From sequence record PQ227241.1: DNA of 64,000 nt, one strand, 5' to 3'. This document shows, in pieces, positions 1 through 64,000 of this stretch. Under the pieces are notes generated by a model that was not told the origin of the DNA, did no database searches, and saw only the letters and a list, made by a program, of their open reading frames with translations. Each line of letters starts with the position of its first letter. The first letter of the stretch is position 1. The position numbers and the translations under genes were made by a program.

Positions 1-1
1 T

Positions 2-2844
<2,843 letters not shown>

Positions 2845-2851
2845 ATATACT

Positions 2852-2880
2852 GCCCCCTAGGAATCACCTAGGGGGCTTTA
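2852..2880 (+). terminator. Intrinsic terminator
   Basis: gccccctagg-aatca-cctagggggc then ttta. Confidence 0.8.
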
Positions 2881-2983
2881 TAACGTCTTTTAACACATTA
2901 TCCATATGAGACTATACTTTACAATTGCCGTTCAATACGGCTTTATTATGGCACATTAAAATAAGTACCTTAAAGGGCAGTGT

Positions 2984-5137
2984 ATGGACGTTATACTTTT
3001 CAATAGTGATTGGGATAAATACTACAGCGCTAGTGTTGATCTTACTACTAAAAATAAATCTTTTATAAAGTTAGCCTTGACTTATAAAAAGATGGGTATT
3101 AAAAATTACAAATTTATACTAGCTATATTGGACCAAGGTTTAATTGGGGTGGATCCATATGACCCTAATCTTAGCGAAGAAATGAAGTTCCGTATTAACA
3201 TGGAATGCAAATATAATCCTTGGTATTTTTTTAGGGAAGTGGCAAGAATCCCCCCTAACTCGGGTAATAACCCAATTCCATTCCAAGCTAACCGTGGTAA
3301 TATTGCTTTATTCTGGTGTTATTTCAATCACGTAGATTTTGGTTTATTACAGCCTCGTCAGACAGGTAAGTCCGTATCAACTGACGTGCTCAATACAGGC
3401 ATGATGTATATCTGGGGTGAGAACACTAAGATTAACCTTATTACTAAAGATAACAAACTACGCAATGCTAACATCGAGCGTCTAAAAGTAATGCGTGATT
3501 TGTTACCAGAGTATATCCACTATACTGATCCATTAGATGCGGATAACTCCGAATTGATGACATGTATTAGATTAGGTAATAGGTATCTAACAGCTGTTGG
3601 TCGAAATGATGTTAACGCAGCTGATAAATTAGGTCGTGGTCTTACAGTACCAAATATGCACTTTGACGAACTTGCATATATTAATTTAATTGGTGTTTCA
3701 CTACCTGTTGCACTTGCGTCAGGTTCAGCAGCTCGTGATGAAGCTCGCCGTGAGAACCAGCCTTATGGTAACATCTATACAACTACAGCTGGTAACATCA
3801 CTACCCGTGATGGTGAATTTGCATATCACTTCTTAACAGGTGGCTGCCCATGGTCAGAGGAATTCTTTGATCTACCAGATCAGAAAACTCTACATCGTGT
3901 TGTAGAAAAAGGCACTACTGGAAAGAAACCTCTAGTTTATGGTGCATTTAACCACCGTCAATTAGGACGTACCGATGAGTGGTTATATAACACACTTCGT
4001 GAATCAGGTTCATTCGGTGAAATTGCCGATAGGGACTTCTTCAATATTTGGACAGTTGGTGGTGAAGGTTCACCCTTATCATCAGATGAGAAAGATAAAC
4101 TTAAAAACAATATGCGTGAGCCAAGCTGGACAGAAATCACGGATGATGGTTATACACTTCGTTGGTATATACCAAAAGATGAAGTAGCCTCACGGATGAT
4201 GAAGGGTAGGTTCGTTATGGGTACCGACCCATCTGAACTTCTTGGTGAAGATAATGACGCCACTGGCACAGTTGTAGTTGACGTAGAAACACATGAGGTT
4301 ATGTGTGTTGGTAGATACAATGAATCATCAGTGCCATCAATGGGTAATTTCTTTGCAACAATGCTATTGAGATATCCTAATATTCTTTGGATACCAGAAC
4401 GTAAATCAATAGGTATATCGTTAATTGACCATGTTATCTTGATTCTACATACTAAAGGAGTAGATCCATTCCGGCGTATCTTTAACAGAATTGTCAATGA
4501 ATCATCAGAAAGAGAAAATGATTTCAGAGACATTCAGACTCCGCTATCAGCAAGACAACCATCGTTCTATGATAGGTTTAAACGTTATTTTGGTTATGCA
4601 ACGTCAGGTACTGGTGAGTATTCTCGTGATAATCTATTTAAGGTGGCATTACCATCAGCAATGCATTATGGGGTAAGGACCATCTATGATAAACCACTTA
4701 GCACGGAGTTATTAGCACTTACTATCCGTAATGGTAGAATTGACCATGCTAAGGGGAACCATGACGACTTAGTGGTATCATTATTATTAGCCCACTGGTT
4801 ATTAATACAAGGTAAGAATTTATCTTATTATGGTATCAATGTTCCCATCTTAGGTAAATCAAAATTACGTGATAAAGAACCAAGTCAACTTGAAAAATAT
4901 CATGAAGAGAAAGAACAGCAAGGTCGCAAAGAATTTGAAGAGATAATTGAGCAGCTTCGCGGTGAAAAGAACCCGATGATTGCAGCTAAATTAGAAATGC
5001 GTTTGAAACAATTGTCTAAACGTGTTAATATTGATGATAGCAGTGGTGTAGGTATTGATGCCATGTTAAATCAAGCTCGTGCAGAGCGTACACGTAGAGT
5101 GCGTATTAACAGATATTCTAGAAATAGTTGGTATTAA
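2984..5137 (+). CDS. terL: Terminase large subunit
   Basis: 717 aa; Walker A QPRQTGKS, Walker B MHFDE, nuclease motifs MGTDPSE and HDDLVVS. Confidence 0.92.
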   Translation: MDVILFNSDWDKYYSASVDLTTKNKSFIKLALTYKKMGIKNYKFILAILDQGLIGVDPYDPNLSEEMKFRINMECKYNPWYFFREVARIPPNSGNNPIPFQANRGNIALFWCYFNHVDFGLLQPRQTGKSVSTDVLNTGMMYIWGENTKINLITKDNKLRNANIERLKVMRDLLPEYIHYTDPLDADNSELMTCIRLGNRYLTAVGRNDVNAADKLGRGLTVPNMHFDELAYINLIGVSLPVALASGSAARDEARRENQPYGNIYTTTAGNITTRDGEFAYHFLTGGCPWSEEFFDLPDQKTLHRVVEKGTTGKKPLVYGAFNHRQLGRTDEWLYNTLRESGSFGEIADRDFFNIWTVGGEGSPLSSDEKDKLKNNMREPSWTEITDDGYTLRWYIPKDEVASRMMKGRFVMGTDPSELLGEDNDATGTVVVDVETHEVMCVGRYNESSVPSMGNFFATMLLRYPNILWIPERKSIGISLIDHVILILHTKGVDPFRRIFNRIVNESSERENDFRDIQTPLSARQPSFYDRFKRYFGYATSGTGEYSRDNLFKVALPSAMHYGVRTIYDKPLSTELLALTIRNGRIDHAKGNHDDLVVSLLLAHWLLIQGKNLSYYGINVPILGKSKLRDKEPSQLEKYHEEKEQQGRKEFEEIIEQLRGEKNPMIAAKLEMRLKQLSKRVNIDDSSGVGIDAMLNQARAERTRRVRINRYSRNSWY

Positions 5138-5158
5138 ACAAAAAAAATAATAATACGT

Positions 5159-5183
5159 TACCCTCTTCGCAATGAAGAGGGTA
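5159..5183. terminator. Bidirectional terminator at convergent junction
   Basis: taccctcttc-gcaat-gaagagggta with A-run upstream (U-tract on minus strand). Confidence 0.8.
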
Positions 5184-5190
5184 TTTGAAG

Positions 5191-5457
5191 TTAAGCAACT
5201 CTAGCGAACAAAAGATTACTGGAGTTAGAATTAATATGATAGTTAGACGATCCGTCAATCCATTTAGCATCGGAAAGCTTGTTTACAAGCTGACCATTGC
5301 CAATGTAACCAAGGAACATCTTACCATCGTATACAGCAACTTTGATTTGCTCATTTCGCCCATAGACGATCGGCTTACCATTGAATGCTGTTACCTCTAG
5401 ACCAGTCAAGTACCCGTGGTGGGGATCTGGTCTGGAACTTGTTTCAAAGACTTTCAT
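5191..5457 (-). CDS. Hypothetical protein (88 aa)
   Basis: Start moved to ATG 5457 (MKVFETSS) behind AGGAG RBS. Confidence 0.65.
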   Translation of the reverse strand: MKVFETSSRPDPHHGYLTGLEVTAFNGKPIVYGRNEQIKVAVYDGKMFLGYIGNGQLVNKLSDAKWIDGSSNYHINSNSSNLLFARVA

Positions 5458-5519
5458 TAGGAGTCTCCTCTGCAAGTGGGCCCATTTGGGCAAAAAGTCA
5501 AGCTTAAACTTGACGACAT
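5457..5519 (-). CDS. Possible 20-aa leader peptide
   Basis: MSSSLSLTFCPNGPTCRGDS; GGAGGG RBS; TAATG overlap with next start. Confidence 0.3.
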   Translation of the reverse strand: MSSSLSLTFCPNGPTCRGDS

Positions 5520-5710
5520 ATAGCCCTCCTGGTTGCACAGGAGGGCTAATCTTTTCAGAACGTACGGTGTTGTTATAATACTGCTAGTGAAAATGCCCAC
5601 GAGGGGTAAGTAGCTAATCCGCAGTTCTCTTGGACGACACCTGCTGACAGTGTAGTCGCGAATGCACTGTTTGGAACCCCATTGGTTTAGCGGCCAATGG
5701 GGATTTCCTT

Positions 5711-6148
5711 TTATGCCGCTTCGGACTTCTGTTTAACAGGTTTCTTGTACTTCCACTTGTACAGTTGGTGCAGGATGAAACTCGGAAGACCCAGTGCCAG
5801 TACACCAGCGACGGCTGTACCGACAATCTCTTGGAGAGTGATTGCATTGAACTCGGTGCCGAAAACAACCTGAGTAATGATAATGATCATCAAACCGATC
5901 AGAGTGGTGATCCATAGACGTGGATGCAAGGAACGACTCAGACGAAGCCCTGGAGCAGAAACGCGTTCCATCCGAGTAGACCAGGTGTGGTTACGGTAGT
6001 ACATCATGTCAGTGAAGTAATCACTGTAGATGTGCAGCAGTTCTCCACGTTGATCACCGGTACCATGAGCCAAGCCATGGTAGTAGTAAATACCACCATC
6101 TTCTTTGTGGGTGTAAAGTTCAGCGTTGTCTTTGGTATACATCGACAT
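5711..6148 (-). CDS. Hypothetical membrane protein
   Basis: Two hydrophobic C-terminal helices, basic tail. Confidence 0.7.
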   Translation of the reverse strand: MSMYTKDNAELYTHKEDGGIYYYHGLAHGTGDQRGELLHIYSDYFTDMMYYRNHTWSTRMERVSAPGLRLSRSLHPRLWITTLIGLMIIIITQVVFGTEFNAITLQEIVGTAVAGVLALGLPSFILHQLYKWKYKKPVKQKSEAA

Positions 6149-6153
6149 TTTTA

Positions 6154-6420
6154 TTACTCCGGCATTCCAGTGTGCACAAGAGAATTGAAACGAACATCGA
6201 ACGTATCGTACATATCCGATGTTAGTTCCTCGAAGACTGGACTATCCATGAAGGCTTCCAGTGCGCGGCGAGCTGCAAGACGCTTATCACCTTCACCATT
6301 AGCTCCGGGATAAACCGAATTACCCTCGCCAGGCTTGGCAAAGCCGTCAAAGATATGCGACTCGCCTTCACGGTCAGTCACAGTTGCTTTAACGGAATAA
6401 CCCATGTAACGGAGTCCCAT
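6154..6420 (-). CDS. Hypothetical protein
   Basis: Tightly packed ORF in minus operon. Confidence 0.65.
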   Translation of the reverse strand: MGLRYMGYSVKATVTDREGESHIFDGFAKPGEGNSVYPGANGEGDKRLAARRALEAFMDSPVFEELTSDMYDTFDVRFNSLVHTGMPE

Positions 6421-6662
6421 TATTCATCCCATCCTTTTACTTCGTACCAGAGACAGGCACTATTGTATTCAACAATGTAACCGTCTTTACGGAGGATTTC
6501 CGCTTGACGATTATTCATCTTCCCTTCAACTGGCGTGTTCTCGTTGCTGTAATCGAAGTTTACCTCTGAATCACCAGCGAGCGCCCGTTGCTTAATTTTA
6601 GCATGGATTGATTCCATACCAGCTTCTTTATAAAGAAGTTCACGCAGCTCTTGTAATGTCAT
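6420..6662 (-). CDS. Hypothetical protein
   Basis: Start/stop overlaps with both neighbours. Confidence 0.7.
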   Translation of the reverse strand: MTLQELRELLYKEAGMESIHAKIKQRALAGDSEVNFDYSNENTPVEGKMNNRQAEILRKDGYIVEYNSACLWYEVKGWDE

Positions 6663-6868
6663 GTAACTACTCCTACAATAAAGACTCGACTGATTTCATT
6701 GAGATAAGCGAGCACTAGAAGAATACCTGTCCAGATAGCGATATTCAGTGTAGTACGCTTCTCTTCCAATCCAGGATTAGTGGAATTAACTATTCGATGA
6801 CAGAAAGCACCGAATAAACCAAGACCCATCGCCACGAAGATGATGGTGAACCAACCAAGGTAGATCAT
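6659..6868 (-). CDS. Small 2-TM membrane protein (paralog of 9347-9565)
   Basis: MIYLGWFTIIFV...LAYLNEISRV shared with 9347-9565. Confidence 0.75.
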   Translation of the reverse strand: MIYLGWFTIIFVAMGLGLFGAFCHRIVNSTNPGLEEKRTTLNIAIWTGILLVLAYLNEISRVFIVGVVT

Positions 6869-7419
6869 TGCTGTTGCACCGGGGTAAGTTGTTTGAGGGC
6901 ATTGATGATACGGTGAACAGTATCACGTGCCAACTCGCGATTGTGGAAGTTATTGGAAATCTGATACTGAAGCTCTACTTCGCCCGTTTCCGAGTTCCGA
7001 TCGAAATCTTTTACAGTGTAACTGCTATCCAAGATAGCTTCCACCATTTCGTCGTTAAGTTTGAACTCGGCAATCGTTGGCGAAACTAAACGCCCCTGGA
7101 GATTTCTGATGACCTCGTTACGGAACGCGATGGCGCCTTCTGCAATCTCCAGTCGTTCTTCAACAGAGATGAACGGGTTCTTCCAGAGTTCGGTTTCCAT
7201 TGTAGGGCGAACAGAAGCTTTCTCCCATGCAATGCACCAGTAGAACCAACGTTCTTGAATTTCTTCGTTGGCTTTATCGAATGCTGTTATCGCGTTTTTA
7301 TTACGGTGACAATCCAGAGGATGAGTAGCCTTCGGAAGCCAGGTGTCAGTCTTCTCACAGTAAACGAAACGATCAACACCAGGGGTCACTGCTTGGAATT
7401 CCTTCAATTTTTTGTCCAT
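6865..7419 (-). CDS. Hypothetical protein
   Basis: 184 aa, ATGA overlap. Confidence 0.7.
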   Translation of the reverse strand: MDKKLKEFQAVTPGVDRFVYCEKTDTWLPKATHPLDCHRNKNAITAFDKANEEIQERWFYWCIAWEKASVRPTMETELWKNPFISVEERLEIAEGAIAFRNEVIRNLQGRLVSPTIAEFKLNDEMVEAILDSSYTVKDFDRNSETGEVELQYQISNNFHNRELARDTVHRIINALKQLTPVQQQ

Positions 7420-7426
7420 GATGACC

Positions 7427-7762
7427 TCAGATATTTACCATGTTCATAAATTCGGTGTAGTTGTAGCCGGTATTCATATCGAGGTAGTCTTGTTCGACCA
7501 TGTCGTCATTCAGGTACTTGACGTAAGCCTCGGCGTGAGCAGTGGCTACCGACTTGGTGAAGAAGTAACGAGCGTGTTGACGGTTCTGTTCGAACCGACG
7601 CAGATTAGTAGTGGCCTGACCGCCGAAACCATTGACCTCCATTACCCCGTAAACAGTACGATCATCCAGAGTAGTGATCTGTGCAATCACTACACGAGAA
7701 GCATTTTCCGAATGGTCGATGAACGTCATACTGTAAATCTCGATTTCTTTGAAGTCTTCCAT
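7427..7762 (-). CDS. Hypothetical protein
   Basis: 111 aa, AGGA RBS. Confidence 0.7.
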   Translation of the reverse strand: MEDFKEIEIYSMTFIDHSENASRVVIAQITTLDDRTVYGVMEVNGFGGQATTNLRRFEQNRQHARYFFTKSVATAHAEAYVKYLNDDMVEQDYLDMNTGYNYTEFMNMVNI

Positions 7763-7793
7763 TAGAATTTCCTGTTAAGAAATGAATAGACAA

Positions 7794-7813
7794 CCCCTAC
7801 CCGAAGGGAGGGG
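7794..7813 (-). terminator. Intrinsic terminator
   Basis: cccctacccgaagggagggg, imperfect stem with UUCG-type loop on minus strand. Confidence 0.6.
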
Positions 7814-7908
7814 CCTTATATCGTTACTTGCTGTGAAGATTTTTCTCGCGTACAGCGTCTGTTAACTGACGTGGCGGGTTGAGTTGATCTGACAGGAGCT
7901 TCCGGAGG

Positions 7909-8166
7909 TTATCCAGACCGATTACTTTCTTCTTGGATATTGAGATTATTCTCTTTAAGTAATTTGTTGAGGTGGTATTTAACCTCCACCCATTCTAACC
8001 TACCCACGTCAATCCACTTCCGATAACCAGGAGCAGCAGGTTTGAGGACCTGGGTTTTCCAGCGCTGAAATCGGAAGTTGCCGACACGGATATCGGTGCT
8101 CTCAACAAAGCGAGGTGGGAGTATACCGAGGTCAGTCAGTATCCCTCGTAGCTTGTCAGAGTTCAT
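7909..8166 (-). CDS. Hypothetical protein
   Basis: 85 aa, overlaps upstream stop. Confidence 0.6.
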   Translation of the reverse strand: MNSDKLRGILTDLGILPPRFVESTDIRVGNFRFQRWKTQVLKPAAPGYRKWIDVGRLEWVEVKYHLNKLLKENNLNIQEESNRSG

Positions 8167-8306
8167 CAGTAAGAACGCCTTGAGTTTCGAACACCGAAAT
8201 GATCGATCATTCGTTGGAACAACTTGCCAAACGAGAACTTTTCATACTCGCAGTCGATATGGAGGACATCAACGGTGTCCACCGGTGGATTATAACTACT
8301 GCTCAT
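8166..8306 (-). CDS. Small hypothetical protein (46 aa)
   Basis: Start moved to ATG 8306 (MSSSYNPP) behind AAGGAG. Confidence 0.5.
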   Translation of the reverse strand: MSSSYNPPVDTVDVLHIDCEYEKFSFGKLFQRMIDHFGVRNSRRSY

Positions 8307-8634
8307 TGGCCATCTCCTTACGTTTGTTTTTGGCCCAGTTCTTTTCATAATCGGAACGGATGAACTTAGCGCCGGCGGCATTTAGCCAGTAACGCTCCCC
8401 TTTGAAATAACGTTCTCGTTTAGCACGGGTCAAGCGAAGAGGATCGAACATATCTTGTTCCTGACACATGAATCGATTACGCAAGAAGCAGTTATCATTC
8501 AGGATTCGAACCGAGTACAGTTGACCAAGCCGGCAGTTAGCCAACTCAGCTTTCTCGGTACGTAGCCGAGTTTCGTATTTCTTTGCATCTTCGTGATGAT
8601 TGCGAGGATGTTTCTTTCCAAGTTTCCTAGACAT
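8296..8634 (-). CDS. Basic hypothetical protein
   Basis: 112 aa, K/R-rich, AGGA RBS. Confidence 0.7.
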   Translation of the reverse strand: MSRKLGKKHPRNHHEDAKKYETRLRTEKAELANCRLGQLYSVRILNDNCFLRNRFMCQEQDMFDPLRLTRAKRERYFKGERYWLNAAGAKFIRSDYEKNWAKNKRKEMANEQ

Positions 8635-8645
8635 TATGTTTTTTC

Positions 8646-8951
8646 CTATTCTGTTGTTTTACGAAAAATCTTATCATGGAACGTCATTGCCAACACGACG
8701 CCTATCGAACCACCTAGACCGCTGGATATGATAGCAGGAAGACCCACTATTACAAATAGTCCAATGGTGGTCAACTCAAGGGTACTGATACCCCATGAGG
8801 TGAAGAAAGCAGCTTTTTTGTACCCATGAAAGATGTTTCTTTGTTGAAAGGTTTTTACAAAGGCATAGATGAATGATGTAGCTGTACTTAACAGTAGTAA
8901 TATCCAGATAGGTAGATCATGATTAATGTTAATCACTTCTCTTGTTCCCAC
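8646..8951 (-). CDS. Small multi-pass membrane protein
   Basis: About three hydrophobic helices, GLGGSIG motif; start uncertain. Confidence 0.65.
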   Translation of the reverse strand: MGTREVININHDLPIWILLLLSTATSFIYAFVKTFQQRNIFHGYKKAAFFTSWGISTLELTTIGLFVIVGLPAIISSGLGGSIGVVLAMTFHDKIFRKTTE

Positions 8952-9001
8952 ACGGTGGGCTCACATTTAGTATGTTGGACATTATGAATATCTTCCAGTT
9001 G

Positions 9002-9289
9002 TTAGATATTGTGTTCCTTCGTATCGATGGCCGCCAGCGCCACGATTTCGACATGATAAGGATGATCCACATTATGGCTGATACATGCCTCGCATTTGAA
9101 GATACGCCACATTCCATACGAAGGTAGTTCACGGTTTTTCAAATAAGCATAATCGTGAGCGGCCGCAAGATATTTTTGTTGGATGGAAAACTCACAAGTA
9201 ATGTAACCTTTCTCACGAATGAATTCATTGGTCATCTGATCGAAGATCTGTTTGAGTTCATCAGTAAGGGCGACTTGAGTTTCGAACAT
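9002..9289 (-). CDS. Hypothetical protein
   Basis: 95 aa, AAGGA RBS. Confidence 0.7.
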   Translation of the reverse strand: MFETQVALTDELKQIFDQMTNEFIREKGYITCEFSIQQKYLAAAHDYAYLKNRELPSYGMWRIFKCEACISHNVDHPYHVEIVALAAIDTKEHNI

Positions 9290-9346
9290 TGAAAGTTTCC
9301 TTTTGATATATTAAATAGTTTTGATTATTTCGGAGTTATTGAATAT

Positions 9347-9565
9347 TTAGGTTACCATCTGCTCTATATAAACTCGGCTGATTTCATTTAAGTAAGCGAG
9401 TGCCAATAGAATACCAGCCCAAATAACAATTTTTCGAGTAGTCTGTTTTTCTATTACACCTGGGTGTGATTCACGAATACTACGGTGACAAAATACATAA
9501 AACAGACACAGACTCATTGTAACAAAGATAATGGTAAACCATCCCAGATAGATCATTTTCTTCAC
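9347..9565 (-). CDS. Small 2-TM membrane protein (paralog of 6659-6868)
   Basis: Same N- and C-terminal motifs as 6659-6868. Confidence 0.75.
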   Translation of the reverse strand: MKKMIYLGWFTIIFVTMSLCLFYVFCHRSIRESHPGVIEKQTTRKIVIWAGILLALAYLNEISRVYIEQMVT

Positions 9566-9585
9566 CTATTTTTTATAAATAGAGT

Positions 9586-9915
9586 TTATAGTTTAGTTAG
9601 GCGGATGATTTCTTCTAAAGCTGCATCAACTTGATAATACGGCCATGAATCAACACGAGGTTCGTTATCAAAGTATGTCCAAAGTTGAATACCTTGGAGT
9701 TTATTGTAGAATACATTGATTCTGATTCCTTCATGGCCAACAAGACCTTCAATGTAAGCTGCACCATGCACATACGTAACATGTAGTGCGTACTCGCTAT
9801 CTTCACCAATGTATTGTATAGGTCTGGAGTAGATGAAGGAATAAGGATTAAATGGATCAGCCTGAGTGATATGTTCGAAGAATTCTTTCAAACTAGATTT
9901 TTTCATATTGGACAT
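9586..9915 (-). CDS. Hypothetical protein
   Basis: 109 aa, GAGGA RBS. Confidence 0.7.
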   Translation of the reverse strand: MSNMKKSSLKEFFEHITQADPFNPYSFIYSRPIQYIGEDSEYALHVTYVHGAAYIEGLVGHEGIRINVFYNKLQGIQLWTYFDNEPRVDSWPYYQVDAALEEIIRLTKL

Positions 9916-9977
9916 TATATTTTCCTCATGATTTATTAAGTATACCTCCTAGAAGATAGACTTAATACTATTCGATG

Positions 9978-10370
9978 TTATTTTAAGACACCTGCCTTGT
10001 AACCTTTAACAACAGTTCTAGCTTCTAATGCACTGATTTCGCCAATGTGTTTACGCAGTGCTTTAATAGCGTTGATGGTAGGTTCATTATCCGCGATATG
10101 TCGCCAGTTTCCCTTACCCTTAATGAGTTCAACATCCTGGACATATAGACCATCTTTAACTAGATCCATTGTTTCTACCAACTTTTCGACTTCTTTAGTT
10201 AGATGCGTATGAAGACTGGCGAGGGACATGTCAGTCATTTGATGCACATCATAGAGAAAATCCCTATTATCAGAAGACGATAAAATTTCTTTGGTGAGTT
10301 TATTTACAGTGTCAATGTTTGCTGCAATTGAAACTAGCAGTGCGGCATATTTCTCTGCATTATAATTCAT
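9978..10370 (-). CDS. Protein with ribosomal bL12 (L7/L12) C-terminal-like motif
   Basis: C-terminal TINAIKALRKHIGEISALEARTVV resembles bL12 CTD KIxVIKxVRxxTGLGLKEAKxLVE. Confidence 0.45.
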   Translation of the reverse strand: MNYNAEKYAALLVSIAANIDTVNKLTKEILSSSDNRDFLYDVHQMTDMSLASLHTHLTKEVEKLVETMDLVKDGLYVQDVELIKGKGNWRHIADNEPTINAIKALRKHIGEISALEARTVVKGYKAGVLK

Positions 10371-10398
10371 TAATACGTATTCCTATTTAAAATTGGAT

Positions 10399-10542
10399 TT
10401 AGTGTAATGCGGTAATACTGCGAATATCTAATTCATGTAAATCATATTTCTTTAGGAACTCATTCACCGCTTGCTGAATGGTGTACCCACTCGGAGATTC
10501 CCACTGAGTACCATTAAAAGCAATAATACGATAACCTACCAT
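10399..10542 (-). CDS. Small hypothetical protein (47 aa, not in ORF track)
   Basis: MVGYRIIAFNGTQWESPSGYTIQQAVNEFLKKYDLHELDIRSITALH; GAGGA RBS. Confidence 0.65.
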   Translation of the reverse strand: MVGYRIIAFNGTQWESPSGYTIQQAVNEFLKKYDLHELDIRSITALH

Positions 10543-10570
10543 TTTTTATTCCTCTAATCACAAAATAAAT

Positions 10571-10588
10571 ACCCTCCCGAAGGAGGGT
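10571..10588 (-). terminator. Intrinsic terminator (UUCG)
   Basis: accctcc-cgaa-ggagggt, U-tract on minus strand. Confidence 0.8.
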
Positions 10589-10598
10589 ATTTATATCG

Positions 10599-11078
10599 TT
10601 ACCAATTGATTACAGCGACAAACTCAAATACCCGACACAATTCTTTATCACGATGGGCATGATGAAAAGATTTACCTTCAATACCGCAATACGGATAAAA
10701 CAATTTTCGGTGTTCCGTGTCGCCGAACCAGAAGGTGGTGTTATTGGAATCAACCACACCATGGATAGCCACATCACGAATGTACTGAAATACATGAACT
10801 GCCTTATCAGTGATCACTCGAAGTTCTACACCGTGTTCCTTCATCATAGCCAGGATGTCTTCCTTGGTGTAATCTGCTTGTTCAGCATTGGTCATGATCT
10901 TGTGAGTCAGAGAACGCTTTTCCTTGTCACCGAAACAGATACAGACCAATTGCACCAACTGACCTTCTACCTTGAGACCACTGGTCGGTTTTAGTAGAAC
11001 GAACTCATCATATTTGTAATCATTGGTGACAATCAGTGCCGACTTATTGCGAGTGACAATGCCTAGGTTATACGACAT
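10599..11078 (-). CDS. Hypothetical protein
   Basis: 159 aa, GAGGA RBS. Confidence 0.7.
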   Translation of the reverse strand: MSYNLGIVTRNKSALIVTNDYKYDEFVLLKPTSGLKVEGQLVQLVCICFGDKEKRSLTHKIMTNAEQADYTKEDILAMMKEHGVELRVITDKAVHVFQYIRDVAIHGVVDSNNTTFWFGDTEHRKLFYPYCGIEGKSFHHAHRDKELCRVFEFVAVINW

Positions 11079-11090
11079 AATTAATCTTCC

Positions 11091-12092
11091 TCATTTTAGA
11101 ATATGTTGAACCTTGTGGATGTCTTCCAGGCTATGACCAAGACCAGTGGCTTTGTAAGAATGTTCCTGATCAACACGCTTGTGATATGCAAGCAGTGCAT
11201 CTACTGGATGTTCAGCGAAGAAGTATTCAGTGTTGTTGCAGTCCCAAGCGAACTCCCATTCACCATCACGAATCTCTATTTTGTTAGCACTGAGGTAAGT
11301 GATATTGATGGTATTTACAGTGGCATTACCACCAATGAGGTAGTACGATCCTTCATTGCTACGAACATCGATCCTGCCGCCATCGATAGTATCCTGATAG
11401 TAGAAACCACGGTCGAAGAATAACTTCAGCATCGAAGTGAAGTAGCTGTTCAATACAGCTTGAGCATCTTTCTCTTCGACCACCCATTTTCCATCAACGA
11501 TGTTATTCAGGTAATTACGATCATGATTGATCCCGACATTATCCACGATGTCAGCGTAGTTCTTATGGAACTTAGCAATCTCGTACAAACGTTCCAGAGC
11601 AGCAAAACGGAAAGGGCTGGTGGGATGCAGAGCCAGAATGATCCGACCTACGCTCCACAAACCGGTCCCGTTGACCTCGTAACTTTCTTCGAGGTAACCT
11701 TTGATACCACAGTTAACTTCAAGTTCATCTGCTGGGAAACCGGTGCGGAGCCGCCTACGGATAGCCAATAGTACCGATTCGGATTCTTCCGGATCGAACA
11801 GGTCTATGCCGAAAGTAATCCAGCTACCACGTACTTTGTGCTGGTATGCCAGGCGTACAGTATCACCGAATGGAGAAATGAACCAGCGTTCGTCTTCCGA
11901 TACGACCAAATGGCAACCACATTGCCACAGGGTACTTAGAGGATCGTTAGAGGCGAGAATGCGCTTGGTGTCGTTCATATCCGACGAAGTAGCATCTGGA
12001 CTGCCATGTAGGTGTGTCAGAATAAACAGAAGCGATGATTCTGTAGTTTGAGCACTCAACATTGCGCGAGTGATGGTTGCATTGATGATCAT
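11091..12092 (-). CDS. Hypothetical protein
   Basis: 333 aa, AAGGA RBS; no motif recognised. Confidence 0.75.
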   Translation of the reverse strand: MIINATITRAMLSAQTTESSLLFILTHLHGSPDATSSDMNDTKRILASNDPLSTLWQCGCHLVVSEDERWFISPFGDTVRLAYQHKVRGSWITFGIDLFDPEESESVLLAIRRRLRTGFPADELEVNCGIKGYLEESYEVNGTGLWSVGRIILALHPTSPFRFAALERLYEIAKFHKNYADIVDNVGINHDRNYLNNIVDGKWVVEEKDAQAVLNSYFTSMLKLFFDRGFYYQDTIDGGRIDVRSNEGSYYLIGGNATVNTINITYLSANKIEIRDGEWEFAWDCNNTEYFFAEHPVDALLAYHKRVDQEHSYKATGLGHSLEDIHKVQHILK

Positions 12093-12163
12093 GAGATATC
12101 TTCCTTTTTACAGTTTATGAATATATTGCTAAATAAAAAAATATTACGATGTAGAAAATAAAA

Positions 12164-12181
12164 GGGAGTCCGAAGACTCCC
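12164..12181 (-). terminator. Intrinsic terminator (UUCG)
   Basis: gggagtc-cgaa-gactccc, U-tract on minus strand. Confidence 0.8.
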
Positions 12182-12196
12182 ATTATTGCGTGTAAT

Positions 12197-13309
12197 CTAT
12201 TTGATGATAACCGCTTTAGAAAGAGTTTCCATACTTCCAATAACTAATTTGGATTTCTCTTCTTCAGGGTTCCCCATTGCTTCACGCAGGAGTTCACCAA
12301 TAGTTTTGGGTTGAACATCATCACTGATTTCACGCGAGCATGCCGAGTCGTCGTACATATCAAACACATTCAGATCATCATCATCCAGGGGCGTGCTGTC
12401 ATTCCATGAATAGCTTGATTCATCCGAGGTATCATCAGACTCACCATACTGTTCACTGAGGTCACGGTCCAGTTCAGCCTCATACATCTCGCTAATTGCT
12501 TTATCGTCTTCTTCTTGCGCCTTACGACGAGAAGTCTTGTAGAACGGAAGCAGGCGTTGCAGGACTTTATGGAACTTCTTCTTGCTGATCAACCAGCTAA
12601 CAGAGTAGCGAGACAGCTTTACTTCAGCTGCTTTGATAGTCGGATCGGAGTACAGCGCCATGACTAGCTTGTCCAGTTTGTGCAGATGATCTTTAAACGA
12701 GTTTGCATAAGCAGGATGTTCCCGAAGAGTGAACATCACAAACGAACGCATGTCAGTGATATAGTACTGACTGTGATGTTTGTTGATTTCGATGTATACC
12801 GGATCTACTGCGCGGTTATAATCGAATTCCTCTGCCCAGGTAAGGCTACGTACTTTAGTAGGACGAGGACCTTCTGCCCAACGAACAGTCGGATGTTTCT
12901 CACGGATGTTCCAACCATGATTGCGATCATACTCGGTTGACTCTTCTTTGAACCAGGTGAAATTACCTTCACCGCGCGATACAATACCACGGCACCAACT
13001 GACGTTGATTGCCTTGTTACGGCTTTCAGTAAGATCACAGGGCATGTCCAGAATAGCGACATAACTGTTATGACCATTGGCCACAACGCCGAGAACAGTA
13101 GCTTCGAATGTCTCGTAGCGCTGTCCAGGATACACACGTTCATTCTCATCCAGGTAACGAAGGGAGCAGGATTCGAAGATAGCACGAGTACCGGCAGGGA
13201 AATGGGCACGACCGAAAGGTTGTTCGGCCTTTCTTTCTTTACGACGGCTGATAACCCATTCCAGTTTTTCTTTGGTCAGACGGGTTACGGGTTCACGATA
13301 CTGTTTCAT
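12197..13309 (-). CDS. Hypothetical protein with acidic C-terminal tract
   Basis: 370 aa; D/E/S-rich segment near the C-terminus. Confidence 0.75.
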   Translation of the reverse strand: MKQYREPVTRLTKEKLEWVISRRKERKAEQPFGRAHFPAGTRAIFESCSLRYLDENERVYPGQRYETFEATVLGVVANGHNSYVAILDMPCDLTESRNKAINVSWCRGIVSRGEGNFTWFKEESTEYDRNHGWNIREKHPTVRWAEGPRPTKVRSLTWAEEFDYNRAVDPVYIEINKHHSQYYITDMRSFVMFTLREHPAYANSFKDHLHKLDKLVMALYSDPTIKAAEVKLSRYSVSWLISKKKFHKVLQRLLPFYKTSRRKAQEEDDKAISEMYEAELDRDLSEQYGESDDTSDESSYSWNDSTPLDDDDLNVFDMYDDSACSREISDDVQPKTIGELLREAMGNPEEEKSKLVIGSMETLSKAVIIK

Positions 13310-13380
13310 GGTAATTTCCTTTTTACGATTGATTGGGTTGAGTACATCTCAATGCATCCTTTTCAAGACGCATTGAGATG

Positions 13381-13398
13381 GGGTCTCCGAAGAGACCC
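13381..13398 (-). terminator. UUCG hairpin, possible terminator
   Basis: gggtctc-cgaa-gagaccc; no U-tract, abuts a second 11-bp hairpin. Confidence 0.45.
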
Positions 13399-13403
13399 AT
13401 CTA

Positions 13404-14006
13404 TTATTCTTGGGTCAGTTCCCCAAGACGACCTTCGGCTTTCATGCGACGGATTTCCGAGATGGATTTACCGTACATTTTGGCCAGTTCTTTCACAGTA
13501 CCTTCAGGCACAGGTTTGTTCATGTCGCGGAAGTTCTGCTTAGCGATATTGTAACGCTGATGTTGAAGAGTCTTCAGTTCCGAACGTACCAGAGCGTTAC
13601 CGGCACATTGGGAGATGAATGTAACCATGAAGGTCTTCAGCTTGCCACGGTAGACGTTGACCCAAGCACAGGACTCATCCACGTGGATGTTCTTGTACTC
13701 GGAAACCTTGGCGTATTCCAGCAGGCCGACGGCATCGGGACCGTTGTCCTGATAAACCATCTTGTTGAACAGGCCCAGGGCGATATCGGAGGAACGCTCA
13801 CCTTTTATGAAGGCGATGGCGTCTTCGATGATCTTGGTTTCCAGGTCTTTGTACTTGACCGGGTCGTTCTTGATCAACAGTAGCATGGCGTCGACCTTGA
13901 CAGTCAAACCCATGTCGGCACCGCGTCGATCGATCAACTCGTTGTGCTGTTTCTGCGTGAACACGGGATCTATGTTCTTGAAAGCTTTCAGGAGACGCTG
14001 TTCCAT
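13404..14006 (-). CDS. Putative DNA-binding protein with C-terminal HTH
   Basis: TVKELAKMYGKSISEIRRMKAEG resembles an excisionase/MerR-type HTH; GC-rich codons. Confidence 0.5.
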   Translation of the reverse strand: MEQRLLKAFKNIDPVFTQKQHNELIDRRGADMGLTVKVDAMLLLIKNDPVKYKDLETKIIEDAIAFIKGERSSDIALGLFNKMVYQDNGPDAVGLLEYAKVSEYKNIHVDESCAWVNVYRGKLKTFMVTFISQCAGNALVRSELKTLQHQRYNIAKQNFRDMNKPVPEGTVKELAKMYGKSISEIRRMKAEGRLGELTQE

Positions 14007-14165
14007 TTACTTGTCCTCTTTGACGTTGAATGCATACATGGTACATTTCGGCTTAGCCGGGTGTTGGCACCACTCTTTAGATACCTTGCCCTCAGGTTTA
14101 GTGAGATCGTAATAGAACTCACCACCTGCGGCAGCGATACCCATCAGTACTGCAATGAATCCCAT
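14007..14165 (-). CDS. Small membrane-anchored protein (52 aa, not in ORF track)
   Basis: MGFIAVLMGIAAAGGEFYYD...WCQHPAKPKC; fills gap exactly. Confidence 0.5.
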   Translation of the reverse strand: MGFIAVLMGIAAAGGEFYYDLTKPEGKVSKEWCQHPAKPKCTMYAFNVKEDK

Positions 14166-14179
14166 TCCGATCTTTACTT

Positions 14180-14572
14180 TCATTTGGCAATGATCCGTTG
14201 TACGAAGTGTTGAAGGTTGGCTACCAGGCGTTCGAATTCTTCTTCGGTTACCTGGTCACGATGCGATTCCAGAAGTACTTCTACTTCCGGCAGGACGTTC
14301 ATGGCGATATCCAACTGGATACGGCTGATGAACTCTTCCGTTGTGATATTTCGATCACGACGAATACGACTTACCAGCTTGCGATGTTGTTCGCTGTTGC
14401 GGTAGGTGGAGATCTTATCGATAAGAATATCAGAGATACTGCTTTCGATCTGTTCGGCTACAGCCTGACCGTCTTCCTTTACGGTAGCTTTGACCGCGAG
14501 GATGGCAGCAACGGCTGTTGCGCCAACTGCCAGTGCAATAAGACCAAGTGCGTTTTCTTTGATGAAGTTCAT
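14180..14572 (-). CDS. Membrane-anchored helical protein
   Basis: N-terminal hydrophobic helix, AAGGA RBS. Confidence 0.7.
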   Translation of the reverse strand: MNFIKENALGLIALAVGATAVAAILAVKATVKEDGQAVAEQIESSISDILIDKISTYRNSEQHRKLVSRIRRDRNITTEEFISRIQLDIAMNVLPEVEVLLESHRDQVTEEEFERLVANLQHFVQRIIAK

Positions 14573-14577
14573 ATTGA

Positions 14578-14919
14578 TTATCCTTTCAAAGTTGCATCAT
14601 CATTGAAGATATCAGGACCCACCGAGAGACTTCCCAGAAGATCCGGAGCAATGTAAACAGAGTTGAGGGTTTCGTATACACCGGTAACAGCATCTACGTT
14701 AACCAGGCTAGAACTGCGCATGGGTACCCATTCACCGTTACGGAAGGCTTCACCGACCAGTACACGAACATCATCTACGTCAGTGCGGTTCGGCCATAGA
14801 TCCTTACCTTCTACTATTTTTACATTACGAGCATGGTAGACCAGTTTACCATTCATGCGAGCAACGATATTCGGACGGCACATGTTGTCGATTACTTTAA
14901 CTGCTACGGACTTTTCCAT
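14578..14919 (-). CDS. Hypothetical protein
   Basis: 113 aa, packed in operon. Confidence 0.7.
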   Translation of the reverse strand: MEKSVAVKVIDNMCRPNIVARMNGKLVYHARNVKIVEGKDLWPNRTDVDDVRVLVGEAFRNGEWVPMRSSSLVNVDAVTGVYETLNSVYIAPDLLGSLSVGPDIFNDDATLKG

Positions 14920-14929
14920 TTTTATTTCT

Positions 14930-15079
14930 CTATTTAGTTACGAGCATTTCTTGACCATTGGGACCGATACGATGACCGAGGATAACAGTTTCATTAGAAA
15001 TAGTTTGCTCTTCAAACTTAGCGTTTACAAACAGTCCACCAAAAGTCAAACCAATAACCACTAGTGCGAATGCTTTCAT
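14930..15079 (-). CDS. Small membrane/secreted peptide (49 aa, not in ORF track)
   Basis: MKAFALVVIGLTFGGLFVNA...; first gene after early promoter. Confidence 0.65.
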   Translation of the reverse strand: MKAFALVVIGLTFGGLFVNAKFEEQTISNETVILGHRIGPNGQEMLVTK

Positions 15080-15089
15080 TTTTAAAGTC

Positions 15090-15142
15090 CCTTTTTACAT
15101 TAATTGAAGGTTAAATATCAAGTTAGTAATATACTGTTTAAA
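15090..15142. repeat. 53-bp direct repeat, copy 1 (promoter+UTR+RBS)
   Basis: Identical to 16941-16993. Confidence 0.9.
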
Positions 15143-15154
15143 TATGTTTGAATA
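15126..15154 (-). promoter_or_regulatory. phiKZ-type early promoter
   Basis: Minus strand TATTCAAACATATTTAAACAG-TATATTAC. Confidence 0.8.
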
Positions 15155-15169
15155 AGGGAGTAGTAGTTA

Positions 15170-15430
15170 TTACATATCGTGCAGGTAGGTCTCATCAATG
15201 ATGGCACGGGCTAGCTCAATGAGACTATCTTCATCAACAACAATGTTACCATCTTTCCAGGTAGCGCTATGGGATAACCAGTTACGGTAATCCTTACCTC
15301 GTACAGGATTGATGCATACCTGACGAGTAGCTGCATCACGGTCACCACGGAAACCCATGATAGCACGTGCACGACGGATTGCTTCTTTCTCCAAGTCTTC
15401 GTCAGATTTAAAAGTCAGGAAAGTTGTCAT
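15170..15430 (-). CDS. Hypothetical early protein
   Basis: 86 aa, AAGGA RBS, own early promoter. Confidence 0.7.
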   Translation of the reverse strand: MTTFLTFKSDEDLEKEAIRRARAIMGFRGDRDAATRQVCINPVRGKDYRNWLSHSATWKDGNIVVDEDSLIELARAIIDETYLHDM

Positions 15431-15475
15431 AGTTTGATTCCTTTTTACTGATTTAATAGGTTTAATTACACTGTT

Positions 15476-15506
15476 GTGATATACTGGTTAAAATGGTTTG
15501 AATGTA
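15476..15506 (-). promoter_or_regulatory. Early promoter variant
   Basis: Minus strand TACATTCAAACCATTTTAACCAG-TATATCAC. Confidence 0.7.
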
Positions 15507-15511
15507 TTATT

Positions 15512-15844
15512 TCATTTCCACAGACGACAATAGTCATCTACATGTCGAGTGATTTCTGCAACAGCCCTGAGTCGCCGCCGGCCAGTTAATTTAGAGCAGT
15601 GTTTATTAACTAATGTATCAACAGTTTTACGTAACCTAACACAGCGTTCTTCATTAGGTATATCTTGTTCGATAAACAGGCTAGTTAATTTATGGATTTC
15701 CATATGGATTTTCTTACATACATCGTTAGCCGATTTTTCTTCATTTAATTTGTTGTATGATTCGACTAACTTAACAATAGTTGTAGCAACAGTAGTTGCG
15801 GCAACAAAAATTTGAATACCATTGATAAAATTTTTATTAAACAT
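15512..15844 (-). CDS. Membrane-anchored helical protein
   Basis: N-terminal hydrophobic stretch, GGAG RBS. Confidence 0.7.
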   Translation of the reverse strand: MFNKNFINGIQIFVAATTVATTIVKLVESYNKLNEEKSANDVCKKIHMEIHKLTSLFIEQDIPNEERCVRLRKTVDTLVNKHCSKLTGRRRLRAVAEITRHVDDYCRLWK

Positions 15845-15896
15845 TTTTAAACTCCAACTAATGTATTAAAAAAATATGTCTATATTGAAAATAAAG

Positions 15897-15914
15897 CCCT
15901 CCCCGAAGGGAGGG
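15897..15914 (-). terminator. Intrinsic terminator (UUCG)
   Basis: ccctccc-cgaa-gggaggg. Confidence 0.8.
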
Positions 15915-15945
15915 TGTATGTCGCCAATAAGTGTTACTAATTTAT

Positions 15946-16158
15946 TTAGTTAGTTTGACCATACGTTCTTTCAAAGTTGTTTACATCATAACCTGAGTGG
16001 TGTGTTGCAGAACCACCTGAAGTAGTATCTATAATCTTAACTACCACTTCATCATTTTCAATGTAAACCGACAGTTTATCTCGCATAAAATCCACGTGGT
16101 CATTTCGAGAACGTAGATATTTCATTACAGCTTCGCCACTGATTTTACTGTTAGCCAT
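15946..16158 (-). CDS. Hypothetical protein
   Basis: 70 aa, GAGGA RBS. Confidence 0.65.
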   Translation of the reverse strand: MANSKISGEAVMKYLRSRNDHVDFMRDKLSVYIENDEVVVKIIDTTSGGSATHHSGYDVNNFERTYGQTN

Positions 16159-16160
16159 TA

Positions 16161-16397
16161 TTATTTCCTCGATTGATTCCAGTTAAAATTATCTTTTGCA
16201 TTTTTAGTGAAGAACCCGTTACCCCAACCAAATGAGTATCTAAAGTCCTTGATTACACCAACATCCGAATCGATAACCTTATATTCAATGACTTTATCAC
16301 TATTCTCCAGAATGACTAAGATCGCGATAAGATCTTTAGGATCACCTACAGTCAATTCATGTCTTTCAGACTCGTCTCTGTGGATAACGATGTACAT
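16161..16397 (-). CDS. Hypothetical protein
   Basis: 78 aa, GAGGA RBS. Confidence 0.65.
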   Translation of the reverse strand: MYIVIHRDESERHELTVGDPKDLIAILVILENSDKVIEYKVIDSDVGVIKDFRYSFGWGNGFFTKNAKDNFNWNQSRK

Positions 16398-16414
16398 GGT
16401 ACTTTATCCTCTAA

Positions 16415-16930
16415 TTATACCCATTTAGTTACTGGGAGTTCGAAGGTTTCACACAAGTCGAGTACTTTACGATGTTCCAAGTTATTTTCTGGATAGAAGG
16501 TAATGGGTGTAGTCGGACTACCCCAATTAACACGACATCCAGTTTCTTTATGGATTTCGCCAAGTACAGTATATGCACCTGCCCCATCTGCATAACCCAT
16601 TTGATTAGGGTTAACGCAGATTTGAGTAAAACGCTCCGTCAATACTCGATTAATAGTGATGGTCAAGAGACGAACGAACTCACGAGTCTTCTCGATGTCG
16701 TCTACCCAGAATTCCAGAAGGATCCATTTCCCATGAGGGTTATCATGCCCACCTTGGAAGAATACACAGAAACCTTCTTTTGCCTTATAAAACTCGTGAT
16801 TGGTAATGTTACATTCAACCATTTGTTTCACTGCATGCCATACACGCTCGGTGACATAATCACCATAAAGTTCGATGCAGTGACCACGGCCAGGGAATTG
16901 TTCTTTTTTAGAAAATTTAATTTCGAACAT
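16415..16930 (-). CDS. Hypothetical early protein
   Basis: 171 aa, first gene after early promoter. Confidence 0.75.
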   Translation of the reverse strand: MFEIKFSKKEQFPGRGHCIELYGDYVTERVWHAVKQMVECNITNHEFYKAKEGFCVFFQGGHDNPHGKWILLEFWVDDIEKTREFVRLLTITINRVLTERFTQICVNPNQMGYADGAGAYTVLGEIHKETGCRVNWGSPTTPITFYPENNLEHRKVLDLCETFELPVTKWV

Positions 16931-16940
16931 GGTATAGATT

Positions 16941-16993
16941 CCTTTTTACATTAATTGAAGGTTAAATATCAAGTTAGTAATATACTGTTTAAA
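16941..16993. repeat. 53-bp direct repeat, copy 2
   Basis: Identical to 15090-15142. Confidence 0.9.
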
Positions 16994-17006
16994 ATGGTTT
17001 GAATGT
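16977..17006 (-). promoter_or_regulatory. phiKZ-type early promoter
   Basis: Minus strand TACATTCAAACCATTTTAAACAG-TATATTAC. Confidence 0.8.
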
Positions 17007-17024
17007 ATTATCGGTAGGGGAGGG

Positions 17025-17429
17025 TTACCCTTTTAACTTTTTAATACTGTTGGATAAGTACATGACACTACGGAAAATTTTGAATCTTGAAAAGTATTCA
17101 CGTACTTCTTCTTTAGTCAATACAAGTCTTCCATCTTTATTTACATTATCACCAAAGACAATTTCCTGAGTATTCTTCCATAAAGATCTATAAAGATAAC
17201 AGCCATGTGGTGCATCACACCAATCATAGATCTTAAGTTCAAATTCAACTTTGTCGACAATATCGTCATCAAATAAAATAGTATTTCCTTTACTATTTAA
17301 CTCCATTAACTCATTTGCACAATTTATTGCAAACTCAACCGCTGCCCAGGTTCTACCACCACTGAACATATCTTTACTTAATTTACTTAGATCGATTGCA
17401 TTATAAGTTGTTTTCTTAGAGTTTTTCAT
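17025..17429 (-). CDS. Hypothetical early protein
   Basis: Start set at ATG 17429 behind GAGGAG. Confidence 0.7.
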   Translation of the reverse strand: MKNSKKTTYNAIDLSKLSKDMFSGGRTWAAVEFAINCANELMELNSKGNTILFDDDIVDKVEFELKIYDWCDAPHGCYLYRSLWKNTQEIVFGDNVNKDGRLVLTKEEVREYFSRFKIFRSVMYLSNSIKKLKG

Positions 17430-17480
17430 GGACTGCACTCCTCAATAATAAATAGAATAATCTATATTTAATTCACCTTT

Positions 17481-17510
17481 GTAATATACTGTTTAAATAT
17501 GTTTGAATAC
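17481..17510 (-). promoter_or_regulatory. phiKZ-type early promoter
   Basis: Minus strand GTATTCAAACATATTTAAACAG-TATATTAC. Confidence 0.8.
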
Positions 17511-17520
17511 ATGACATAAA

Positions 17521-17540
17521 GCCTTCCCCTGGGGGAAGGC
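17521..17540 (-). terminator. Intrinsic terminator after folA
   Basis: gccttccc-ctgg-gggaaggc. Confidence 0.75.
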
Positions 17541-17545
17541 TATTA

Positions 17546-18067
17546 TTATGTTTTAATCCAATGGGTATATGTACATAGGTCAGTTTCTTTAATAATGGTT
17601 GATTTCCATTTATCCCATTTAATGATTTCTTTAGGGAAATAAACACAACTACTATTATCTATTTCCATCTTGACAGTAGTAATGTACATTTCGTCTAAAA
17701 TATCCTTTTCAATGACTTCTTTATAAAGTTGAGAACCGCCAATGATCCATACATCCTTTCCAGTTTCTTTATTGAAATGAGTGGCATAAACAATAGCTGC
17801 ACTTAGATTAGGGAGTACACCTAATTTATTATCATAGGCTACTGGATAATTACCGTTACGATATAAACTTGATGATACAACAATGTTATTACGATTAGGT
17901 AACGGTTTACTACCTAAGGATAAGAAAGTATTTTTACCCATGATAACACAGCAACCAGTTGTCATTTCTTTAAAGAAAGCTAAATCCTCAGGTATATGCC
18001 AAGGTAATAGATTATTATATCCAATGACACCATTTAGGTCATGGGCAACGATTAATTTAATAGCCAT
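17546..18067 (-). CDS. folA: Dihydrofolate reductase
   Basis: LIVAHDLNGVIG, LPWHIPEDLAFFK, VIMGKNT, PLPNRNNIVVS, WIIGGSQLY. Confidence 0.95.
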   Translation of the reverse strand: MAIKLIVAHDLNGVIGYNNLLPWHIPEDLAFFKEMTTGCCVIMGKNTFLSLGSKPLPNRNNIVVSSSLYRNGNYPVAYDNKLGVLPNLSAAIVYATHFNKETGKDVWIIGGSQLYKEVIEKDILDEMYITTVKMEIDNSSCVYFPKEIIKWDKWKSTIIKETDLCTYTHWIKT

Positions 18068-18573
18068 TAATTTTCCTTAGGCCAGAATTTACAAGATACT
18101 TCATTATCTTTAAATTCAATAGCCCAACTACAGCAAGTGAAATTAGTTTTAAACTTAAATGTAGACGCTAATAGGTAATTAATTTGAGCCATTTGTAATA
18201 GCGTTAATTCACCATATACTTTCTCATCAATCAATACACCAGGTCTTTTATGTTTAATAACTAATTCATTCAACTTAATATCTTGTTCAATATAGAGGTA
18301 TTCCACTTCGCCTTTTTCTAGTATAGGCATGTCCCAAAGAATCAGACTAATCTGTTGTGTGAATTCCTCAATACTAGTTGTAATATCTAGTCCTTCATAA
18401 CCTATCAATAGATTTATAAGTACTTGTAGACTAATCAGATTAACAGGTAAGTCTTTTAAATCGTCTTCTTTAATAGTTGTTCTAAAATAAACAGTGCCAT
18501 CTAAGTTTTTAACTAATAATCTATTTAATAGATGATTGACTTCTGATTTAATCTGATAATCCAGTTTGATCAT
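18067..18573 (-). CDS. Hypothetical protein
   Basis: 168 aa, coupled to folA. Confidence 0.7.
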   Translation of the reverse strand: MIKLDYQIKSEVNHLLNRLLVKNLDGTVYFRTTIKEDDLKDLPVNLISLQVLINLLIGYEGLDITTSIEEFTQQISLILWDMPILEKGEVEYLYIEQDIKLNELVIKHKRPGVLIDEKVYGELTLLQMAQINYLLASTFKFKTNFTCCSWAIEFKDNEVSCKFWPKEN

Positions 18574-19132
18574 TAGCTAACTCCTTGAGTCTAGTCATGC
18601 CATTACTAACTTCAATAATGTAACTAAAGTCAAAACTATATTTCATCATTTTGAATTCTTCTTTAAAGTTAGCGATATTTCCAGACAGAGCAATTTGTTC
18701 AAATCGACTAAAATCAGTAATAGTTTCATCGAACATTAGTTCTCTTGCGGTAATATCTGGATCATAGTTAGGATGATCAACTACAGTACCTTCGTGGTTT
18801 AAAGTACCTTGAAAATTCAAAGTCTTTTTAACATGGTCTACAGTTATTTTCCAACTAGTTGCAATATACCGAGCTTTAACTAAATTAGGAGCATACCTGT
18901 AAATACACCATTGTAATGGAGTGCCAACAGTTTGCGTATCATGCGTGGCTTTTATAACTTTAATAAAATTCTCAAGTTGATCAAATGTAACATTCCTAGT
19001 TACACCATCATTAGTGGTTATATTAAGAGATGGTCGAAGACCAGTACCAAGATCATTGGTGATGATTATATCCTCAACTAAAGCTTCATATAACTTTAGT
19101 CCTTCTTTTCTGGATCCAACATCATTACCCAT
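18548..19132 (-). CDS. Hypothetical protein
   Basis: 194 aa, overlapping operon gene. Confidence 0.7.
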   Translation of the reverse strand: MGNDVGSRKEGLKLYEALVEDIIITNDLGTGLRPSLNITTNDGVTRNVTFDQLENFIKVIKATHDTQTVGTPLQWCIYRYAPNLVKARYIATSWKITVDHVKKTLNFQGTLNHEGTVVDHPNYDPDITARELMFDETITDFSRFEQIALSGNIANFKEEFKMMKYSFDFSYIIEVSNGMTRLKELANDQTGLSD

Positions 19133-19485
19133 TGTTTAGCTTCCTCTTTTGTTACCAGTTGATAAAGTTTATTAAATTCACGTTGACGCATTAATTTGTA
19201 ATCTAATATACGCCCATTATTTTTACGAATTAAAATAATAAAATCACCCGGACAGACAATTTTATCTTTATCTGAACCCACACGTAAAATACCATGACTA
19301 GATTCAGTTAGATTACATAATGGACAAATCGTATTACTAAGAGTAGACTCTTTAGTAGGTATGACATAACCAACAATAGCACCTTGATTGATATTGTTGA
19401 TAACGCCATCACCAGGTATATCACCGTTCTTTTTCCATTCGATTGCTTCAATTGGATCGGTGTATCTCGGTAGATAAAAAGACAT
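19096..19485 (-). CDS. Hypothetical protein, possible metal-binding
   Basis: CPLC...HG...CPGDFII motif. Confidence 0.7.
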   Translation of the reverse strand: MSFYLPRYTDPIEAIEWKKNGDIPGDGVINNINQGAIVGYVIPTKESTLSNTICPLCNLTESSHGILRVGSDKDKIVCPGDFIILIRKNNGRILDYKLMRQREFNKLYQLVTKEEAKQWVMMLDPEKKD

Positions 19486-19829
19486 TCTTAATTAACTCCG
19501 ATAAATAATAGTAGTATAGTAAAAAGCACTTAGGTATATTTCTATTTTAAGCTATATTGCGGATAAAATAAAACCTAAGGGTACATAGCGGGTTATTGTT
19601 TAAAGCTCTTAAATAGCGTGGTAGAACGATATTGGACTATATGGCTGTAACCCTTAAGACACTAAGGCTACAAGGATTTTTAAGATAAAGATATCCAATG
19701 TACCATAGTATGCTTTTACAATAGATCAACTAAATTCATTTAAAATGGGTCGTAAAAATACTAAGTTGATCTAAAGATATGTTGAATACTTTTTCACATG
19801 AACTTACGACTCACAATTGGAAATTAACA

Positions 19830-22118
19830 ATGTTAAAAACTATCATTAAACTAGACGGTACTGAAGAAGCATACTCACCTGCTAAGATCAATGGTTGGGG
19901 TGAATGGGCAGCCCAACATCTTGGTGATAAGGTAGATTGGAGCAGTGTTGTAATGGATGCTGTTCAAGCTCTTGGTGATAAAACTTCATCACAAGAACTA
20001 CAATTACAACTTATTGAAGAATGTCTAAATCGCAAGACCTGGTCATATTACCTGATGGCTGGTAGACTATATGCGATTTATCTTCGTAAGAAGTTCTATG
20101 GTCTAAATGGCATCCCAACTGTTAAAGCGCTTCAAACCAGGATGCGTAAAGATGGTATCATTGTTAAATTAGATTATAGTAGTAAAGAATACGCTCAGAT
20201 TGAAAAGATCATTGATCACGATCTTGACCTACTTTGTCCGCATTTTTCACTTCATCACATTCGTGGAAAGTATGCTCTACGTAATCGTAAAACTGGTCAA
20301 GAATATGAAACTGCACAATTTGTGTACATGCGTATGGCAATGGCATTAGCTGAGAAAGAACCAGTTGAAACCCGCATGACTCATGTTGAGAATTTCTATA
20401 AACTATTATCTAATAAGATTCTTAGCGCTCCAACACCTAATTATGTTAACCTAGGTACTAAGCTTCGTGGTTTTGCATCATGTTGCCTATTTGCTTCTGG
20501 TGATAATGGTGTATCACTGGCAATGGGCGATTATATTGCTAACATCATGACCCAATCATCAGCAGGCATTGGTGTTAACTTAATGACTAGGTCAATTGGT
20601 GATCCTATCCGTAATGGCCTAATCATTCACCAAGGTAAGAAACCATACATCGATGTAATGGGTAAAGCAGTAAGGGCTAACCTACAAAATGGTCGAGGTG
20701 GTGCTGTTACGTGTTACTACAGTGCTTTCGATCCTGAAGCAGATATGATTACTCAGCTACGTAATCCACGTTCTACTGAGGATAGGAAGAACCGTGATCT
20801 TCACTATGCATTCCTAAGTAATAAGTTCTTTGCTAAGAAAGCGGCTCAGAAAGATGGCATGATCTTTGTATTCAATCCATTTACTGCTCCAGATCTACAT
20901 GATGCTTTCTATAGTGGTGATATTGATAAGTTTATTAAGCTTTATGAAAAATATGAAGCGGATCCTAAATTTGAGAAAACTTATGTAAATGCTCGGGATC
21001 TTCTCAAATCAATGCTAGTTGAAGCATATGAGACTGGAACCATCTATTCAGCTCAAATTGATGAACTCAATCATCATACACCATTTAAAGAACCTATTTA
21101 CAGTTCTAACCTATGCCTTGAAATCGCAGAACCCACTAAGCCTTACTATCGAATGGAAGATCTTTATTCTAGTGAGGATCACGGGCGCGGTGAGATTGCT
21201 ACTTGTTCACTGGCTGCTATTGCAGTGGATAACGTTCCTGATAAGCAAACTTATGAAATGGCGGCTTACTACGCACTTAAGATGATTGACTATTGTATCC
21301 TTAATGCAGAGTATGCTTTCCCACACCTTGCACTAACCGCTAAGAATCGAATGAGTGCTGGTGTTGGTATCATGGGTCTAGCCACACATATGGCACGTGC
21401 TGGCCTTAAATATAGCAGCGATGCTGGTAAAGCTGAAATCCACTTCATTGCTGAACGGCATATGTACTTCCTTATCAAGGCGTCACTTAAGATTTCTAAA
21501 GAACGCGGGAATGCGCCTTGGATTCATAAGACTAAATGGCCAGAGGGATGGACTCCACGTAAGACTTATAATAAGTCAGTGGATACTATCATTGAAGGTG
21601 GCTTTGAAGAACTTTATCCATGGGATGAGCTAGAGAAAGAAATTAAGGAGAATGGTGGTATTGCACACTCCGTACTAGCTGCATACATGCCTGGTGAAGC
21701 ATCATCTAAGGCACTAGGGTCAACTAATGGTCCATACCCGGTACGTCGCCTAATTCTTAATAAGACTGATAATGGTGCACGTGTGCTATGGGCTGCTCCA
21801 TATGGAGATGATGACTCCTATGTGTATGAATCAGCTTATGATATCCCCACTAAAGATCTTATTGATTGCTATGCCATTATTCAAAAGTGGACTGATCAAA
21901 CAATCAGTGCGGACCTCTACCGACGCATTGTAGGTTCTGAAAAGATCTCTTCTAATGAAATGCTAGGTAATCACTTCTACATGGTGAAACGTGGAATGAA
22001 AACCCGGTATTATGTAAATCTAGAAACAGCAGCAGGACTTGATATTAAATCACTTGAACGTGCTGTTGAGGTAACTAATACTGAAGTTGGGTGTGCAGGC
22101 GGTTCGTGCACTCTTTAA
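19830..22118 (+). CDS. nrdA: Ribonucleotide reductase class Ia alpha subunit
   Basis: N-terminal ATP-cone-like start, SAPTP, ASCCL, SSNLCLE catalytic motif, TRYY, C-terminal CAGGSC; start set at ATG 19830. Confidence 0.95.
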   Translation: MLKTIIKLDGTEEAYSPAKINGWGEWAAQHLGDKVDWSSVVMDAVQALGDKTSSQELQLQLIEECLNRKTWSYYLMAGRLYAIYLRKKFYGLNGIPTVKALQTRMRKDGIIVKLDYSSKEYAQIEKIIDHDLDLLCPHFSLHHIRGKYALRNRKTGQEYETAQFVYMRMAMALAEKEPVETRMTHVENFYKLLSNKILSAPTPNYVNLGTKLRGFASCCLFASGDNGVSLAMGDYIANIMTQSSAGIGVNLMTRSIGDPIRNGLIIHQGKKPYIDVMGKAVRANLQNGRGGAVTCYYSAFDPEADMITQLRNPRSTEDRKNRDLHYAFLSNKFFAKKAAQKDGMIFVFNPFTAPDLHDAFYSGDIDKFIKLYEKYEADPKFEKTYVNARDLLKSMLVEAYETGTIYSAQIDELNHHTPFKEPIYSSNLCLEIAEPTKPYYRMEDLYSSEDHGRGEIATCSLAAIAVDNVPDKQTYEMAAYYALKMIDYCILNAEYAFPHLALTAKNRMSAGVGIMGLATHMARAGLKYSSDAGKAEIHFIAERHMYFLIKASLKISKERGNAPWIHKTKWPEGWTPRKTYNKSVDTIIEGGFEELYPWDELEKEIKENGGIAHSVLAAYMPGEASSKALGSTNGPYPVRRLILNKTDNGARVLWAAPYGDDDSYVYESAYDIPTKDLIDCYAIIQKWTDQTISADLYRRIVGSEKISSNEMLGNHFYMVKRGMKTRYYVNLETAAGLDIKSLERAVEVTNTEVGCAGGSCTL

Positions 22119-22124
22119 GTGTAT

Positions 22125-22150
22125 ACACCCTCCCTTAATTGGGAGGGTGT
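22125..22150 (+). terminator. Intrinsic terminator
   Basis: acaccctccc-ttaatt-gggagggtgt; core identical to 23801-23822. Confidence 0.75.
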
Positions 22151-22218
22151 TATTCCCAATTTATACTAACCTCTATTATTTATTGTAAGAAATATTTTTA
22201 AATTGTAAAGGAACTGAT

Positions 22219-23382
22219 ATGTCTACTAAATCTCAACTACCAAAGAAAATCTTCAATGTTGCTAAGAGTGATTATCATCTACCGGAAATTATTCTTGGAG
22301 ATGATCCAGGTCTACTAGATTCAATCCACACTCATTATCCTAAAATGTGGGAGCTATATAAGCGTCTAAAGATGCTTGATTGGGATGAGCTAGAATTTGA
22401 CTTTTCCACTTGTCTAGTAGAATTTGAAACGTGTGATAAATCAACTTATGACATGATGATTAAGACACTGGCCTGGCAATGGGAAGCTGACTCTGTAGCC
22501 AGTCGTTCCATTGTTAATATTCTATCACCTGTCATGACAGATTCACGAGTATGGGCGGGATATGTACGTATTAATGATAATGAAGACGTACATGCTTTAA
22601 CTTATTCTGAAATTGTACGTAATAGCTTTAAAGATCCTAAAGTTATTCTAGACGAAATTCTTAGGGTAGAAGAAGCACAAGAACGAATGGTTGCAGTAGC
22701 CCGCACTATGGGTGAAGCACATGACGCAGTTCATGCGTATGCTCTTAATCAGGTACCCAATGATCAAGAACTTTACAATAAAGTATTCATGTTCTTCATC
22801 GCTCTATATTTCCTAGAACGTATCCAGTTCATGGCATCCTTTGCAGTAACCTTTGCTATTGGTCGTACTGGTGCATTCCAGCAAATTGCAGCCGCTGTTA
22901 AGAAAATTGCCCAAGACGAATTCGAAATCCATGCACAATATGGACAAGAAGTTATTCGTGCACTACTGGCAACTGAACGCGGTAAACTCGCTTACAGTCA
23001 ATGTAAAGATAAAATCATTGAACTACTATGGGAAATTGTAAAGACTGAAGTTACCTGGGTTAATTATCTATTCTCTGAAGGTCGTGAACTAACTGGTGTT
23101 AATGCGACTAAACTTATTAACTGGGTACTTTTCAATGCTAATGCCGCAGCAACATTCCTAAGTATTGAAAATGATGTTGTAGAACAGTATCAAGTGGAGT
23201 TTAAAGAATCAGCTGGATTTGATTTTGTTTGGCCAGAGAAGAACCCACTTCTTTATATGGAAGACTACCTAGATATTTCATCAACCCAAGCATCTCCTCA
23301 GGAAGAAGAGAAGCCTGATTACATGGTCAACGTTGTAAATGATGTTGGTGAAGAAGAAGAATTTGAGGTTGACTTCTTATGA
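22219..23382 (+). CDS. nrdB: Ribonucleotide reductase class Ia beta subunit
   Basis: ADS, EDVHALTY (iron ligands and radical Tyr), LERIQFMASF, QDEFEIH. Confidence 0.95.
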   Translation: MSTKSQLPKKIFNVAKSDYHLPEIILGDDPGLLDSIHTHYPKMWELYKRLKMLDWDELEFDFSTCLVEFETCDKSTYDMMIKTLAWQWEADSVASRSIVNILSPVMTDSRVWAGYVRINDNEDVHALTYSEIVRNSFKDPKVILDEILRVEEAQERMVAVARTMGEAHDAVHAYALNQVPNDQELYNKVFMFFIALYFLERIQFMASFAVTFAIGRTGAFQQIAAAVKKIAQDEFEIHAQYGQEVIRALLATERGKLAYSQCKDKIIELLWEIVKTEVTWVNYLFSEGRELTGVNATKLINWVLFNANAAATFLSIENDVVEQYQVEFKESAGFDFVWPEKNPLLYMEDYLDISSTQASPQEEEKPDYMVNVVNDVGEEEEFEVDFL

Positions 23383-23792
23383 TTAAGATTATCGCATTCG
23401 TAGTTTTAATGTGGTCCACTGTCCTATTTGCAGCAACTGAAGTAAAATCAACTACAGATGGTATTATTGCACATTCAGAATGTCAGCTAGTTGCTAAAGA
23501 TAGTAGTGTTGTCGGCACTACTGTTGGAGGTGCGGTTGGAGCCACCGCAGGCGCTGTGTTAGGTCGAGCAATCTTTGGTAAATCTGGAGGTTGGGTAGGT
23601 GGTTTAATCGGTGGTGCCGCAGGCGGCGCAGTCGGTAATAATGTTAGTGCTACTGAAACATTTCAATGTAAACTGATTGTTAATACAGATGGCAAGCAGT
23701 ACATGGTTCAAACAGTTACCAATGAAAAACCAAAGGTTGGTGATAAAGTCACTGTTGTTGAAATGAATGATGGTACACGAGATATAATGTAG
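23379..23792 (+). CDS. Glycine-zipper 2TM envelope protein (YcfJ/SlyB-like)
   Basis: Signal peptide then GTTVGGAVGATAGAVLG...GGLIGGAAGGAVGN. Confidence 0.75.
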   Translation: MIKIIAFVVLMWSTVLFAATEVKSTTDGIIAHSECQLVAKDSSVVGTTVGGAVGATAGAVLGRAIFGKSGGWVGGLIGGAAGGAVGNNVSATETFQCKLIVNTDGKQYMVQTVTNEKPKVGDKVTVVEMNDGTRDIM

Positions 23793-23800
23793 ACATAATG

Positions 23801-23822
23801 ACCCTCCCTTAATTGGGAGGGT
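23801..23822 (+). terminator. Intrinsic terminator
   Basis: accctccc-ttaatt-gggagggt then ttat. Confidence 0.75.
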
Positions 23823-23877
23823 TTATGCTAACAATTCTATAGCACTCTTATTAACAGTCATCAACGAGAGAGTAGAC

Positions 23878-25761
23878 ATGAATAAAATGCTAAACTTCCT
23901 AAACCGTACGCTATATAGCGGTACTGAAAAAGTATCTTCAAAAGCTACACCAAGTCTAGAACACTTTAAAACAAATGTTGAACAAGTAGATAAAAAGATT
24001 CTACAACCCTTTAGTACTAAATTTAAAACCATTCTAAAAGAATGTTACAGTAATGAAGAGTGGGTTGAAGAACAATCATTTATTGAAGAACCTATTGATC
24101 TTGGTTCAGCTGCACGCGGTCTTACCGAGCGCGGTATTATGCGTGGTGATTGGGGACGCTTAGCGCATTCCACTATTAAAGAAGCAGAAGGTATGATGCG
24201 TACTTATAGTGGTCGTCTAAATGAAGATATGGAGGCATCTGAAATTAATGAAGTAATTCAAGATATGCCTTATAACTTCACAGCTGGCTCAGCTAATACT
24301 AGCCGTTTAGAAGAAGATGATTCTATTTTTGTTGAAGCAGATACAACTGTAGTTGAACCTCTGTCTAAGCAGACTCTGCCAAAAGTAGCAGAACTTACTA
24401 ACCAACTAGTAGAAGTTTATAACCGAATCACTGAAGAATTTACAGAAACTGGTATTGCTAAAGTTGAACAAGTTGAACAGCCAGCAGTTCTTGTAGCACT
24501 TGGTGAGATCATTAGTAGTTTTAATAAACTAATTGATGCTTCATGTGGTGCTCTACCAGTGGAAGAAACTGTTATTGTAGAGGAGGATCCGTTACCTGCC
24601 ATTGTTACTGGTCCAACTACTGAACCCATTGATGGTGAAATTCCACCTGTTGATGCTATTAATAATTCTGCGGCATTAGAAGAGTTTATTGAAGAAGTAC
24701 TAAGTACTAATCCAGAATTCATTAAATACCAAAGTATGAATGATAGTAATATTGATTCATATCTAACTGGAGATGACTGGATTATACTAAAATTTAAAGA
24801 TGGTTCTTATTATTTATACAATGCCCAGAGTGCTGGTGAAACAAATATAGAAATCATGAAAGATATGGCCGAAACTGGTAGTGGTCTTAATGGTTTTATA
24901 AATCGAGTTATTCGTGGCGGGTATGTAGAGAAGTCCATCATTAATACTCCCGGTTTTATACAAGTCTCAAATGAAGGTCTTATCGACACCATTAAGAGTA
25001 TCTTCGACTCTGGCCCTGAGATCAATCTTGATAAAAAGAAGAAAGCTATTGCTACACTGAAAAGTACCTATGGTGATGCCAAATGGGTGGCAGAAGCAAA
25101 GCTTAAAACCGGCGAAGTAAAAGTATCGAGTTACGAGACGTTCGCGTCTAATGATCCTAAGACCGCAAAAGCCAATATCACTAATGCTGTAGCTAAAGCT
25201 GATCGTCACAACCAGAAAGTTCTGGATGAGAACAGTAAGATACTAGCCCCCGTGGTTAATCTGTTCAAAGGGAATGATTGGCAAGACCCTAAGAAAGTCG
25301 CTACTCTTCTGGCTGAATGGAAACCCAATGTAAAGACAAACTTCCAAGAACCCAAATGGCCAGATAATGCTGGTGCTAAGATTAAGTTGCTTGATGCTAC
25401 CGGTATTGTGGAAGCAGCTAACGTTATCATTGACGTTCTGTCTAACAACACTAAGACTATTGCGGACACTTGGGTAGCCCAGTATCCTGACCTATCTGTC
25501 AATGGGGATATCTACAAACATAAGCTATCCACTATTAAATATAAAGATGCTCTTGAGGATGTATATCTGCTGGCTAAAAGGGCCGATAATGCCATTCTTA
25601 ACATTCATGCATCGTACGACGACGCTAAGGTTGAATCTACATATCGAGTATTTGCTATCGACATGTTGAAACTAATGCAAGCATCTGTCAGTAGCTTCCC
25701 AAGTGGTTCAACCGTAGAGAACACCAATGAACGCAATACGGTCATTGGTATTGAAGAATAA
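23878..25761 (+). CDS. Putative inner head protein, protease-processed
   Basis: 627 aa; acidic N-half; S/A/G-x-E sites typical of phiKZ head maturation (PSLE-HF, AALE-EF, VSNE-GLIDTIKSIF). Confidence 0.6.
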   Translation: MNKMLNFLNRTLYSGTEKVSSKATPSLEHFKTNVEQVDKKILQPFSTKFKTILKECYSNEEWVEEQSFIEEPIDLGSAARGLTERGIMRGDWGRLAHSTIKEAEGMMRTYSGRLNEDMEASEINEVIQDMPYNFTAGSANTSRLEEDDSIFVEADTTVVEPLSKQTLPKVAELTNQLVEVYNRITEEFTETGIAKVEQVEQPAVLVALGEIISSFNKLIDASCGALPVEETVIVEEDPLPAIVTGPTTEPIDGEIPPVDAINNSAALEEFIEEVLSTNPEFIKYQSMNDSNIDSYLTGDDWIILKFKDGSYYLYNAQSAGETNIEIMKDMAETGSGLNGFINRVIRGGYVEKSIINTPGFIQVSNEGLIDTIKSIFDSGPEINLDKKKKAIATLKSTYGDAKWVAEAKLKTGEVKVSSYETFASNDPKTAKANITNAVAKADRHNQKVLDENSKILAPVVNLFKGNDWQDPKKVATLLAEWKPNVKTNFQEPKWPDNAGAKIKLLDATGIVEAANVIIDVLSNNTKTIADTWVAQYPDLSVNGDIYKHKLSTIKYKDALEDVYLLAKRADNAILNIHASYDDAKVESTYRVFAIDMLKLMQASVSSFPSGSTVENTNERNTVIGIEE

Positions 25762-25781
25762 CTTACTGAGTATGTAATGAT

Positions 25782-25925
25782 ATGTAGAAATGATCCCTCC
25801 CCCTCGTTTCTACATTAGTCATAATAAATCGGAGCCAGTCCCCCTTCCAACTGGCTCCCAGAGAGTAAAACTCTTTGCTGGGCATTAATGACGATATATC
25901 GCCTCCCTTCGGGGAGGCTTTATAT
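25782..25925 (+). ncRNA. Candidate ncRNA with two C-rich loops
   Basis: TATGTA start motif; 12-bp, 9-bp and 7-bp stems; own UUCG terminator; no ORF. Confidence 0.5.
25901..25918 (+). terminator. Intrinsic terminator (UUCG)
   Basis: gcctccc-ttcg-gggaggc then tttatatttt. Confidence 0.85.
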
Positions 25926-25981
25926 TTTGTTTTTACGTGAGTATGTTAAAATATGTACAAATAACATAGAGTAATTATAAA

Positions 25982-26434
25982 ATGATTAAGAATGAACTTT
26001 TACCAGGGTTAATCTATGCCCAAAAAGAATTTGATAAAATTGCAGCTAATGTAAAAGACTATGATAAATATAAAAGACGTGAAGCTGGTAGGGCAAGCGC
26101 CGTTTTAAGAAGTCTAGTGAATAATATTGTAAATCAAAATAAACCATCTTCACTTGAACATGAAGGTAAAGTTAGTACTACTAATACTAATGAATATTTA
26201 GAAGAAGTTAATAATTACTTCTTTAACATTAATAATATTAAATTAATTTCTCCTAAACTCATAAAAGAGAAATTAACAATTGATCTAATGAATATTTATG
26301 TTAAATGGAATATGATTGGAGTGGCTGGCCGAAATGATGTGCCAATTATTGAGCACAGAATTAATGATTGGTGCGAAGTGACCGATGTCTACATTAATGG
26401 TAATAAGATAACTTCTTTACAATGGCCACGTTGA
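25982..26434 (+). CDS. Hypothetical protein
   Basis: 150 aa, preceded by TATGTA. Confidence 0.7.
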   Translation: MIKNELLPGLIYAQKEFDKIAANVKDYDKYKRREAGRASAVLRSLVNNIVNQNKPSSLEHEGKVSTTNTNEYLEEVNNYFFNINNIKLISPKLIKEKLTIDLMNIYVKWNMIGVAGRNDVPIIEHRINDWCEVTDVYINGNKITSLQWPR

Positions 26435-26474
26435 ATTTAAAATAAGTTGTAATAAAATACCTAGTATTACATGT

Positions 26475-26480
26475 TATGTA
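26475..26480 (+). promoter_or_regulatory. Putative late promoter (TATG) for tRNA-Leu/Pro
   Basis: TATGTA 12 nt before tRNA-Leu; same hexamer precedes tRNA-Asp (27797), tRNA-Asn (30022), tRNA-Thr (32195). Confidence 0.45.
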
Positions 26481-26492
26481 TTGAAGCACAAT

Positions 26493-26577
26493 GCCCGAAT
26501 GGTGAAATTGGTAAACACAGAAGACTTAAAATCTTCCGGCTACGGTCTTGTCGGTTCGAATCCGACTTCGGGCACCA
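26493..26577 (+). tRNA. tRNA-Leu(UAA)
   Basis: Cloverleaf, loop CT-TAA-AA, long variable arm, GGTTCGAATCC, encoded CCA. Confidence 0.95.
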
Positions 26578-26586
26578 ATTTAAATA

Positions 26587-26662
26587 CGGAGTGTAGCGCA
26601 GTTGGTAGCGCACCTGCTTTGGGAGCAGGATGTCGGGAGTTCGAGTCTCCCCACTCCGACCA
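26587..26662 (+). tRNA. tRNA-Pro(UGG)
   Basis: Cloverleaf, loop TT-TGG-GA, encoded CCA. Confidence 0.95.
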
Positions 26663-26683
26663 TTTTAATAATAGGTAAATAGG

Positions 26684-26977
26684 ATGGATAATAAATGGAT
26701 ATCATGGGAACATCAAATTATAGGAACAGCTCTTTACGCTATTCTTAGTGACCCTGAATTAACTAATATTCAATTAGCTCAAGGCTTACACTATCTAACA
26801 GAAGCAAAGTCTTCTGTATTACATGTTTGTAATAACCATATTACATTCACTGTAACCTATCCACATGGCACATTTAGAACCAATGTAATTAGAGAGTGCC
26901 CTGCTAGTGATACAAATACATTCAAATGGTCAGGTGTATTAGTCCGTCAAAAAGATGGAACATTCTTACCAGAATAA
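26684..26977 (+). CDS. Hypothetical protein
   Basis: 97 aa between tRNAs, AGGA RBS. Confidence 0.7.
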   Translation: MDNKWISWEHQIIGTALYAILSDPELTNIQLAQGLHYLTEAKSSVLHVCNNHITFTVTYPHGTFRTNVIRECPASDTNTFKWSGVLVRQKDGTFLPE

Positions 26978-26984
26978 ATAAAAA

Positions 26985-27061
26985 GGGCCTATAGCTCAGT
27001 TGGTTAGAGCAGGCGACTCATAATCGCTTGGTCGCAGGTTCAAGTCCTGCTGGGCCCACCA
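26985..27061 (+). tRNA. tRNA-Ile2(CAU, lysidine type)
   Basis: CAT anticodon but body matches enterobacterial ileX type (GCAGGCGACTCATAATCGCTTGGTCGC); C4-G69 and C5-G68 TilS determinants. Confidence 0.85.
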
Positions 27062-27068
27062 TATACTA

Positions 27069-27088
27069 GCCTCCCACTTGGGGGAGGT
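27069..27088 (+). terminator. Intrinsic terminator
   Basis: gcctccc-acttgg-gggaggt then tttat. Confidence 0.75.
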
Positions 27089-27113
27089 TTTATACTGTCT
27101 CATTGAGGAAAAC

Positions 27114-27335
27114 ATGAATACAGTAATAATGTTGGTATTATCTATCAAAGTTGGATTATTTGGTTTCACTTCGACTAATGAGAGTAAGATCCTATTTGAA
27201 AATAGGGGACAATGTATTTCTCACCTGGATATGCTGGAGCATAAATACAAGTCTCTTGAAACTATTCGAAATGAGAATACTCTGAAGATAGCCGACAGAG
27301 ATAACCATTCGATTTATATTTTTAAATGTCCCTAG
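27114..27335 (+). CDS. Small secreted/membrane protein
   Basis: Start set at ATG 27114 behind GAGGA; hydrophobic N-terminus. Confidence 0.65.
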   Translation: MNTVIMLVLSIKVGLFGFTSTNESKILFENRGQCISHLDMLEHKYKSLETIRNENTLKIADRDNHSIYIFKCP

Positions 27336-27422
27336 GAAAAATATATTGAAACAACCATTAATCCGATTCTTAGGGGTGGTGCTAAATACCATTGAATTTT
27401 ATTTCAAGCATACGGAGTAAAT

Positions 27423-27770
27423 ATGAATAATTTAACTGAATCTCAGTATAGTGTATATTCCACATTTTGTAGTCCAAAATTAATGTGCATGTCTCTTACA
27501 GATGCGTTTATTGAAATTCATAAACAACATCCAGAAGTAAAGCAATGTATTAAGAAAAAGATCAGTGATAGCGAAACTCAGTTCATCTTTATTTTTAAAG
27601 ATGGGACTGATAATCTGATTATCAGTCGTAAAACTGAACCGTGCCCTGAACTGGATATTCCCGTAGGGGTTAGGGTCAAGCTGTCTAGTGAGGAACTTAA
27701 GAACATCCTTGCTGAACATGGTAGCCCTAAAGATGACAATTATTTTAAGCACTGGACTGACCGACCATAA
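27423..27770 (+). CDS. Hypothetical protein
   Basis: 115 aa, GGAG RBS. Confidence 0.7.
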   Translation: MNNLTESQYSVYSTFCSPKLMCMSLTDAFIEIHKQHPEVKQCIKKKISDSETQFIFIFKDGTDNLIISRKTEPCPELDIPVGVRVKLSSEELKNILAEHGSPKDDNYFKHWTDRP

Positions 27771-27823
27771 TAAAAATATTACTGATTGTATAATACTATG
27801 TAAGAAGTCATGTCCATACGTTC

Positions 27824-27900
27824 GCGCTCATAGTTCAGTTGGTTAGAATACCCGCCTGTCACGCGGGTGGTTAGGGGTTCGAGTCCCCTTGGGCGCGCCA
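27824..27900 (+). tRNA. tRNA-Asp(GUC)
   Basis: Cloverleaf, loop CT-GTC-AC, encoded CCA. Confidence 0.95.
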
Positions 27901-27906
27901 TTTAAT

Positions 27907-27939
27907 TCCGTGATAGCTCAGTCGGTAGAGCAAGTGACT
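27907..27939 (+). pseudogene. 5' half of tRNA-Asn (33-bp remnant)
   Basis: Identical to 30091-30123, breaks off just before the anticodon. Confidence 0.9.
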
Positions 27940-27952
27940 TTTACGATTTCAT

Positions 27953-28039
27953 TGGTAAGTACCCGAGTGGTAGCAGGGAGCGGACTGTTAATCCGTTGGC
28001 GAAAGCCCACCGTAGGTTCGAATCCTACCTTACCAGCCA
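27953..28039 (+). tRNA. tRNA-Asn(GUU) with long variable arm
   Basis: 87 nt; TGGTAAG/CTTACCA acceptor, G73, loop CT-GTT-AA, GGC-GAAA-GCC variable arm, CCA. Confidence 0.85.
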
Positions 28040-28045
28040 AATTCT

Positions 28046-28069
28046 AAAGAGTAGCTTCGGCTACTCTTT
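28046..28069 (+). terminator. Intrinsic terminator (UUCG)
   Basis: aaagagtagc-ttcg-gctactcttt. Confidence 0.85.
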
Positions 28070-28123
28070 TATGTTGCCATGGGTTATCTTATGAATTAAA
28101 ATGATTTACTTGAGAGCACACTC

Positions 28124-29131
28124 ATGTTTGAATTACTATTATCGCCAGATATAGGCGAAGAGTTACCCTTGGTTGGATTTAATGAAATTATTAAATTAGG
28201 TGATCTACCTGTGGCACTAGCTGGTACTATGTCATATGTGGATGGAAATACACTATATGTTGGATCTGGACATCATACTGAAGGACAAACAGCCGCAACT
28301 GTATTCAGACGTTTTACCATATCACCATTCGCAGATGCAGGTGCAACATCTTCTGGAACATTCCTACCAGGTGTATCCTTAGGATTTGGAACATTACATA
28401 AGAATAACTTTATTGTTTATGGCGGTATTACTGGATGGAACGCGGCGGGTAATGGTGGTACGGGGACATCTAACTTTATACAACATTTTGATATAAGTAC
28501 AGGTAGCAGGGTTGAACGATATAGTGGGCCTGTACCATTTTGGGGTACAGCATCCGCATCAGATGGTAATGATCTTATTTTGTGTGTAAACCCAGTTGGG
28601 GTAAATACAATGCGGTTAAAACCATCGGGTAAGACATGGCTTAGTGGACAAGATTATTCAGGTGGTGCTCGTTCAGGTCAACAGTTATTCTTCTATAATG
28701 GTTACTTTTATCATTTTGGCGGCTGGGATAATACAAAGAACATACCTAATCTTGAAGTTTATCGATATAATGCAACTACCTTAGTATGGGAGCAAACACC
28801 TTGGATGATTATACCTGCTGATAAAGGAACAATCTGGCAAGGTAACGGTTATGTAGATGGAGAATATTTTAATTATATTAATGCAGTTGATGTCAATGGC
28901 GTAACTAAAATGTTTGCACAACGTTTTAACATTAGGCGTCGTAAATGGGCTGAACCATTAGAACTTGGCATAGGGTTCCTTAATATATCGTCAATAGCTA
29001 AAGGTCCGGATAATAGCATGATCATTGTAGGTGGATCTAAAATGCCAGTTGGTGGTGGAGCATACATGTTGAAAAGCCAATTGTTATCAGGTATCTATCA
29101 GGTAAAACTAGCACCATTAATCATTGATTAA
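28124..29131 (+). CDS. Kelch-repeat beta-propeller protein
   Basis: Repeated hydrophobic-GG motifs (LYVGSG, FIVYGG, FYHFGGWD, MIIVGG) spaced about 50-100 aa apart. Confidence 0.7.
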   Translation: MFELLLSPDIGEELPLVGFNEIIKLGDLPVALAGTMSYVDGNTLYVGSGHHTEGQTAATVFRRFTISPFADAGATSSGTFLPGVSLGFGTLHKNNFIVYGGITGWNAAGNGGTGTSNFIQHFDISTGSRVERYSGPVPFWGTASASDGNDLILCVNPVGVNTMRLKPSGKTWLSGQDYSGGARSGQQLFFYNGYFYHFGGWDNTKNIPNLEVYRYNATTLVWEQTPWMIIPADKGTIWQGNGYVDGEYFNYINAVDVNGVTKMFAQRFNIRRRKWAEPLELGIGFLNISSIAKGPDNSMIIVGGSKMPVGGGAYMLKSQLLSGIYQVKLAPLIID

Positions 29132-29183
29132 AATAATAATATTTATAACTATTTAGATAATTATACTGGCACGATGATATTAT

Positions 29184-29290
29184 GTAAGAGTACTATACTA
29201 AAGTATTCTTAAATCTATCCACTAAACACACTCGGTGGTAGAACTTATTATAGAGTGTGTCTAAATGCCAGGGGTTTGCCACCCCTGGCT
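29184..29290 (+). ncRNA. Candidate three-hairpin ncRNA
   Basis: TATGTA start; stems 29186-29210, 29226-29260, 29267-29289; no ORF. Confidence 0.35.
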
Positions 29291-29416
29291 ATATTCATTG
29301 TTACTATTATAAATTCATTTATAGATGAGAAAAGGTTTTATCACCTTTTCAAAATCGGCATTTGATTCTAGTTAAAAAAACTGAATCTATGCTACATTGT
29401 AATAAAGGAGTCTATT

Positions 29417-29929
29417 ATGACTAACTCTAATCCGTTTGTAAGAACTATTGTAAAGTACCAAGATATCCTAGATGCTTTAATTCAAAAAACGAATGAGAAC
29501 TGGGTTAATTATCGATCTAATTCTATTGGCCATATTGTTATTCGTGAATACAGGACTGTTGGATTATTTGTAGGTCGGCAATGTGGTAGTACAACTGCAT
29601 TGATTGAGTTTGCTAATCGTCATCCTGGCGAATGTCTAGCTGTATTTGTAGAAGATAAAATTAAACAGGCTGTACTGGCTAAGTTCCAGAATGCTAAAGA
29701 TAATATTGTTTCTTGTTTAATTACACACCAACTCCGTAAATATATTCATCAACCTGAAGAATCATCTATTCAAAAAGATATTAAAGAAGAATTAATATCG
29801 TCTGTAAAATATATTCTTGTTGACAATGCCTCATTTAATCTGAACCTACGCGGTATCACTGATAAAGAATTTAACCAGTGGGTTGCAGATACTTTTGGTA
29901 CAGAGGTAATGGTGGTTCGTTTTAGTTAG
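29417..29929 (+). CDS. Degenerate P-loop NTPase-fold protein
   Basis: VGRQCGSTT resembles Walker A GRQxGKT without Lys; ILVDNA Walker-B-like. Confidence 0.5.
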   Translation: MTNSNPFVRTIVKYQDILDALIQKTNENWVNYRSNSIGHIVIREYRTVGLFVGRQCGSTTALIEFANRHPGECLAVFVEDKIKQAVLAKFQNAKDNIVSCLITHQLRKYIHQPEESSIQKDIKEELISSVKYILVDNASFNLNLRGITDKEFNQWVADTFGTEVMVVRFS

Positions 29930-30090
29930 AATTAGTAACTTTGATAGTTTCTAATAAGATTAACTACACGTTATTTACATAATGTCATAACAAGAAATAA
30001 ATAATACTCAGATTGTAATAATATGTAGTTATTACATATCTATATTAGGTTGTCAGTAACTCATCTCTAATATAAAATCGCCATAATTCT

Positions 30091-30166
<76 letters not shown>

Positions 30167-30210
30167 ATTCATAGTTTTAGATTTAGTTATATTTCACCAC
30201 TATGTAAACT

Positions 30211-30236
30211 ATAAAGGCAGCTAATGCTGCCTTTAT
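30211..30236 (+). terminator. Intrinsic terminator
   Basis: ataaaggcagc-taat-gctgcctttat. Confidence 0.75.
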
Positions 30237-30297
30237 GTCGTCTTGTAAAAGTACCCAATAGTTGAATCTTATAGTTGAATACAAATAGGGTAAAGAC

Positions 30298-30483
30298 ATG
30301 TCACTTAAAGCATTGCAAGATATAGTTAGTAGTGTTCCTACAAATGAACGAAAGGAACGATTAGTTAAAGTTCGGAAAACTATGGAAGAGCTAAATGAGT
30401 CTATTAAGAATCAGATTCGTAATAAACGACCTAGTCAAGCTCTTCTCAACAAAACGATAAACTGGGGTACTAAGTATGGCTAA
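30298..30483 (+). CDS. Small basic hypothetical protein
   Basis: 61 aa. Confidence 0.55.
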   Translation: MSLKALQDIVSSVPTNERKERLVKVRKTMEELNESIKNQIRNKRPSQALLNKTINWGTKYG

Positions 30484-30766
30484 GACATTAGTTCGTGCAA
30501 AGCTGATTACTGAGGCTGGTCAATGGATGTCGTCTGACTGGGAATGTGGTTTCCGTGCATGTCGATTCGTGAAACTTGGTAATGATCATGTAAACATAAA
30601 AGACTTTGAGGCTATGATCACGGCATTCGAAGTTGGTGACATGTTAGTGATTTGGCCAAATGGGCTTAGAACTTCGTATAGTGTGGATAATTTCAATAAG
30701 TACTTTTCCCATATCAAAGATGAATACCATGAGACTGATCTCCGTCCACTCTTTTACCCCAAGTAG
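30476..30766 (+). CDS. Hypothetical protein
   Basis: 96 aa, overlaps previous gene. Confidence 0.65.
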   Translation: MAKTLVRAKLITEAGQWMSSDWECGFRACRFVKLGNDHVNIKDFEAMITAFEVGDMLVIWPNGLRTSYSVDNFNKYFSHIKDEYHETDLRPLFYPK

Positions 30767-31237
30767 TTGAGCTTATGATAACTATATTCGTGTATAAATA
30801 CATTACATTCGTTATACCCTTTAATTGATTGAAATCAAGCTACATAAAAGTGATTGAATGGTCCATGTAGGTGATAATTTTAATAAAGGTAAAGGATTTA
30901 TCAGAGAATATCTCAGTGCATTTAGGTATTTTATCACTCGCCTATCTAAATCACATAAAGCCCTTTACCGAGGAATGTGAGAATGTTGGTTGCGATTGAT
31001 AATACTGGGACAGAATATGATGTCGACCCAACTGATGAAGTAGACGTAATGTTTGTATTTAGACCCACACTAAAATAACTTTATATGACTTAATACCCCT
31101 CTATATAGAGTGGTCTATTTATAAGTAAAATTATACATAGAGTTAATATTATTTGTAGATTAGTTCTACACATAACTCAACTTGAAACCGGGTGTTAATA
31201 AAATTTAACACTACGGAAAACATAAAGGTGTATAAAA

Positions 31238-31867
31238 ATGGCTTTTCATTTTACTGAAGTAGATTTAAATGATTTTATCAATGAATCAGGTAAAGACTTA
31301 AAAATAAATGTTGGTAAACAAACACTAGCAGTTTATGATATCGATAGGCTAAATATTGTTAATTCAACTATTAATAAACTAGTTTATAATGAACCTATAA
31401 GTGAAGAACACATAGATGCATCACTTACAGATAATTCATTAAAAGAGCTTAATGATTATTTACTAAATGTTGGTGTTACTGAAAGCGCTAAAATGATGAT
31501 TGATGCTGTGTTAGAATTAAGCGATTATCATAAAAGTGATGAATACTTTAACCCAATGATGTATAAATTAAAAAGTATGCACACTAAAAATACAGATGGT
31601 GTTTATTTGATATTTTTACCAACGCCTACTATCGATGATCAAATTAACACCATGCAAGGGTATATTATCAATAAATCCGGTAATCTCATTAGGACTACTG
31701 TACAGTCATGGCGATTTGAGAAAATTGAATTCAAAGACTTAGCCAAACATGATAGACGTTGGTTATTTATTGAATATTACATTAATGTTAAACAAACGAA
31801 AAATAATATAATCAAAGAGCAACAAGATGAATTAACTAAATTTATTTATTATAGTACTCTAAGTTAA
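31238..31867 (+). CDS. Hypothetical protein
   Basis: 209 aa, AAGGTG RBS. Confidence 0.7.
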   Translation: MAFHFTEVDLNDFINESGKDLKINVGKQTLAVYDIDRLNIVNSTINKLVYNEPISEEHIDASLTDNSLKELNDYLLNVGVTESAKMMIDAVLELSDYHKSDEYFNPMMYKLKSMHTKNTDGVYLIFLPTPTIDDQINTMQGYIINKSGNLIRTTVQSWRFEKIEFKDLAKHDRRWLFIEYYINVKQTKNNIIKEQQDELTKFIYYSTLS

Positions 31868-31890
31868 AACAAATAAAAAAATAAATATAA

Positions 31891-31915
31891 GAGCTAGCCC
31901 CTAATGGGCTAGCTT
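31891..31915. terminator. Bidirectional terminator
   Basis: agctagccc-ctaat-gggctagct between convergent genes. Confidence 0.75.
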
Positions 31916-31924
31916 TATGTTATC

Positions 31925-32062
31925 TTACTCTGCTACATCTTTTACATCAGGTTTATTATTCCAACGTACTGCTCTCGCAATACCATACGTAAGAATAAGA
32001 GCACCTACGGTGCCAATAGTGGTGCTAATAATAATGCCAAGAGTTTTTGGATCAATATTCAT
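31925..32062 (-). CDS. Single-pass membrane peptide (45 aa, not in ORF track)
   Basis: MNIDPKTLGIIISTTIGTVGALILTYGIARAVRWNNKPDVKDVAE; AGGA RBS; own promoter and terminator. Confidence 0.7.
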   Translation of the reverse strand: MNIDPKTLGIIISTTIGTVGALILTYGIARAVRWNNKPDVKDVAE

Positions 32063-32118
32063 ATTTAGTATCCTATTTACAATTAATAGAAAATATTACT
32101 TTTAGTAATATCAAGTTA

Positions 32119-32147
32119 ATGATATACTGTTTAAATATGTTTGAATA
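32119..32147 (-). promoter_or_regulatory. Early promoter variant
   Basis: Minus strand TATTCAAACATATTTAAACAG-TATATCAT, then taacttgata as in 15121/16970 copies. Confidence 0.7.
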
Positions 32148-32209
32148 TAACTTTATTTATTATAATAAATAAAATAATACTTTCATATACACTATATGTA
32201 GAAGATTCC

Positions 32210-32286
32210 GCCGCTATAGCTCAGCTAGGTAGAGCAACGCACTTGTAATGCGTAGGTCCTCCGTTCGATTCGGAGTGGCGGCACCA
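32210..32286 (+). tRNA. tRNA-Thr(UGU)
   Basis: Cloverleaf, loop CT-TGT-AA, CCA. Confidence 0.95.
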
Positions 32287-32364
32287 AATTTACTGAGGTT
32301 TAAACTATTCTTAAATATATTAGTTAGGATGGGATTGAACGCGAAAGACTCAGTAAATCATATT

Positions 32365-32384
32365 GCCCCTCCATATGGAGGGGC
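32365..32384 (+). terminator. Intrinsic terminator
   Basis: gcccctcc-atat-ggaggggc then ttatgttt. Confidence 0.75.
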
Positions 32385-32415
32385 TTATGTTTGTCATTAA
32401 TCAGGAAAATATAAA

Positions 32416-32592
32416 ATGAGTCATCTATTATTTATCATCCAAGAATACATTACTAATAAATTTGAGGTAACACGAATTGATATGAAGCCAGGTAATAGAA
32501 TGTTACGTGTATGTTTATACGGTCAACATGAGGGAAAAGGTTTCGTCCGTATAGATTTATGGTCAGTTGGTTATCGCATTACAAAGAAATAA
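32416..32592 (+). CDS. Small hypothetical protein (58 aa, not in ORF track)
   Basis: MSHLLFIIQEY...; AGGA RBS. Confidence 0.55.
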   Translation: MSHLLFIIQEYITNKFEVTRIDMKPGNRMLRVCLYGQHEGKGFVRIDLWSVGYRITKK

Positions 32593-32634
32593 TACTCCAG
32601 ATTATTTAATATGTATTAATCAAAGGAGTTTATA

Positions 32635-33045
32635 ATGAGTAATGAAACTAACTATCTAGGTTATGAATGGAAAACAGATATAACTACTTCAAATCTTAAT
32701 AGAGTGGTTGATTTATATACACTTGAATTAACATGGTTAAAAGAAGATTTTAATGATACTCTTTTTATAAAGTCTTATAAAGTGCTAGAGGGTCTATTAG
32801 AGGAACCGTCTAGGGCAATCCATGATGATACAGTAACCGTTCAAGATCAATTAGATGAATTAAATACTGTTTTTAAATTAGTATTTGGAAAAGATAATGA
32901 CGTAGAGTTATCAATTAATAATGATTCAATTATTGTGATCGGTGCTACAGATGCAACTAAAGAAAAATTAGAAGCAGAGGTGCGTGAGTTTGCATATAGA
33001 AAATCATTAATTGATGAACGTTATCCAGACATTGTAACGGATTAA
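32635..33045 (+). CDS. Acidic hypothetical protein
   Basis: 136 aa, AAGGAG RBS. Confidence 0.75.
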   Translation: MSNETNYLGYEWKTDITTSNLNRVVDLYTLELTWLKEDFNDTLFIKSYKVLEGLLEEPSRAIHDDTVTVQDQLDELNTVFKLVFGKDNDVELSINNDSIIVIGATDATKEKLEAEVREFAYRKSLIDERYPDIVTD

Positions 33046-33125
33046 AATACTTACAGCTATCTAGTATGTAACTAGGCGGATTGCCATTTGTAAATTATCT
33101 ATTTAATCAAACTGAGGAAATACTA

Positions 33126-33515
33126 ATGAAACAATTCTTTCAACTACTTCTAAGCCTACTTTTCAAACTACCGGTTCTATCATATTTTGCTGAGAAGAAA
33201 CGACTAGAGAAAGAGAAAAAGGAAGAAGAAAAGCGTCAGCAAGAACAACGTCAAAAAGAACTACTTGACGAACAGCGTCGCGAACAAGAAGATCATTATC
33301 GAAAGACGGCTTACGATCGCCTAGCAAAACTTATTCATACTCGGTGGTATGATGAGTTTAATGCATATGAAAAGAAACTAGTTGATCTTGCCGTGTCTAC
33401 TGGTAAAGCAGTTAGTGTTAAGTATGGTAAAGTTACTAAGATGCAACACCCTCATCAATTTAAACTACTTAATGATTGGCTGGATGATATTCCAGTAGAA
33501 GATTTTTCTAAGTGA
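33126..33515 (+). CDS. Membrane-anchored coiled-coil protein
   Basis: Start set at ATG 33126 behind GAGGA; hydrophobic N-terminus then E/K/Q-rich coil. Confidence 0.7.
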   Translation: MKQFFQLLLSLLFKLPVLSYFAEKKRLEKEKKEEEKRQQEQRQKELLDEQRREQEDHYRKTAYDRLAKLIHTRWYDEFNAYEKKLVDLAVSTGKAVSVKYGKVTKMQHPHQFKLLNDWLDDIPVEDFSK

Positions 33516-33541
33516 GTTTAAATAAAAAAATAAAGACATAT

Positions 33542-33563
33542 CCCCTCTCCATACGGAGAGGGG
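33542..33563. terminator. Bidirectional terminator at convergent junction
   Basis: cccctctcc-atac-ggagagggg. Confidence 0.8.
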
Positions 33564-33575
33564 TTTATGCCGTAA

Positions 33576-34256
33576 TTATACACTTACTTTGATAAGATTT
33601 TTAATATCAGTAAAATGGGTATATGTTGCCTTTTTATCTTTGTGAACCAGTAAGCAACAGGTGCCTTCATTTACTGTATTGGTTTGTTTTAATGGGATAT
33701 TTAAAGCATATTCAAACAGATCATCCATCCAGTTAAATACCATGAACTTACTGATAAGGACATGATCGAAATCAATTAATCCAATAAACGAATCGATCTC
33801 AAATTGATAATACTCTACAACCATTTTAGACCATTCTTTGTTTATTGCCTCAATGACATTAGGATTATTTATTTTATTAAATAACTCAGTGCGTTCCTTA
33901 GTAGGTAAACTGAGGTAATAATTAATATTACTCCTAACGATATCTGGATTAGTGATATCAATTTTTTCTGGTAAGTTATATTTACTATCTACATAATTCT
34001 TAGTTTCTGGCGTCATTCTCCAGCAACCATAATCAGCAGTAGTACTTGATAGATCTACTCTAGCCTCTACTACTTTAGAAAATACATTTACATATAAATT
34101 AACAGATTCACATATATCAGGTCTGATTGAATTAAAGTTTAAACTTTTAATAAGACCCCTAACTGGTCGAGTACCAATTAGACAATGCAATTCAAGCTTA
34201 ACATTTTCCTCTTTAGCCATCTTAAATATATCAGCAAAACTGAGCTTTTCTGCCAT
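33576..34256 (-). CDS. Hypothetical protein
   Basis: 226 aa, AAGGT RBS. Confidence 0.7.
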   Translation of the reverse strand: MAEKLSFADIFKMAKEENVKLELHCLIGTRPVRGLIKSLNFNSIRPDICESVNLYVNVFSKVVEARVDLSSTTADYGCWRMTPETKNYVDSKYNLPEKIDITNPDIVRSNINYYLSLPTKERTELFNKINNPNVIEAINKEWSKMVVEYYQFEIDSFIGLIDFDHVLISKFMVFNWMDDLFEYALNIPLKQTNTVNEGTCCLLVHKDKKATYTHFTDIKNLIKVSV

Positions 34257-34406
34257 TTAGAATATACCTTTTATTAATTGGACAAATAGATTAGATACAC
34301 ATAGCAATAGAATAAACCATAAACCTAGTCTTTGTAATTTATCTATACGCTTAGCTTTTTGTTTCCTCTCTAATCTAACTAATAATGTATTTTTAATATC
34401 ATTCAT
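34257..34406 (-). CDS. Small membrane protein (49 aa, not in ORF track)
   Basis: Basic N-half then LGLWFILLLCVSNLFVQLI; fills gap exactly. Confidence 0.55.
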   Translation of the reverse strand: MNDIKNTLLVRLERKQKAKRIDKLQRLGLWFILLLCVSNLFVQLIKGIF

Positions 34407-34424
34407 TAAATTATCTCAGATTTT

Positions 34425-34940
34425 TTAGACGGTGTATAAACCCTCAGTATTACATGTTGTTATGATATTGTAAAGACGATGCCAATAGCGATCATACGTA
34501 TTTTTACGTTTGTAGCTATTGGTGCGGATAATTAGATTGGCGACCCAGTGATTTTTATCAATGGTCTCATGTAGATGCCCGAAATAAACCCCCAGTTCAA
34601 TTTCGAATGGGATCTTACACTCACGCCCCTTACACATTGCTTCACGCAATAAACGCATTACAGAATTCTCTGCATTGGTATCTTGAAATAAAATACTAAT
34701 GTATCCAGGGCTACCACCAGTTTCTTCATCAACATGACCTGAACAGCAATAAATAGTTGCAATATTGGTGAATTGGTTAAACCATTTAATCAATGGTCTA
34801 CATGCTTCATCAATAAGATCTTCATATTCAGGTTTATACATTACTTTAACAGTATCATCTGCCCGTTGTTTCACGTGATGAAAATATTGTTCCCAATTTA
34901 CATTAGTGTAATATAGCATATCCATATTAGAATCACTCAT
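34425..34940 (-). CDS. Hypothetical protein, weak TYW3-like motif
   Basis: IATIYCCSGH...GYISILF recalls TYW3 TxSSCSGR; weak. Confidence 0.45.
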   Translation of the reverse strand: MSDSNMDMLYYTNVNWEQYFHHVKQRADDTVKVMYKPEYEDLIDEACRPLIKWFNQFTNIATIYCCSGHVDEETGGSPGYISILFQDTNAENSVMRLLREAMCKGRECKIPFEIELGVYFGHLHETIDKNHWVANLIIRTNSYKRKNTYDRYWHRLYNIITTCNTEGLYTV

Positions 34941-34945
34941 ACAAA

Positions 34946-35677
34946 TCAACCCCATATGTTATTGGCATATTCGCGGTCATTGAAAATGCAGGTAAGATCC
35001 ATCCGCTTTTGAATACGCGCCAGAATCCATTTTAGTTGTTTAGTTGATAGTTCCTGATTTTGCTTGTACTCACCTGTAGCATGGATGTAATAATCAAATT
35101 TACGACTTACAGTAGTAGTATGTGCACATGCAATAGCAAATGCTTCAAGTGCAGTTAGTTTGGTTGATCCATTATCATTACAATTAGGGATAAACTCAAG
35201 TACACTATTAACTGCATCTACACCACTACCTAAATGAGCCCAATCTTTCTTGGTGATCTCGATACTCATATCTTTAAGAATAACTGTATATATGTCACCA
35301 TTCTCCATAGTGAACATCATAGAAGTATTACCATTAAACAACCTGCGTTCTATGACTGGCATGATATTTACTTCAACTTTAAACCAATCAGCTAAATCAA
35401 CACCTGCGGTAAGGGCATTCAATAGATCATAAACATTATCTATAGTTCCAGCAAAAGCCATAGTTTTAACACGTTTGCCTTGCCAAGTAACAGTCGGATG
35501 AAAAATTATCTTGTGGCAATCATTGTAATATACATCTACACCTTCAGCTTTAGCAGTTAGATCAATATAACCGTTATCTAATACTGGAAGTCGCCCAATG
35601 CTATCAGTTGCATTATTCCGCTCAATTAATAGGCAGTCTGCAATCATGACTTTACCATCATTTACGATATATGTCAT
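34946..35677 (-). CDS. Ntn-hydrolase, proteasome beta/HslV-like
   Basis: AAGGAG RBS points to ATG 35677 giving M-T-YIVNDGKVMIAD (N-terminal Thr); AFAG, HLGSG, LEAFAIAC. Confidence 0.6.
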   Translation of the reverse strand: MTYIVNDGKVMIADCLLIERNNATDSIGRLPVLDNGYIDLTAKAEGVDVYYNDCHKIIFHPTVTWQGKRVKTMAFAGTIDNVYDLLNALTAGVDLADWFKVEVNIMPVIERRLFNGNTSMMFTMENGDIYTVILKDMSIEITKKDWAHLGSGVDAVNSVLEFIPNCNDNGSTKLTALEAFAIACAHTTTVSRKFDYYIHATGEYKQNQELSTKQLKWILARIQKRMDLTCIFNDREYANNIWG

Positions 35678-35713
35678 TTTCACTCCTTATAATAAAATAA
35701 ATAGGCTTAAGCG

Positions 35714-35835
35714 AAATAAAGCCCTCCCCGAAGGGAGGGCATTATCAATAGGTGGGATCTCGGCGGCACCTTCATTTGCGGACGGGAACGCTGAAGGGAG
35801 ATAGTCCGGGAGATCCCGATTTGGATATTCTTTAC
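35714..35835 (-). ncRNA. Candidate GC-rich hairpin ncRNA
   Basis: TATGTA start on minus strand, 64-nt core with 40 G/C forming nested stems, own UUCG terminator. Confidence 0.5.
35721..35740 (-). terminator. Intrinsic terminator (UUCG)
   Basis: gccctccc-cgaa-gggagggc. Confidence 0.85.
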
Positions 35836-35843
35836 ATATGGTA

Positions 35844-36224
35844 TTACTGCAAGTATTTGTTCCCCGCAGTATAATCACCATTGATCCAATTTTTGATTAC
35901 AACACTGATCCCTTCATTTTCTTTAACGGTAACCCCCAACTCAAGATCGATTGATTGATAAGCTACAGCAGCCAGTGTTAACCGAAGATAAACGGATCCA
36001 TCTTTTTCGATATCGTAGGATACTACGAACCCGTCTTGTAGATTTTGTAGCTGGAATGTATTAGCATGTTGTGGGTGGAGACGATCCATATTGTACTCGA
36101 CGACATCTAGTAGATATTGCCGAGCATCAGCAGCATTATCAAATCCGAGATCGCACAGACCGATCGGATAGCGAGCTTGCGTGCATGTAACTTTCATAGA
36201 TACTACACGATGTTGTTTGCACAT
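35844..36224 (-). CDS. Hypothetical protein
   Basis: 126 aa, GAGGA RBS. Confidence 0.65.
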   Translation of the reverse strand: MCKQHRVVSMKVTCTQARYPIGLCDLGFDNAADARQYLLDVVEYNMDRLHPQHANTFQLQNLQDGFVVSYDIEKDGSVYLRLTLAAVAYQSIDLELGVTVKENEGISVVIKNWINGDYTAGNKYLQ

Positions 36225-36249
36225 TATATTTTCCTCTTAGATGTCAAAA

Positions 36250-36272
36250 ACCCTCCCCGATCAGGGGAGGGT
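36250..36272 (-). terminator. Intrinsic terminator
   Basis: accctcccc-gatca-ggggagggt, U-tract on minus strand. Confidence 0.8.
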
Positions 36273-36365
36273 ATCTCATTGGTACTTCTTCAGCAAAACT
36301 GAAACTAAGATAAAAGAGCAATCGTAAAGGAACTACATAGAATAGTGTATTTCTTTTACTATTTT

Positions 36366-36779
36366 TTACACAACCTCTTTAGATGGGGGTTCTTTATGAA
36401 TCCAGTCTAAAGTTGTTGGTAAACTATTATCTGATCTGAAGGTACACACCGTCCGGAACCGAGAGTGATCAACTACAGATAATTGCCCGTTAATCGCAGC
36501 CTCATATTGCCTACACAACTTCACACACCTTTTCTCTAGATCAGTTGGTTCGTAACCTTCTTCTCTTGGTTCAGTGTATGGTCCATCCCAAAAGAATATT
36601 AATCTAAGATCAATCCCAGATTTATACTCCGCTTGGTATGAATATTGATGAACATCAAAATCATCTAATTCTTCAACTAGATGTGATGTTATTGTTCTAG
36701 GATGTTCATGAGTTAATTCACTGTATATATGTTTATTTCTAGGGTTTTGTAAATCAACTACGATAAGTTGACTAGTCAT
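36366..36779 (-). CDS. Hypothetical protein
   Basis: Start set at ATG 36779 just after upstream stop. Confidence 0.65.
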   Translation of the reverse strand: MTSQLIVVDLQNPRNKHIYSELTHEHPRTITSHLVEELDDFDVHQYSYQAEYKSGIDLRLIFFWDGPYTEPREEGYEPTDLEKRCVKLCRQYEAAINGQLSVVDHSRFRTVCTFRSDNSLPTTLDWIHKEPPSKEVV

Positions 36780-36780
36780 T

Positions 36781-37434
36781 TTAACTTTTATCCAGATGTC
36801 TATTACGAGTGCGTTCCACTGCTGTAGGTTCGACAGTGGCTCGCGGTAGATAAGTAATCTCCGGGAAAGTCTTATTAAGAGCATCTTCAATTAGCTCTTT
36901 AGCAATCTCTGCATCGATGTAATGGTTTAGAATAATACCACGATGATACAGGAAGAAGCTGTATTCATCATAACCATGGCGAAGACTTACTTTACCACGA
37001 TACCCACCATAGGTTAGAGTATCTTCGTTAATTTCATTCCGATAAATATCAAGTTGGATATTATTTTGAAGATGCATTTGAATGAAGTCATTACTATCAC
37101 CGCCGAATAGGGTTGGTCGTTTCCGACCGGTAACAACATCTTGGATGGAATCCATTAGTCGGTTAATGTCTGTTTCTAATCGTTGGATATCACATTGAGA
37201 ATTCATTGCTTCATGAAAACGAGTTACAACTGCATTGAATTCTTCTTCAGTCCAACCATTGGTACGTTTTTCATAATCAACAATGATAATACCGAACCAG
37301 GCATAACCGTTAGAATGTTTTACTTTAACACATAGATGAGGTACATTATCAGCACCTGACTGATGGTTAACAGTGTAATTATTATTACGGCTGATTACTA
37401 GTTTGATAAAAGGTAGACTAATGATTGACGCCAT
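36781..37434 (-). CDS. Hypothetical protein
   Basis: 217 aa, AAGGA RBS. Confidence 0.75.
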   Translation of the reverse strand: MASIISLPFIKLVISRNNNYTVNHQSGADNVPHLCVKVKHSNGYAWFGIIIVDYEKRTNGWTEEEFNAVVTRFHEAMNSQCDIQRLETDINRLMDSIQDVVTGRKRPTLFGGDSNDFIQMHLQNNIQLDIYRNEINEDTLTYGGYRGKVSLRHGYDEYSFFLYHRGIILNHYIDAEIAKELIEDALNKTFPEITYLPRATVEPTAVERTRNRHLDKS

Positions 37435-37526
37435 GGAAATATTCCTTTTGTATTCTTTAAATTAAAGTAGGAGTTATTTTTTGAGTTTCAACTCAATACA
37501 TCAATAACTCCAGTATGTTTTCAAAA

Positions 37527-37925
37527 TTAAATACATGTATTTACAGTTACATTGTAACCAGTTAGTTTTGCCAGCAATACGAATGAGCGAACCTGTTCGA
37601 TTTTTTCAGAAACAATGAAAATATGTGTAATACGATCCTCATCAACATACTGATATCGAAATGAAGTATAGCTAAATGACACATCCGTATCGTTTAAATA
37701 AGTGATATTAAAATCATCTACTTCCCTATCAAGCTTACTAAGCTCTGTAAGTAATACTTGATAGGGCGTAATGGTGATACGGTGGTTTTCACAACGTTGA
37801 ATAAGCTGATGTAGTTTAGAAGGCAGTTTATCAACTACCTTTTTATAACTATCATCACATTCTAGAAAGTTATGCGCCAAACCATTGACCGCTGCAACGG
37901 TATTTAAAATGTTAAGTAGACTCAT
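37527..37925 (-). CDS. Hypothetical protein
   Basis: 132 aa, AAGGG RBS. Confidence 0.7.
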   Translation of the reverse strand: MSLLNILNTVAAVNGLAHNFLECDDSYKKVVDKLPSKLHQLIQRCENHRITITPYQVLLTELSKLDREVDDFNITYLNDTDVSFSYTSFRYQYVDEDRITHIFIVSEKIEQVRSFVLLAKLTGYNVTVNTCI

Positions 37926-37949
37926 TTTACAGATCCCTTTTTTAGTATA

Positions 37950-39476
37950 TTAATATTTCAATAGACTATTGATAAAAGCATTAGGGTCATAACGGTTATT
38001 TGAAAAAGCCGCCATTACATCACACCCTGGCTGATCTTTAAATCTGATATCTTCAGGAATATCGAAGTCAGGGAACATTAGTTTAATATACTCCCTAACC
38101 TCTTGATCTCGTAGATATGGAATCTCCACCATGTAATCAACGCGACCTTTCCTTAGAAGTGCTTTATCAATATTCTCAGGATGGTTTGTAGTTAGAATGG
38201 TCATAGTCTCATCTAGTGGAACAATGCCATCTAGCCCATTTAATAGAGCTGACAAAGTTAATCCGCTAGCTGGTTGTTCATACGTGATTCCATTCTTCAT
38301 GCACTTCTTTAATTTCCACCATCGGCGAATTGTGGTAAATAATGGATCTTTTTCATCGGCCCATTTTGAAACACCCAGTTCAGCCATAGCATAAGCACTT
38401 ATCCCAAAACCTTGATCATCGCTATTTTCATCAAAGATATAGATGGTGTCATTAAACCCAACTACAGAGTATCCTTCATAGTCATCTTTAAGATCAACCC
38501 ATGCAGACGGATATTTTTCAATTAAATCAATAAAAGAATATTTCCTCTCTAATTCCTTTATCTCTTTATCTAGTTTTACAGGATCATTTAAAACGCGATC
38601 TTTAACTGCCGGGGTATCATCGAAATCTTCAATTAGAAGAATATTACCTTTAGGTAGTGTAGTAAATGCCCGCCTAAGACTATCATTGGTCATAGAGGCT
38701 AATGACAGTGCACTAACATTTTTATTAAAATGTGAGGCAATCGCTTTACTGATTGAGGTTTTACCAGTACCAGGAGGACCTGTTAGAACACAAGTGAATT
38801 TATAGGGTAGTCCACGATCATCGTACCATTTCCGATCAGAATAGAATTCTTCAATCTTATTAAGGAATTCTTCTTTGATCTCTTTACGCAAAATCACCGT
38901 GTTGATATCGCGTTTAGTAACTTCAATCTCATTGCCCCAACGGTTACCATCCCAATGTGAAATAGTCAGACCCCTTTCATTTGGGCGCCAATGGTAAGCA
39001 TCTACTAAATCAATAATTAGTTTACTACTCCTAGATAATCCACGGATAGTAATATCCATTTGATCTCGACTGGCATTTTGACTATCCCGGCGTGCTTTTA
39101 CAAACCAGAATAACCTACCTTTAAACAGAAAGAAATGTAAGCCAAAACCAACACCAATTTTCTGTTTAGTTGCACTATAACTTTGCTCATCAACATTAGT
39201 TGAAAAACGTCGATTAAATCCAGCTAATGGCTGCTTAATATACCATTCCATGAAACAATCAAAGTTCTTCTCGTTCAGCCCATTACCCATGTTGGTAATA
39301 TGTAGACTAACTGTAAACTGATTTAATGCGAACCTAGCTAGTTTACTTGGTAAGCCTCTTAGAGTGGTCCAGAATAAACCACCAATTGCCATTCCGATAG
39401 CTCCACCCATAACCATATTCTTCTGAGAGATATCGATGAACATGGCGTAATATTGCAATAAGGTTTCTATAATCAT
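37950..39476 (-). CDS. BCS1-like membrane-anchored AAA+ ATPase
   Basis: N-terminal TM helix and BCS1_N-like region; WYDDRGLPY; Walker A GPPGTGKT; Walker B LLIEDFD; TLSALLNGLDG; TTNHPENIDKALLRKGRVD. Confidence 0.85.
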   Translation of the reverse strand: MIIETLLQYYAMFIDISQKNMVMGGAIGMAIGGLFWTTLRGLPSKLARFALNQFTVSLHITNMGNGLNEKNFDCFMEWYIKQPLAGFNRRFSTNVDEQSYSATKQKIGVGFGLHFFLFKGRLFWFVKARRDSQNASRDQMDITIRGLSRSSKLIIDLVDAYHWRPNERGLTISHWDGNRWGNEIEVTKRDINTVILRKEIKEEFLNKIEEFYSDRKWYDDRGLPYKFTCVLTGPPGTGKTSISKAIASHFNKNVSALSLASMTNDSLRRAFTTLPKGNILLIEDFDDTPAVKDRVLNDPVKLDKEIKELERKYSFIDLIEKYPSAWVDLKDDYEGYSVVGFNDTIYIFDENSDDQGFGISAYAMAELGVSKWADEKDPLFTTIRRWWKLKKCMKNGITYEQPASGLTLSALLNGLDGIVPLDETMTILTTNHPENIDKALLRKGRVDYMVEIPYLRDQEVREYIKLMFPDFDIPEDIRFKDQPGCDVMAAFSNNRYDPNAFINSLLKY

Positions 39477-40258
39477 GCTAGCATCCCTCTGGATAGCTTA
39501 GGAAAATATTGTCCACAGATCATGTATTCACGTTCTAGAAAATCTAGAGTATGACTTTCAAATATTTCACCTACATCTTTACCATAGATTTCCGTATACC
39601 CATTTTTGAATACGGCCATTACATAAACATCAGACATAGTCATGCCGTAGTTATAAATTTGATTGTCGCTGTATTTTGGATGAAATAGGTCATATAAAAA
39701 ACGAGTCATTGAACTATTGGCAACAGTTGTCACCCCTTTCTGCTTTAAGGCATAACGTACTTGTTTAACCACATAGTTAACTTTAGAGCGCTCGCCAAAT
39801 ACCGTCAGTTTATCTACATTGCAATTACGATATCCCATAACATCAGGATTAGCTATCACGGTGTGTTTTGGAACACGTACATCAAAGATAATGCCATTAG
39901 GGGATAGAATAATCTTTTCATGGTTAAATAGAACATGAAATAAATGTCGTTCTGGTTTAGTGATTTTGATACTTAACCCAATCACTCCACTAATCTTTCT
40001 TTCTAGATCTTCTAGTGACTGCATCACCATGTGATATTGATTGAAGAAAGCATTGTTCTTATATTGATCTAATTCAAAGTATTTCCAACTTCCACGAAAA
40101 TGAATAGCATGGCTTTTGGTATAACCTTTAGTTAATCGACACTTGAGTTTGTCAAACCAGCTTTCAAGATAACTCTCGACTGTAAAACCAAGTGGGTTAT
40201 TATTAATAAGTTTATTGGAATATGATAAGCTAAATCTGTACATAGTTCGACGATGCAT
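39473..40258 (-). CDS. Hypothetical protein
   Basis: Start set at ATG 40258 behind AGGA; ATGA overlap with ATPase. Confidence 0.7.
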   Translation of the reverse strand: MHRRTMYRFSLSYSNKLINNNPLGFTVESYLESWFDKLKCRLTKGYTKSHAIHFRGSWKYFELDQYKNNAFFNQYHMVMQSLEDLERKISGVIGLSIKITKPERHLFHVLFNHEKIILSPNGIIFDVRVPKHTVIANPDVMGYRNCNVDKLTVFGERSKVNYVVKQVRYALKQKGVTTVANSSMTRFLYDLFHPKYSDNQIYNYGMTMSDVYVMAVFKNGYTEIYGKDVGEIFESHTLDFLEREYMICGQYFPKLSRGMLA

Positions 40259-40287
40259 TTTATATTCCTGCCAAATAAAGAAAAAAT

Positions 40288-40309
40288 AAAGGGCTCCGAA
40301 GAGCCCTTT
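40288..40309 (-). terminator. Intrinsic terminator (UUCG)
   Basis: aaagggctc-cgaa-gagcccttt. Confidence 0.8.
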
Positions 40310-40314
40310 ATGTA

Positions 40315-40929
40315 TTAGATTTTTACAGACCAACTTTGCTCGAATTCCTGATATAGGAAATTGTCTGACGCATTATCCCAATTTTCTCGATCAGTTACAC
40401 CATAATAATGGAATTCTAGTTCAGTAGGTCCACCAACAAAACCATTCTTAGCATAGCTATAAACTTTGCCATTGGTTAGCTTAATCAGTGTATCCACATA
40501 GAAACTATTACGGTTCCATATTTCATTGTGGATGTACTTAAATACCACACTGTGGATATACTTAAATTGCGCACTTGGTTTTCCGAGTACACTCCAATAG
40601 AATTTACGGATACCTATTTCGGTCTTGAAATTAAACTCTCCGTTGCGAATGTTGTTAGAAACAATACGTGCCAGTTTATTAACCCGATTTTCTTCACCGA
40701 TTAGATAGATCCCGGAAACACTACATCCATCTCCTATTGATCCATTATTAACTAGTGGATCAACACCATATTCATCAGTGAAAATGGTTTTGATAACCTC
40801 TTTACCTTCTCGACGCACTAACATATTCAGGTGACCATCTTCGATATATGACATATGGCTAGGCTGAATATATTCACTTGTATCGACGATAACATCACGG
40901 ACACGTACTACACGGAGTGTTTTTGCCAT
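40315..40929 (-). CDS. Hypothetical protein
   Basis: 204 aa, AGGA RBS. Confidence 0.7.
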   Translation of the reverse strand: MAKTLRVVRVRDVIVDTSEYIQPSHMSYIEDGHLNMLVRREGKEVIKTIFTDEYGVDPLVNNGSIGDGCSVSGIYLIGEENRVNKLARIVSNNIRNGEFNFKTEIGIRKFYWSVLGKPSAQFKYIHSVVFKYIHNEIWNRNSFYVDTLIKLTNGKVYSYAKNGFVGGPTELEFHYYGVTDRENWDNASDNFLYQEFEQSWSVKI

Positions 40930-40961
40930 TTTTAATTATCCTAAATACATAAAGGAATCAC

Positions 40962-41423
40962 TTAGTAAACACCATTGACAATAGCATCGCGGAAACGAGA
41001 CCATTCCGTTTGACCAACTACGAATACTCGTTCTTTAGGACGCCATAGATGATCACCGCAGTCAAGACCCAAGTAAAGCATATTGGTTTTCCAATGATTG
41101 CGATGAACACGTAGTTTAGCTGATACACTGAACTCACACATTACTTCATTTACATCAAGATGTGTTAGTGTATCACTAATCATACCTGACATACTGATAC
41201 CAATTGATTTACGAACTCGGATTAGATCCTCAGTCATCACCCGCCAAGTTACCAGATGCTCGTAATACTCATCTGGGGTCATGTTGTTTTTATAATTCAG
41301 TGCACCTGGAGTCATTGACATCCAGTTAGTGAACTGGGAAGTCATGTAATACATCCAATCACTATTATGACGGAGTTCTTTAAGCTTCTCTTGTATTACG
41401 ATATTAGTAGTTGCTTTAGTCAT
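40962..41423 (-). CDS. Hypothetical protein
   Basis: 153 aa. Confidence 0.7.
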   Translation of the reverse strand: MTKATTNIVIQEKLKELRHNSDWMYYMTSQFTNWMSMTPGALNYKNNMTPDEYYEHLVTWRVMTEDLIRVRKSIGISMSGMISDTLTHLDVNEVMCEFSVSAKLRVHRNHWKTNMLYLGLDCGDHLWRPKERVFVVGQTEWSRFRDAIVNGVY

Positions 41424-41856
41424 CTACGTAACCCTCATCAGATACATAAGTACGTTCAGGGCTGAACACATATTTGATGTTATTAATTACAGCTGTGATA
41501 TAAACCTGATATTCTTTTGAAATAGATTCCATCAGTTCAATAGATACGGAATTTGAACTCTGAATAAGTTTATTTACTTTCTTTAGTTCATCAAATTCTA
41601 ACCGACCGTAGATTACACCAACATCTCTGAAACTGATAACTGGATAGTGTTTCCAAATATAACAATTCAGTTTACCAAGATGAATTACTTGAATTGTTTC
41701 ATCGCACCATTGTTTCTTTTTCTTATTGTAGTATTCAACACGACGTTCGATGAAGACGCGAGTACCAGAAACAGAGGTGTACGCATTCAGTTCATAACCA
41801 TACTTATGGTCAACGTTATTTGGGTCTTGGCGCCATTTTGGGATGAACGCTTTCAT
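41416..41856 (-). CDS. Hypothetical protein
   Basis: 146 aa, AAGGA RBS. Confidence 0.7.
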   Translation of the reverse strand: MKAFIPKWRQDPNNVDHKYGYELNAYTSVSGTRVFIERRVEYYNKKKKQWCDETIQVIHLGKLNCYIWKHYPVISFRDVGVIYGRLEFDELKKVNKLIQSSNSVSIELMESISKEYQVYITAVINNIKYVFSPERTYVSDEGYVDD

Positions 41857-41883
41857 TTGTATTTTCCTTTTTACGAAATAGAA

Positions 41884-41901
41884 GCCCTCCCGAAGGAGGG
41901 C
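41884..41901 (-). terminator. Intrinsic terminator (UUCG)
   Basis: gccctcc-cgaa-ggagggc. Confidence 0.8.
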
Positions 41902-41914
41902 AATTATACCATTA

Positions 41915-42214
41915 TTAAATTACGAGTCTATATACTTCTTTTAATTTCTCACCAGGGGTAGCTAGATAATCGACATTATATTTAATAGCAATTACACCCA
42001 CAAGTTCTTTTCTCAGTAGTAGTTCTACCTGATCGCATAATTTATCGATAGCTTCATCTTCTACATCCTCGTATAATGGATATTGACTATAAATATTATC
42101 AGGTGTAAGTACAGACAGTTTCAATTCCCCATCTTTACCAATGACTGGGTGATATGTCTGTTTAAGACCTTTACAATGATAGTGATAGGTAATGCGCTGC
42201 TGTTTAGTGGTCAT
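41915..42214 (-). CDS. Hypothetical protein
   Basis: Start set at ATG 42214. Confidence 0.6.
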   Translation of the reverse strand: MTTKQQRITYHYHCKGLKQTYHPVIGKDGELKLSVLTPDNIYSQYPLYEDVEDEAIDKLCDQVELLLRKELVGVIAIKYNVDYLATPGEKLKEVYRLVI

Positions 42215-42225
42215 GTAAAGATACC

Positions 42226-42747
42226 TCAAATAAACCGTTGGGTAGTTCCGTCTTTAAAGACAGTTAGTTGATTAACATCTTTCAATGAATTATCTGCAAT
42301 ATTCTTAGCCAATAGCAGTAGATCATTGTGATATGTTTTAATGAGAACTTTAAGCCTCTCCCTCTGTTTATAGCGGAAACCTTTATTAATCACAGTAACT
42401 CCATCTGGGTTATTTTTATAATTCAGTACAGTGATTGGTGTATTCGGTACAAAGACGGCTAGTTCGTCATCGAATACAATGTAAACCATCACTTTATAAT
42501 TATTAACCGATTCTTGGAATTGTTGTGTGATTACATTATAGTCTTTTGTGCGATGACTAAGAAATAGCTCTCTATTAGCTCGGCAGAAACTATGTCGTGC
42601 TTCTTTATCAGCACTCATAACAGCGATACCACGGATAATGAATTTATTATCTAAGGTATATTTTCTTTGAGACATTGCATAATCGACTACATCAACATCA
42701 CCGCCGAATAGTACGGCATTTTCACCATATCCACAAATAAGAGCCAT
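42226..42747 (-). CDS. Hypothetical protein
   Basis: 173 aa, AGGT RBS. Confidence 0.7.
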   Translation of the reverse strand: MALICGYGENAVLFGGDVDVVDYAMSQRKYTLDNKFIIRGIAVMSADKEARHSFCRANRELFLSHRTKDYNVITQQFQESVNNYKVMVYIVFDDELAVFVPNTPITVLNYKNNPDGVTVINKGFRYKQRERLKVLIKTYHNDLLLLAKNIADNSLKDVNQLTVFKDGTTQRFI

Positions 42748-42761
42748 TTATAATTACCTGT

Positions 42762-43121
42762 TTAAAAATTATATTCAATAAATTGGAGAGTGAATAGTTC
42801 ACTACATTCCCATGTACGACTTGCTAATTTATATTTACCTTTAACAGGTAAGTCATATTCATGTAATGCCTTTTCTACTGAACCTGCCTCATGATTGGCT
42901 AATAGCACCTGTCTAGCTTTTATGATTTCTGAGCAATTAACTAACTCATAATCATCTCGCTTTGGTGTCCAAATGGCAACATTGGTGCCTGGCTTTCTAG
43001 CATACCAGAGTACATCATGGCCCTCTGGATTAATAATAGAGATGTATAGCTGACGTGCAGCGGGTAACCATAAGTTACGTGGATCATATTCTCCATTAAC
43101 ATCAAAGAATTTAAATATCAT
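42762..43121 (-). CDS. Hypothetical protein
   Basis: 119 aa, ATGA overlap. Confidence 0.7.
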   Translation of the reverse strand: MIFKFFDVNGEYDPRNLWLPAARQLYISIINPEGHDVLWYARKPGTNVAIWTPKRDDYELVNCSEIIKARQVLLANHEAGSVEKALHEYDLPVKGKYKLASRTWECSELFTLQFIEYNF

Positions 43122-43357
43122 AGAGTTGGAACCGGTTTTGATGGATCAGCAATTAGTGCAGATTCGTCTACATAAACCATTGCAAAGTTTTCACCTTCTT
43201 TACGAATACCAGTAGAAGGTGTTTTCGATGGATCATAAACGATAATTTGGCACTGCTGTCCAGCTGTTAAATAAGTTGGGCCAGTTAATGCATTGGGTTT
43301 TGGATGAGGAATATCAATTTTAGTAATACAATATTGACCAGTACGAAACTCACGCAT
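43118..43357 (-). CDS. Small beta-rich (SH3-like) hypothetical protein
   Basis: 79 aa, FRTGQYCITK pattern. Confidence 0.6.
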   Translation of the reverse strand: MREFRTGQYCITKIDIPHPKPNALTGPTYLTAGQQCQIIVYDPSKTPSTGIRKEGENFAMVYVDESALIADPSKPVPTL

Positions 43358-43369
43358 TATATTAACCTC

Positions 43370-44056
43370 TTAATGAATAACTGTTGCAGAAGGACGACAT
43401 TTCATAGTTTTAAAAATGTCAGTAGGATAGATATTACCAGCTTGTCCGAAAGGTTTATCGGCTAGAAGAAACTGCGGACAAACTGTTTGTAGATAACCAC
43501 TATCAGTGGGTAGGAATCCTTCAATATCACTGATGAGAATTTGCCAGATGGGCAATTGGTTATAATAGTCATCCATATTGTAGTATGCGTGGAGTTTACC
43601 ACCAAAACCATATACAAATTGACGAGTATCAATTAGGCGAATACCAAATTTAGGTTGGCGTCCCATCCGTTGATCTTCTTCAAATGCACTCAGTAAATCT
43701 GCAATCTCTACGCCACCCGTGATCTGTTTCACTTCTTTTAATTTTTCAAAAATGGCGTAAAAGGTATTTACTGCCGATTCCTTAGTAATGCAGGCAGTGA
43801 TCACCAGTTCAGGAAAGAGTGGATCTTCTTTATTACATCCACACGTGTAATAAACAACATTGGAACCAATATCACCTTCTCGTTCAACCACGGCAAAAGG
43901 TTTTTTGGATAGTTTCATTTGCTTTTCAATTAACTGTCTGCTATTCTCACGAATAGATTCATATTCGTGACTGGCCTTAAAAATAGGTGCTTTGTAATCT
44001 ATCTCTTTTGGTTCTACTAGATCACTTGCCGATTTGATAACTAATGGATTACTCAT
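43370..44056 (-). CDS. DUF4262-like protein
   Basis: VYYTCG...FPELVI...WQILISDIEGFLPTDSGY matches DUF4262 pattern from memory. Confidence 0.55.
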   Translation of the reverse strand: MSNPLVIKSASDLVEPKEIDYKAPIFKASHEYESIRENSRQLIEKQMKLSKKPFAVVEREGDIGSNVVYYTCGCNKEDPLFPELVITACITKESAVNTFYAIFEKLKEVKQITGGVEIADLLSAFEEDQRMGRQPKFGIRLIDTRQFVYGFGGKLHAYYNMDDYYNQLPIWQILISDIEGFLPTDSGYLQTVCPQFLLADKPFGQAGNIYPTDIFKTMKCRPSATVIH

Positions 44057-44102
44057 TGTATATTTCCTTTTCTTATATAAGAAAAGGGAGGTATTACCCT
44101 CC

Positions 44103-44438
44103 CTAATTAAGCATTAAATATTTAGGTTCAGTAGTGGCTCGGATCTTAGCAATAAGTGCTTTTTGATCACTAACCTTACTAATGGGATATTCTAATAAAC
44201 GTAAATCCATGTCCCGATGTACTAAACCTAACATTGCCTTATTTTGATGACTATTATTACGTAATGCAGCGATATGTTTATCAACTTCATTACTAACAGT
44301 CTTTGAAAGCCCTACCAAATACTTCCCAGTTGCAATGTGTTCAATAACATAAACACCTGCTCCAACTATTTCGCTTCTTTTCCCACGACCGTGCGAAGTA
44401 CTTGACCAACTATAACACTTATCATCAACTATAAACAT
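44103..44438 (-). CDS. GIY-YIG-like nuclease domain protein
   Basis: GVYVIEHIATGKYLVG, H...L...SHQN; single domain of 111 aa. Confidence 0.6.
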   Translation of the reverse strand: MFIVDDKCYSWSSTSHGRGKRSEIVGAGVYVIEHIATGKYLVGLSKTVSNEVDKHIAALRNNSHQNKAMLGLVHRDMDLRLLEYPISKVSDQKALIAKIRATTEPKYLMLN

Positions 44439-44481
44439 GGTTAATTCCCGTCCTATAACTATCTAATTGGACGGTCAAGTA

Positions 44482-44844
44482 TTAGCTACCAGTCCATGAA
44501 TACTTATCATAAACTAACCACATTGAATGGATCTTATTGATGATATTGAAAATAGGTTCTTGGACCTCTTCAAAATCACCTAGGTTAGCTGCCAGATTGG
44601 CCATGTATTGGAATAGCCACTCAATTGACACATCCACTAGATTGGTAAATGGGATACTGGCATATGGGATTTGCTTTGACATACCAAACTGATAAACCTT
44701 AGCAAACCATGCATCCAACATTGCAACATCTGCTTTAAGCATCCAATTAATTTCAGCAGGATGTGCGCCATAGGTGATGTTAAATAAATCACCAGTAACT
44801 GTTTTAACAAGCATTTCCACTTCAGTCGCATTAAATTCAATCAT
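44482..44844 (-). CDS. Hypothetical protein
   Basis: 120 aa. Confidence 0.65.
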   Translation of the reverse strand: MIEFNATEVEMLVKTVTGDLFNITYGAHPAEINWMLKADVAMLDAWFAKVYQFGMSKQIPYASIPFTNLVDVSIEWLFQYMANLAANLGDFEEVQEPIFNIINKIHSMWLVYDKYSWTGS

Positions 44845-44845
44845 C

Positions 44846-45223
44846 TCAACCCACCTTTAGTTTACTGCAATATAGTCTAAACTTAAGAATATCCTCTACT
44901 AAGTTAGACCACAGGGTATACCTATTTCGTGATGCATTTACTTCTTCAATCTTAGCATTTATATTTTGGCGAAGAACTTTGTAATGCTGATACGCATTAG
45001 TCGCATGTTTAGAGAACATGATGATAATATCATCAGGACTTTTATTTAGCACATCAGCTAGTGAATCATCATCATATATTTCAATAAGTGTATTAACGAT
45101 ACGATGATGAAGATGGGTTAGTAATTGGTAAATATGATATTCGCTACCAATATAATCACCTTTTATAAAAGCTCTTTTACTGTAGAAGATCTGTGCAGTA
45201 TCTCTTATGCATTCAAGTTTCAT
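44846..45223 (-). CDS. Hypothetical protein
   Basis: 125 aa, ATGA overlap. Confidence 0.65.
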   Translation of the reverse strand: MKLECIRDTAQIFYSKRAFIKGDYIGSEYHIYQLLTHLHHRIVNTLIEIYDDDSLADVLNKSPDDIIIMFSKHATNAYQHYKVLRQNINAKIEEVNASRNRYTLWSNLVEDILKFRLYCSKLKVG

Positions 45224-45432
45224 TGTGCATTAACCTGATGTAGATGAACATAAAATCCATTACTAGGACCACTATTAGATGGATAAACTAACAGATGGTC
45301 TCCATTAACAGATTCGATTATAACTACAGTACCAGCTTTACATAGTGTAAGATCATAACCGCATTCACCGGTGCTATTAATAATATCTGTATTGACTACA
45401 ACTTTGTCACCGGCTTTAAATGAATTTGACAT
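45220..45432 (-). CDS. Small beta-rich (SH3-like) hypothetical protein
   Basis: 70 aa, FKAGDKVVV pattern; GAGGTG RBS. Confidence 0.65.
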   Translation of the reverse strand: MSNSFKAGDKVVVNTDIINSTGECGYDLTLCKAGTVVIIESVNGDHLLVYPSNSGPSNGFYVHLHQVNAQ

Positions 45433-45440
45433 ATACCACC

Positions 45441-45743
45441 TCAGTTATATGCGTGAAGAATATCATCCATATCTGTACATTGTACAGTTTCAATTTGATT
45501 ATAATTGTCGGCATTTAAAACTCTAAAGCCGCCTTCGGGATTACCCTCATCAACGCCTAATACGGTTAGGTCATCTCCTTCATCGGCAAACTTCCATTCT
45601 AGATAACCATTCTTTTTACAAGTACGCATGATCCAAATATCCTGTGTTGCTTGTAGAATCATACCAACTTGAACTTTATTCTTAGCGATAAGACTAATAC
45701 CATTAGCTAGCGCGTTTGCTAGACAGCTCACTGTTGAACTCAT
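45441..45743 (-). CDS. Hypothetical protein
   Basis: 100 aa, GAGGT RBS. Confidence 0.65.
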   Translation of the reverse strand: MSSTVSCLANALANGISLIAKNKVQVGMILQATQDIWIMRTCKKNGYLEWKFADEGDDLTVLGVDEGNPEGGFRVLNADNYNQIETVQCTDMDDILHAYN

Positions 45744-45799
45744 TTCTTTTTACCTCTTTACAACTCTTCTCTTCAGTCAGCCATGACTTGTTAAAGATG

Positions 45800-45952
45800 C
45801 TATTTATGATAGGATTGAATTTCGGTGATTCTTTCTTTTTCTGATCGGTATCCATCGATATCACCTATATTGATAATTTTATTAATACCAATTAGCGTAC
45901 TACCTAAAACCGCTATAACTAAAAACAATGCTACATATTTCATTCCTTCCAT
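45800..45952 (-). CDS. Small membrane protein (50 aa, not in ORF track)
   Basis: MEGMKYVALFLVIAVLGSTLIGINK... Confidence 0.5.
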   Translation of the reverse strand: MEGMKYVALFLVIAVLGSTLIGINKIINIGDIDGYRSEKERITEIQSYHK

Positions 45953-46037
45953 TTGTGATACCTCAGATAATATTTATTTTATTTGGCATGGTTGTTATAT
46001 AACTTTAAATTTTATTATAATAAACTATTACCCCGTA

Positions 46038-46340
46038 TTAAGGTAATAGTTTATTATATTTATTATAGTTATCGATAACCCATTGGCATGACATATGTTT
46101 AGGAGTATCACCTAGTAATTTGGTGTACGTTAGAAAATATATTACTTGGGCTTTGTTAAAGTCCAATCCAGCTTCTTCCCAGATATAACGATACTGTTCA
46201 GTTTTATCCCCATGTGCAGCAACCAGACCAGCGCATGCATCAATGTATCGATCCTCACCAGAGAAAACAGCACTTATGAATTTATCAGTATTATCCAACA
46301 TATACTGAGTCGATTTGATTACCTTATCATTCATTTTCAT
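46038..46340 (-). CDS. Hypothetical protein
   Basis: 100 aa. Confidence 0.65.
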   Translation of the reverse strand: MKMNDKVIKSTQYMLDNTDKFISAVFSGEDRYIDACAGLVAAHGDKTEQYRYIWEEAGLDFNKAQVIYFLTYTKLLGDTPKHMSCQWVIDNYNKYNKLLP

Positions 46341-46374
46341 TTGAATATACCTGTTTATATAAAAGGATATAAAA

Positions 46375-46392
46375 GCCTCCCCGAAGGGAGGC
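46375..46392 (-). terminator. Intrinsic terminator (UUCG)
   Basis: gcctccc-cgaa-gggaggc. Confidence 0.8.
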
Positions 46393-46402
46393 CATTATGA
46401 CG

Positions 46403-46837
46403 TTACATTGTGAAACGAATTGACACACCACAAATAGGACTATTGTCATCTGTCCAAATTTTTGCAGTACCATCATTTTTAATAGTTAAACAATAACCCC
46501 AACGGAGATTATTTATTTTAGTGGTATAACCACTTTTGAATACAGCCATGTCTTTATAAAGCTGAGGGATAGTTGGCACTACCTTTGACTGCATTTTACC
46601 AGATAAATCACGATAGTAGAGTTTATCTACAATCACATTATCAAATTTTTTGTAATCACCAAAGACTTCAGATAGATTAAACTCTACCCCATCTGTTTTC
46701 AGTGGGGCTGTCATAAAACTACCTTGCTCAGTTGTAACCATACTGATAGCAACATCATGGTCTAATAGAAATCGAGTTTCACCAATAGTTTTCTTATATA
46801 CTGGGAAACTTCCTAGCGGTTGTAGAACACTCATCAT
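46403..46837 (-). CDS. Hypothetical protein
   Basis: 144 aa, AGGAG RBS. Confidence 0.7.
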   Translation of the reverse strand: MMSVLQPLGSFPVYKKTIGETRFLLDHDVAISMVTTEQGSFMTAPLKTDGVEFNLSEVFGDYKKFDNVIVDKLYYRDLSGKMQSKVVPTIPQLYKDMAVFKSGYTTKINNLRWGYCLTIKNDGTAKIWTDDNSPICGVSIRFTM

Positions 46838-46870
46838 TAACTCCTGATTGACGGTCTATAAAATTGACCA

Positions 46871-47317
46871 TTATAAACCTTTATAGCATTCTACGCTAAT
46901 TTTCTTTATGGTCATATCAAACTCACTATCAACATACTCATTGTCATGATAGTATTCATCTGAATAACCTATGAGTTTTTTCTGGTTATGATAATTTAAA
47001 AAGAAAATAACACGCATCACAATACAAGCATGTTCGGGATGATTAAGGTATAATTCTTTCTTATTTAGGTCTAAATAAAGTGTTTTTATTTGAACTGGTT
47101 CATTAGTGAAAACTAGTTTTACAGGGTTATCCAGCTGTATTACTTTGGGTTCACTATTAAAAAATGTATCACCGGGTTCACCTAAGTAATACGTAATTGA
47201 TTTAACATAATAGGCTATATCTTCGGTTTTCTCTAACCGGGTTATACAATAGCCGGTTATGACTGAAAGAACAAACAATGATAAAATAACTAATATTATC
47301 TCAGTCACATTGACCAC
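46871..47317 (-). CDS. Membrane-anchored hypothetical protein
   Basis: N-terminal TM helix. Confidence 0.65.
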   Translation of the reverse strand: MVNVTEIILVILSLFVLSVITGYCITRLEKTEDIAYYVKSITYYLGEPGDTFFNSEPKVIQLDNPVKLVFTNEPVQIKTLYLDLNKKELYLNHPEHACIVMRVIFFLNYHNQKKLIGYSDEYYHDNEYVDSEFDMTIKKISVECYKGL

Positions 47318-47597
47318 CCATATAAAGTGTTGTTATATCGATACACTGTGAAACAGAATGTTTACGTGGAATAAATATTTCATCGATGGTTAAATCATCA
47401 TCAATGGGTTGAATACTTTCTAATCTACCAAATCCATCACAGTTAAATTTAAGTGCTGGATAACCTTCAATACCCATGCTAACCCAACTATTTTTATTTT
47501 TAGTTACATGGTTGAATTTAAAATTACGCATCTTTCCTAGAAATTCAATTGTCCATGTAGCATCCTTCTGTTTCTTCAAATGGTAATATTTATTCAT
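47301..47597 (-). CDS. Hypothetical protein
   Basis: 98 aa. Confidence 0.6.
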   Translation of the reverse strand: MNKYYHLKKQKDATWTIEFLGKMRNFKFNHVTKNKNSWVSMGIEGYPALKFNCDGFGRLESIQPIDDDLTIDEIFIPRKHSVSQCIDITTLYMGGQCD

Positions 47598-47643
47598 TAG
47601 TATTCACCATTATTAAGATTAGTTTCATTCTATTAAATAGATA

Positions 47644-47661
47644 GGGGGTCTTTAGACCCCC
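47644..47661 (-). terminator. Intrinsic terminator
   Basis: gggggtc-ttta-gaccccc. Confidence 0.7.
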
Positions 47662-47675
47662 ATTTTCATAATTAA

Positions 47676-48095
47676 TTAGAATGCAGAAATGGTCAACTCA
47701 TTGCACTTAACGGCAGCGAGTTTTTCCCAATTTTCTTCATGTTCCATCAAGCATTCAATTACAACATGCATGGACCATGACTCGCCATCAATATTTGCAA
47801 ATACAAAGAAACCATCATCAAGCTCAGTAATGCCACTAATCAGATTATTTTTGATCAGGTAGACCAATTGATCATTAACGATTTTAACTTCATGATCAAT
47901 GAGATGGCTGGCATATTTGCTAGTGATATCAAACACTTCTTTTGATGAAAGTGATCCATCGCGTTTGACGGCAGTTAGGCTCCAATTAACCAAAGACGGT
48001 GAACACCAATGAAGACCATGCACATTCATCAAAACTGGATGTTTGTTATCCATAGCTTTTACAGAATGAGCCCAGTACTTTTCATCAATATACAT
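47676..48095 (-). CDS. Hypothetical protein
   Basis: 139 aa, AAGGA RBS. Confidence 0.7.
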   Translation of the reverse strand: MYIDEKYWAHSVKAMDNKHPVLMNVHGLHWCSPSLVNWSLTAVKRDGSLSSKEVFDITSKYASHLIDHEVKIVNDQLVYLIKNNLISGITELDDGFFVFANIDGESWSMHVVIECLMEHEENWEKLAAVKCNELTISAF

Positions 48096-48121
48096 TTATA
48101 TTTCCTTTTTTTCCAGATTGA

Positions 48122-48400
48122 TTATTTTATTACAATGCCTTCAGCATTGCGTACTGCTTCTTTAGCAAATTGAACATCTCCAAATACATGCTCAATAAAC
48201 TTTGATGCGTCTGACCCAGCTACATCGCTTGATAGTAGTTTCACAGTCTTGGTAATCTTACCAGGATAATAGAGGATGATATCCCATCCATCACTTTCTT
48301 TAACAGAGCGAATTTTTAGAATAGGTTCTTCTTTACCAAGGTGTTCAAGACTAACACCACTTTTGACAGCGGCTTCAAATACTACATCAGAGATAGACAT
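48122..48400 (-). CDS. Hypothetical protein
   Basis: 92 aa. Confidence 0.65.
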   Translation of the reverse strand: MSISDVVFEAAVKSGVSLEHLGKEEPILKIRSVKESDGWDIILYYPGKITKTVKLLSSDVAGSDASKFIEHVFGDVQFAKEAVRNAEGIVIK

Positions 48401-48427
48401 ATTAGTTACCTTCTTAAAAGAAAGCGG

Positions 48428-48661
48428 TCATGCGACCGCATCTTTAATCAGCGAGATAATTCGCGCTGATGGTTCGCGCCAAAATTCAATACGTACATTA
48501 TTGAACTGGCTATCGTGATGCATAAAAGCTGACGATTGCTTTGCTGCATCGTGATTCATAATAGAACGTAGCTGGATAATATTTTTGTCTTTGAGTCGGA
48601 TACCATCCAGATCAATGACTTTCAGTCCAGAGTTCATAGTTTTTACAGTTACATGTTGCAT
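48428..48661 (-). CDS. Hypothetical protein
   Basis: 77 aa, AAGGA RBS. Confidence 0.65.
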   Translation of the reverse strand: MQHVTVKTMNSGLKVIDLDGIRLKDKNIIQLRSIMNHDAAKQSSAFMHHDSQFNNVRIEFWREPSARIISLIKDAVA

Positions 48662-48712
48662 TTACAATTTCCTTTTAGTTGGATTAAAAATCTGTTAAAC
48701 TTCTTTTATAAG

Positions 48713-49135
48713 TTATTTCGGTTTTGCGATAGCTTTAATGAGTTCCTGTTCAAGTTGCACGAGTTCATCATCTGCGATGTCGCGTGAAACACACATACAC
48801 CGTCCTGGTCGTTTATACCAAGTAATGCAGACATCACGCCAAATAAGCGCACCTTCATCGATATCATTGAGCCTGAAAGTCTTTAGCTCGTCAGTGTTAA
48901 GAGAAGGACCACCAGGATAAGGATAAAATCTTTCGTAATCAATTCCACTATATTTCATCACTAGGGCATATAGTGGTGGTTGAACCATTTTCCAATATGA
49001 AGCTAATTTAATATCCTCACTTGGTACAGATGCCCAATACTCTTTTTCTGCTTCATCCATTTCTTCTGGTTTAGGAAGTCCACCAATCAGGCAATATGCA
49101 TGTTCAGCAACTTCAACTAAGCGTGTATTTTTCAT
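48713..49135 (-). CDS. Hypothetical protein
   Basis: 140 aa. Confidence 0.7.
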   Translation of the reverse strand: MKNTRLVEVAEHAYCLIGGLPKPEEMDEAEKEYWASVPSEDIKLASYWKMVQPPLYALVMKYSGIDYERFYPYPGGPSLNTDELKTFRLNDIDEGALIWRDVCITWYKRPGRCMCVSRDIADDELVQLEQELIKAIAKPK

Positions 49136-49476
49136 AGCTTAATCCTAATCTTTGTAATACCGCAATCGTGCTCACCGAACTCGACTTTTCTCCAGCCCGC
49201 TTCACGCAATCGTGCTTTAACAACCTTCATTACAGATGGAGCAATTTCATCCTTATGTTCGACAACAATTTCATAACTGCGAATAAAATGGAAGTTGTTG
49301 AAACCAGGTAGGTCTTCAAGCATCTTTCTCCGAATACCCGCACAGACTTCATTGGCTTGCCGTTCAACCAACATTGCATGAATTTCATTTTTGGTCGGAA
49401 TAGAGCAATTGCCAGTTTCTATTTGAAGAGTTTTGATTGCATTTTCCAAAAGAGATTTTGAAATACCAAGAGTCAT
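49132..49476 (-). CDS. Hypothetical protein
   Basis: 114 aa. Confidence 0.65.
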   Translation of the reverse strand: MTLGISKSLLENAIKTLQIETGNCSIPTKNEIHAMLVERQANEVCAGIRRKMLEDLPGFNNFHFIRSYEIVVEHKDEIAPSVMKVVKARLREAGWRKVEFGEHDCGITKIRIKL

Positions 49477-49529
49477 CGTATCAGTTCCCCGTGAGTTAAA
49501 TAAATTTTAATACGCGTTTTGATGGTTTA

Positions 49530-49889
49530 TTATTTACCAATAGATACAATTACCTCTTTTAATTTACCATGGTCATTAATTGCCATCTGACAAGTGGGGC
49601 ACGGATACGCATCCAATGGCCTGCCATCAGCACCGACCCGCGCAACATAGATCCTATATCCTTTTCCTTTGGAGAGGATGATAGAACGCAACTCACTATG
49701 CATCTCACAACGTAGATCAGACAATCCTGCTTTTAGAGAATAACGTTTCTGAACAGGATGTGTTTTACCATACATATTTTGGCTTTCACTAATAATCCTG
49801 CCACGCTTATCAGTAATGACTGAATAAACACGTTGACGATGTTTTACATAAGGGATCTCGCGACACTTTTCCAAAGCATAATCCAACAT
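49530..49889 (-). CDS. Zn-dependent cytidine-deaminase-fold protein
   Basis: MHSE (HxE) and AYPCPTC (PCxxC); start set at ATG 49889 after early promoter. Confidence 0.75.
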   Translation of the reverse strand: MLDYALEKCREIPYVKHRQRVYSVITDKRGRIISESQNMYGKTHPVQKRYSLKAGLSDLRCEMHSELRSIILSKGKGYRIYVARVGADGRPLDAYPCPTCQMAINDHGKLKEVIVSIGK

Positions 49890-49932
49890 AATTGATTTAC
49901 CTATTTGAAATTTAGATAGTTTTATCACATTT

Positions 49933-49962
49933 GTAATATACTGTTTAAAATGCTTTAAATAC
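49933..49962 (-). promoter_or_regulatory. phiKZ-type early promoter
   Basis: Minus strand GTATTTAAAGCATTTTAAACAG-TATATTAC. Confidence 0.8.
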
Positions 49963-49979
49963 AAAAAAATAAAATATAA

Positions 49980-50000
49980 GCCCTCCCGCAATGGGAGGGC
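49980..50000 (-). terminator. Intrinsic terminator
   Basis: gccctccc-gcaat-gggagggc. Confidence 0.8.
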
Positions 50001-50013
50001 AATATAATAACTA

Positions 50014-50448
50014 TTACAATTTATTCGCCATTTTACCTGGTACTATAACCCAGTGTAAATTACATTTAATGTGTTTATTTTTAAGAGACATTCCTGAGAT
50101 ACACACATCCTCTTTGGTTATGCTAATTTTAAATAAAGCTTCCCATTTATTAGCTGTGATGATTTCATCAACAGTGTGATGGAATTTAAGTGTGTTATCT
50201 AATACTGAAATATAAAAGTCTTTATTGGGTTGACCTTTAGTTAAATCAATTATTAACCTATTATTTAATTTAGGTGAAAAAGTTGTTAATGTACCATCTT
50301 CATTATTTTCAGATATATAAGAGCAACCAGTAACAATGAAGACATTATCATTTACACTATTGGCATAAATTATTTTTGGGTGTTTAAAAATATTAATTAG
50401 ATAAACAATAATTGCTGACAGGATTAGTGCAATTACTATATCAGCCAT
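50014..50448 (-). CDS. Membrane-anchored hypothetical protein
   Basis: N-terminal TM helix. Confidence 0.65.
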   Translation of the reverse strand: MADIVIALILSAIIVYLINIFKHPKIIYANSVNDNVFIVTGCSYISENNEDGTLTTFSPKLNNRLIIDLTKGQPNKDFYISVLDNTLKFHHTVDEIITANKWEALFKISITKEDVCISGMSLKNKHIKCNLHWVIVPGKMANKL

Positions 50449-50450
50449 TA

Positions 50451-50825
50451 TTAACCCCTATTAACAAAGATAAAATAATCTCGTAGTTCACCAGCTAAAT
50501 CTAATGGTTGATAATTATCACTACCATCATCATAAGGGATATAATCAGCACCTGCTTCTACAGCCGCTAAATATTCTTCCTCACCAACTGCTGGAATTAA
50601 ATGAAACGCTGGGCAATCGTCATTATTGCCATCTAGTATATCTAGCATGCCTGTAATGACACTATCTGCTACAGCCCTGTCCCGATCAGCTGGCTCTGTA
50701 AATTGATCAAGTTTAGAGTTATTGATAGCATTATCACGCATATTGACAACACTACTAATAAATAGTTCTTTAACTTGTTCCTGTGTTACAGGTTTAACAT
50801 TACCATCGCCTTCAAAATAGATCAT
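50451..50825 (-). CDS. Hypothetical protein (paralog of 50870-51556)
   Basis: LDGNNDDCPAFHLIP motif. Confidence 0.7.
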   Translation of the reverse strand: MIYFEGDGNVKPVTQEQVKELFISSVVNMRDNAINNSKLDQFTEPADRDRAVADSVITGMLDILDGNNDDCPAFHLIPAVGEEEYLAAVEAGADYIPYDDGSDNYQPLDLAGELRDYFIFVNRG

Positions 50826-50869
50826 AATTACATACCTTGTTATCAGTAGCTTATAAATTTATTAGTTCA

Positions 50870-51556
50870 TTAACGCATTATTCGACTGATATCATCAGCT
50901 ATTTGTGATTGTATCTTTTCCGCTTTTTCTTTAGCTTTTTCTACTAACATAGCAAGTTGCTCTTGCGTAAAATTACCCGAGTAATACTTAACAGGTTTCT
51001 CACCTGCTAAACTAAGGAAATGGTTCAATAGTGCATGTGGTCCTTTGAAAGGTTCCGTAAATGTCTTAGAAACTTGATAACGTAGATTACCAGAAATATC
51101 AACTGCATCACACTTTGCACGGATATTATCTTTTAAATTTTCAACTGGGTTTACTGGCCAATAATTCTCACCAATACTTATTAGGTAGTCAATATCCTCT
51201 TGAGTAACATTAGGTATAAGTTTGAATCCGGGTATATTTGGATCATTGCCATCTAGGCCAGCTGCGATGCTATATATAAATCCATCAAGCATATCTCTGA
51301 TAGATAGTGCCTTATCTGTATTTTGAGTATCGGTATACTGTTTATGCCAGTAATTACGTGTGCTTTGAAGCCAATTTACAAAGAGAGAAGTTTGTTCCTC
51401 TTTTGTATATTCTCTCGGATCATCTACTTTCTCCCATTCTTTTTGTTTATTTATCTTAGGAGTCTTAGTTTTCTTTACAGGTTGTTCAATCGGTGAATCT
51501 GAAACCTTTGTTTCAAATCCTATACCAACTATAGTTTTATCGGTTGTATTGATCAT
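50870..51556 (-). CDS. Hypothetical protein (paralog of 50451-50825)
   Basis: LDGNDPNIPGFKLIP motif. Confidence 0.7.
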   Translation of the reverse strand: MINTTDKTIVGIGFETKVSDSPIEQPVKKTKTPKINKQKEWEKVDDPREYTKEEQTSLFVNWLQSTRNYWHKQYTDTQNTDKALSIRDMLDGFIYSIAAGLDGNDPNIPGFKLIPNVTQEDIDYLISIGENYWPVNPVENLKDNIRAKCDAVDISGNLRYQVSKTFTEPFKGPHALLNHFLSLAGEKPVKYYSGNFTQEQLAMLVEKAKEKAEKIQSQIADDISRIMR

Positions 51557-51783
51557 AGAACATGAAACCTTTGTATATAGTTTGGTTTTATGCGTTTAGT
51601 AAATTGCGCTGAATGCTCAATGTAATAAATGCATTTATCATTAAGTGAATACACTGTATAATAGGTTTTAGCACATATATGTCGTATGCCAATAGTAACA
51701 CATATTTCCCAACCGATCTTTGTAAATACATAACCTAACTGATTAGGCTCTATTTCTAAACATCTTTTGTCGAAGTTAACCAT
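51553..51783 (-). CDS. Hypothetical protein
   Basis: 76 aa, GAGGA RBS. Confidence 0.55.
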   Translation of the reverse strand: MVNFDKRCLEIEPNQLGYVFTKIGWEICVTIGIRHICAKTYYTVYSLNDKCIYYIEHSAQFTKRIKPNYIQRFHVL

Positions 51784-52223
51784 TGTGGCTTCCTCGGAAT
51801 AGTTCGCAAGTACTGAACAATAAGTCGCGCGAATTCATCCATATCGTCTTCAACTAGAATTAACTCATCCAATGTATACCAGCCATCATCAGTTGTTTCA
51901 ATTAGATTAGAATCATCTTTGATTTCTCTATCTAAGATGGCGTATAATCTAGTTGGTCCAAAATCAGGCTCTTCTATAACCCCAAGATGTATCAAAGAAT
52001 TTCTATTATTAGTATCATCTGTGATAGTTGGCTGAACACTAATATTGGAAGTTTCCTCTGGGAAGTTATAACTATCTAAAATAGCAAAATCAGTTAATTG
52101 TCTAATAGCCTTTCTAGTGAAATCATAAACCTTCACTATGGGATGAATCACATAGGTTAGTTTATCATTAACTAAACGTTGCCTTAAATTAATAAATGCG
52201 CAGTTATTCATCGACATACTCAT
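51756..52223 (-). CDS. Hypothetical protein, possibly degenerate NUDIX fold
   Basis: GWYTLDEL and following helix resemble NUDIX C-terminus; no Nudix box. Confidence 0.45.
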   Translation of the reverse strand: MSMSMNNCAFINLRQRLVNDKLTYVIHPIVKVYDFTRKAIRQLTDFAILDSYNFPEETSNISVQPTITDDTNNRNSLIHLGVIEEPDFGPTRLYAILDREIKDDSNLIETTDDGWYTLDELILVEDDMDEFARLIVQYLRTIPRKPQWLTSTKDV

Positions 52224-52578
52224 GTACCATTTTAATAGTTTTCAAAAATACTTCTTGATTATTACTATCATCTGCTTTTAGAATAACAGGATGACACATA
52301 AATTCATTTTCCAATGATACTCGATAATATTCATTAATTGTCTGAATGAAATCAAGCGGGGGATAAATAATAATATCCTTATCTGTTTCGGCGTAATTAA
52401 CTACATTTGGTTCATGTTTAAATTTGGATTTATTTAATTTATAAACAAAGTATTTTATATCATTTTTATCTACTTGTGATACAAATACAATTCGTTCATA
52501 CATTGATAAATCAATATCTTTACCAATATTGATAGACAGTGGCATACCAATAAATGAGCGTTTAATATTTTCATTCAT
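52204..52578 (-). CDS. Hypothetical early protein
   Basis: 124 aa, first gene after TATATTAC. Confidence 0.65.
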   Translation of the reverse strand: MNENIKRSFIGMPLSINIGKDIDLSMYERIVFVSQVDKNDIKYFVYKLNKSKFKHEPNVVNYAETDKDIIIYPPLDFIQTINEYYRVSLENEFMCHPVILKADDSNNQEVFLKTIKMVHEYVDE

Positions 52579-52617
52579 TTTTTAATTACCTATTTAATAG
52601 TTTAATGTTGTATTAGT

Positions 52618-52640
52618 GTAATATAGATTTCAAAAAAAAT
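52618..52640 (-). promoter_or_regulatory. Early promoter, core only
   Basis: Minus strand TTTTTTTTGAAATC-TATATTAC. Confidence 0.55.
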
Positions 52641-52651
52641 TTAATGTAAAA

Positions 52652-52673
52652 GCCCTCTCCTTTGGGAGAGGGT
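52652..52673 (-). terminator. Intrinsic terminator
   Basis: gccctctcc-tttg-ggagagggt. Confidence 0.75.
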
Positions 52674-52681
52674 TTATGACT

Positions 52682-52789
52682 TTATTTATATTTTTTCTTA
52701 TGAGTGTGGTAAATATAGCTAAATAGCATACCGATTGACATTGATACAGCTACCATACCCACATAGAAAAGTTCATTACTAAGTTGCAT
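52682..52789 (-). CDS. Single-pass membrane peptide (35 aa, not in ORF track)
   Basis: [35 protein letters not shown]; GAGGA RBS; flanked by terminators. Confidence 0.6.
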
Positions 52790-52850
52790 TAGATTTCCTC
52801 AAATAGTTTAATTTATCCCACCTAGTTTTAACCGTCCAGTCGGTTAAAAA

Positions 52851-52868
52851 GAGGACCCGAAGGTCCTC
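52851..52868 (-). terminator. Intrinsic terminator (UUCG)
   Basis: gaggacc-cgaa-ggtcctc, U-tract on minus strand. Confidence 0.8.
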
Positions 52869-52871
52869 TAA

Positions 52872-53111
52872 TTATTTCTTATAACTCTCAGGGCATCCCA
52901 TTTTGAGTTTGCCATCCTTTGGGTCTTCAGCGAATAATACTTCATCTGGACACTTCTTAACAGGAGTGTCCTTCGCCTTATCTTCCCATTCTACAACAGG
53001 CATTTCTAATTTCTTACGAAATTGATACGTATCATAAAGAACATACGTAATCATTCCCATAAGAGAGATTACCCATACCCATGCAACAATTAGGATGATT
53101 CTAGTTATCAT
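52872..53111 (-). CDS. Small membrane-anchored protein
   Basis: N-terminal TM helix, two Cys in soluble tail. Confidence 0.7.
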   Translation of the reverse strand: MITRIILIVAWVWVISLMGMITYVLYDTYQFRKKLEMPVVEWEDKAKDTPVKKCPDEVLFAEDPKDGKLKMGCPESYKK

Positions 53112-53478
53112 ACAACTCCTCGCCGACTATATTGAAACACCCATTACTGAGTTTTTCAGTCAGCATCTCACCAAGATCACTTCCCTCGCTCTTTGCCAAA
53201 AGCTTAAGTGCGGGATCAGTGAGATTTTGGTATATTACATCGACATTATCCAATGCGATATTAATAGCGAGTGCCTTATCACTCTGGTTTTTATCTATGG
53301 CAATGGATAGTTCATCTTGCAGTATTGCATACATCTCCAATGGCTCACCGCCATTAGTGTAGAATTGAACCATATTCTTTGCCAAGCTGTGCAGCACGTA
53401 GCAAGATGACACGGTTACGGGTTGTGCATTAACCGACATTGCTACCATAGTGATAATGAGCGAGAAGACGTATTTCAT
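53101..53478 (-). CDS. Secreted two-Cys helical protein (array member)
   Basis: Signal peptide MKYVF...VNA; SSCYVL and NGCFNI. Confidence 0.75.
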   Translation of the reverse strand: MKYVFSLIITMVAMSVNAQPVTVSSCYVLHSLAKNMVQFYTNGGEPLEMYAILQDELSIAIDKNQSDKALAINIALDNVDVIYQNLTDPALKLLAKSEGSDLGEMLTEKLSNGCFNIVGEELYDN

Positions 53479-53510
53479 CCTATTTTCCTTTTGAAAGTAT
53501 TCGATATGAA

Positions 53511-53966
53511 TTAAATGAGTTCAACAATTACCATGTGAGTGAATTTCTCACCAATATGCTTCATGCAGTAATTGCCATAATACCCGCTGATAAAAGCTGC
53601 CAGATTAGGAGTAGTCACATTGTAACCTTGACTACGGATATAATCATGGATCTCTTTACTGTTAAGGTCATTATTGATTTTATTAAGACTATTGAATACG
53701 AATGTTAACGCAATCCAATTATTGGTATCCAACTCATCTTTGAGTTTAGCAGAGTTGTTGAGCATAAGCACACCAACTTCATCTGCGCTATGACCTTCAC
53801 TCATTCGAAATACAGCTTGTTTAGTAATGGTTTCAACCATTGCACACGACTGCACAGTGAGTTGAGCATCTTTTTTACCAATCTTGATTTCAGCCATTGC
53901 GGTATTGAACATGATACCGGTAATGGCAATGAGACCAGCGAAAGCTGCTGCAATTACATTTTTCAT
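53511..53966 (-). CDS. Secreted two-Cys helical protein (array member)
   Basis: Signal peptide ending AMA; QSCAMV and NYCMKH. Confidence 0.75.
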   Translation of the reverse strand: MKNVIAAAFAGLIAITGIMFNTAMAEIKIGKKDAQLTVQSCAMVETITKQAVFRMSEGHSADEVGVLMLNNSAKLKDELDTNNWIALTFVFNSLNKINNDLNSKEIHDYIRSQGYNVTTPNLAAFISGYYGNYCMKHIGEKFTHMVIVELI

Positions 53967-53983
53967 TTTAAATCCTTCTTCAT

Positions 53984-54367
53984 TTATTTAATGGTAAGAA
54001 TAGTAATTTTTTCAGGATTTACTGGAACTTTAATTTTAGATTTATGTTGGAGAAACTCAACAACCACCATAGACTTATCCATTTTATACACTTCACATAC
54101 TTTGACAAGCCTATCTACTACGCAACCAATTTTACCGGCATTTTGAGAAAAGAAAGATTTTGCTTTTCTAATAGCCTCGCGTTTCTCAAGCATTTCCATA
54201 CGCATATTTTCAATATGTTTATCGCGTTGAACACGATTAAACTTACGCATATGTCGTTCGATCTTACTAATTTCAGAAGAGTGTAATGAATAAGCAGCAG
54301 CTTCTTTCAGTTTCTCATATACTTCCACTGCCATTACCACGTGATCATCTTCAAAATTTCTTTTCAT
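53984..54367 (-). CDS. Basic hypothetical protein
   Basis: 127 aa, helical N-half and SH3-like C-half. Confidence 0.65.
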   Translation of the reverse strand: MKRNFEDDHVVMAVEVYEKLKEAAAYSLHSSEISKIERHMRKFNRVQRDKHIENMRMEMLEKREAIRKAKSFFSQNAGKIGCVVDRLVKVCEVYKMDKSMVVVEFLQHKSKIKVPVNPEKITILTIK

Positions 54368-54380
54368 ATCTATGCCTTTT

Positions 54381-55175
54381 TCACTGTTTGATTAAATTTG
54401 ACACTGCTTCTTGTTTACATTGAGTATTCATCCATAATGCAATGTCTTTGGGTTCTTGTCCAGTTTCCACCATATCGATAATGATACGGGTATTACGTTG
54501 TGCTTTCTCACGGGCATTTAACATATCAGGATCATTAATAATGAATTCCCTACCCATAACTGGATCTAATCCAATATAAGCTTTAGATGCAATAGTTCTC
54601 ACCATTGCTTCATATTGGTCACATCCACGTTCAGTTAATACAAGGTTATCTGCATTGGCACTACCGCCAAATAGCAAACCTAGGAATCCATAGAAAAAAG
54701 TGTGACGTATTGTCTTCCAACAAATACGCATCTCTTCATTTTTTGTATAAAGCTTTTCCCAATCAAACATTAAATAGAAACTTTCTTTTTGGATAGAAGG
54801 GTGTAACCAAATAGGTTTAATACTTACTTCAAGAAGTTTACTATTTGGATTTTTACCAATAAAGATAACTTCAACAATGGCTCGTGCTAAAGCATCTTTT
54901 TCTTTACCATTCCATCCAAATTTTATTTCATCAGCCGTGATATAAAGACGTATTCCGTCACCCACGTATTTGGGTAACCAAACAGCTTTACCTAGTTGCA
55001 TTGGAACACTATTAGGGATCCCCCCAACCATCCAGGTAGCATTGGTGAAATGAATAGCGACATCATCATTTAACCACTTTAGAATAGCTGGCCTTACCCA
55101 ACTATCTACCAAATTACCACATGTCAATGCAGCTAGCATAGCCATGAGCATAATGACAATATAGATACTAATCAT
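54381..55175 (-). CDS. Membrane protein fused in frame to a secreted two-Cys module
   Basis: N-terminal TM; internal ATG 54731 starts MRICWK...GGSANA signal peptide, then RGCDQY and TQCKQE. Confidence 0.65.
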   Translation of the reverse strand: MISIYIVIMLMAMLAALTCGNLVDSWVRPAILKWLNDDVAIHFTNATWMVGGIPNSVPMQLGKAVWLPKYVGDGIRLYITADEIKFGWNGKEKDALARAIVEVIFIGKNPNSKLLEVSIKPIWLHPSIQKESFYLMFDWEKLYTKNEEMRICWKTIRHTFFYGFLGLLFGGSANADNLVLTERGCDQYEAMVRTIASKAYIGLDPVMGREFIINDPDMLNAREKAQRNTRIIIDMVETGQEPKDIALWMNTQCKQEAVSNLIKQ

Positions 55176-55178
55176 AGT

Positions 55179-55538
55179 CTACTCCAAGTTAAATTTAGTA
55201 CCAATTGCTTCAACACAATTTTCAGCTAACCTATCTAGGATAGCTCCATTGGTAAATCCTTTTCGTTTATTTACTCGAATATCAACTAAGTTTAACTTGG
55301 CATATACCGCACCTGCATAGAACTCCAAGTCATCCATATCCTTACGAGAGATCATGTCTAACTGCATCATTATCTCAAATTGGGATAGGTTCTTATCATA
55401 AAGCTCAGTTGCTTTTTGTGAAAGATTTACTGCCACATTACATGATTTCTTAGTAATACCCACTTCTACAGCGTGGGCAGGCTGACATGCAATGGACAGG
55501 ATTGGCAGGAAAAGGAATAATAGCCAATTCTTAAGCAT
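55179..55538 (-). CDS. Secreted two-Cys helical protein (array member)
   Basis: Signal peptide ending AHA; KSCNVA and ENCVEA. Confidence 0.75.
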   Translation of the reverse strand: MLKNWLLFLFLPILSIACQPAHAVEVGITKKSCNVAVNLSQKATELYDKNLSQFEIMMQLDMISRKDMDDLEFYAGAVYAKLNLVDIRVNKRKGFTNGAILDRLAENCVEAIGTKFNLE

Positions 55539-55550
55539 GTTGTACCTCCA

Positions 55551-55958
55551 TTATTTTAGAGTAAGTGGTTTTGCTTCAAACGCACCTGCCGCTACACAAC
55601 GCTGGAAATAACCATCAATGATGAATTTCTCAGGAGTGGTCTTATAGACTTTAGCAGCATTTGTTGCACGTGGCAAACTTGCCTCAATTGCCATTTTATC
55701 TACCTTAGACCATAGGTAAAATAGACCAGTGAGTTCTTCAACTTTAGACTGGTTGGTCTTTAGATCTTTAGTGTTATTAAGGATATAATGAATCCTTTCA
55801 TAAGTCTTCATTTGCACTTCAGTTACAGATGCACCTTTTACAAACAATTCATCTGCCTGTTTTACAAACTCGATGCATGAATCACGATTAGTGTACATGA
55901 CAGCCGAGTTAGCAGTGATAGTTACAATAGACAACATAAATGCAATTACATATTTCAT
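55551..55958 (-). CDS. Secreted two-Cys helical protein (array member)
   Basis: Signal peptide MKYVI...ANSA; DSCIEF and QRCVAA. Confidence 0.75.
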   Translation of the reverse strand: MKYVIAFMLSIVTITANSAVMYTNRDSCIEFVKQADELFVKGASVTEVQMKTYERIHYILNNTKDLKTNQSKVEELTGLFYLWSKVDKMAIEASLPRATNAAKVYKTTPEKFIIDGYFQRCVAAGAFEAKPLTLK

Positions 55959-55984
55959 AATGAATTACCTCAAAATTAATTTTA

Positions 55985-56248
55985 TTAACTATTGGTTTCA
56001 CCACGAGTATTGAATTCTAAATCCAATACAACTTTAGTAAATTCTTCCAGTGCACCACCCTCGTAGATGAGTGGGTCACTGTCACCCCGGTACATGCTAC
56101 CTACCGGTACTTGACCACGAAACACCATCAGCATATCGTTTTTTACTATGACATGATGTTCATCCCCGACAGCAATGTCTTGGATGTGTCTCCAGCGTTC
56201 ACGCAGTAAGCTGCAAGCGCACCATACGGATTTCAAACGTTCAGTCAT
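55985..56248 (-). CDS. Hypothetical early protein
   Basis: 87 aa, GAGGG RBS, first gene after early promoter. Confidence 0.7.
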   Translation of the reverse strand: MTERLKSVWCACSLLRERWRHIQDIAVGDEHHVIVKNDMLMVFRGQVPVGSMYRGDSDPLIYEGGALEEFTKVVLDLEFNTRGETNS

Positions 56249-56281
56249 TGTATTGCCCTCTTGGTTATTAAATTCATATTT

Positions 56282-56311
56282 GTAATATAGCTTTTTAAAT
56301 AGTTTAAATAC
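56282..56311 (-). promoter_or_regulatory. phiKZ-type early promoter
   Basis: Minus strand GTATTTAAACTATTTAAAAAGC-TATATTAC. Confidence 0.75.
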
Positions 56312-56328
56312 AAAAAAAGATAAATAAA

Positions 56329-56348
56329 ACCCTCCCCGAAGGGAGGGT
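56329..56348 (-). terminator. Intrinsic terminator (UUCG)
   Basis: accctccc-cgaa-gggagggt. Confidence 0.85.
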
Positions 56349-56366
56349 GTATATTAAGTAATTATT

Positions 56367-57023
56367 TTAACATACAATTTCATTATCAGAAAATAGTTTA
56401 TTATATTCTTTTAGTGCATCCCCACCAACCATAGTACACCTGCCATAGAGAACAGATATAGCCAGATCTTTAATAGCGGGGTGACAATTATTTAACTTAC
56501 TGATTAGTTGAGCTTTCTCAGTCAGATACAGTTCAGCAAAATCAGGCTTATCATTAACAATCGACCACATGTTTGAAATGGAATCTAGTAACTTAAGAGA
56601 TTGACCACTCCATGAAATGCGAGAAAGTCTTTCATGTTGTAAACTAATCCTAGTTTTACGATTACCTTCGTAAGTTACATTTGTTAGTTCAGTTACTAAA
56701 TTAACAACAGGGATTGAGAATAGTTTAGTTAGATCAGAAGCAGTTACAGCAGTATCCTCAATTACATCATGTAACCATGCTGCTTTATAAGCAGCGTGAG
56801 ATAGGTCGAATAATTGCGCCATCTCAGCTACTTGTAATAAATGATGCCAGTAAGGTTTTCCTGAACCATCTCGCAATTGACCAACAGCAGTATGTGCCGC
56901 AATGGCATATGATGCAGCCATTGCATTACCCGCATTGGAATATTTGCCATTACCTAGATGGTTAGTTAAGAGAATATTCTCTTTCCCTCCTTCTAGAATA
57001 TCGATAATTTCATTCATTAGCAT
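56367..57023 (-). CDS. HD-domain small alarmone hydrolase (Mesh1/SpoT-HD-like)
   Basis: AHTAVGQLRDGSGKPYWHH, AAWLHDVIEDT, LVTELT, LKLLDSISN; no synthetase domain. Confidence 0.8.
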   Translation of the reverse strand: MLMNEIIDILEGGKENILLTNHLGNGKYSNAGNAMAASYAIAAHTAVGQLRDGSGKPYWHHLLQVAEMAQLFDLSHAAYKAAWLHDVIEDTAVTASDLTKLFSIPVVNLVTELTNVTYEGNRKTRISLQHERLSRISWSGQSLKLLDSISNMWSIVNDKPDFAELYLTEKAQLISKLNNCHPAIKDLAISVLYGRCTMVGGDALKEYNKLFSDNEIVC

Positions 57024-57053
57024 AGCTATATTCCTATTTAAATTATTGGAAAC

Positions 57054-57488
57054 CTAATATAGGTCTTCACTAAATAAATATTTAGTTACTAATCTATTTT
57101 CTAATTCAGCTCGATATAACTGATTATTATTCTTAGCGATAATTACTGCTTCTTCCCTAGAGTGGAAGTTTTCATACTGATCAATAAAACCTTGTTCATG
57201 ATCATCTCCTGCATATTCATGCAATACCTTAAGACCACCATACATTAGCTGTTGTTGAGTCATTATGATTGATGAATGCCTCGCTGCAATGAAATAAACA
57301 TCCTTCCATCTATTGCAGGCGGCAACTATCCTTAATTTCACATCGGGATGTTGTTCCCACCACCATAGACCAGTTTCCTCATTCCAATACCTTTCTTTCA
57401 TTTGAGTTTTTCTAAACTCACCTTGTATGTCTAAAAGTCTAAATGCCTCTTCTTTAGACATAGCTTGTAGAATAGGATACTTATCCAT
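57054..57488 (-). CDS. Hypothetical protein
   Basis: 144 aa; ARH and QGFIDQ...SREEA motifs. Confidence 0.7.
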   Translation of the reverse strand: MDKYPILQAMSKEEAFRLLDIQGEFRKTQMKERYWNEETGLWWWEQHPDVKLRIVAACNRWKDVYFIAARHSSIIMTQQQLMYGGLKVLHEYAGDDHEQGFIDQYENFHSREEAVIIAKNNNQLYRAELENRLVTKYLFSEDLY

Positions 57489-57517
57489 TTAATACAGATA
57501 CCTAATTGCGAAATAGA

Positions 57518-57537
57518 AAGAGCCCCGAAGGGCTCTT
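57518..57537 (-). terminator. Intrinsic terminator (UUCG)
   Basis: aagagccc-cgaa-gggctctt. Confidence 0.8.
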
Positions 57538-57538
57538 A

Positions 57539-57895
57539 TTATACAAGTAGCTTTTCAATAGTGAAGCTTGTCCAGACCATTGCCCTATAACCAACACTCT
57601 CTTCAGTATAAGTGATATCATCAAACTTATTAGGTGGCATGAAACCACGTTGTGTACTAGCATCAGTCACAACAAGATTAGAATCTTTTAAAGTTTCATT
57701 TAGAGCCTTAAGTTTATCCTTACTAATTGATCCCTTAACATGGAACTTAAAATAAGCATAGCCTTTATGATTGATACGACAACTTTCAAGAACAGTTTGT
57801 TTATCATTCATTTGACTCATCAGATCACTAATAACTGCATCATCTACAGGAGTATCATCATTGACAATATTGATTAATTCAATATAAGTTGGCAT
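57539..57895 (-). CDS. Hypothetical protein
   Basis: 118 aa, AAGGA RBS. Confidence 0.7.
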   Translation of the reverse strand: MPTYIELINIVNDDTPVDDAVISDLMSQMNDKQTVLESCRINHKGYAYFKFHVKGSISKDKLKALNETLKDSNLVVTDASTQRGFMPPNKFDDITYTEESVGYRAMVWTSFTIEKLLV

Positions 57896-57952
57896 TCTTT
57901 TTGTTTCCTTAATTAGATAAACTACATAAGATAATTTTTAATTGATATTCTA

Positions 57953-58849
57953 TTAAATTTTCAATAGGAACCCATTGTGATTAAATGAGATAATACAGTT
58001 ATGCCCCATCATGACAGTATGATAAGATACTATATTGTCACGTGTATTATTTGAAATCTTGTTCACCTTAAATTCATTCATGATAGCATTATGAATGGCT
58101 AAGTCTTTTTCTCGATACTGATTTGAAAAAATAATAACAGCAGGGTTAATATTGATAGTATCCATTGCATTAAGAAAATATTCAACATCAAACTTTTTAA
58201 TAGTTTCAGATTTTCCAACACAACCCTTAGTTTCATCAATTAATGAAAAACCAATAGTTCTAATTGGTTCGTCCTCATTATGGAAGTCATAATTGGTAAT
58301 GCTCATACCTATCAATAGTCCATTTTTATCTACATTAACTACTTTAGAATCAGTGTACTTATAAATATCACTGATTGCATAACCAGCCGAATACAATACA
58401 TCTTTAAAATGACTAGTTACTTTATCAATAATAAAGTTTTGATAATCTGTTTGATATAGTTTATCACTATGTTCAAGCTTTTTGATAATATCACTTAGTT
58501 CATGATACACGTTGGTAAAACTATTCGAAAAATAATTATCTTTTATTCCTAACCTAGTTAACAGATCTAGCTGGATTTCTTTTTTAGATAGTTTCGTAGA
58601 ATTACTAAGTTTTTCAATGACGGATGTAATTGTACGTAGATCAATTGCTAGTGAAAGTGATTTAAAGATATTATTAATTGGTGTATCAGATAGCTTTGAA
58701 ATAGCTATTAGTAGATTATCTAATTCATCATTAGTAATTTTCAGTTCTTTCACAATATCATTATATTCAATTAGTTTACCATCAATAATATTACAGATTA
58801 AAAGTTTATGTAATTCTTTAATAGTGGTATTAACTTGTAGATTATTCAT
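57953..58849 (-). CDS. Hypothetical protein
   Basis: 298 aa, very AT-rich, AAGGT RBS. Confidence 0.7.
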
Positions 58850-58869
58850 TTTTTTACCTTTTAGTTAAT

Positions 58870-59307
58870 TTAAAATTTATTTACAGCTCTAAGAAAATAT
58901 TCAGATGGATCATCGAAGAAGACAATACTATCAACAACACTATTTTGTCGAGTACACCTTACTTTGATAAGATTATATTCTCTGAATTTATTAAGCCCCC
59001 AAGCTTCTTTAGCACGATGGCGTAACCCACTACCAACAATAGCCCCATACCTAGTTTGTTCAACAAATAAATAAACATCCCAGCCATGATGATTATCATG
59101 GTATTTTGCGTAGTATTTATTGTCTTTAGTTTTGTTTAAACTAAGACTATACCTTTCTGTCTGTAGTTGATTAATATTCGATTTAATCATTTCATTTAAT
59201 TTGGGTTCCACTGTATGAATGACATCGCCAGCAGTAGTGGCCATTACCTTTAGTTTGTGATGCACGTTCGTAAGAACGTCCTCCCAAATGTTAGTAACTA
59301 CGTCCAT
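58870..59307 (-). CDS. Hypothetical early protein
   Basis: 145 aa, GAGGT RBS. Confidence 0.7.
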   Translation of the reverse strand: MDVVTNIWEDVLTNVHHKLKVMATTAGDVIHTVEPKLNEMIKSNINQLQTERYSLSLNKTKDNKYYAKYHDNHHGWDVYLFVEQTRYGAIVGSGLRHRAKEAWGLNKFREYNLIKVRCTRQNSVVDSIVFFDDPSEYFLRAVNKF

Positions 59308-59352
59308 CTATTAAAACCTCGACACATTAATTTGATTTTGTAATACACACAT

Positions 59353-59360
59353 GTAATATA
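59353..59360 (-). promoter_or_regulatory. Early promoter, core only
   Basis: TATATTAC on minus strand between terminator and gene. Confidence 0.5.
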
Positions 59361-59386
59361 TATCTCAAATAAAATTTAGTGCAATA

Positions 59387-59406
59387 GCCCTCCCCGAAGG
59401 GAGGGC
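59387..59406 (-). terminator. Intrinsic terminator (UUCG)
   Basis: gccctccc-cgaa-gggagggc. Confidence 0.8.
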
Positions 59407-59418
59407 CATATGCTCTTA

Positions 59419-59748
59419 TTATCGATTAACTACACGATAATTATCAATAATAAACTCGATGTACTGTTCGACATCATGTAAGAAGCAGCTGTAGCTATAC
59501 CGATCAAGTTTATTTAAAGCTTCAGTTAGAACTGGTTCGATATAGATATTTATTTCAGCTATTGATGGAATCTCAACATACTTATTTTCATATTCGGTAA
59601 GCTGCTCCTTTACCTTAGCCATTTGCTTTTTGTAAATGTATTCCATAGACCATTCTTTGTAAATGGAGCGCGCCCCATCAAAGAGATGGTAACCAAATGC
59701 AATACCACCAAGCACCAGAACACCAGTGGAAATAGATGACATATTCAT
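59419..59748 (-). CDS. Membrane-anchored early protein
   Basis: N-terminal hydrophobic helix, AAGGAG RBS. Confidence 0.7.
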   Translation of the reverse strand: MNMSSISTGVLVLGGIAFGYHLFDGARSIYKEWSMEYIYKKQMAKVKEQLTEYENKYVEIPSIAEINIYIEPVLTEALNKLDRYSYSCFLHDVEQYIEFIIDNYRVVNR

Positions 59749-59784
59749 GACATATCTCCTTTTTTCAAGATTGAATTCATATGT

Positions 59785-59814
59785 GTAATATACTGTTTAA
59801 ATATGTTTGAATAC
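59785..59814 (-). promoter_or_regulatory. phiKZ-type early promoter
   Basis: Minus strand GTATTCAAACATATTTAAACAG-TATATTAC, identical to 17481-17510. Confidence 0.85.
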
Positions 59815-59832
59815 AAAAAAACACAATATAAA

Positions 59833-59850
59833 ACCTCCCCGAAGGGAGGT
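59833..59850 (-). terminator. Intrinsic terminator (UUCG)
   Basis: acctccc-cgaa-gggaggt. Confidence 0.85.
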
Positions 59851-59877
59851 ATTTATGGTAACTTTGTAAAAGACTTA

Positions 59878-60360
59878 TTATAGTTGAAAGTCTTTATCTT
59901 CTTCAATGATTTCATAACCTGGTGAATTAACTATATTTTTATTTAAACGAACTCGTTCATCTACTAAGTGTTTAACTACTTTAAGTAATTGACTTATTGA
60001 CAGGTCATTATTTTCATCGGTATCTGATTTAAAAATACGACCACTGGTAGGTGAAGCATTTGTAAAACTAATACCTTCATTATCTTTATAAATATCATAA
60101 TACCATACGACATATGGACTATTGGTATTACTTATGACAAATACTAAAAATAGATCTTCATCATCACCTTGACCACACAGGATCCCGATATTTTTCCGAT
60201 GCGTTATACCACCTGTAATAATCAGGCCATCAGCATCACCACCGAATTTAAATATATCATAACCACCTTCAAGTTTACCATTTTCAAAATACTGTAATAG
60301 TGCACCACCTACCACAGCACCCCATGAAAAGAAGTTATCTTTGTTTAGAAACTCAATCAT
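59878..60360 (-). CDS. Hypothetical protein
   Basis: 160 aa. Confidence 0.7.
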   Translation of the reverse strand: MIEFLNKDNFFSWGAVVGGALLQYFENGKLEGGYDIFKFGGDADGLIITGGITHRKNIGILCGQGDDEDLFLVFVISNTNSPYVVWYYDIYKDNEGISFTNASPTSGRIFKSDTDENNDLSISQLLKVVKHLVDERVRLNKNIVNSPGYEIIEEDKDFQL

Positions 60361-60361
60361 C

Positions 60362-60544
60362 TTAAAAATCCTCTTTAGGTTCAGTGATTCGAGAATAAAG
60401 AATAAACATATCGGTTAGGATATTTCTATCTAGTTCATAATTATCTTTAATACTTAATTGAATAGTTCCATATTTAACATTGGCACGTGTAAATAAGATT
60501 CCATATTGAAATATACCTGTAGTACACAAATTATAAAACAACAT
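60362..60544 (-). CDS. Possible small protein
   Basis: 60 aa, TTG start, no clear RBS. Confidence 0.35.
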   Translation of the reverse strand: MLFYNLCTTGIFQYGILFTRANVKYGTIQLSIKDNYELDRNILTDMFILYSRITEPKEDF

Positions 60545-60591
60545 AAAAAGAGAGAGGAATTTATCCTCTCTCTTTATGCAACTAAATAGTT

Positions 60592-60714
60592 TTATTCTTT
60601 TTGCTTTTCTTTAGCTTCACGTTTAGCTTTGAGTTCTGCATTATTAAGCCGCCAAGCAGCTTGCATAGTAGCTAGATTGACAAACTTAGGCTGTTGCTTA
60701 TTTTTAACTTTCAT
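60592..60714 (-). CDS. Small basic protein (40 aa, not in ORF track)
   Basis: MKVKNKQQPKFVNLATMQAAWRLNNAELKAKREAKEKQKE, followed by hairpin 60547-60575. Confidence 0.5.
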   Translation of the reverse strand: MKVKNKQQPKFVNLATMQAAWRLNNAELKAKREAKEKQKE

Positions 60715-60785
60715 TTGCTAATTCCAAATTTATTTCGAATGGTTAATTTAAACTATTAAATTGCTTCATATTCTTCATGCATAAT

Positions 60786-61079
60786 TTAATCCTCAGTCAG
60801 CGTAGCATAATCTACATAAAGATCATTGAGTTGCTCTTTTAATGAAATATTTATTTTTAATTCATTAAGAGTAATCCTATTCCAATGTTTACGCGGATTA
60901 CCACATAGCATACAACGAGACCTACCGCAGTTAAACGGATTATGTTTACGCCATTTACCTTTAGCCTTTGCTGAAGGATTAGTGTCATTATAACGACTCT
61001 CGGCTAGTGAAACATAATAATTAACTATACGAGTATTGTGATGACGATTAAGTTGTGCAGATAGTTTGTTGCTTGACAT
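60786..61079 (-). CDS. Basic protein with CxxxxCxxC motif
   Basis: HNPFNCGRSRCMLCGNPRK; GGAG RBS. Confidence 0.7.
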   Translation of the reverse strand: MSSNKLSAQLNRHHNTRIVNYYVSLAESRYNDTNPSAKAKGKWRKHNPFNCGRSRCMLCGNPRKHWNRITLNELKINISLKEQLNDLYVDYATLTED

Positions 61080-61178
61080 ATTTATACTCCACCTTAATAC
61101 CCCTACCCCAATATGGAGTAGGGTAAAGTATGTAGTAGAGTAAATTTAATACATTAACTTTTAACATTCTAAACTTCA

Positions 61179-61679
61179 TTAATTTTCCACAATATCCTGG
61201 ATGGTACGTAGACTTTTTTGCATTGTCAGTAAGAAATTACGATAAGGTTCACTGGTGTCCAAAAAAGGTGGCATGTTTAACCTATTAGTAACCTCTTCTA
61301 GAAATTCTTTATACTTATAAAGATTAATAGTGAATTTATTACAATCTGGATCAGTAGTAGTTGGGATAATATAATTACGAATAATGTAGTAAATATGAAA
61401 ACTGCTACCATATTCAATTAAAGTATAAGGATTATCATCAATGAATTTCTGTGCTTCTTTTCCTTTTAAGGCGAAATCTTCTCGTTCAACGATTTCATGA
61501 AGTAGCGGCCCTAAGAATTGCATTGGAATCACACCATACATTTTAGCGAATTCCTTAATATCTTTATATGTTACTTTTGGATTAGGATATACCTCACGAT
61601 TCCTACCAATATTTCTAACTAGATATAGTTTTTCTTTTACTAAGATATTTTCGATGCATAGTTCATCTTTAAATAGCAT
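61179..61679 (-). CDS. Hypothetical protein
   Basis: 166 aa, AAGGA RBS. Confidence 0.7.
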   Translation of the reverse strand: MLFKDELCIENILVKEKLYLVRNIGRNREVYPNPKVTYKDIKEFAKMYGVIPMQFLGPLLHEIVEREDFALKGKEAQKFIDDNPYTLIEYGSSFHIYYIIRNYIIPTTTDPDCNKFTINLYKYKEFLEEVTNRLNMPPFLDTSEPYRNFLLTMQKSLRTIQDIVEN

Positions 61680-61728
61680 AAAATATTTTCCTTTTAATAA
61701 GATGGTATTAAACTTTTTTCTTTATTGA

Positions 61729-62562
61729 CTAATATTTTCTTCGTTCGATGCCCTGTAGTTTCGCGAATGTGTCGATCTTGTACTGGTCAACAAAATGCCA
61801 GGCTAGATCGGTAAGTGCATAGATGTCCGGACGTTCGTATTTACCGAAGTCTGGTTTCTCACGACTCAATTGAAAATCGATGAACTGATCTAATATAGGG
61901 CAACGATCTATCAGATCCTGTTCAGTAGCCCCAACCTTATCATTAACCAGTTCTTGGATACGTTTATAAAGGATAGGATCTGTTAGAAGAGGCAGTAGAT
62001 CATGGAATACCATCGGTGGATGTTCCAGACTTTCACGGACCCAAATTGCAGCCAACAGAGGACGAAGAGAATAGAAGTATTTCTTCATCCGGACTTTCTC
62101 ATCTGACAACCAACGCATTTTGGTTTGTTTGGCCATCGAGATATAATGCATGTAACTCGATTCAGGGATGAAGTGCTTTAGCGCAGCATCACGGATTAAC
62201 TTGTAGTCCCGATCAACCTTACGGTAAACGATTGGGGAGTTTAGCCATTCCAAGAGAGTGGGGTTAGACTTGTAAGCAAGCTGAAGAGTCTTAGTGATAC
62301 TCCAACCAGCTAGGTCTAGTTCTTTAGACACCATCTCTTCAATAGTATCACGTGCTTCATTATCCACACGAACATAATGACTCGGATGGTTAACGTAAAT
62401 GAAACGAACGTCATAGTCACTATTGGTTGAAGCAAAGCCCCATCCACGACTACCGGACTCACAAGCATAAATAATCTTTACACCATATTTCTTTTCGATA
62501 CGGTCTAGTTCTACATTAATCGTTACCCGCATCTCATCGTTAACTGGATGACGTTGATCCAT
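61729..62562 (-). CDS. Pol-beta superfamily nucleotidyltransferase (YcgL/RlaP type)
   Basis: YACESGSRGWGFASTNSDYDVRFIY, DLAGW, KSNPTLLEWLNSP, KKYFYSLRPLLA. Confidence 0.85.
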   Translation of the reverse strand: MDQRHPVNDEMRVTINVELDRIEKKYGVKIIYACESGSRGWGFASTNSDYDVRFIYVNHPSHYVRVDNEARDTIEEMVSKELDLAGWSITKTLQLAYKSNPTLLEWLNSPIVYRKVDRDYKLIRDAALKHFIPESSYMHYISMAKQTKMRWLSDEKVRMKKYFYSLRPLLAAIWVRESLEHPPMVFHDLLPLLTDPILYKRIQELVNDKVGATEQDLIDRCPILDQFIDFQLSREKPDFGKYERPDIYALTDLAWHFVDQYKIDTFAKLQGIERRKY

Positions 62563-62969
62563 TATCCACCAACCTTTTCAAATTTGAGTTTTTCTTCTTT
62601 ACCTGTGTCCAGATACATGAACATCGATGTACCCAGCAAGTTGTATACAAACCAACCTTTGCTCACAAGTTCCTCTTCGAATTTCAGTGGTGCCGATAGT
62701 TCGCATATAGCCTCGTACGGGATGACAATAGGCTCTTTCTCGGGCTTAGTAAGAATCAGTGCATGATCTGCAAGCTTCAACCATTGCTTGCGACTACTGA
62801 TACCAAGACCAATACTAAACTCTTCACCTGGATCTTTTCCGTTAAAAAGGCTACAGCGAGTTTCTTTGGTTACTCTATTACCGGCGATACCGATCGTGAG
62901 AGGATCAGGAAAGACCCCCATCAGTTCAATAACCATTTCAAGTTGACGCTTCAGTTCAGTGTTGTTCAT
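62562..62969 (-). CDS. Hypothetical protein
   Basis: 135 aa, coupled to nucleotidyltransferase. Confidence 0.7.
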   Translation of the reverse strand: MNNTELKRQLEMVIELMGVFPDPLTIGIAGNRVTKETRCSLFNGKDPGEEFSIGLGISSRKQWLKLADHALILTKPEKEPIVIPYEAICELSAPLKFEEELVSKGWFVYNLLGTSMFMYLDTGKEEKLKFEKVGG

Positions 62970-63077
62970 AGGACAAATTCCTTTGTATTGTATTTACGTA
63001 CTACATCGGTCCACTAGGCAGGAGTCTGTGCATAGTAGTATTCGCTGAATATCCCAAATGAACCATAGGGAAATAAA

Positions 63078-63095
63078 GCCTCCCCAAAGGGAGGC
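63078..63095 (-). terminator. Intrinsic terminator after thyA
   Basis: gcctccc-caaa-gggaggc. Confidence 0.8.
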
Positions 63096-63102
63096 ATTTA
63101 TG

Positions 63103-64000
63103 TTAGACAGCAACTTTACCAGCAATGTGTGAATGATATTCGTAGTTTTCGATAACAAAATCATCTACACCAATTTCCCGAATATCTTTACCAATAGCTT
63201 CTTGTTTGAAACGAATAGTTGGTAGAACCTTCGGTTCACGAGTTAATTGAAGATCAGTCTGTTCTTGGTGATTAGAGTAAATATGTACATCACCACCAGT
63301 CCAGATAAACTCTTCAGCAATCATATTCATTTGGTTAGCTAACATGTGAGTCAGCAGACTATAGAACGTGATGTTAAAGGGTTTTCCTAAGAAAGTATCA
63401 CAAGATCTTTGATAGAGTTGACAACTCAATGCACGTTTAGGAACACCATGTTGATCCAGCCATTCTACTACTGCTTCATCTGTAGCCTTTTCATAACCAC
63501 GACAGACACGCAGAAGTGCTTTAACCTGCTCAGCACTATCGAATGGAGGTTGACCACGAGTAATCTCACCACTAATCTTATCATGATAAGCATCAGCTTC
63601 GAACTGGGTTTGGTCTAGAGCTTGCACTCGTTCATCTACGGTCAGTTCACGGGTCCAGAACTGAATAAATGCGTGGCAAGGTGGGAGTGCCTGCTCATCA
63701 ATAAGATGTGGCGCCCATGCACAAACAATGATCCGACGAGAATCCGGGTTGGTGCGAAGTTGATCGATGATGTCTTGGATTTGGTCGATACGTCGAGTAA
63801 CCACGCATCGATCGGTTTCCATGGTTGTACCTGGGATATCCGCCACGAAGTCAAAACCACGCTTCTCATAATCAAACCACTCATATTTAGGGATTACACG
63901 AGTGTCTTCAAGATTACGCCATGTCTTACCGTAAACAGCACCTAGATCGCCGCCGACCAGACGCTCTGGTTCTTTATGCATCAAAGCACGATACAGTCGC
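63103..64000 (-). CDS. thyA: Thymidylate synthase (5' truncated)
   Basis: DLGAVYG, SRRIIVCAW, ALPPCH, YQRSCDTFLGKPFN, GDVHIYSNH; frame open to window edge. Confidence 0.95.
   Translation of the reverse strand, partial: RLYRALMHKEPERLVGGDLGAVYGKTWRNLEDTRVIPKYEWFDYEKRGFDFVADIPGTTMETDRCVVTRRIDQIQDIIDQLRTNPDSRRIIVCAWAPHLIDEQALPPCHAFIQFWTRELTVDERVQALDQTQFEADAYHDKISGEITRGQPPFDSAEQVKALLRVCRGYEKATDEAVVEWLDQHGVPKRALSCQLYQRSCDTFLGKPFNITFYSLLTHMLANQMNMIAEEFIWTGGDVHIYSNHQEQTDLQLTREPKVLPTIRFKQEAIGKDIREIGVDDFVIENYEYHSHIAGKVAV

What the first reader, a model, noticed from the sequence alone, without database searches (positions are those of the whole stretch)
37950..39476. Full-length BCS1-like membrane ATPase in a phage
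Seen: not only the AAA core but the whole BCS1 layout: N-terminal TM helix, LARFALNQFTVSLHI, FMEWY, GFGLHFFLFKGRLFW, W-x-KRDINTVIL, WYDDRGLPY, plus an insertion of about 110 aa after Walker B. Established: mitochondrial Bcs1 is a ring ATPase that pushes a folded protein (Rieske Fe-S) across the inner membrane. Inference: a phage-encoded translocase or extractase for folded proteins at the inner membrane or early phage vesicle. The coupled upstream gene (39473-40258) and the secreted two-Cys array are candidate partners. BCS1-like genes may already be annotated in some phages; function is unknown to me.
Basis: partly seen in the sequence, partly recalled or inferred. Interest (0 to 1): 0.7.

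Follow-up and report, generated by a model that had tools for sequence, protein, structure and literature searches.

The report
Phage Bcs1-type membrane ATPase, early gene
This phiKZ-type giant phage really does encode a full-length relative of the mitochondrial Bcs1 ATPase, which moves a folded protein across a membrane; the phage gene is switched on in the first minutes of infection with a lineage-specific partner gene, its cargo is unknown, and such genes in jumbo phages were already reported in 2021.

Summary
Window 37950-39476(-) encodes a 508-aa protein, the ortholog of phiKZ gp286 (98% identity). It passes Pfam's BCS1_N cutoff over the whole profile. It has an intact AAA domain with the Bcs1-type 'ED' Walker B. 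Its best sequence and fold matches among solved structures are yeast and mouse Bcs1. About 102 extra residues sit after Walker B.

New here:
- The large insertion occurs only in the phiKZ/PhiPA3/PS119XW clade.
- Only that clade has the translationally coupled upstream gene family (gp285).
- Published RNA-seq shows genes 285 and 286 are early: they peak at 5-10 min and persist when nucleus formation is blocked.
- The residues with which Bcs1 holds the Rieske protein are not conserved.
- The gene is absent from the nucleus-forming phages 201phi2-1 and Goslar, and present in phages not known to form a nucleus.

Most likely it is a membrane-anchored ring ATPase that handles a folded, non-Rieske cargo early in infection, as an accessory function. 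Knockdown lowers ChmA but not plaque counts. Translocation, membrane anchoring and ring size are all inferred.

Iyer et al. (2021) already reported BCS1 orthologs in jumbo phages. The proposed link to the secreted two-Cys proteins is unsupported.

The parts
37950..39476 (-). CDS of the Bcs1-family AAA ATPase, 508 aa; ortholog of phiKZ gp286 (PHIKZ286)
   Evidence: ORF. tblastn gives 100% identity to PA7 and others and 98.2% to phiKZ 259685-261208. PHROG 7485, E 8e-182.
39360..39416 (-). Residues 21-39, the putative single membrane anchor (MVMGGAIGMAIGGLFWTTL). It follows an amphipathic helix (1-19) and is followed by R40, K45 and R48.
   Evidence: It is the most hydrophobic 19-mer of the protein (KD 1.5). 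It is conserved in position in 34 of 35 aligned sequences (33 phage or metagenomic homologs plus the query), with positive residues after it. AF2 models one continuous helix over 21-54. Crude insertion energy is +2.0, against +7.45 for the rest of the protein. The anchor is inferred, not shown.
38895..39380 (-). BCS1_N (Bcs1-specific middle) domain, residues 33-194
   Evidence: PF08740 scores 44.1 bits against a cutoff of 28.1, over the full profile length. Six-frame search of phiKZ gives 46.5 bits.
38616..38894 (-). First part of the AAA domain, residues 195-287. It includes Walker A GPPGTGKTS (233-241; 38754-38780) and the Walker B ILLIEDFD with the 'ED' signature (279-286; 38619-38642).
   Evidence: In 103 sequences G233, G236, G238 and K239 are invariant, E283 is E in 102 and D284 is D in 98.
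38271..38615 (-). Clade-specific insertion, residues 288-402, between Walker B and the helix LSALLNGLDG. In classical AAA proteins this is the pore-loop-2 position.
   Evidence: It has no counterpart in Bcs1. Linker length is 120-125 aa in phiKZ, PhiPA3, P0004 and P0005, against 18-72 aa in 31 other homologs. It is modelled as helices plus a hairpin with pLDDT 58-90. Identity to relatives is 9-28%, against 58-72% in the AAA core. The atlas search found no recognisable relatives.
37953..38270 (-). Second part of the AAA domain plus lid, residues 403-508. Sensor-1 is N431 and the arginine fingers are R442 and R445 (38142-38192).
   Evidence: N431, R442, G444 and R445 are invariant in 103 sequences. 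Aligned to Bcs1 337-403.
39473..40258 (-). Upstream coupled gene, 261 aa; ortholog of phiKZ gp285 (PHROG 24803). Candidate partner, adaptor or cargo.
   Evidence: It has no Pfam family. Its stop overlaps the ATPase start. Homologs sit immediately upstream of the ATPase in all five insertion-bearing loci (hhalign 94.6%, E 7e-8) and in none of eight other loci. In Fossati 2023 it lies in the same SEC fractions as gp286.
40275..40311 (-). Intrinsic terminator between gp284 and gp285: an 11-bp stem, TTCG loop and T-run
   Evidence: Pattern scan and sequence. In RNA run X5 a 115-nt contig (40283-40397) with depth 2822 ends just after the hairpin, against depth 398 upstream and 162 downstream. Published counts for 285 are about 6-8 times lower than for 284, with the same time course.

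Best explanation
The gene encodes a genuine Bcs1-family AAA ATPase, the ortholog of phiKZ gp286. Shown: it has the Bcs1-specific N-domain, a catalytically intact AAA domain with the family's 'ED' Walker B, no canonical threading pore loop, and the Bcs1 fold. Shown from published data: it is transcribed in the first 5-10 minutes together with the translationally coupled gp285, by read-through of a terminator in an early operon. The protein is made, sediments as a large assembly, and its knockdown lowers ChmA without lowering plaque counts. Inferred: the N-terminal hydrophobic helix anchors a ring in the cytoplasmic membrane, or in the early infection vesicle membrane, with the N-terminus outside and the ATPase chamber in the cytoplasm. 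By analogy with Bcs1, nucleotide-driven contraction of that chamber would then push a folded protein cargo into or across the membrane, without unfolding it. The cargo is not a Rieske protein, because the Rieske-contact residues are not kept. The roughly 102-aa insertion sits where the loops lining the chamber mouth lie. It arose in the same clade as gp285, so gp285 most likely docks there as adaptor, regulator or cargo. The function is accessory rather than essential.
For: Family membership: PF08740 above its cutoff over the full profile. Yeast Bcs1 is the best PDB sequence hit, E 4e-38, over both domains. The Foldseek top 17 hits are all Bcs1. Walker A, E283/D284, N431 and R442/R445 are invariant or nearly so. 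'ED' is a Bcs1/YjoB signature. The pore-loop-1 region LASMTNDS has no aromatic-hydrophobic-Gly motif, as in Bcs1. Anchor: the hydrophobic helix is conserved in position and has positive residues after it. All of the 150 listed hits (349 clusters in all) start at residues 1-35 of the protein, most at 2-20, and the full-length ones are 405-545 aa. Timing: control-ASO counts at 5, 10, 15, 20 and 30 min are 3542, 4784, 1564, 955, 1012 for 286 and 2168, 2532, 783, 398, 305 for 285. Both stay high under chmA knockdown. Assembly: 'ATPases PhiKZ208/-286 sedimented in HMW fractions', and 285 and 286 both fall in the 70S-size SEC fractions. Phenotype: ChmA '++' reduced, PFU unchanged. Partner: ATGA overlap. 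The gp285 family is present in 5 of 5 insertion-bearing loci and 0 of 8 others. Cargo differs: yeast E212-W213-R214 corresponds to R179-W180-G181, and D300-D301-R302 to N264-D265-S266. Across 103 phage homologs only the W (99 of 103) and the first D (70 D, 25 N) are kept.
Against: No experiment shows membrane insertion, a ring of seven, or any translocated cargo. The anchor is only marginally hydrophobic. The gp286-gp285 complex prediction gave no answer. The co-occurrence of insertion and gp285 reflects a single clade, hence one evolutionary event, so it is not independent evidence. The insertion is poorly conserved and could be a tolerated loop expansion. Crosslinks of 286 to L7/L12, L10 and L11, and of 285 to L29, point to ribosomes rather than to a membrane cargo. 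The soluble bacterial relative YjoB uses a similar chamber as a chaperone without any membrane.
Confidence: 0.5

Rival explanations
1. Chamber chaperone or remodeller that does not move anything across the membrane. Like B. subtilis YjoB, the ring would hold or reshape folded proteins in its cytoplasmic chamber. Alternatively it would extract or disable host inner-membrane proteins as part of host takeover or counter-defence, with the N-terminal helix only placing it at the membrane.
For: YjoB is the next-best fold match after Bcs1 (E 6e-15) and is described as a chamber chaperone. The gene is early, non-core and dispensable for plaques on PAO1. It is patchily distributed across unrelated large phages. 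It sits among small ORFan genes, a layout typical of host-takeover regions. This is the pattern expected of accessory or conflict genes.
Against: The protein matches Bcs1 better than YjoB in both sequence and fold. It keeps the N-terminal hydrophobic helix that YjoB lacks. PADLOC and NCBIfam defence models match only the generic P-loop region.
Confidence: 0.2
2. Ribosome-associated factor. Here gp285 and gp286 would bind host ribosomes, possibly tethering them at the membrane or early vesicle where early phage mRNAs emerge, and so boost early phage translation.
For: SEC-MS places 285 and 286 with the 70S ribosome. XL-MS links 286 to rplL, rplK and rplJ, and 285 to rpmC. Knockdown of 286 lowers the early protein ChmA. 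Another early phiKZ protein, gp014, binds ribosomes and is reported at the early vesicle.
Against: A ring of seven 58-kDa subunits (about 400 kDa, more with gp285 or detergent and lipid) can co-elute with ribosomes by size alone. L7/L12 is abundant, flexible and lysine-rich, so it crosslinks readily. Nothing in the Bcs1 fold is known to bind ribosomes. The Grad-seq paper lists 286 only as sedimenting in high-molecular-weight fractions.
Confidence: 0.15
3. Membrane-proximal virion assembly chaperone. As Iyer et al. [quoted passage not shown]
For: Published hypothesis. Bcs1 is an assembly factor in mitochondria.
Against: In phiKZ the transcripts peak at 5-10 min and have fallen 4- to 10-fold by 20-30 min, while the major head protein rises to its maximum at 30 min. 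Knockdown does not reduce plaques. The RefSeq record tags gp286 with RNA-seq evidence, whereas structural proteins such as gp120 and gp146 carry virion mass-spectrometry evidence. phiKZ-type capsid assembly is not known to be membrane-bound (own knowledge).
Confidence: 0.1

Closest known systems
Mitochondrial Bcs1 / BCS1L (yeast 6SH3, 9GS2; mouse 6UKO, 8TP1)
   Same: Same order of parts: N-terminal helix, Bcs1-specific domain, then a single AAA domain. Same 'ED' Walker B, sensor-1 and arginine fingers, and no canonical pore loop 1. It is the best sequence hit (E 4e-38) and the best fold hit (E 2.8e-26; target-normalised TM up to 0.72 for whole chains and 0.80 for the AAA domain).
   Different: The host is a bacterium whose own Rieske protein uses Tat (established knowledge). 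The Rieske-contact residues E212, R214, D300 and R302 are replaced. About 102 extra residues follow Walker B. It has a dedicated co-translated partner gene. It has no N-terminal presequence region: the homology starts at residue 2-20. Ring size and cargo are unknown.
BCS1 orthologs of jumbo phages (Iyer, Anantharaman, Krishnan, Burroughs, Aravind 2021; PHROG 7485)
   Same: This gene belongs to that set. It matches PHROG 7485 at E 8e-182. The paper reports BCS1 orthologs in all three jumbo-phage groups and suggests translocation of folded proteins.
   Different: The PHROG profile lacks the insertion: the query spans 3-507 against profile positions 2-414 of 430. The paper proposes a virion-assembly role, but the early timing in phiKZ argues against that. 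It does not describe gp285, the insertion or the loss of the Rieske-contact motifs.
Bacillus subtilis YjoB (7W42)
   Same: Bcs1-like N-domain plus an AAA domain with an 'ED' Walker B, and an internal chamber. It is the second-best fold family (E 6e-15).
   Different: YjoB is a soluble hexamer without any membrane or amphipathic helix and is restricted to Bacillales. The phage protein matches Pfam BCS1_N directly and keeps the N-terminal hydrophobic helix.
FtsH (the product name given in some GenBank records of this gene)
   Same: A membrane-anchored classical AAA domain. There is a partial NCBIfam FtsH match over residues 407-462.
   Different: It scores 44.8 bits against a cutoff of 600. It has no M41 protease domain and one rather than two membrane helices. 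The FtsH name is a mis-annotation.

Membership tests
Bcs1 family of AAA ATPases | Bcs1-specific N-terminal (middle) domain, Pfam BCS1_N PF08740 | tested here: met
   44.1 bits against a gathering cutoff of 28.1, residues 33-194, profile 2-182 of 182. The six-frame search gives 46.5 bits in phiKZ.
Bcs1 family of AAA ATPases | Single C-terminal classical AAA domain with intact Walker A, sensor-1 and arginine fingers | tested here: met
   PF00004 E 1.5e-16. G233, G236, G238, K239, N431, R442 and R445 are invariant in 103 homologs.
Bcs1 family of AAA ATPases | Walker B reads 'ED' instead of the usual 'DE' | tested here: met
   ILLIE283D284FD aligns with yeast ILLLEDID. E is present in 102 of 103 and D in 98 of 103 sequences. 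The signature is described in PMC9565160.
Bcs1 family of AAA ATPases | No canonical aromatic-hydrophobic-Gly pore loop 1 (a non-threading motor) | tested here: met
   The region after strand 2 is L259-ASMTNDS-266, aligned to yeast LSenNLTDDR. The absence of this loop in Bcs1 is stated in PMC7994207.
Bcs1 family of AAA ATPases | Overall fold of the protomer matches solved Bcs1 | tested here: met
   AF2 model with pLDDT 90.4. The Foldseek PDB top 17 hits are all Bcs1, E from 2.8e-26 to 8.6e-16.
Bcs1 family of AAA ATPases | Single N-terminal transmembrane helix, with the N-terminus on the far side and the ATPase on the near (matrix or cytoplasmic) side | tested here: inconclusive
   A hydrophobic helix at 21-39 is conserved in position, with positive charges after it. 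Its hydrophobicity is marginal: KD 1.5 and crude insertion energy +2.0, with a family median of +3.2. No localisation data were found.
Bcs1 family of AAA ATPases | Homo-heptameric ring with two vestibules and a seal | not testable with these tools
   Seven copies (3556 residues) exceed the complex-prediction limit. Published Grad-seq and SEC data show only that it is in a high-mass assembly.
Bcs1 family of AAA ATPases | Rieske-cargo contact motifs EWR (E212-R214) and DDR (D300-R302) | tested here: not met
   They correspond to R179-W180-G181 and N264-D265-S266. Only the W and, in most homologs, the first D are kept. The protein is therefore a family member by architecture but not a Rieske translocase.
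Bcs1 family of AAA ATPases | ATP-driven passage of a folded protein across a membrane | not testable with these tools
   This needs biochemistry. No cargo is known.
FtsH | AAA domain followed by an M41 zinc protease domain; NCBIfam FtsH equivalog score | tested here: not met
   TIGR01241 scores 44.8 bits against a cutoff of 600, and there is no peptidase domain among the Pfam hits.
Anti-phage ATPases IetA / IteA (PADLOC, NCBIfam) | Full-length match to the defence-system ATPase models | tested here: not met
   The matches cover only residues about 184-254, around the P-loop. The best is 40.6 bits for PADLOC IetA. NF042959 scores 28.4 bits against a cutoff of 510.
YjoB-type soluble chamber chaperones | No membrane or amphipathic N-terminal helix; closest relatives in Bacillales | tested here: not met
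   The phage protein has the N-terminal hydrophobic helix. It matches Bcs1 better than YjoB: E 4e-38 against 7e-17 in sequence, and 2.8e-26 against 5.9e-15 in fold.

The most novel reading that the evidence does not exclude
gp285 and gp286 together would be the first Bcs1-type folded-protein gate working outside mitochondria. It would be made within minutes of infection and set in the host inner membrane or the early infection vesicle, whose transport machinery is still unknown. gp285 would dock on the clade-specific insertion as cargo adaptor. The gate would move folded phage proteins from the cytoplasm to the far side of that membrane. A corollary follows. The full architecture is common in large phages. 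A motif scan tuned to the phage type found it in none of 185,579 prokaryote species genomes. Phages may therefore be the source of mitochondrial Bcs1, as is accepted for the mitochondrial RNA polymerase and Twinkle (own knowledge).
Probability: 0.15. Interest if true: 0.85.

Novelty: new member of a known kind. Interest (0 to 1): 0.45.

Why it matters
Bcs1 is the only AAA ATPase known to carry a folded protein across a membrane, and it has only been studied in mitochondria. A phage version made within five minutes of infection, with its own partner gene, would give a simple bacterial system for that mechanism. Such a version exists in a model phage that can be knocked down with antisense oligomers or Cas13 tools. 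It could also identify a folded-protein route at the host membrane or the early infection vesicle, where no transport machinery is known yet. Three omics papers have handled phiKZ gp286 as an 'uncharacterized' protein or plain 'ATPase'. Recognising it as Bcs1-like turns their observations into a testable hypothesis. Those observations are high-mass sedimentation, ribosome-size co-fractionation with gp285, and lower ChmA on knockdown. The value is limited by three facts. The family was already reported in jumbo phages. The gene is non-core. It is dispensable for plaque formation on PAO1.

Tried and rejected
1. Complex prediction of gp286 with gp285. The second attempt used permitted rows and returned 'no answer' (score 0.00). 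It counts as no evidence either way.

2. gp285 structure. The AF2 model from a 4-sequence alignment reached only pLDDT 61.7. That is too poor for a fold search, so none was run. gp285 has no Pfam family, and only PhiPA3 gp346 turned up as a database relative.

3. Atlas search with the insertion alone. The best score was 0.55, far below the useful range.

4. Neighbourhood clues. Ten neighbouring ORFs have no Pfam family apart from one sub-threshold hit (TYW3, 17.9 bits against a cutoff of 27). Loci of distant homologs show only small ORFan genes and no recurrent partner.

5. Early-promoter motif TATATTAC (recalled from memory). It gave 12 matches against 6.4 expected, none near genes 284-286, so it was dropped.

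6. Phylogeny against eukaryotic Bcs1. The candidates P0091, P0094, P0113 and P0120 are not true Bcs1 orthologs: they score at most 133 bits to solved Bcs1. No reliable eukaryotic set was in hand, so no tree was built.

7. The first attempt at the genome-collection scan failed because the 35-sequence alignment was too diverse. It was repeated with 8 sequences.

8. Sampling a bacterial phylum for PF08740 was not possible, because no suitable genome handle was available.

9. Further fold searches (viral library, AFDB) were not accepted at the time.

10. Three papers could not be read because they are not held: Ceyssens 2014, Tang 2020 and the journal version of the EPI vesicle paper.

11. Rejected identities: FtsH, defence ATPases (IetA/IteA, TRIP13) and a clamp loader. 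All of these match only the generic P-loop or AAA part.
Full report
WHAT IS THERE

The window comes from a phiKZ-type jumbo phage of Pseudomonas aeruginosa. The ORF at 37950-39476 on the minus strand (508 aa) is 100% identical to the corresponding protein of PA7, PA02 and many other isolates. It is 98.2% identical to phiKZ gp286 (PHIKZ286, NC_004629 259685-261211).

Pfam finds BCS1_N (PF08740) at 44.1 bits, above the gathering cutoff of 28.1, over residues 33-194 and the whole profile (2-182 of 182). It also finds an AAA domain split into 230-288 and about 407-480.

Against all solved structures, the best sequence matches are yeast Bcs1 (E 4e-38) and mouse Bcs1. They align over residues 27-287 and 403-469.

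An AlphaFold2 model built from 103 homologs is confident (pLDDT 90.4, pTM 0.81). Its 17 best Foldseek matches in the PDB are all Bcs1 chains (E 2.8e-26 to 8.6e-16), followed by B. subtilis YjoB.

Walker A, the catalytic E283-D284, sensor-1 N431 and the arginine fingers R442 and R445 are invariant or nearly so in 103 homologs. The 'ED' order in Walker B is a signature shared by Bcs1 and YjoB. Like Bcs1, the protein lacks the aromatic pore loop used by threading AAA motors.

THE MEMBRANE ANCHOR

Residues 21-39 are the only hydrophobic stretch. In 34 of 35 aligned sequences (33 phage or metagenomic homologs plus the query) a stretch like it lies at the same place. It follows a short amphipathic helix and is followed by Arg/Lys-x-x-Pro and further positive charges. 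AlphaFold models a continuous helix over 21-54, as in Bcs1. By the positive-inside rule, the bulk of the protein would face the cytoplasm.

An exhaustive search with residues 1-200 found 349 clusters. Every listed match starts at residues 1-35 of the hit protein (most at 2-20). The full-length hits are 405-545 aa, so the architecture is uniform.

The segment is glycine-rich and only marginally hydrophobic. Kyte-Doolittle is 1.5. A crude insertion energy is +2.0 kcal/mol, with a family median of +3.2 and +7.45 for the most hydrophobic segment elsewhere in these proteins. Membrane anchoring is thus likely but inferred.

THE INSERTION AND THE UPSTREAM GENE

Between Walker B and the helix LSALLNGLDG the protein has 115 residues where yeast Bcs1 has 13. 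This linker is a length hotspot:
- 18 aa in a fungal relative.
- 22-72 aa in 30 other phage or metagenomic homologs.
- 120-125 aa only in phiKZ, PhiPA3 and two metagenomic relatives.
- The one-piece tblastn match suggests PS119XW has it too.

In classical AAA proteins this is the pore-loop-2 position, facing the central chamber (established knowledge). Seven copies of a 12-kDa insert would most likely crown the cytoplasmic mouth of the chamber. That placement is inference, since no coordinates could be inspected.

The insert is modelled as helices plus a hairpin at moderate confidence. It has no recognisable relatives. It evolves fast, with 9-28% identity against 58-72% in the AAA core.

The upstream gene (39473-40258, the gp285 ortholog) ends in a TGA that overlaps the ATPase start codon. 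tblastn finds it only in phiKZ-like phages and PhiPA3. However, a gene of 250-275 aa sits directly upstream of the ATPase in all five insertion-bearing loci, and profile comparison shows these are one family (hhalign 94.6%, E 7e-8).

An HMM of that family finds nothing in eight loci whose ATPase has a shorter linker. The upstream genes in the five of those loci tested are unrelated to it.

The partner family and the large insertion therefore arose together. Because this is one clade, it counts as one event and not as statistical proof of an interaction. Complex prediction gave no answer.

EXPRESSION AND PUBLISHED DATA ON PHIKZ GP286

Between gp284 and gp285 lies a strong terminator hairpin, with only about 17 nt before the gp285 ribosome-binding site. 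In one public RNA-seq run a 115-nt contig ends just after this hairpin. Its depth is 2822, against 398 upstream and 162 downstream. Contigs from four runs cover 285-286.

The source data of Gerovac et al. 2025 give read counts under the control antisense oligomer at 5, 10, 15, 20 and 30 min:
- Gene 286: 3542, 4784, 1564, 955, 1012.
- Gene 285: 2168, 2532, 783, 398, 305.
- Gene 284: about 6-8 times higher than 285, with the same shape.
- The major head protein peaks at 30 min.

When ChmA is knocked down and infection stalls at the vesicle stage, 285 and 286 stay high. They are therefore early genes, expressed by partial read-through of an early operon.

The same paper lists 286 as 'Uncharacterized' and non-core. 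Its knockdown leaves plaque and colony counts unchanged but reduces ChmA ('++').

Gerovac et al. 2024 report that 'ATPases PhiKZ208/-286 sedimented in HMW fractions'.

Fossati et al. 2023 place both 285 and 286 in the 70S-size SEC fractions. They find crosslinks of 286 to L7/L12, L10 and L11, and of 285 to L29.

None of these papers recognises the Bcs1 relationship.

DISTRIBUTION

Relatives occur in 156 phage records. These include phiKZ-like phages (PhiPA3, Noxifer, RSL2, Moabite, PS119XW). They also include phages outside that group: the 142-kb Vequintavirinae phage phiTE, siphoviruses of Brevundimonas, Citromicrobium and Dinoroseobacter, and Salicola SCTP-2.

A six-frame BCS1_N search is positive in phiKZ but negative in the well-studied nucleus-forming phages 201phi2-1 and Goslar, and in 14 control cellular genomes.

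A scan of one genome from each of 185,579 prokaryote species, using two motifs typical of the phage family, found only one short MAG contig. That contig matches only the AAA part, and its genome has no BCS1_N. The scan is limited to those motifs.

The gene is thus a patchily distributed accessory gene of large phages, not part of the shared nucleus or early-vesicle toolkit.

CARGO SITE

[quoted passage not shown] E212A, D300A and R302A are lethal under respiratory conditions.

In the alignment these positions are a gap, R179-W180-G181 and N264-D265-S266. Across 103 phage homologs only the tryptophan (99 of 103) and the first aspartate (70 D, 25 N) are kept, and the other positions vary. The cargo is therefore not a Rieske-type protein and may differ between phages.

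MOST LIKELY MECHANISM

Shown: a catalytically intact Bcs1-family ATPase is made early with a coupled partner, is present in a large assembly, and is helpful but not essential.

Inferred: a ring anchored by its N-terminal helices, with its ATPase chamber in the cytoplasm. Nucleotide-driven contraction of the chamber would push a folded cargo into or across the inner membrane or the early-vesicle membrane, from the cytoplasm to the far side. gp285 would act at the insertion as adaptor, regulator or cargo. I put this at about 0.5.

The rivals are:
- A membrane-placed chamber chaperone or remodeller of host proteins (0.2).
- A ribosome-associated factor, which the crosslinks and the ChmA phenotype fit (0.15).
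- The published virion-assembly idea, which the early timing and the lack of a plaque phenotype argue against (0.1).

The ribosome crosslinks can also be explained by a membrane or vesicle surface crowded with translating ribosomes, or by co-elution on size alone.

COMPARISON AND NOVELTY

Iyer et al. 2021 already reported BCS1 orthologs in all three jumbo-phage groups and suggested translocation of folded proteins. Some GenBank records already carry names such as 'mitochondrial chaperone BCS1'. The core of the finding is therefore known.

Five points appear to be new. Within the searchable library, no paper names gp286 as BCS1-like.
- The identification of phiKZ gp286 itself as Bcs1-like.
- The insertion-plus-gp285 module, restricted to one clade.
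- The early timing, which contradicts the assembly hypothesis.
- The loss of the Rieske-contact motifs.
- The absence of the gene from Goslar and 201phi2-1.

Those small proteins (about 53101-55958, minus strand) have ordinary Sec-type signal peptides and lie 14 kb away.

Noticed in passing
window 53101-55958 (-), also 23379-23792 (+): Several small ORFs (119-151 aa) have Sec-type signal peptides and 2-3 cysteines, for example MKYVFSLIITMVAMSVNAQP... and MKNVIAAAFAGLIAITGIMFNTAMAE.... One of them (55179-55538) has a Cys soon after the hydrophobic core and might be a lipoprotein.
   Followed up: partly
window 37728-37880, downstream of the ATPase: phiKZ-type RNA contigs from four runs skip 153 bases here. 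The window's phage therefore has a longer small gene after the ATPase (37527-37925, 132 aa, PHROG 32461) than phiKZ, which has a 62-aa gp286.1. A 36-base difference also lies inside the gp284 ortholog (40526-40561).
   Followed up: no
window 40283-40397 (-): In RNA run X5 a 115-nt contig covers the 3' end of the gp284 ortholog plus the terminator hairpin. Its depth is 2822, 7-17 times that of its flanks. This may be a stable 3'-end fragment or a small RNA derived from the early operon.
   Followed up: no
protein P0027 (metagenomic homolog, 807 aa): A BCS1_N + AAA homolog carries a LAGLIDADG_3 domain (PF14528) between the two domains, and its contig is 117 kb. It looks like an intein or homing-endonuclease insertion inside a phage Bcs1 gene.
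   Followed up: no
L009:4575-4964, just upstream of the BCS1 homolog at L009:5001-6374: In one metagenomic phage contig the gene immediately upstream of the Bcs1 homolog is a DUF1289 protein. From memory, this is a small family with four conserved cysteines, thought to bind iron-sulfur. That is curious, given that mitochondrial Bcs1 carries an iron-sulfur protein.
   Followed up: no
GenBank records PQ093904.1, ON631220.1, MT995928.1: The gp286 ortholog is named 'ATP-dependent zinc metalloprotease FtsH' in some records, and the gp285 ortholog 'capsid decoration protein' in one. Neither name is supported by the domain searches.
   Followed up: yes
window 34425-34955 (-): The gp290 ortholog gives a weak, sub-threshold Pfam hit to the TYW3 methyltransferase (E 0.002, 17.9 bits against a cutoff of 27).
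   Followed up: no

Follow-up and report, generated by a model that had tools for sequence, protein, structure and literature searches.

A family of small two-cysteine proteins encoded by an early operon of phiKZ-type jumbo phages and predicted to enter the host envelope

The Spackle protein (Sp) of phage T4 is a small periplasmic exclusion protein made early in infection, which carries a signal peptide, is mostly helical with an internal disulfide, and is dispensable in single-phage growth. Its target is the tail lysozyme. The Llp protein of T5 and the T1-type Cor proteins are early phage exclusion lipoproteins, which reside in the envelope of the infected cell and block receptors; Llp is, to our knowledge, not a helical bundle. 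The T4 antiholin RI is a phage protein exported to the periplasm, where it acts upon the events in the envelope that follow a secondary infection.

Here we describe a protein family of phiKZ-type phages that shares with Spackle its small size, early expression and dispensability in the laboratory and, by prediction, its signal-bearing N-terminus, helical build and internal disulfide. Unlike Spackle, which is a single gene, the phiKZ family is multi-copy and includes one lipoprotein-type and one membrane-fused member. One of its members, gp248, also resembles Llp and Cor in being an early phage lipoprotein exported to the envelope, with both lipidation and export predicted in the case of gp248. 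Searches of Pfam, PHROGs and PDB sequences recovered no relationship to Spackle, and those of family libraries and PHROGs no similarity of gp248 to Llp or Cor; neither system is represented among the 50 PDB fold matches listed for the gp248 model. The earlier note on this DNA had proposed Tai4/Rap1a, HdeA and antiholins as comparators. Like the type VI immunity proteins Tai4/Rap1a and like HdeA, the phiKZ proteins are small and helical, and a periplasmic location and a disulfide are predicted for them too, but Tai4/Rap1a and HdeA are not phage proteins and no effector gene adjoins the phiKZ operon. None of these comparators turned up, either in our sequence matches or in the 50 fold matches listed from the PDB. 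In contrast to the situation of RI, the phiKZ holin has only a small periplasmic domain and its regulator is cytoplasmic (PMC12894885), and no similarity to RI was found.

Layout and early control of the locus

The window that we analysed, a stretch of 64,000 nucleotides from the record PQ227241.1, belongs to a phiKZ-type jumbo phage with Pseudomonas aeruginosa as host, and the locus spans the genes gp246.1 to gp253.1. The earlier note had recognized five genes for secreted proteins here. All five ORFs are present on the minus strand, as are all features of the locus given below, and they correspond to gp247 (55551..55958), gp248 (55179..55538), the C-terminal 116 codons of gp249 (54381..55175), gp251 (53511..53966) and gp252 (53101..53478). 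Four of them stand as genes in their own right, but the ORF at 54381-54731 does not, as it starts at an internal methionine of the 264-residue gp249, whose N-terminal half is conserved; both halves of gp249 are under purifying selection. There may be an extra internal start within gp249.

The predicted early promoter at 56282 was borne out. Its octamer (56282-56289) forms the end of a roughly 35-nt motif (56282..56318) made up of a T-run, an AT-rich block and the octamer itself. The motif recurs in at least five other intergenic sites of the window (59792, 49940, 17488, 16984 and 15133), and less exact versions stand at 52625 and 59360, giving six to eight intergenic copies on the gene strand. 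This motif agrees with the published early promoters of phiKZ, which are used by the virion RNA polymerase and display a conserved AT-rich element with a T-rich tract upstream (PMC8244752, PMC7598289). The unit from gp246.1 to gp253.1 is, judged by these signals, an early-promoter operon. Its first gene, gp246.1 (55985..56248), encodes a protein of 87 residues without a signal peptide, for which family libraries and PHROGs returned no family matches. Lying within the cluster is gp250 (53984..54367), a basic, cytoplasmic-looking protein of 127 residues without a signal peptide, the N-terminus of which matches phrog_18482 (unknown function); of all genes in the unit it evolves the fastest (59% identity, dN/dS 0.23). 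Small membrane proteins of the unit are gp253 (52872..53111), with 79 residues, one membrane segment and a tail with two cysteines, and gp253.1 (52682..52789), a membrane peptide of 35 residues. Small membrane proteins with cysteine-bearing tails occupy the position of gp253 in Phabio and PS119XW, a likeness that is positional. The terminator placed at 52851 is found as an 8-bp GC hairpin and a U-run at 52850..52869, directly after gp253 (-15.8 kcal/mol, z -3.8), its U-run being one U below the criterion of our scan. A second intrinsic terminator (52653..52672) follows gp253.1, so that this peptide is encoded between both terminators; beyond the second one, at 52618-52625, lies the octamer of the next early promoter. 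Genes next to the operon encode an HD hydrolase and small uncharacterized proteins.

In phage Churi, the homologues of gp248 and of gp252 (gp055) were both detected in published proteomes at 15 mpi, and overexpression of gp248 was non-toxic and without effect on growth (PMC11849849). A transposon screen on PAO1 found that every gene of the operon tolerates insertions, with a viable insertion reported for gp252, and the operon belongs to the accessory genome arm, which has been proposed as a site of host-interaction genes (PMC12676376). The genes PHIKZ247-253 are unnamed in the literature that we searched, and the operon goes unmentioned in work on the early infection vesicle and in an antisense-oligomer screen. 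Two recent reviews of jumbo phages (PMC13282480, PMC12908238) mention neither periplasm, signal peptides, lipoproteins nor secreted proteins, and name no phiKZ-type exclusion factor, superinfection being unmentioned in the former and receiving one general mention in the latter. As neither Pfam, NCBIfam, PADLOC and PHROGs nor this literature supply a function or family name for the operon proteins, the view that the system is undescribed holds, and the role of the family in the bacterial envelope is previously undescribed.

Family membership, export signals and distribution

Homology of gp248, gp251 and gp252 is solidly supported by profile comparisons. An HMM built only from gp248 orthologues and run against 981 phiKZ ORFs recovered gp252 (E 7.4e-5) and gp251 (E 3.4e-4), both matched in their mature regions, with the next match at 0.35. 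The pair gp251-gp252 aligns in hhalign at 87%, and is the only one among the paralogues for which pairwise BLASTP was informative. The family profile also matches gp333 of Psa21 (E 6e-3). In PHROGs the members are spread over 15284, 22400, 26535, 27482 and 22383, each protein being its own family of unknown function, with a sole cross-match, that of gp251 to the phrog of gp248 (E 0.0026). Searches of Pfam, NCBIfam, PADLOC and PDB sequences gave chance-level matches only. The HMM found no further members elsewhere among the 981 ORFs; a secreted protein encoded at 23379-23792 was considered as a candidate and rejected, as it is a glycine-zipper protein.

The gp247 protein and the C-terminal domain of gp249 are probable members on the basis of fold and collinear alignment, which are suggestive and fall short of proof. 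Against the family HMM gp247 has a non-significant E of 0.13, but it heads the approximately 978 non-member phiKZ ORFs, and hhalign aligns it collinearly over 82 columns with both cysteines and two motifs in register (P 0.014). Its orthologue is gp302 of PS119XW (hhalign 86%), a phage in which three types of the family lie side by side. For gp249 the same HMM gives an E above 1. The proposal of one family shared by all five stands firmly for three of them and as a probability for the other two.

The cysteine arrangement claimed in the earlier note was confirmed in all five proteins: the first cysteine lies at mature position 8-16 and always follows S or G, and the second lies 11-17 residues before the C-terminus. 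The pairs are Cys28 and Cys121 in gp247 (135 aa), the probable divergent member, Cys33 and Cys108 in gp248 (119 aa), Cys41 and Cys134 in gp251 (151 aa), and Cys26 and Cys114 in gp252 (125 aa). Across 15 sequences with 16-40% identity, Cys33 and Cys108 of gp248, the family prototype, are the only invariant columns. The first and last of the five, gp247 and gp252, do share the start MKYV.

Sec signals had been ascribed to all five proteins. By our calls, all of which are heuristic, this applies to gp247, gp251 and gp252, the N-termini of which present a basic residue, 13-17 uncharged hydrophobic residues and a small-x-small cleavage site for signal peptidase I; the Sec/signal peptidase I features are kept, by the same heuristic, in the diverged relative L003. 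Both gp251 and gp252 are predicted to be soluble periplasmic paralogues. In gp248 comparable features are combined with a lipobox, Cys18 occupying the +1 position at the end of the h-region. Because this lipobox is canonical in eight of the 12 orthologues (phiKZ, L003, PhiPA3, Phabio, PS119XW, P0023, P0025 and P0026; it is missing from P0021 and P0022), we regard gp248 as a precursor of the lipoprotein type and not as an ordinary Sec substrate, and it is most likely a substrate of signal peptidase II that is lipid-anchored via the lipobox. The noted part of gp249 is not free-standing; the complete protein comprises an N-terminal membrane segment, a cysteine-free middle domain of about 125 residues, a second, signal-like hydrophobic segment (codons 54651-54731) and the two-cysteine domain (54381-54650). 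On account of the charge distribution, the middle domain is predicted to be cytoplasmic and the C-terminal domain to lie outside. A gp249-like gene with the same architecture follows a gp248 homologue in a distant metagenome contig (BLASTP 2e-5). When the signal heuristic was applied to 371 crude phiKZ genes, only about 17 passed, and four of those, along with gp249, fall within six adjacent genes. By this measure the clustering of signal-bearing genes at the operon is not due to chance, and the operon would encode about half of the proteins that phiKZ can credibly be said to secrete.

In the searches made, the family is limited to Pseudomonas chimalliviruses. Orthologues of gp248 occur in PhiPA3, Phabio, PS119XW, Psa21 and 201phi2-1, and a full HMMER search with gp248 recovered nine proteins in 1.84 billion. 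A word-index protein search with the alignment of the five paralogues returned phiKZ-type proteins and one diverged contig only, and tblastn of gp247, gp251 and gp249 against phages gave matches in the genus Phikzvirus only. The copy-number comparison that had been suggested across relatives shows that the copies detected in a genome number from one to at least five, PhiPA3 and Phabio showing the gp248-type copy alone, with no gp249 seen near it. The accompanying expectation of diversification fared otherwise: comparison of orthologues yields a dN/dS of 0.07-0.23, which indicates purifying selection and led us to reject diversifying selection. Therefore, the diversity of the family reflects old paralogy, with no visible current arms race.

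Predicted fold and nearest solved structures

The AF2 model of gp248 (pLDDT 88.7) is a five-helix bundle with a small pair of N- and C-terminal strands flanking both cysteines, and bears out for gp248 the helical body that had been described for these proteins; the model of gp247 is also helical but of low confidence (pLDDT 52). Cys33 lies in the first helix (H30-48) and Cys108 in the last (H97-110). Their conservation and this topology suggest that they most likely form one disulfide that locks the bundle closed, in the manner of saposin-like folds. In Foldseek searches of BFVD the gp248 model matched its orthologues, Psa21 gp333, the gp247-like PS119XW gp302 (prob 0.90), an entry of 151 residues (TMq 0.61) and one of 264 residues (prob 0.99, TMq 0.59). 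The latter two are nameless, and from their lengths we infer that they represent gp251 and gp249. The same 151-residue entry is the best non-self BFVD match of the gp247 model.

Among the 50 PDB matches listed for the gp248 model the best are 3s63, 2gtg, 4uex, 1m12, 2dob and 1qdm (prophytepsin). These saposin-type matches have prob 0.44-0.89 and rmsd 3.1-3.7 A, with E of 0.4-1.4, which is not significant, and the target TM is 0.55-0.68 for the five saposin entries and 0.14 for the 430-residue 1qdm. Thus the nearest solved fold appears to be, weakly, saposin-like. A cysteine pair joining the first and last helices is a hallmark position of saposin disulfides. The SAPLIP proteins (saposins A and C, Na-SLP-1) and gp248 have in common a compact bundle of four to five helices with a disulfide between the first and last helix, predicted in the case of gp248. 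However, SAPLIPs have three cysteine pairs in a six-cysteine pattern as against one pair in the phiKZ family, the gp248 model has the extra strand pair, and SAPLIPs belong to the eukaryotic lysosome or granule, unlike the predicted bacterial periplasmic location of the phage proteins. No Pfam match to the saposin family was obtained for any of the 15 members.

Possible functions in the envelope of the infected cell

We propose that an early accessory operon exports a family of five-helix, two-cysteine proteins into the host cell envelope, a proposal that we rate as a whole at not far below an even chance. Upon export the small proteins would bind envelope components of the already infected cell, such that later attacks on the envelope fail, be they from superinfecting phages, whose tail enzymes degrade the cell wall, or from other envelope-targeting agents. 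The gp249 protein would present the same type of domain behind its signal-like second membrane segment, fused to the cytoplasmic domain and the N-terminal membrane segment. Different surfaces of the paralogues, the mature pI of which spans 4.2 (in gp252, the most acidic member) to 8.8, might serve different partners. The most likely function is envelope guarding or superinfection exclusion, analogous to that of the periplasmic or lipoprotein exclusion factors known from T4 and T5, even if our confidence in it is tentative and falls well short of even.

The weak saposin-like resemblance of the model would point equally to lipid binding as to exclusion. It is conceivable, if rather unlikely, that the bundle opens to accommodate phospholipid, lipopolysaccharide or the acyl chains of lipoproteins, and thereby alters membrane supply, outer-membrane integrity or vesicle formation in the long phiKZ infection. 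The leading position of saposins and a saposin-like protein among the PDB fold matches of gp248, the first-to-last-helix cysteine pair and the lipid anchor predicted for one member are consistent with such a role, but the Foldseek E-values are non-significant, of the three disulfides found in saposins a single one has an equivalent here, Pfam gives no saposin match, and small helical bundles match one another readily. Another unlikely reading is that each paralogue blocks or redirects a periplasmic host system, such as pili, secretion systems, cell-wall enzymes or stress sensors, for the phage's own benefit rather than as a shield against rivals. Early expression, the location in the accessory arm (PMC12676376), the very different charges of the paralogues and the enrichment of infection-specific host transcripts for the envelope-stress sigma factor AlgU (PMC8244752) agree with it; the lack of a growth effect upon gp248 overexpression and the dispensability of the whole gene set on PAO1 speak against it.

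It is quite unlikely that the family dissolves altogether, with gp247 and the gp249 C-terminal domain resembling gp248, gp251 and gp252 by convergence and the operon being a set of unrelated exported proteins. Short exported helical proteins with two cysteines evolve easily, and in line with this the HMM scores of gp247 and gp249 are non-significant, the hhalign probabilities are 3-5%, the gp247 model is poor and the BFVD entries assigned to gp251 and gp249 are nameless. Against convergence stand the first rank of gp247 among the non-member ORFs, its collinear alignment with cysteines and motifs in register, the matches of the gp248 model to PS119XW gp302 and the 264-residue entry, the adjacency of three types in PS119XW and the position of the first cysteine in five of five proteins. 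Finally, in a manner reminiscent of T4 RI, the periplasmic domains could sense secondary infection and gp249 could signal to the holin regulator through its cytoplasmic domain, thereby setting the timing of lysis. At high multiplicity phiKZ lyses its host more slowly, and gp143 regulates the phiKZ holin from the cytoplasmic side (PMC12894885), and only gp249 joins a periplasmic two-cysteine domain to a cytoplasmic one. This role is nonetheless improbable: the lysis cassette gp141-144 is about 95 kb away, the operon belongs to the early and not the late genes, no gp249 was seen near the gp248-type gene of PhiPA3 and Phabio, and neither family libraries, PHROGs nor the PDB fold matches listed revealed similarity to a holin or antiholin. 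Similarly improbable is a further reading, in which gp249 is a transmembrane relay whose saposin-like periplasmic domain senses an envelope event, such as puncture by a second phage or membrane damage, and whose conserved cytoplasmic domain informs phage processes within the cell, for instance lysis timing, with the soluble and lipid-anchored paralogues as co-sensors or decoys.

Research on nucleus-forming jumbo phages has been centred on the cytoplasm, from the vesicle and the shell to protein import and transcription. The definition of this family corrects several public annotations and offers a concrete handle on the action of these phages at the cell envelope. Early expression, conservation across Pseudomonas chimalliviruses and dispensability in the laboratory make up the profile expected for genes of phage competition or of growth on particular hosts. 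If the saposin-like reading is true, a lipid-interacting fold would join the phage repertoire, and if gp249 acts as a relay, nucleus-forming phages would gain their first described envelope-sensing module.

Organization of the operon and its transcription unit

The genes under study lie on the minus strand in the order gp246.1 (55985-56248), gp247 (55551-55958), gp248 (55179-55538), gp249 (54381-55175, 264 aa), gp250 (53984-54367), gp251 (53511-53966), gp252 (53101-53478), gp253 (52872-53111) and gp253.1 (52682-52789), numbered after their phiKZ counterparts and annotated solely as hypothetical. Over the surrounding 3.8 kb, identity is 100% with Pseudomonas phage vB_PaeM_HUST_1 and 99.5% with phiKZ, and all matching phage records (48 of 48) come from Pseudomonas phages. 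In the record of phage U5 (MT995928) gp247 is named MazF, gp248 a DNA methylase and gp249 a methyltransferase, names for which we found no support. Upstream lies the HD-domain protein gp246 (56367-57023, minus strand; HD_4, Pfam E 7e-12), variously labeled phosphohydrolase, (p)ppGpp synthetase or GTP pyrophosphokinase. Genes for HD hydrolases are found 5' of the gp248-type cluster in phiKZ, PhiPA3, PS119XW and a diverged relative, contig L003.

An earlier note had delimited an early operon by a promoter at 56282 and a terminator at 52851, and sequence motifs agree with both boundaries. The octamer at 56282-56289 is the end of a motif of about 35 nt upstream of the operon. Hairpins with an 8-bp GC stem and a run of U residues mark the limits of the unit at 56329-56348, 52850-52869 and 52653-52672, with z-scores of about -3.7 to -4.0. 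Search patterns taken from the window sequence itself recovered further minus-strand copies of the motif at 59785-59792, 49933-49940, 17481-17488, 16977-16984 and 15126-15133, and looser ones at 52618-52625 and 59353-59360. All share the strand of the genes, and the copies that flank the operon (56289, 52625 and 59360) come directly after a terminator hairpin. The motif agrees with phiKZ early promoters as published, in which a T-rich tract lies 5' of an AT-rich element near -10 (PMC8244752, PMC7598289). Two of the copies, at 15133 and 16984, have a further stretch of about 45 nt downstream in common, suggestive of a duplicated leader.

A family of predicted exported two-cysteine proteins

The same note had described five secreted proteins, each with two cysteines and a helical body. 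Heuristic signal calls recover classical signal-peptide features with a small-x-small cleavage site in gp247, gp251 and gp252; gp248 has, in addition to such features, a cysteine within a lipobox. As this lipobox is canonical in the orthologues from PhiPA3, Phabio, PS119XW and metagenomes, gp248 is best read as a predicted lipoprotein precursor; a few relatives lack the lipobox and keep the signal peptidase I site alone. The proposed cysteine spacing holds in all five proteins with slight widening: the first, preceded by S or G, is at predicted mature position 8-16, and the second is 11-17 residues from the C-terminal end. Of 371 crude genes in the whole phiKZ genome, only about 17 satisfy the signal heuristic and roughly nine encode credible secreted proteins, of which four, plus gp249, are found in six adjacent genes, a clustering not due to chance. 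Gene bounds are faulty in two public records: the start given for Churi gp055, a gp252 homologue (L014, 5166-5438), is an internal Met, so that its signal peptide is lost, and PS119XW gp300 (L007, 4408-4836) is annotated 25 codons too long.

A profile built from eight sequences, gp248 orthologues alone, was run against all 981 ORFs translated from the public phiKZ genome record, and retrieved gp252 (E 7.4e-5) and gp251 (E 3.4e-4) through their mature regions, the next match being at 0.35; gp251 and gp252 are linked in turn by hhalign at 87%. These three proteins constitute one family. With a family profile of the mature domain, gp247 is the top non-member among the 981 ORFs (E 0.13); aligned profile to profile, it runs collinear with the family along 82 columns, and the two cysteines stay in register (P 0.014). 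gp249 obtained no significant score in this ORF set.

The AlphaFold2 model of gp248, from a 15-sequence alignment, has a pLDDT of 88.7, with 91-98 per ten-residue block over most of the mature domain. The model consists of five helices, with a small pair of strands linking the N- and C-terminal ends; Cys33 belongs to the first helix and Cys108 to the last. These two cysteines are the sole invariant columns of the alignment. Foldseek searches of BFVD, a set of predicted viral protein structures, matched it to the PhiPA3, Psa21 and 201phi2-1 orthologues, to Psa21 gp333 (prob 0.99), to PS119XW gp302, the gp247 orthologue (prob 0.90), and to other proteins of PS119XW, 201phi2-1 and Phabio. Two further entries, of 151 aa (TMq, the TM-score by query, 0.61) and 264 aa (prob 0.99, TMq 0.59), have the lengths of gp251 and gp249, and by length and context only we infer that they are these proteins. 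The gp247 model is poor (pLDDT 52), yet its best non-self BFVD match is the same 151-aa entry. Hence gp247 and the C-terminal domain of gp249 are probable, not proven, members. A secreted glycine-zipper protein of the phiKZ gp304 type (23379-23792, plus strand), encoded directly 3' of the ribonucleotide reductase genes (19779-22118 and 22219-23382), also has a signal peptide and two cysteines; it was considered as a member and placed outside the family.

A membrane-fused version and the evolution of the paralogues

The third protein of the earlier note (54381-54731) is most likely not a free-standing gene: its start is an internal Met of gp249, and the full 264-aa ORF is kept in L003, with a dN/dS of 0.09 in each half. 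gp249 comprises a membrane segment, a middle domain, a signal-like segment and the (S/G)-C domain. Basic residues precede and acidic residues follow its second hydrophobic segment and the middle domain lacks cysteine, which would make this domain cytoplasmic and put the two-cysteine domain outside. An unrelated contig of JGI metagenome 3300076123 (L015) encodes a distant gp248 homologue without lipobox (592-960) followed by a gene of gp249 layout (975-1607; BLASTP E 2e-5), so that the pair is older than the genus Phikzvirus.

HMMER searches with gp248 found only nine relatives among 1.84 billion representative proteins, and tblastn detected none of gp247, gp249 or gp251 beyond Phikzvirus. Within ±4.5 kb of each gp248 homologue, phiKZ has at least five family copies, PS119XW at least three side by side, Psa21 at least two, and PhiPA3 and Phabio at least one each; the predicted structures indicate probable additional, more diverged copies in PS119XW, Phabio and 201phi2-1. 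Operon proteins are 59-96% identical to those of L003 (the five family proteins 70-86%), and dN/dS is 0.07-0.23 for every gene where it is computable; in gp248 and gp251 saturated synonymous sites preclude a ratio, and dN is equally low. The paralogues are old and constrained, and no evolutionary race is visible. The protein clusters of gp247, gp249, gp251 and gp252 also hold many short partial 'Klebsiella pneumoniae' fragments from contigs of 200-400 bp, probably phiKZ-type reads contaminating assemblies. Elsewhere in the window, two small minus-strand membrane ORFs (6659-6868 and 9347-9565) have near-identical N-terminal sequences and are apparently paralogous.

Expression, dispensability and possible function

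Only 19 non-virion proteins are present in both 15-minute proteomes, among them the Churi homologue of gp248 (99% identical), whose overexpression in PAO1 is not toxic; the Churi homologue of gp252 is present in one of the two (PMC11849849). The Churi homologue of the gp304-type protein likewise appears in a 15-minute proteome. Transposon sequencing of phiKZ recorded 4-15 tolerated insertion sites in each gene from PHIKZ247 to PHIKZ253.1 and zero in those for shell and capsid; a mutant with an insertion in orf252 was isolated and is viable, and the region is part of the large accessory arm (PMC12676376). It is thus established that the gp248 family is early, conserved, dispensable and predicted to be exported, and the structural and export part of our explanation is very probable.

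The operon proteins have no sequence match in Pfam, NCBIfam, PADLOC or PDB. The resemblance to Tai4/Rap1a and HdeA suggested earlier did not materialize: these, like T4 Spackle and Ivy, are absent among the 50 Foldseek PDB matches listed for the gp248 model. No PDB match falls below E 0.001, and the top ones are saposins and a saposin-like protein (prob 0.5-0.89, target TM 0.55-0.68, rmsd about 3.1-3.7 A). In saposin-like proteins disulfides tie the first and last helix; the gp248 family has a single conserved cysteine pair at the same place, but lacks their six-cysteine pattern, and saposin-like lipid binding is an unlikely function. Slightly less likely still is that the proteins commandeer host envelope machines. 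The most doubtful of these readings would have gp249 act as a relay in the timing of lysis, an idea prompted by a hint of lysis inhibition (PMC12894885).

The reading we favor, itself tentative, is that family members are envelope-resident binding proteins that would shield the infected cell's envelope or condition it, most probably against secondary attack, for example by superinfecting phages, by analogy with the exclusion factors, periplasmic or lipoprotein, that T4 and T5 encode. The mature proteins span pI 4.2-8.8, a charge diversity consistent with different partners for the paralogues. The literature and family libraries searched hold no description of the operon proteins. Early export of phage proteins into the host envelope is a known kind of phenomenon; what is new here is the fold family, its multiplicity and its membrane-fused version.
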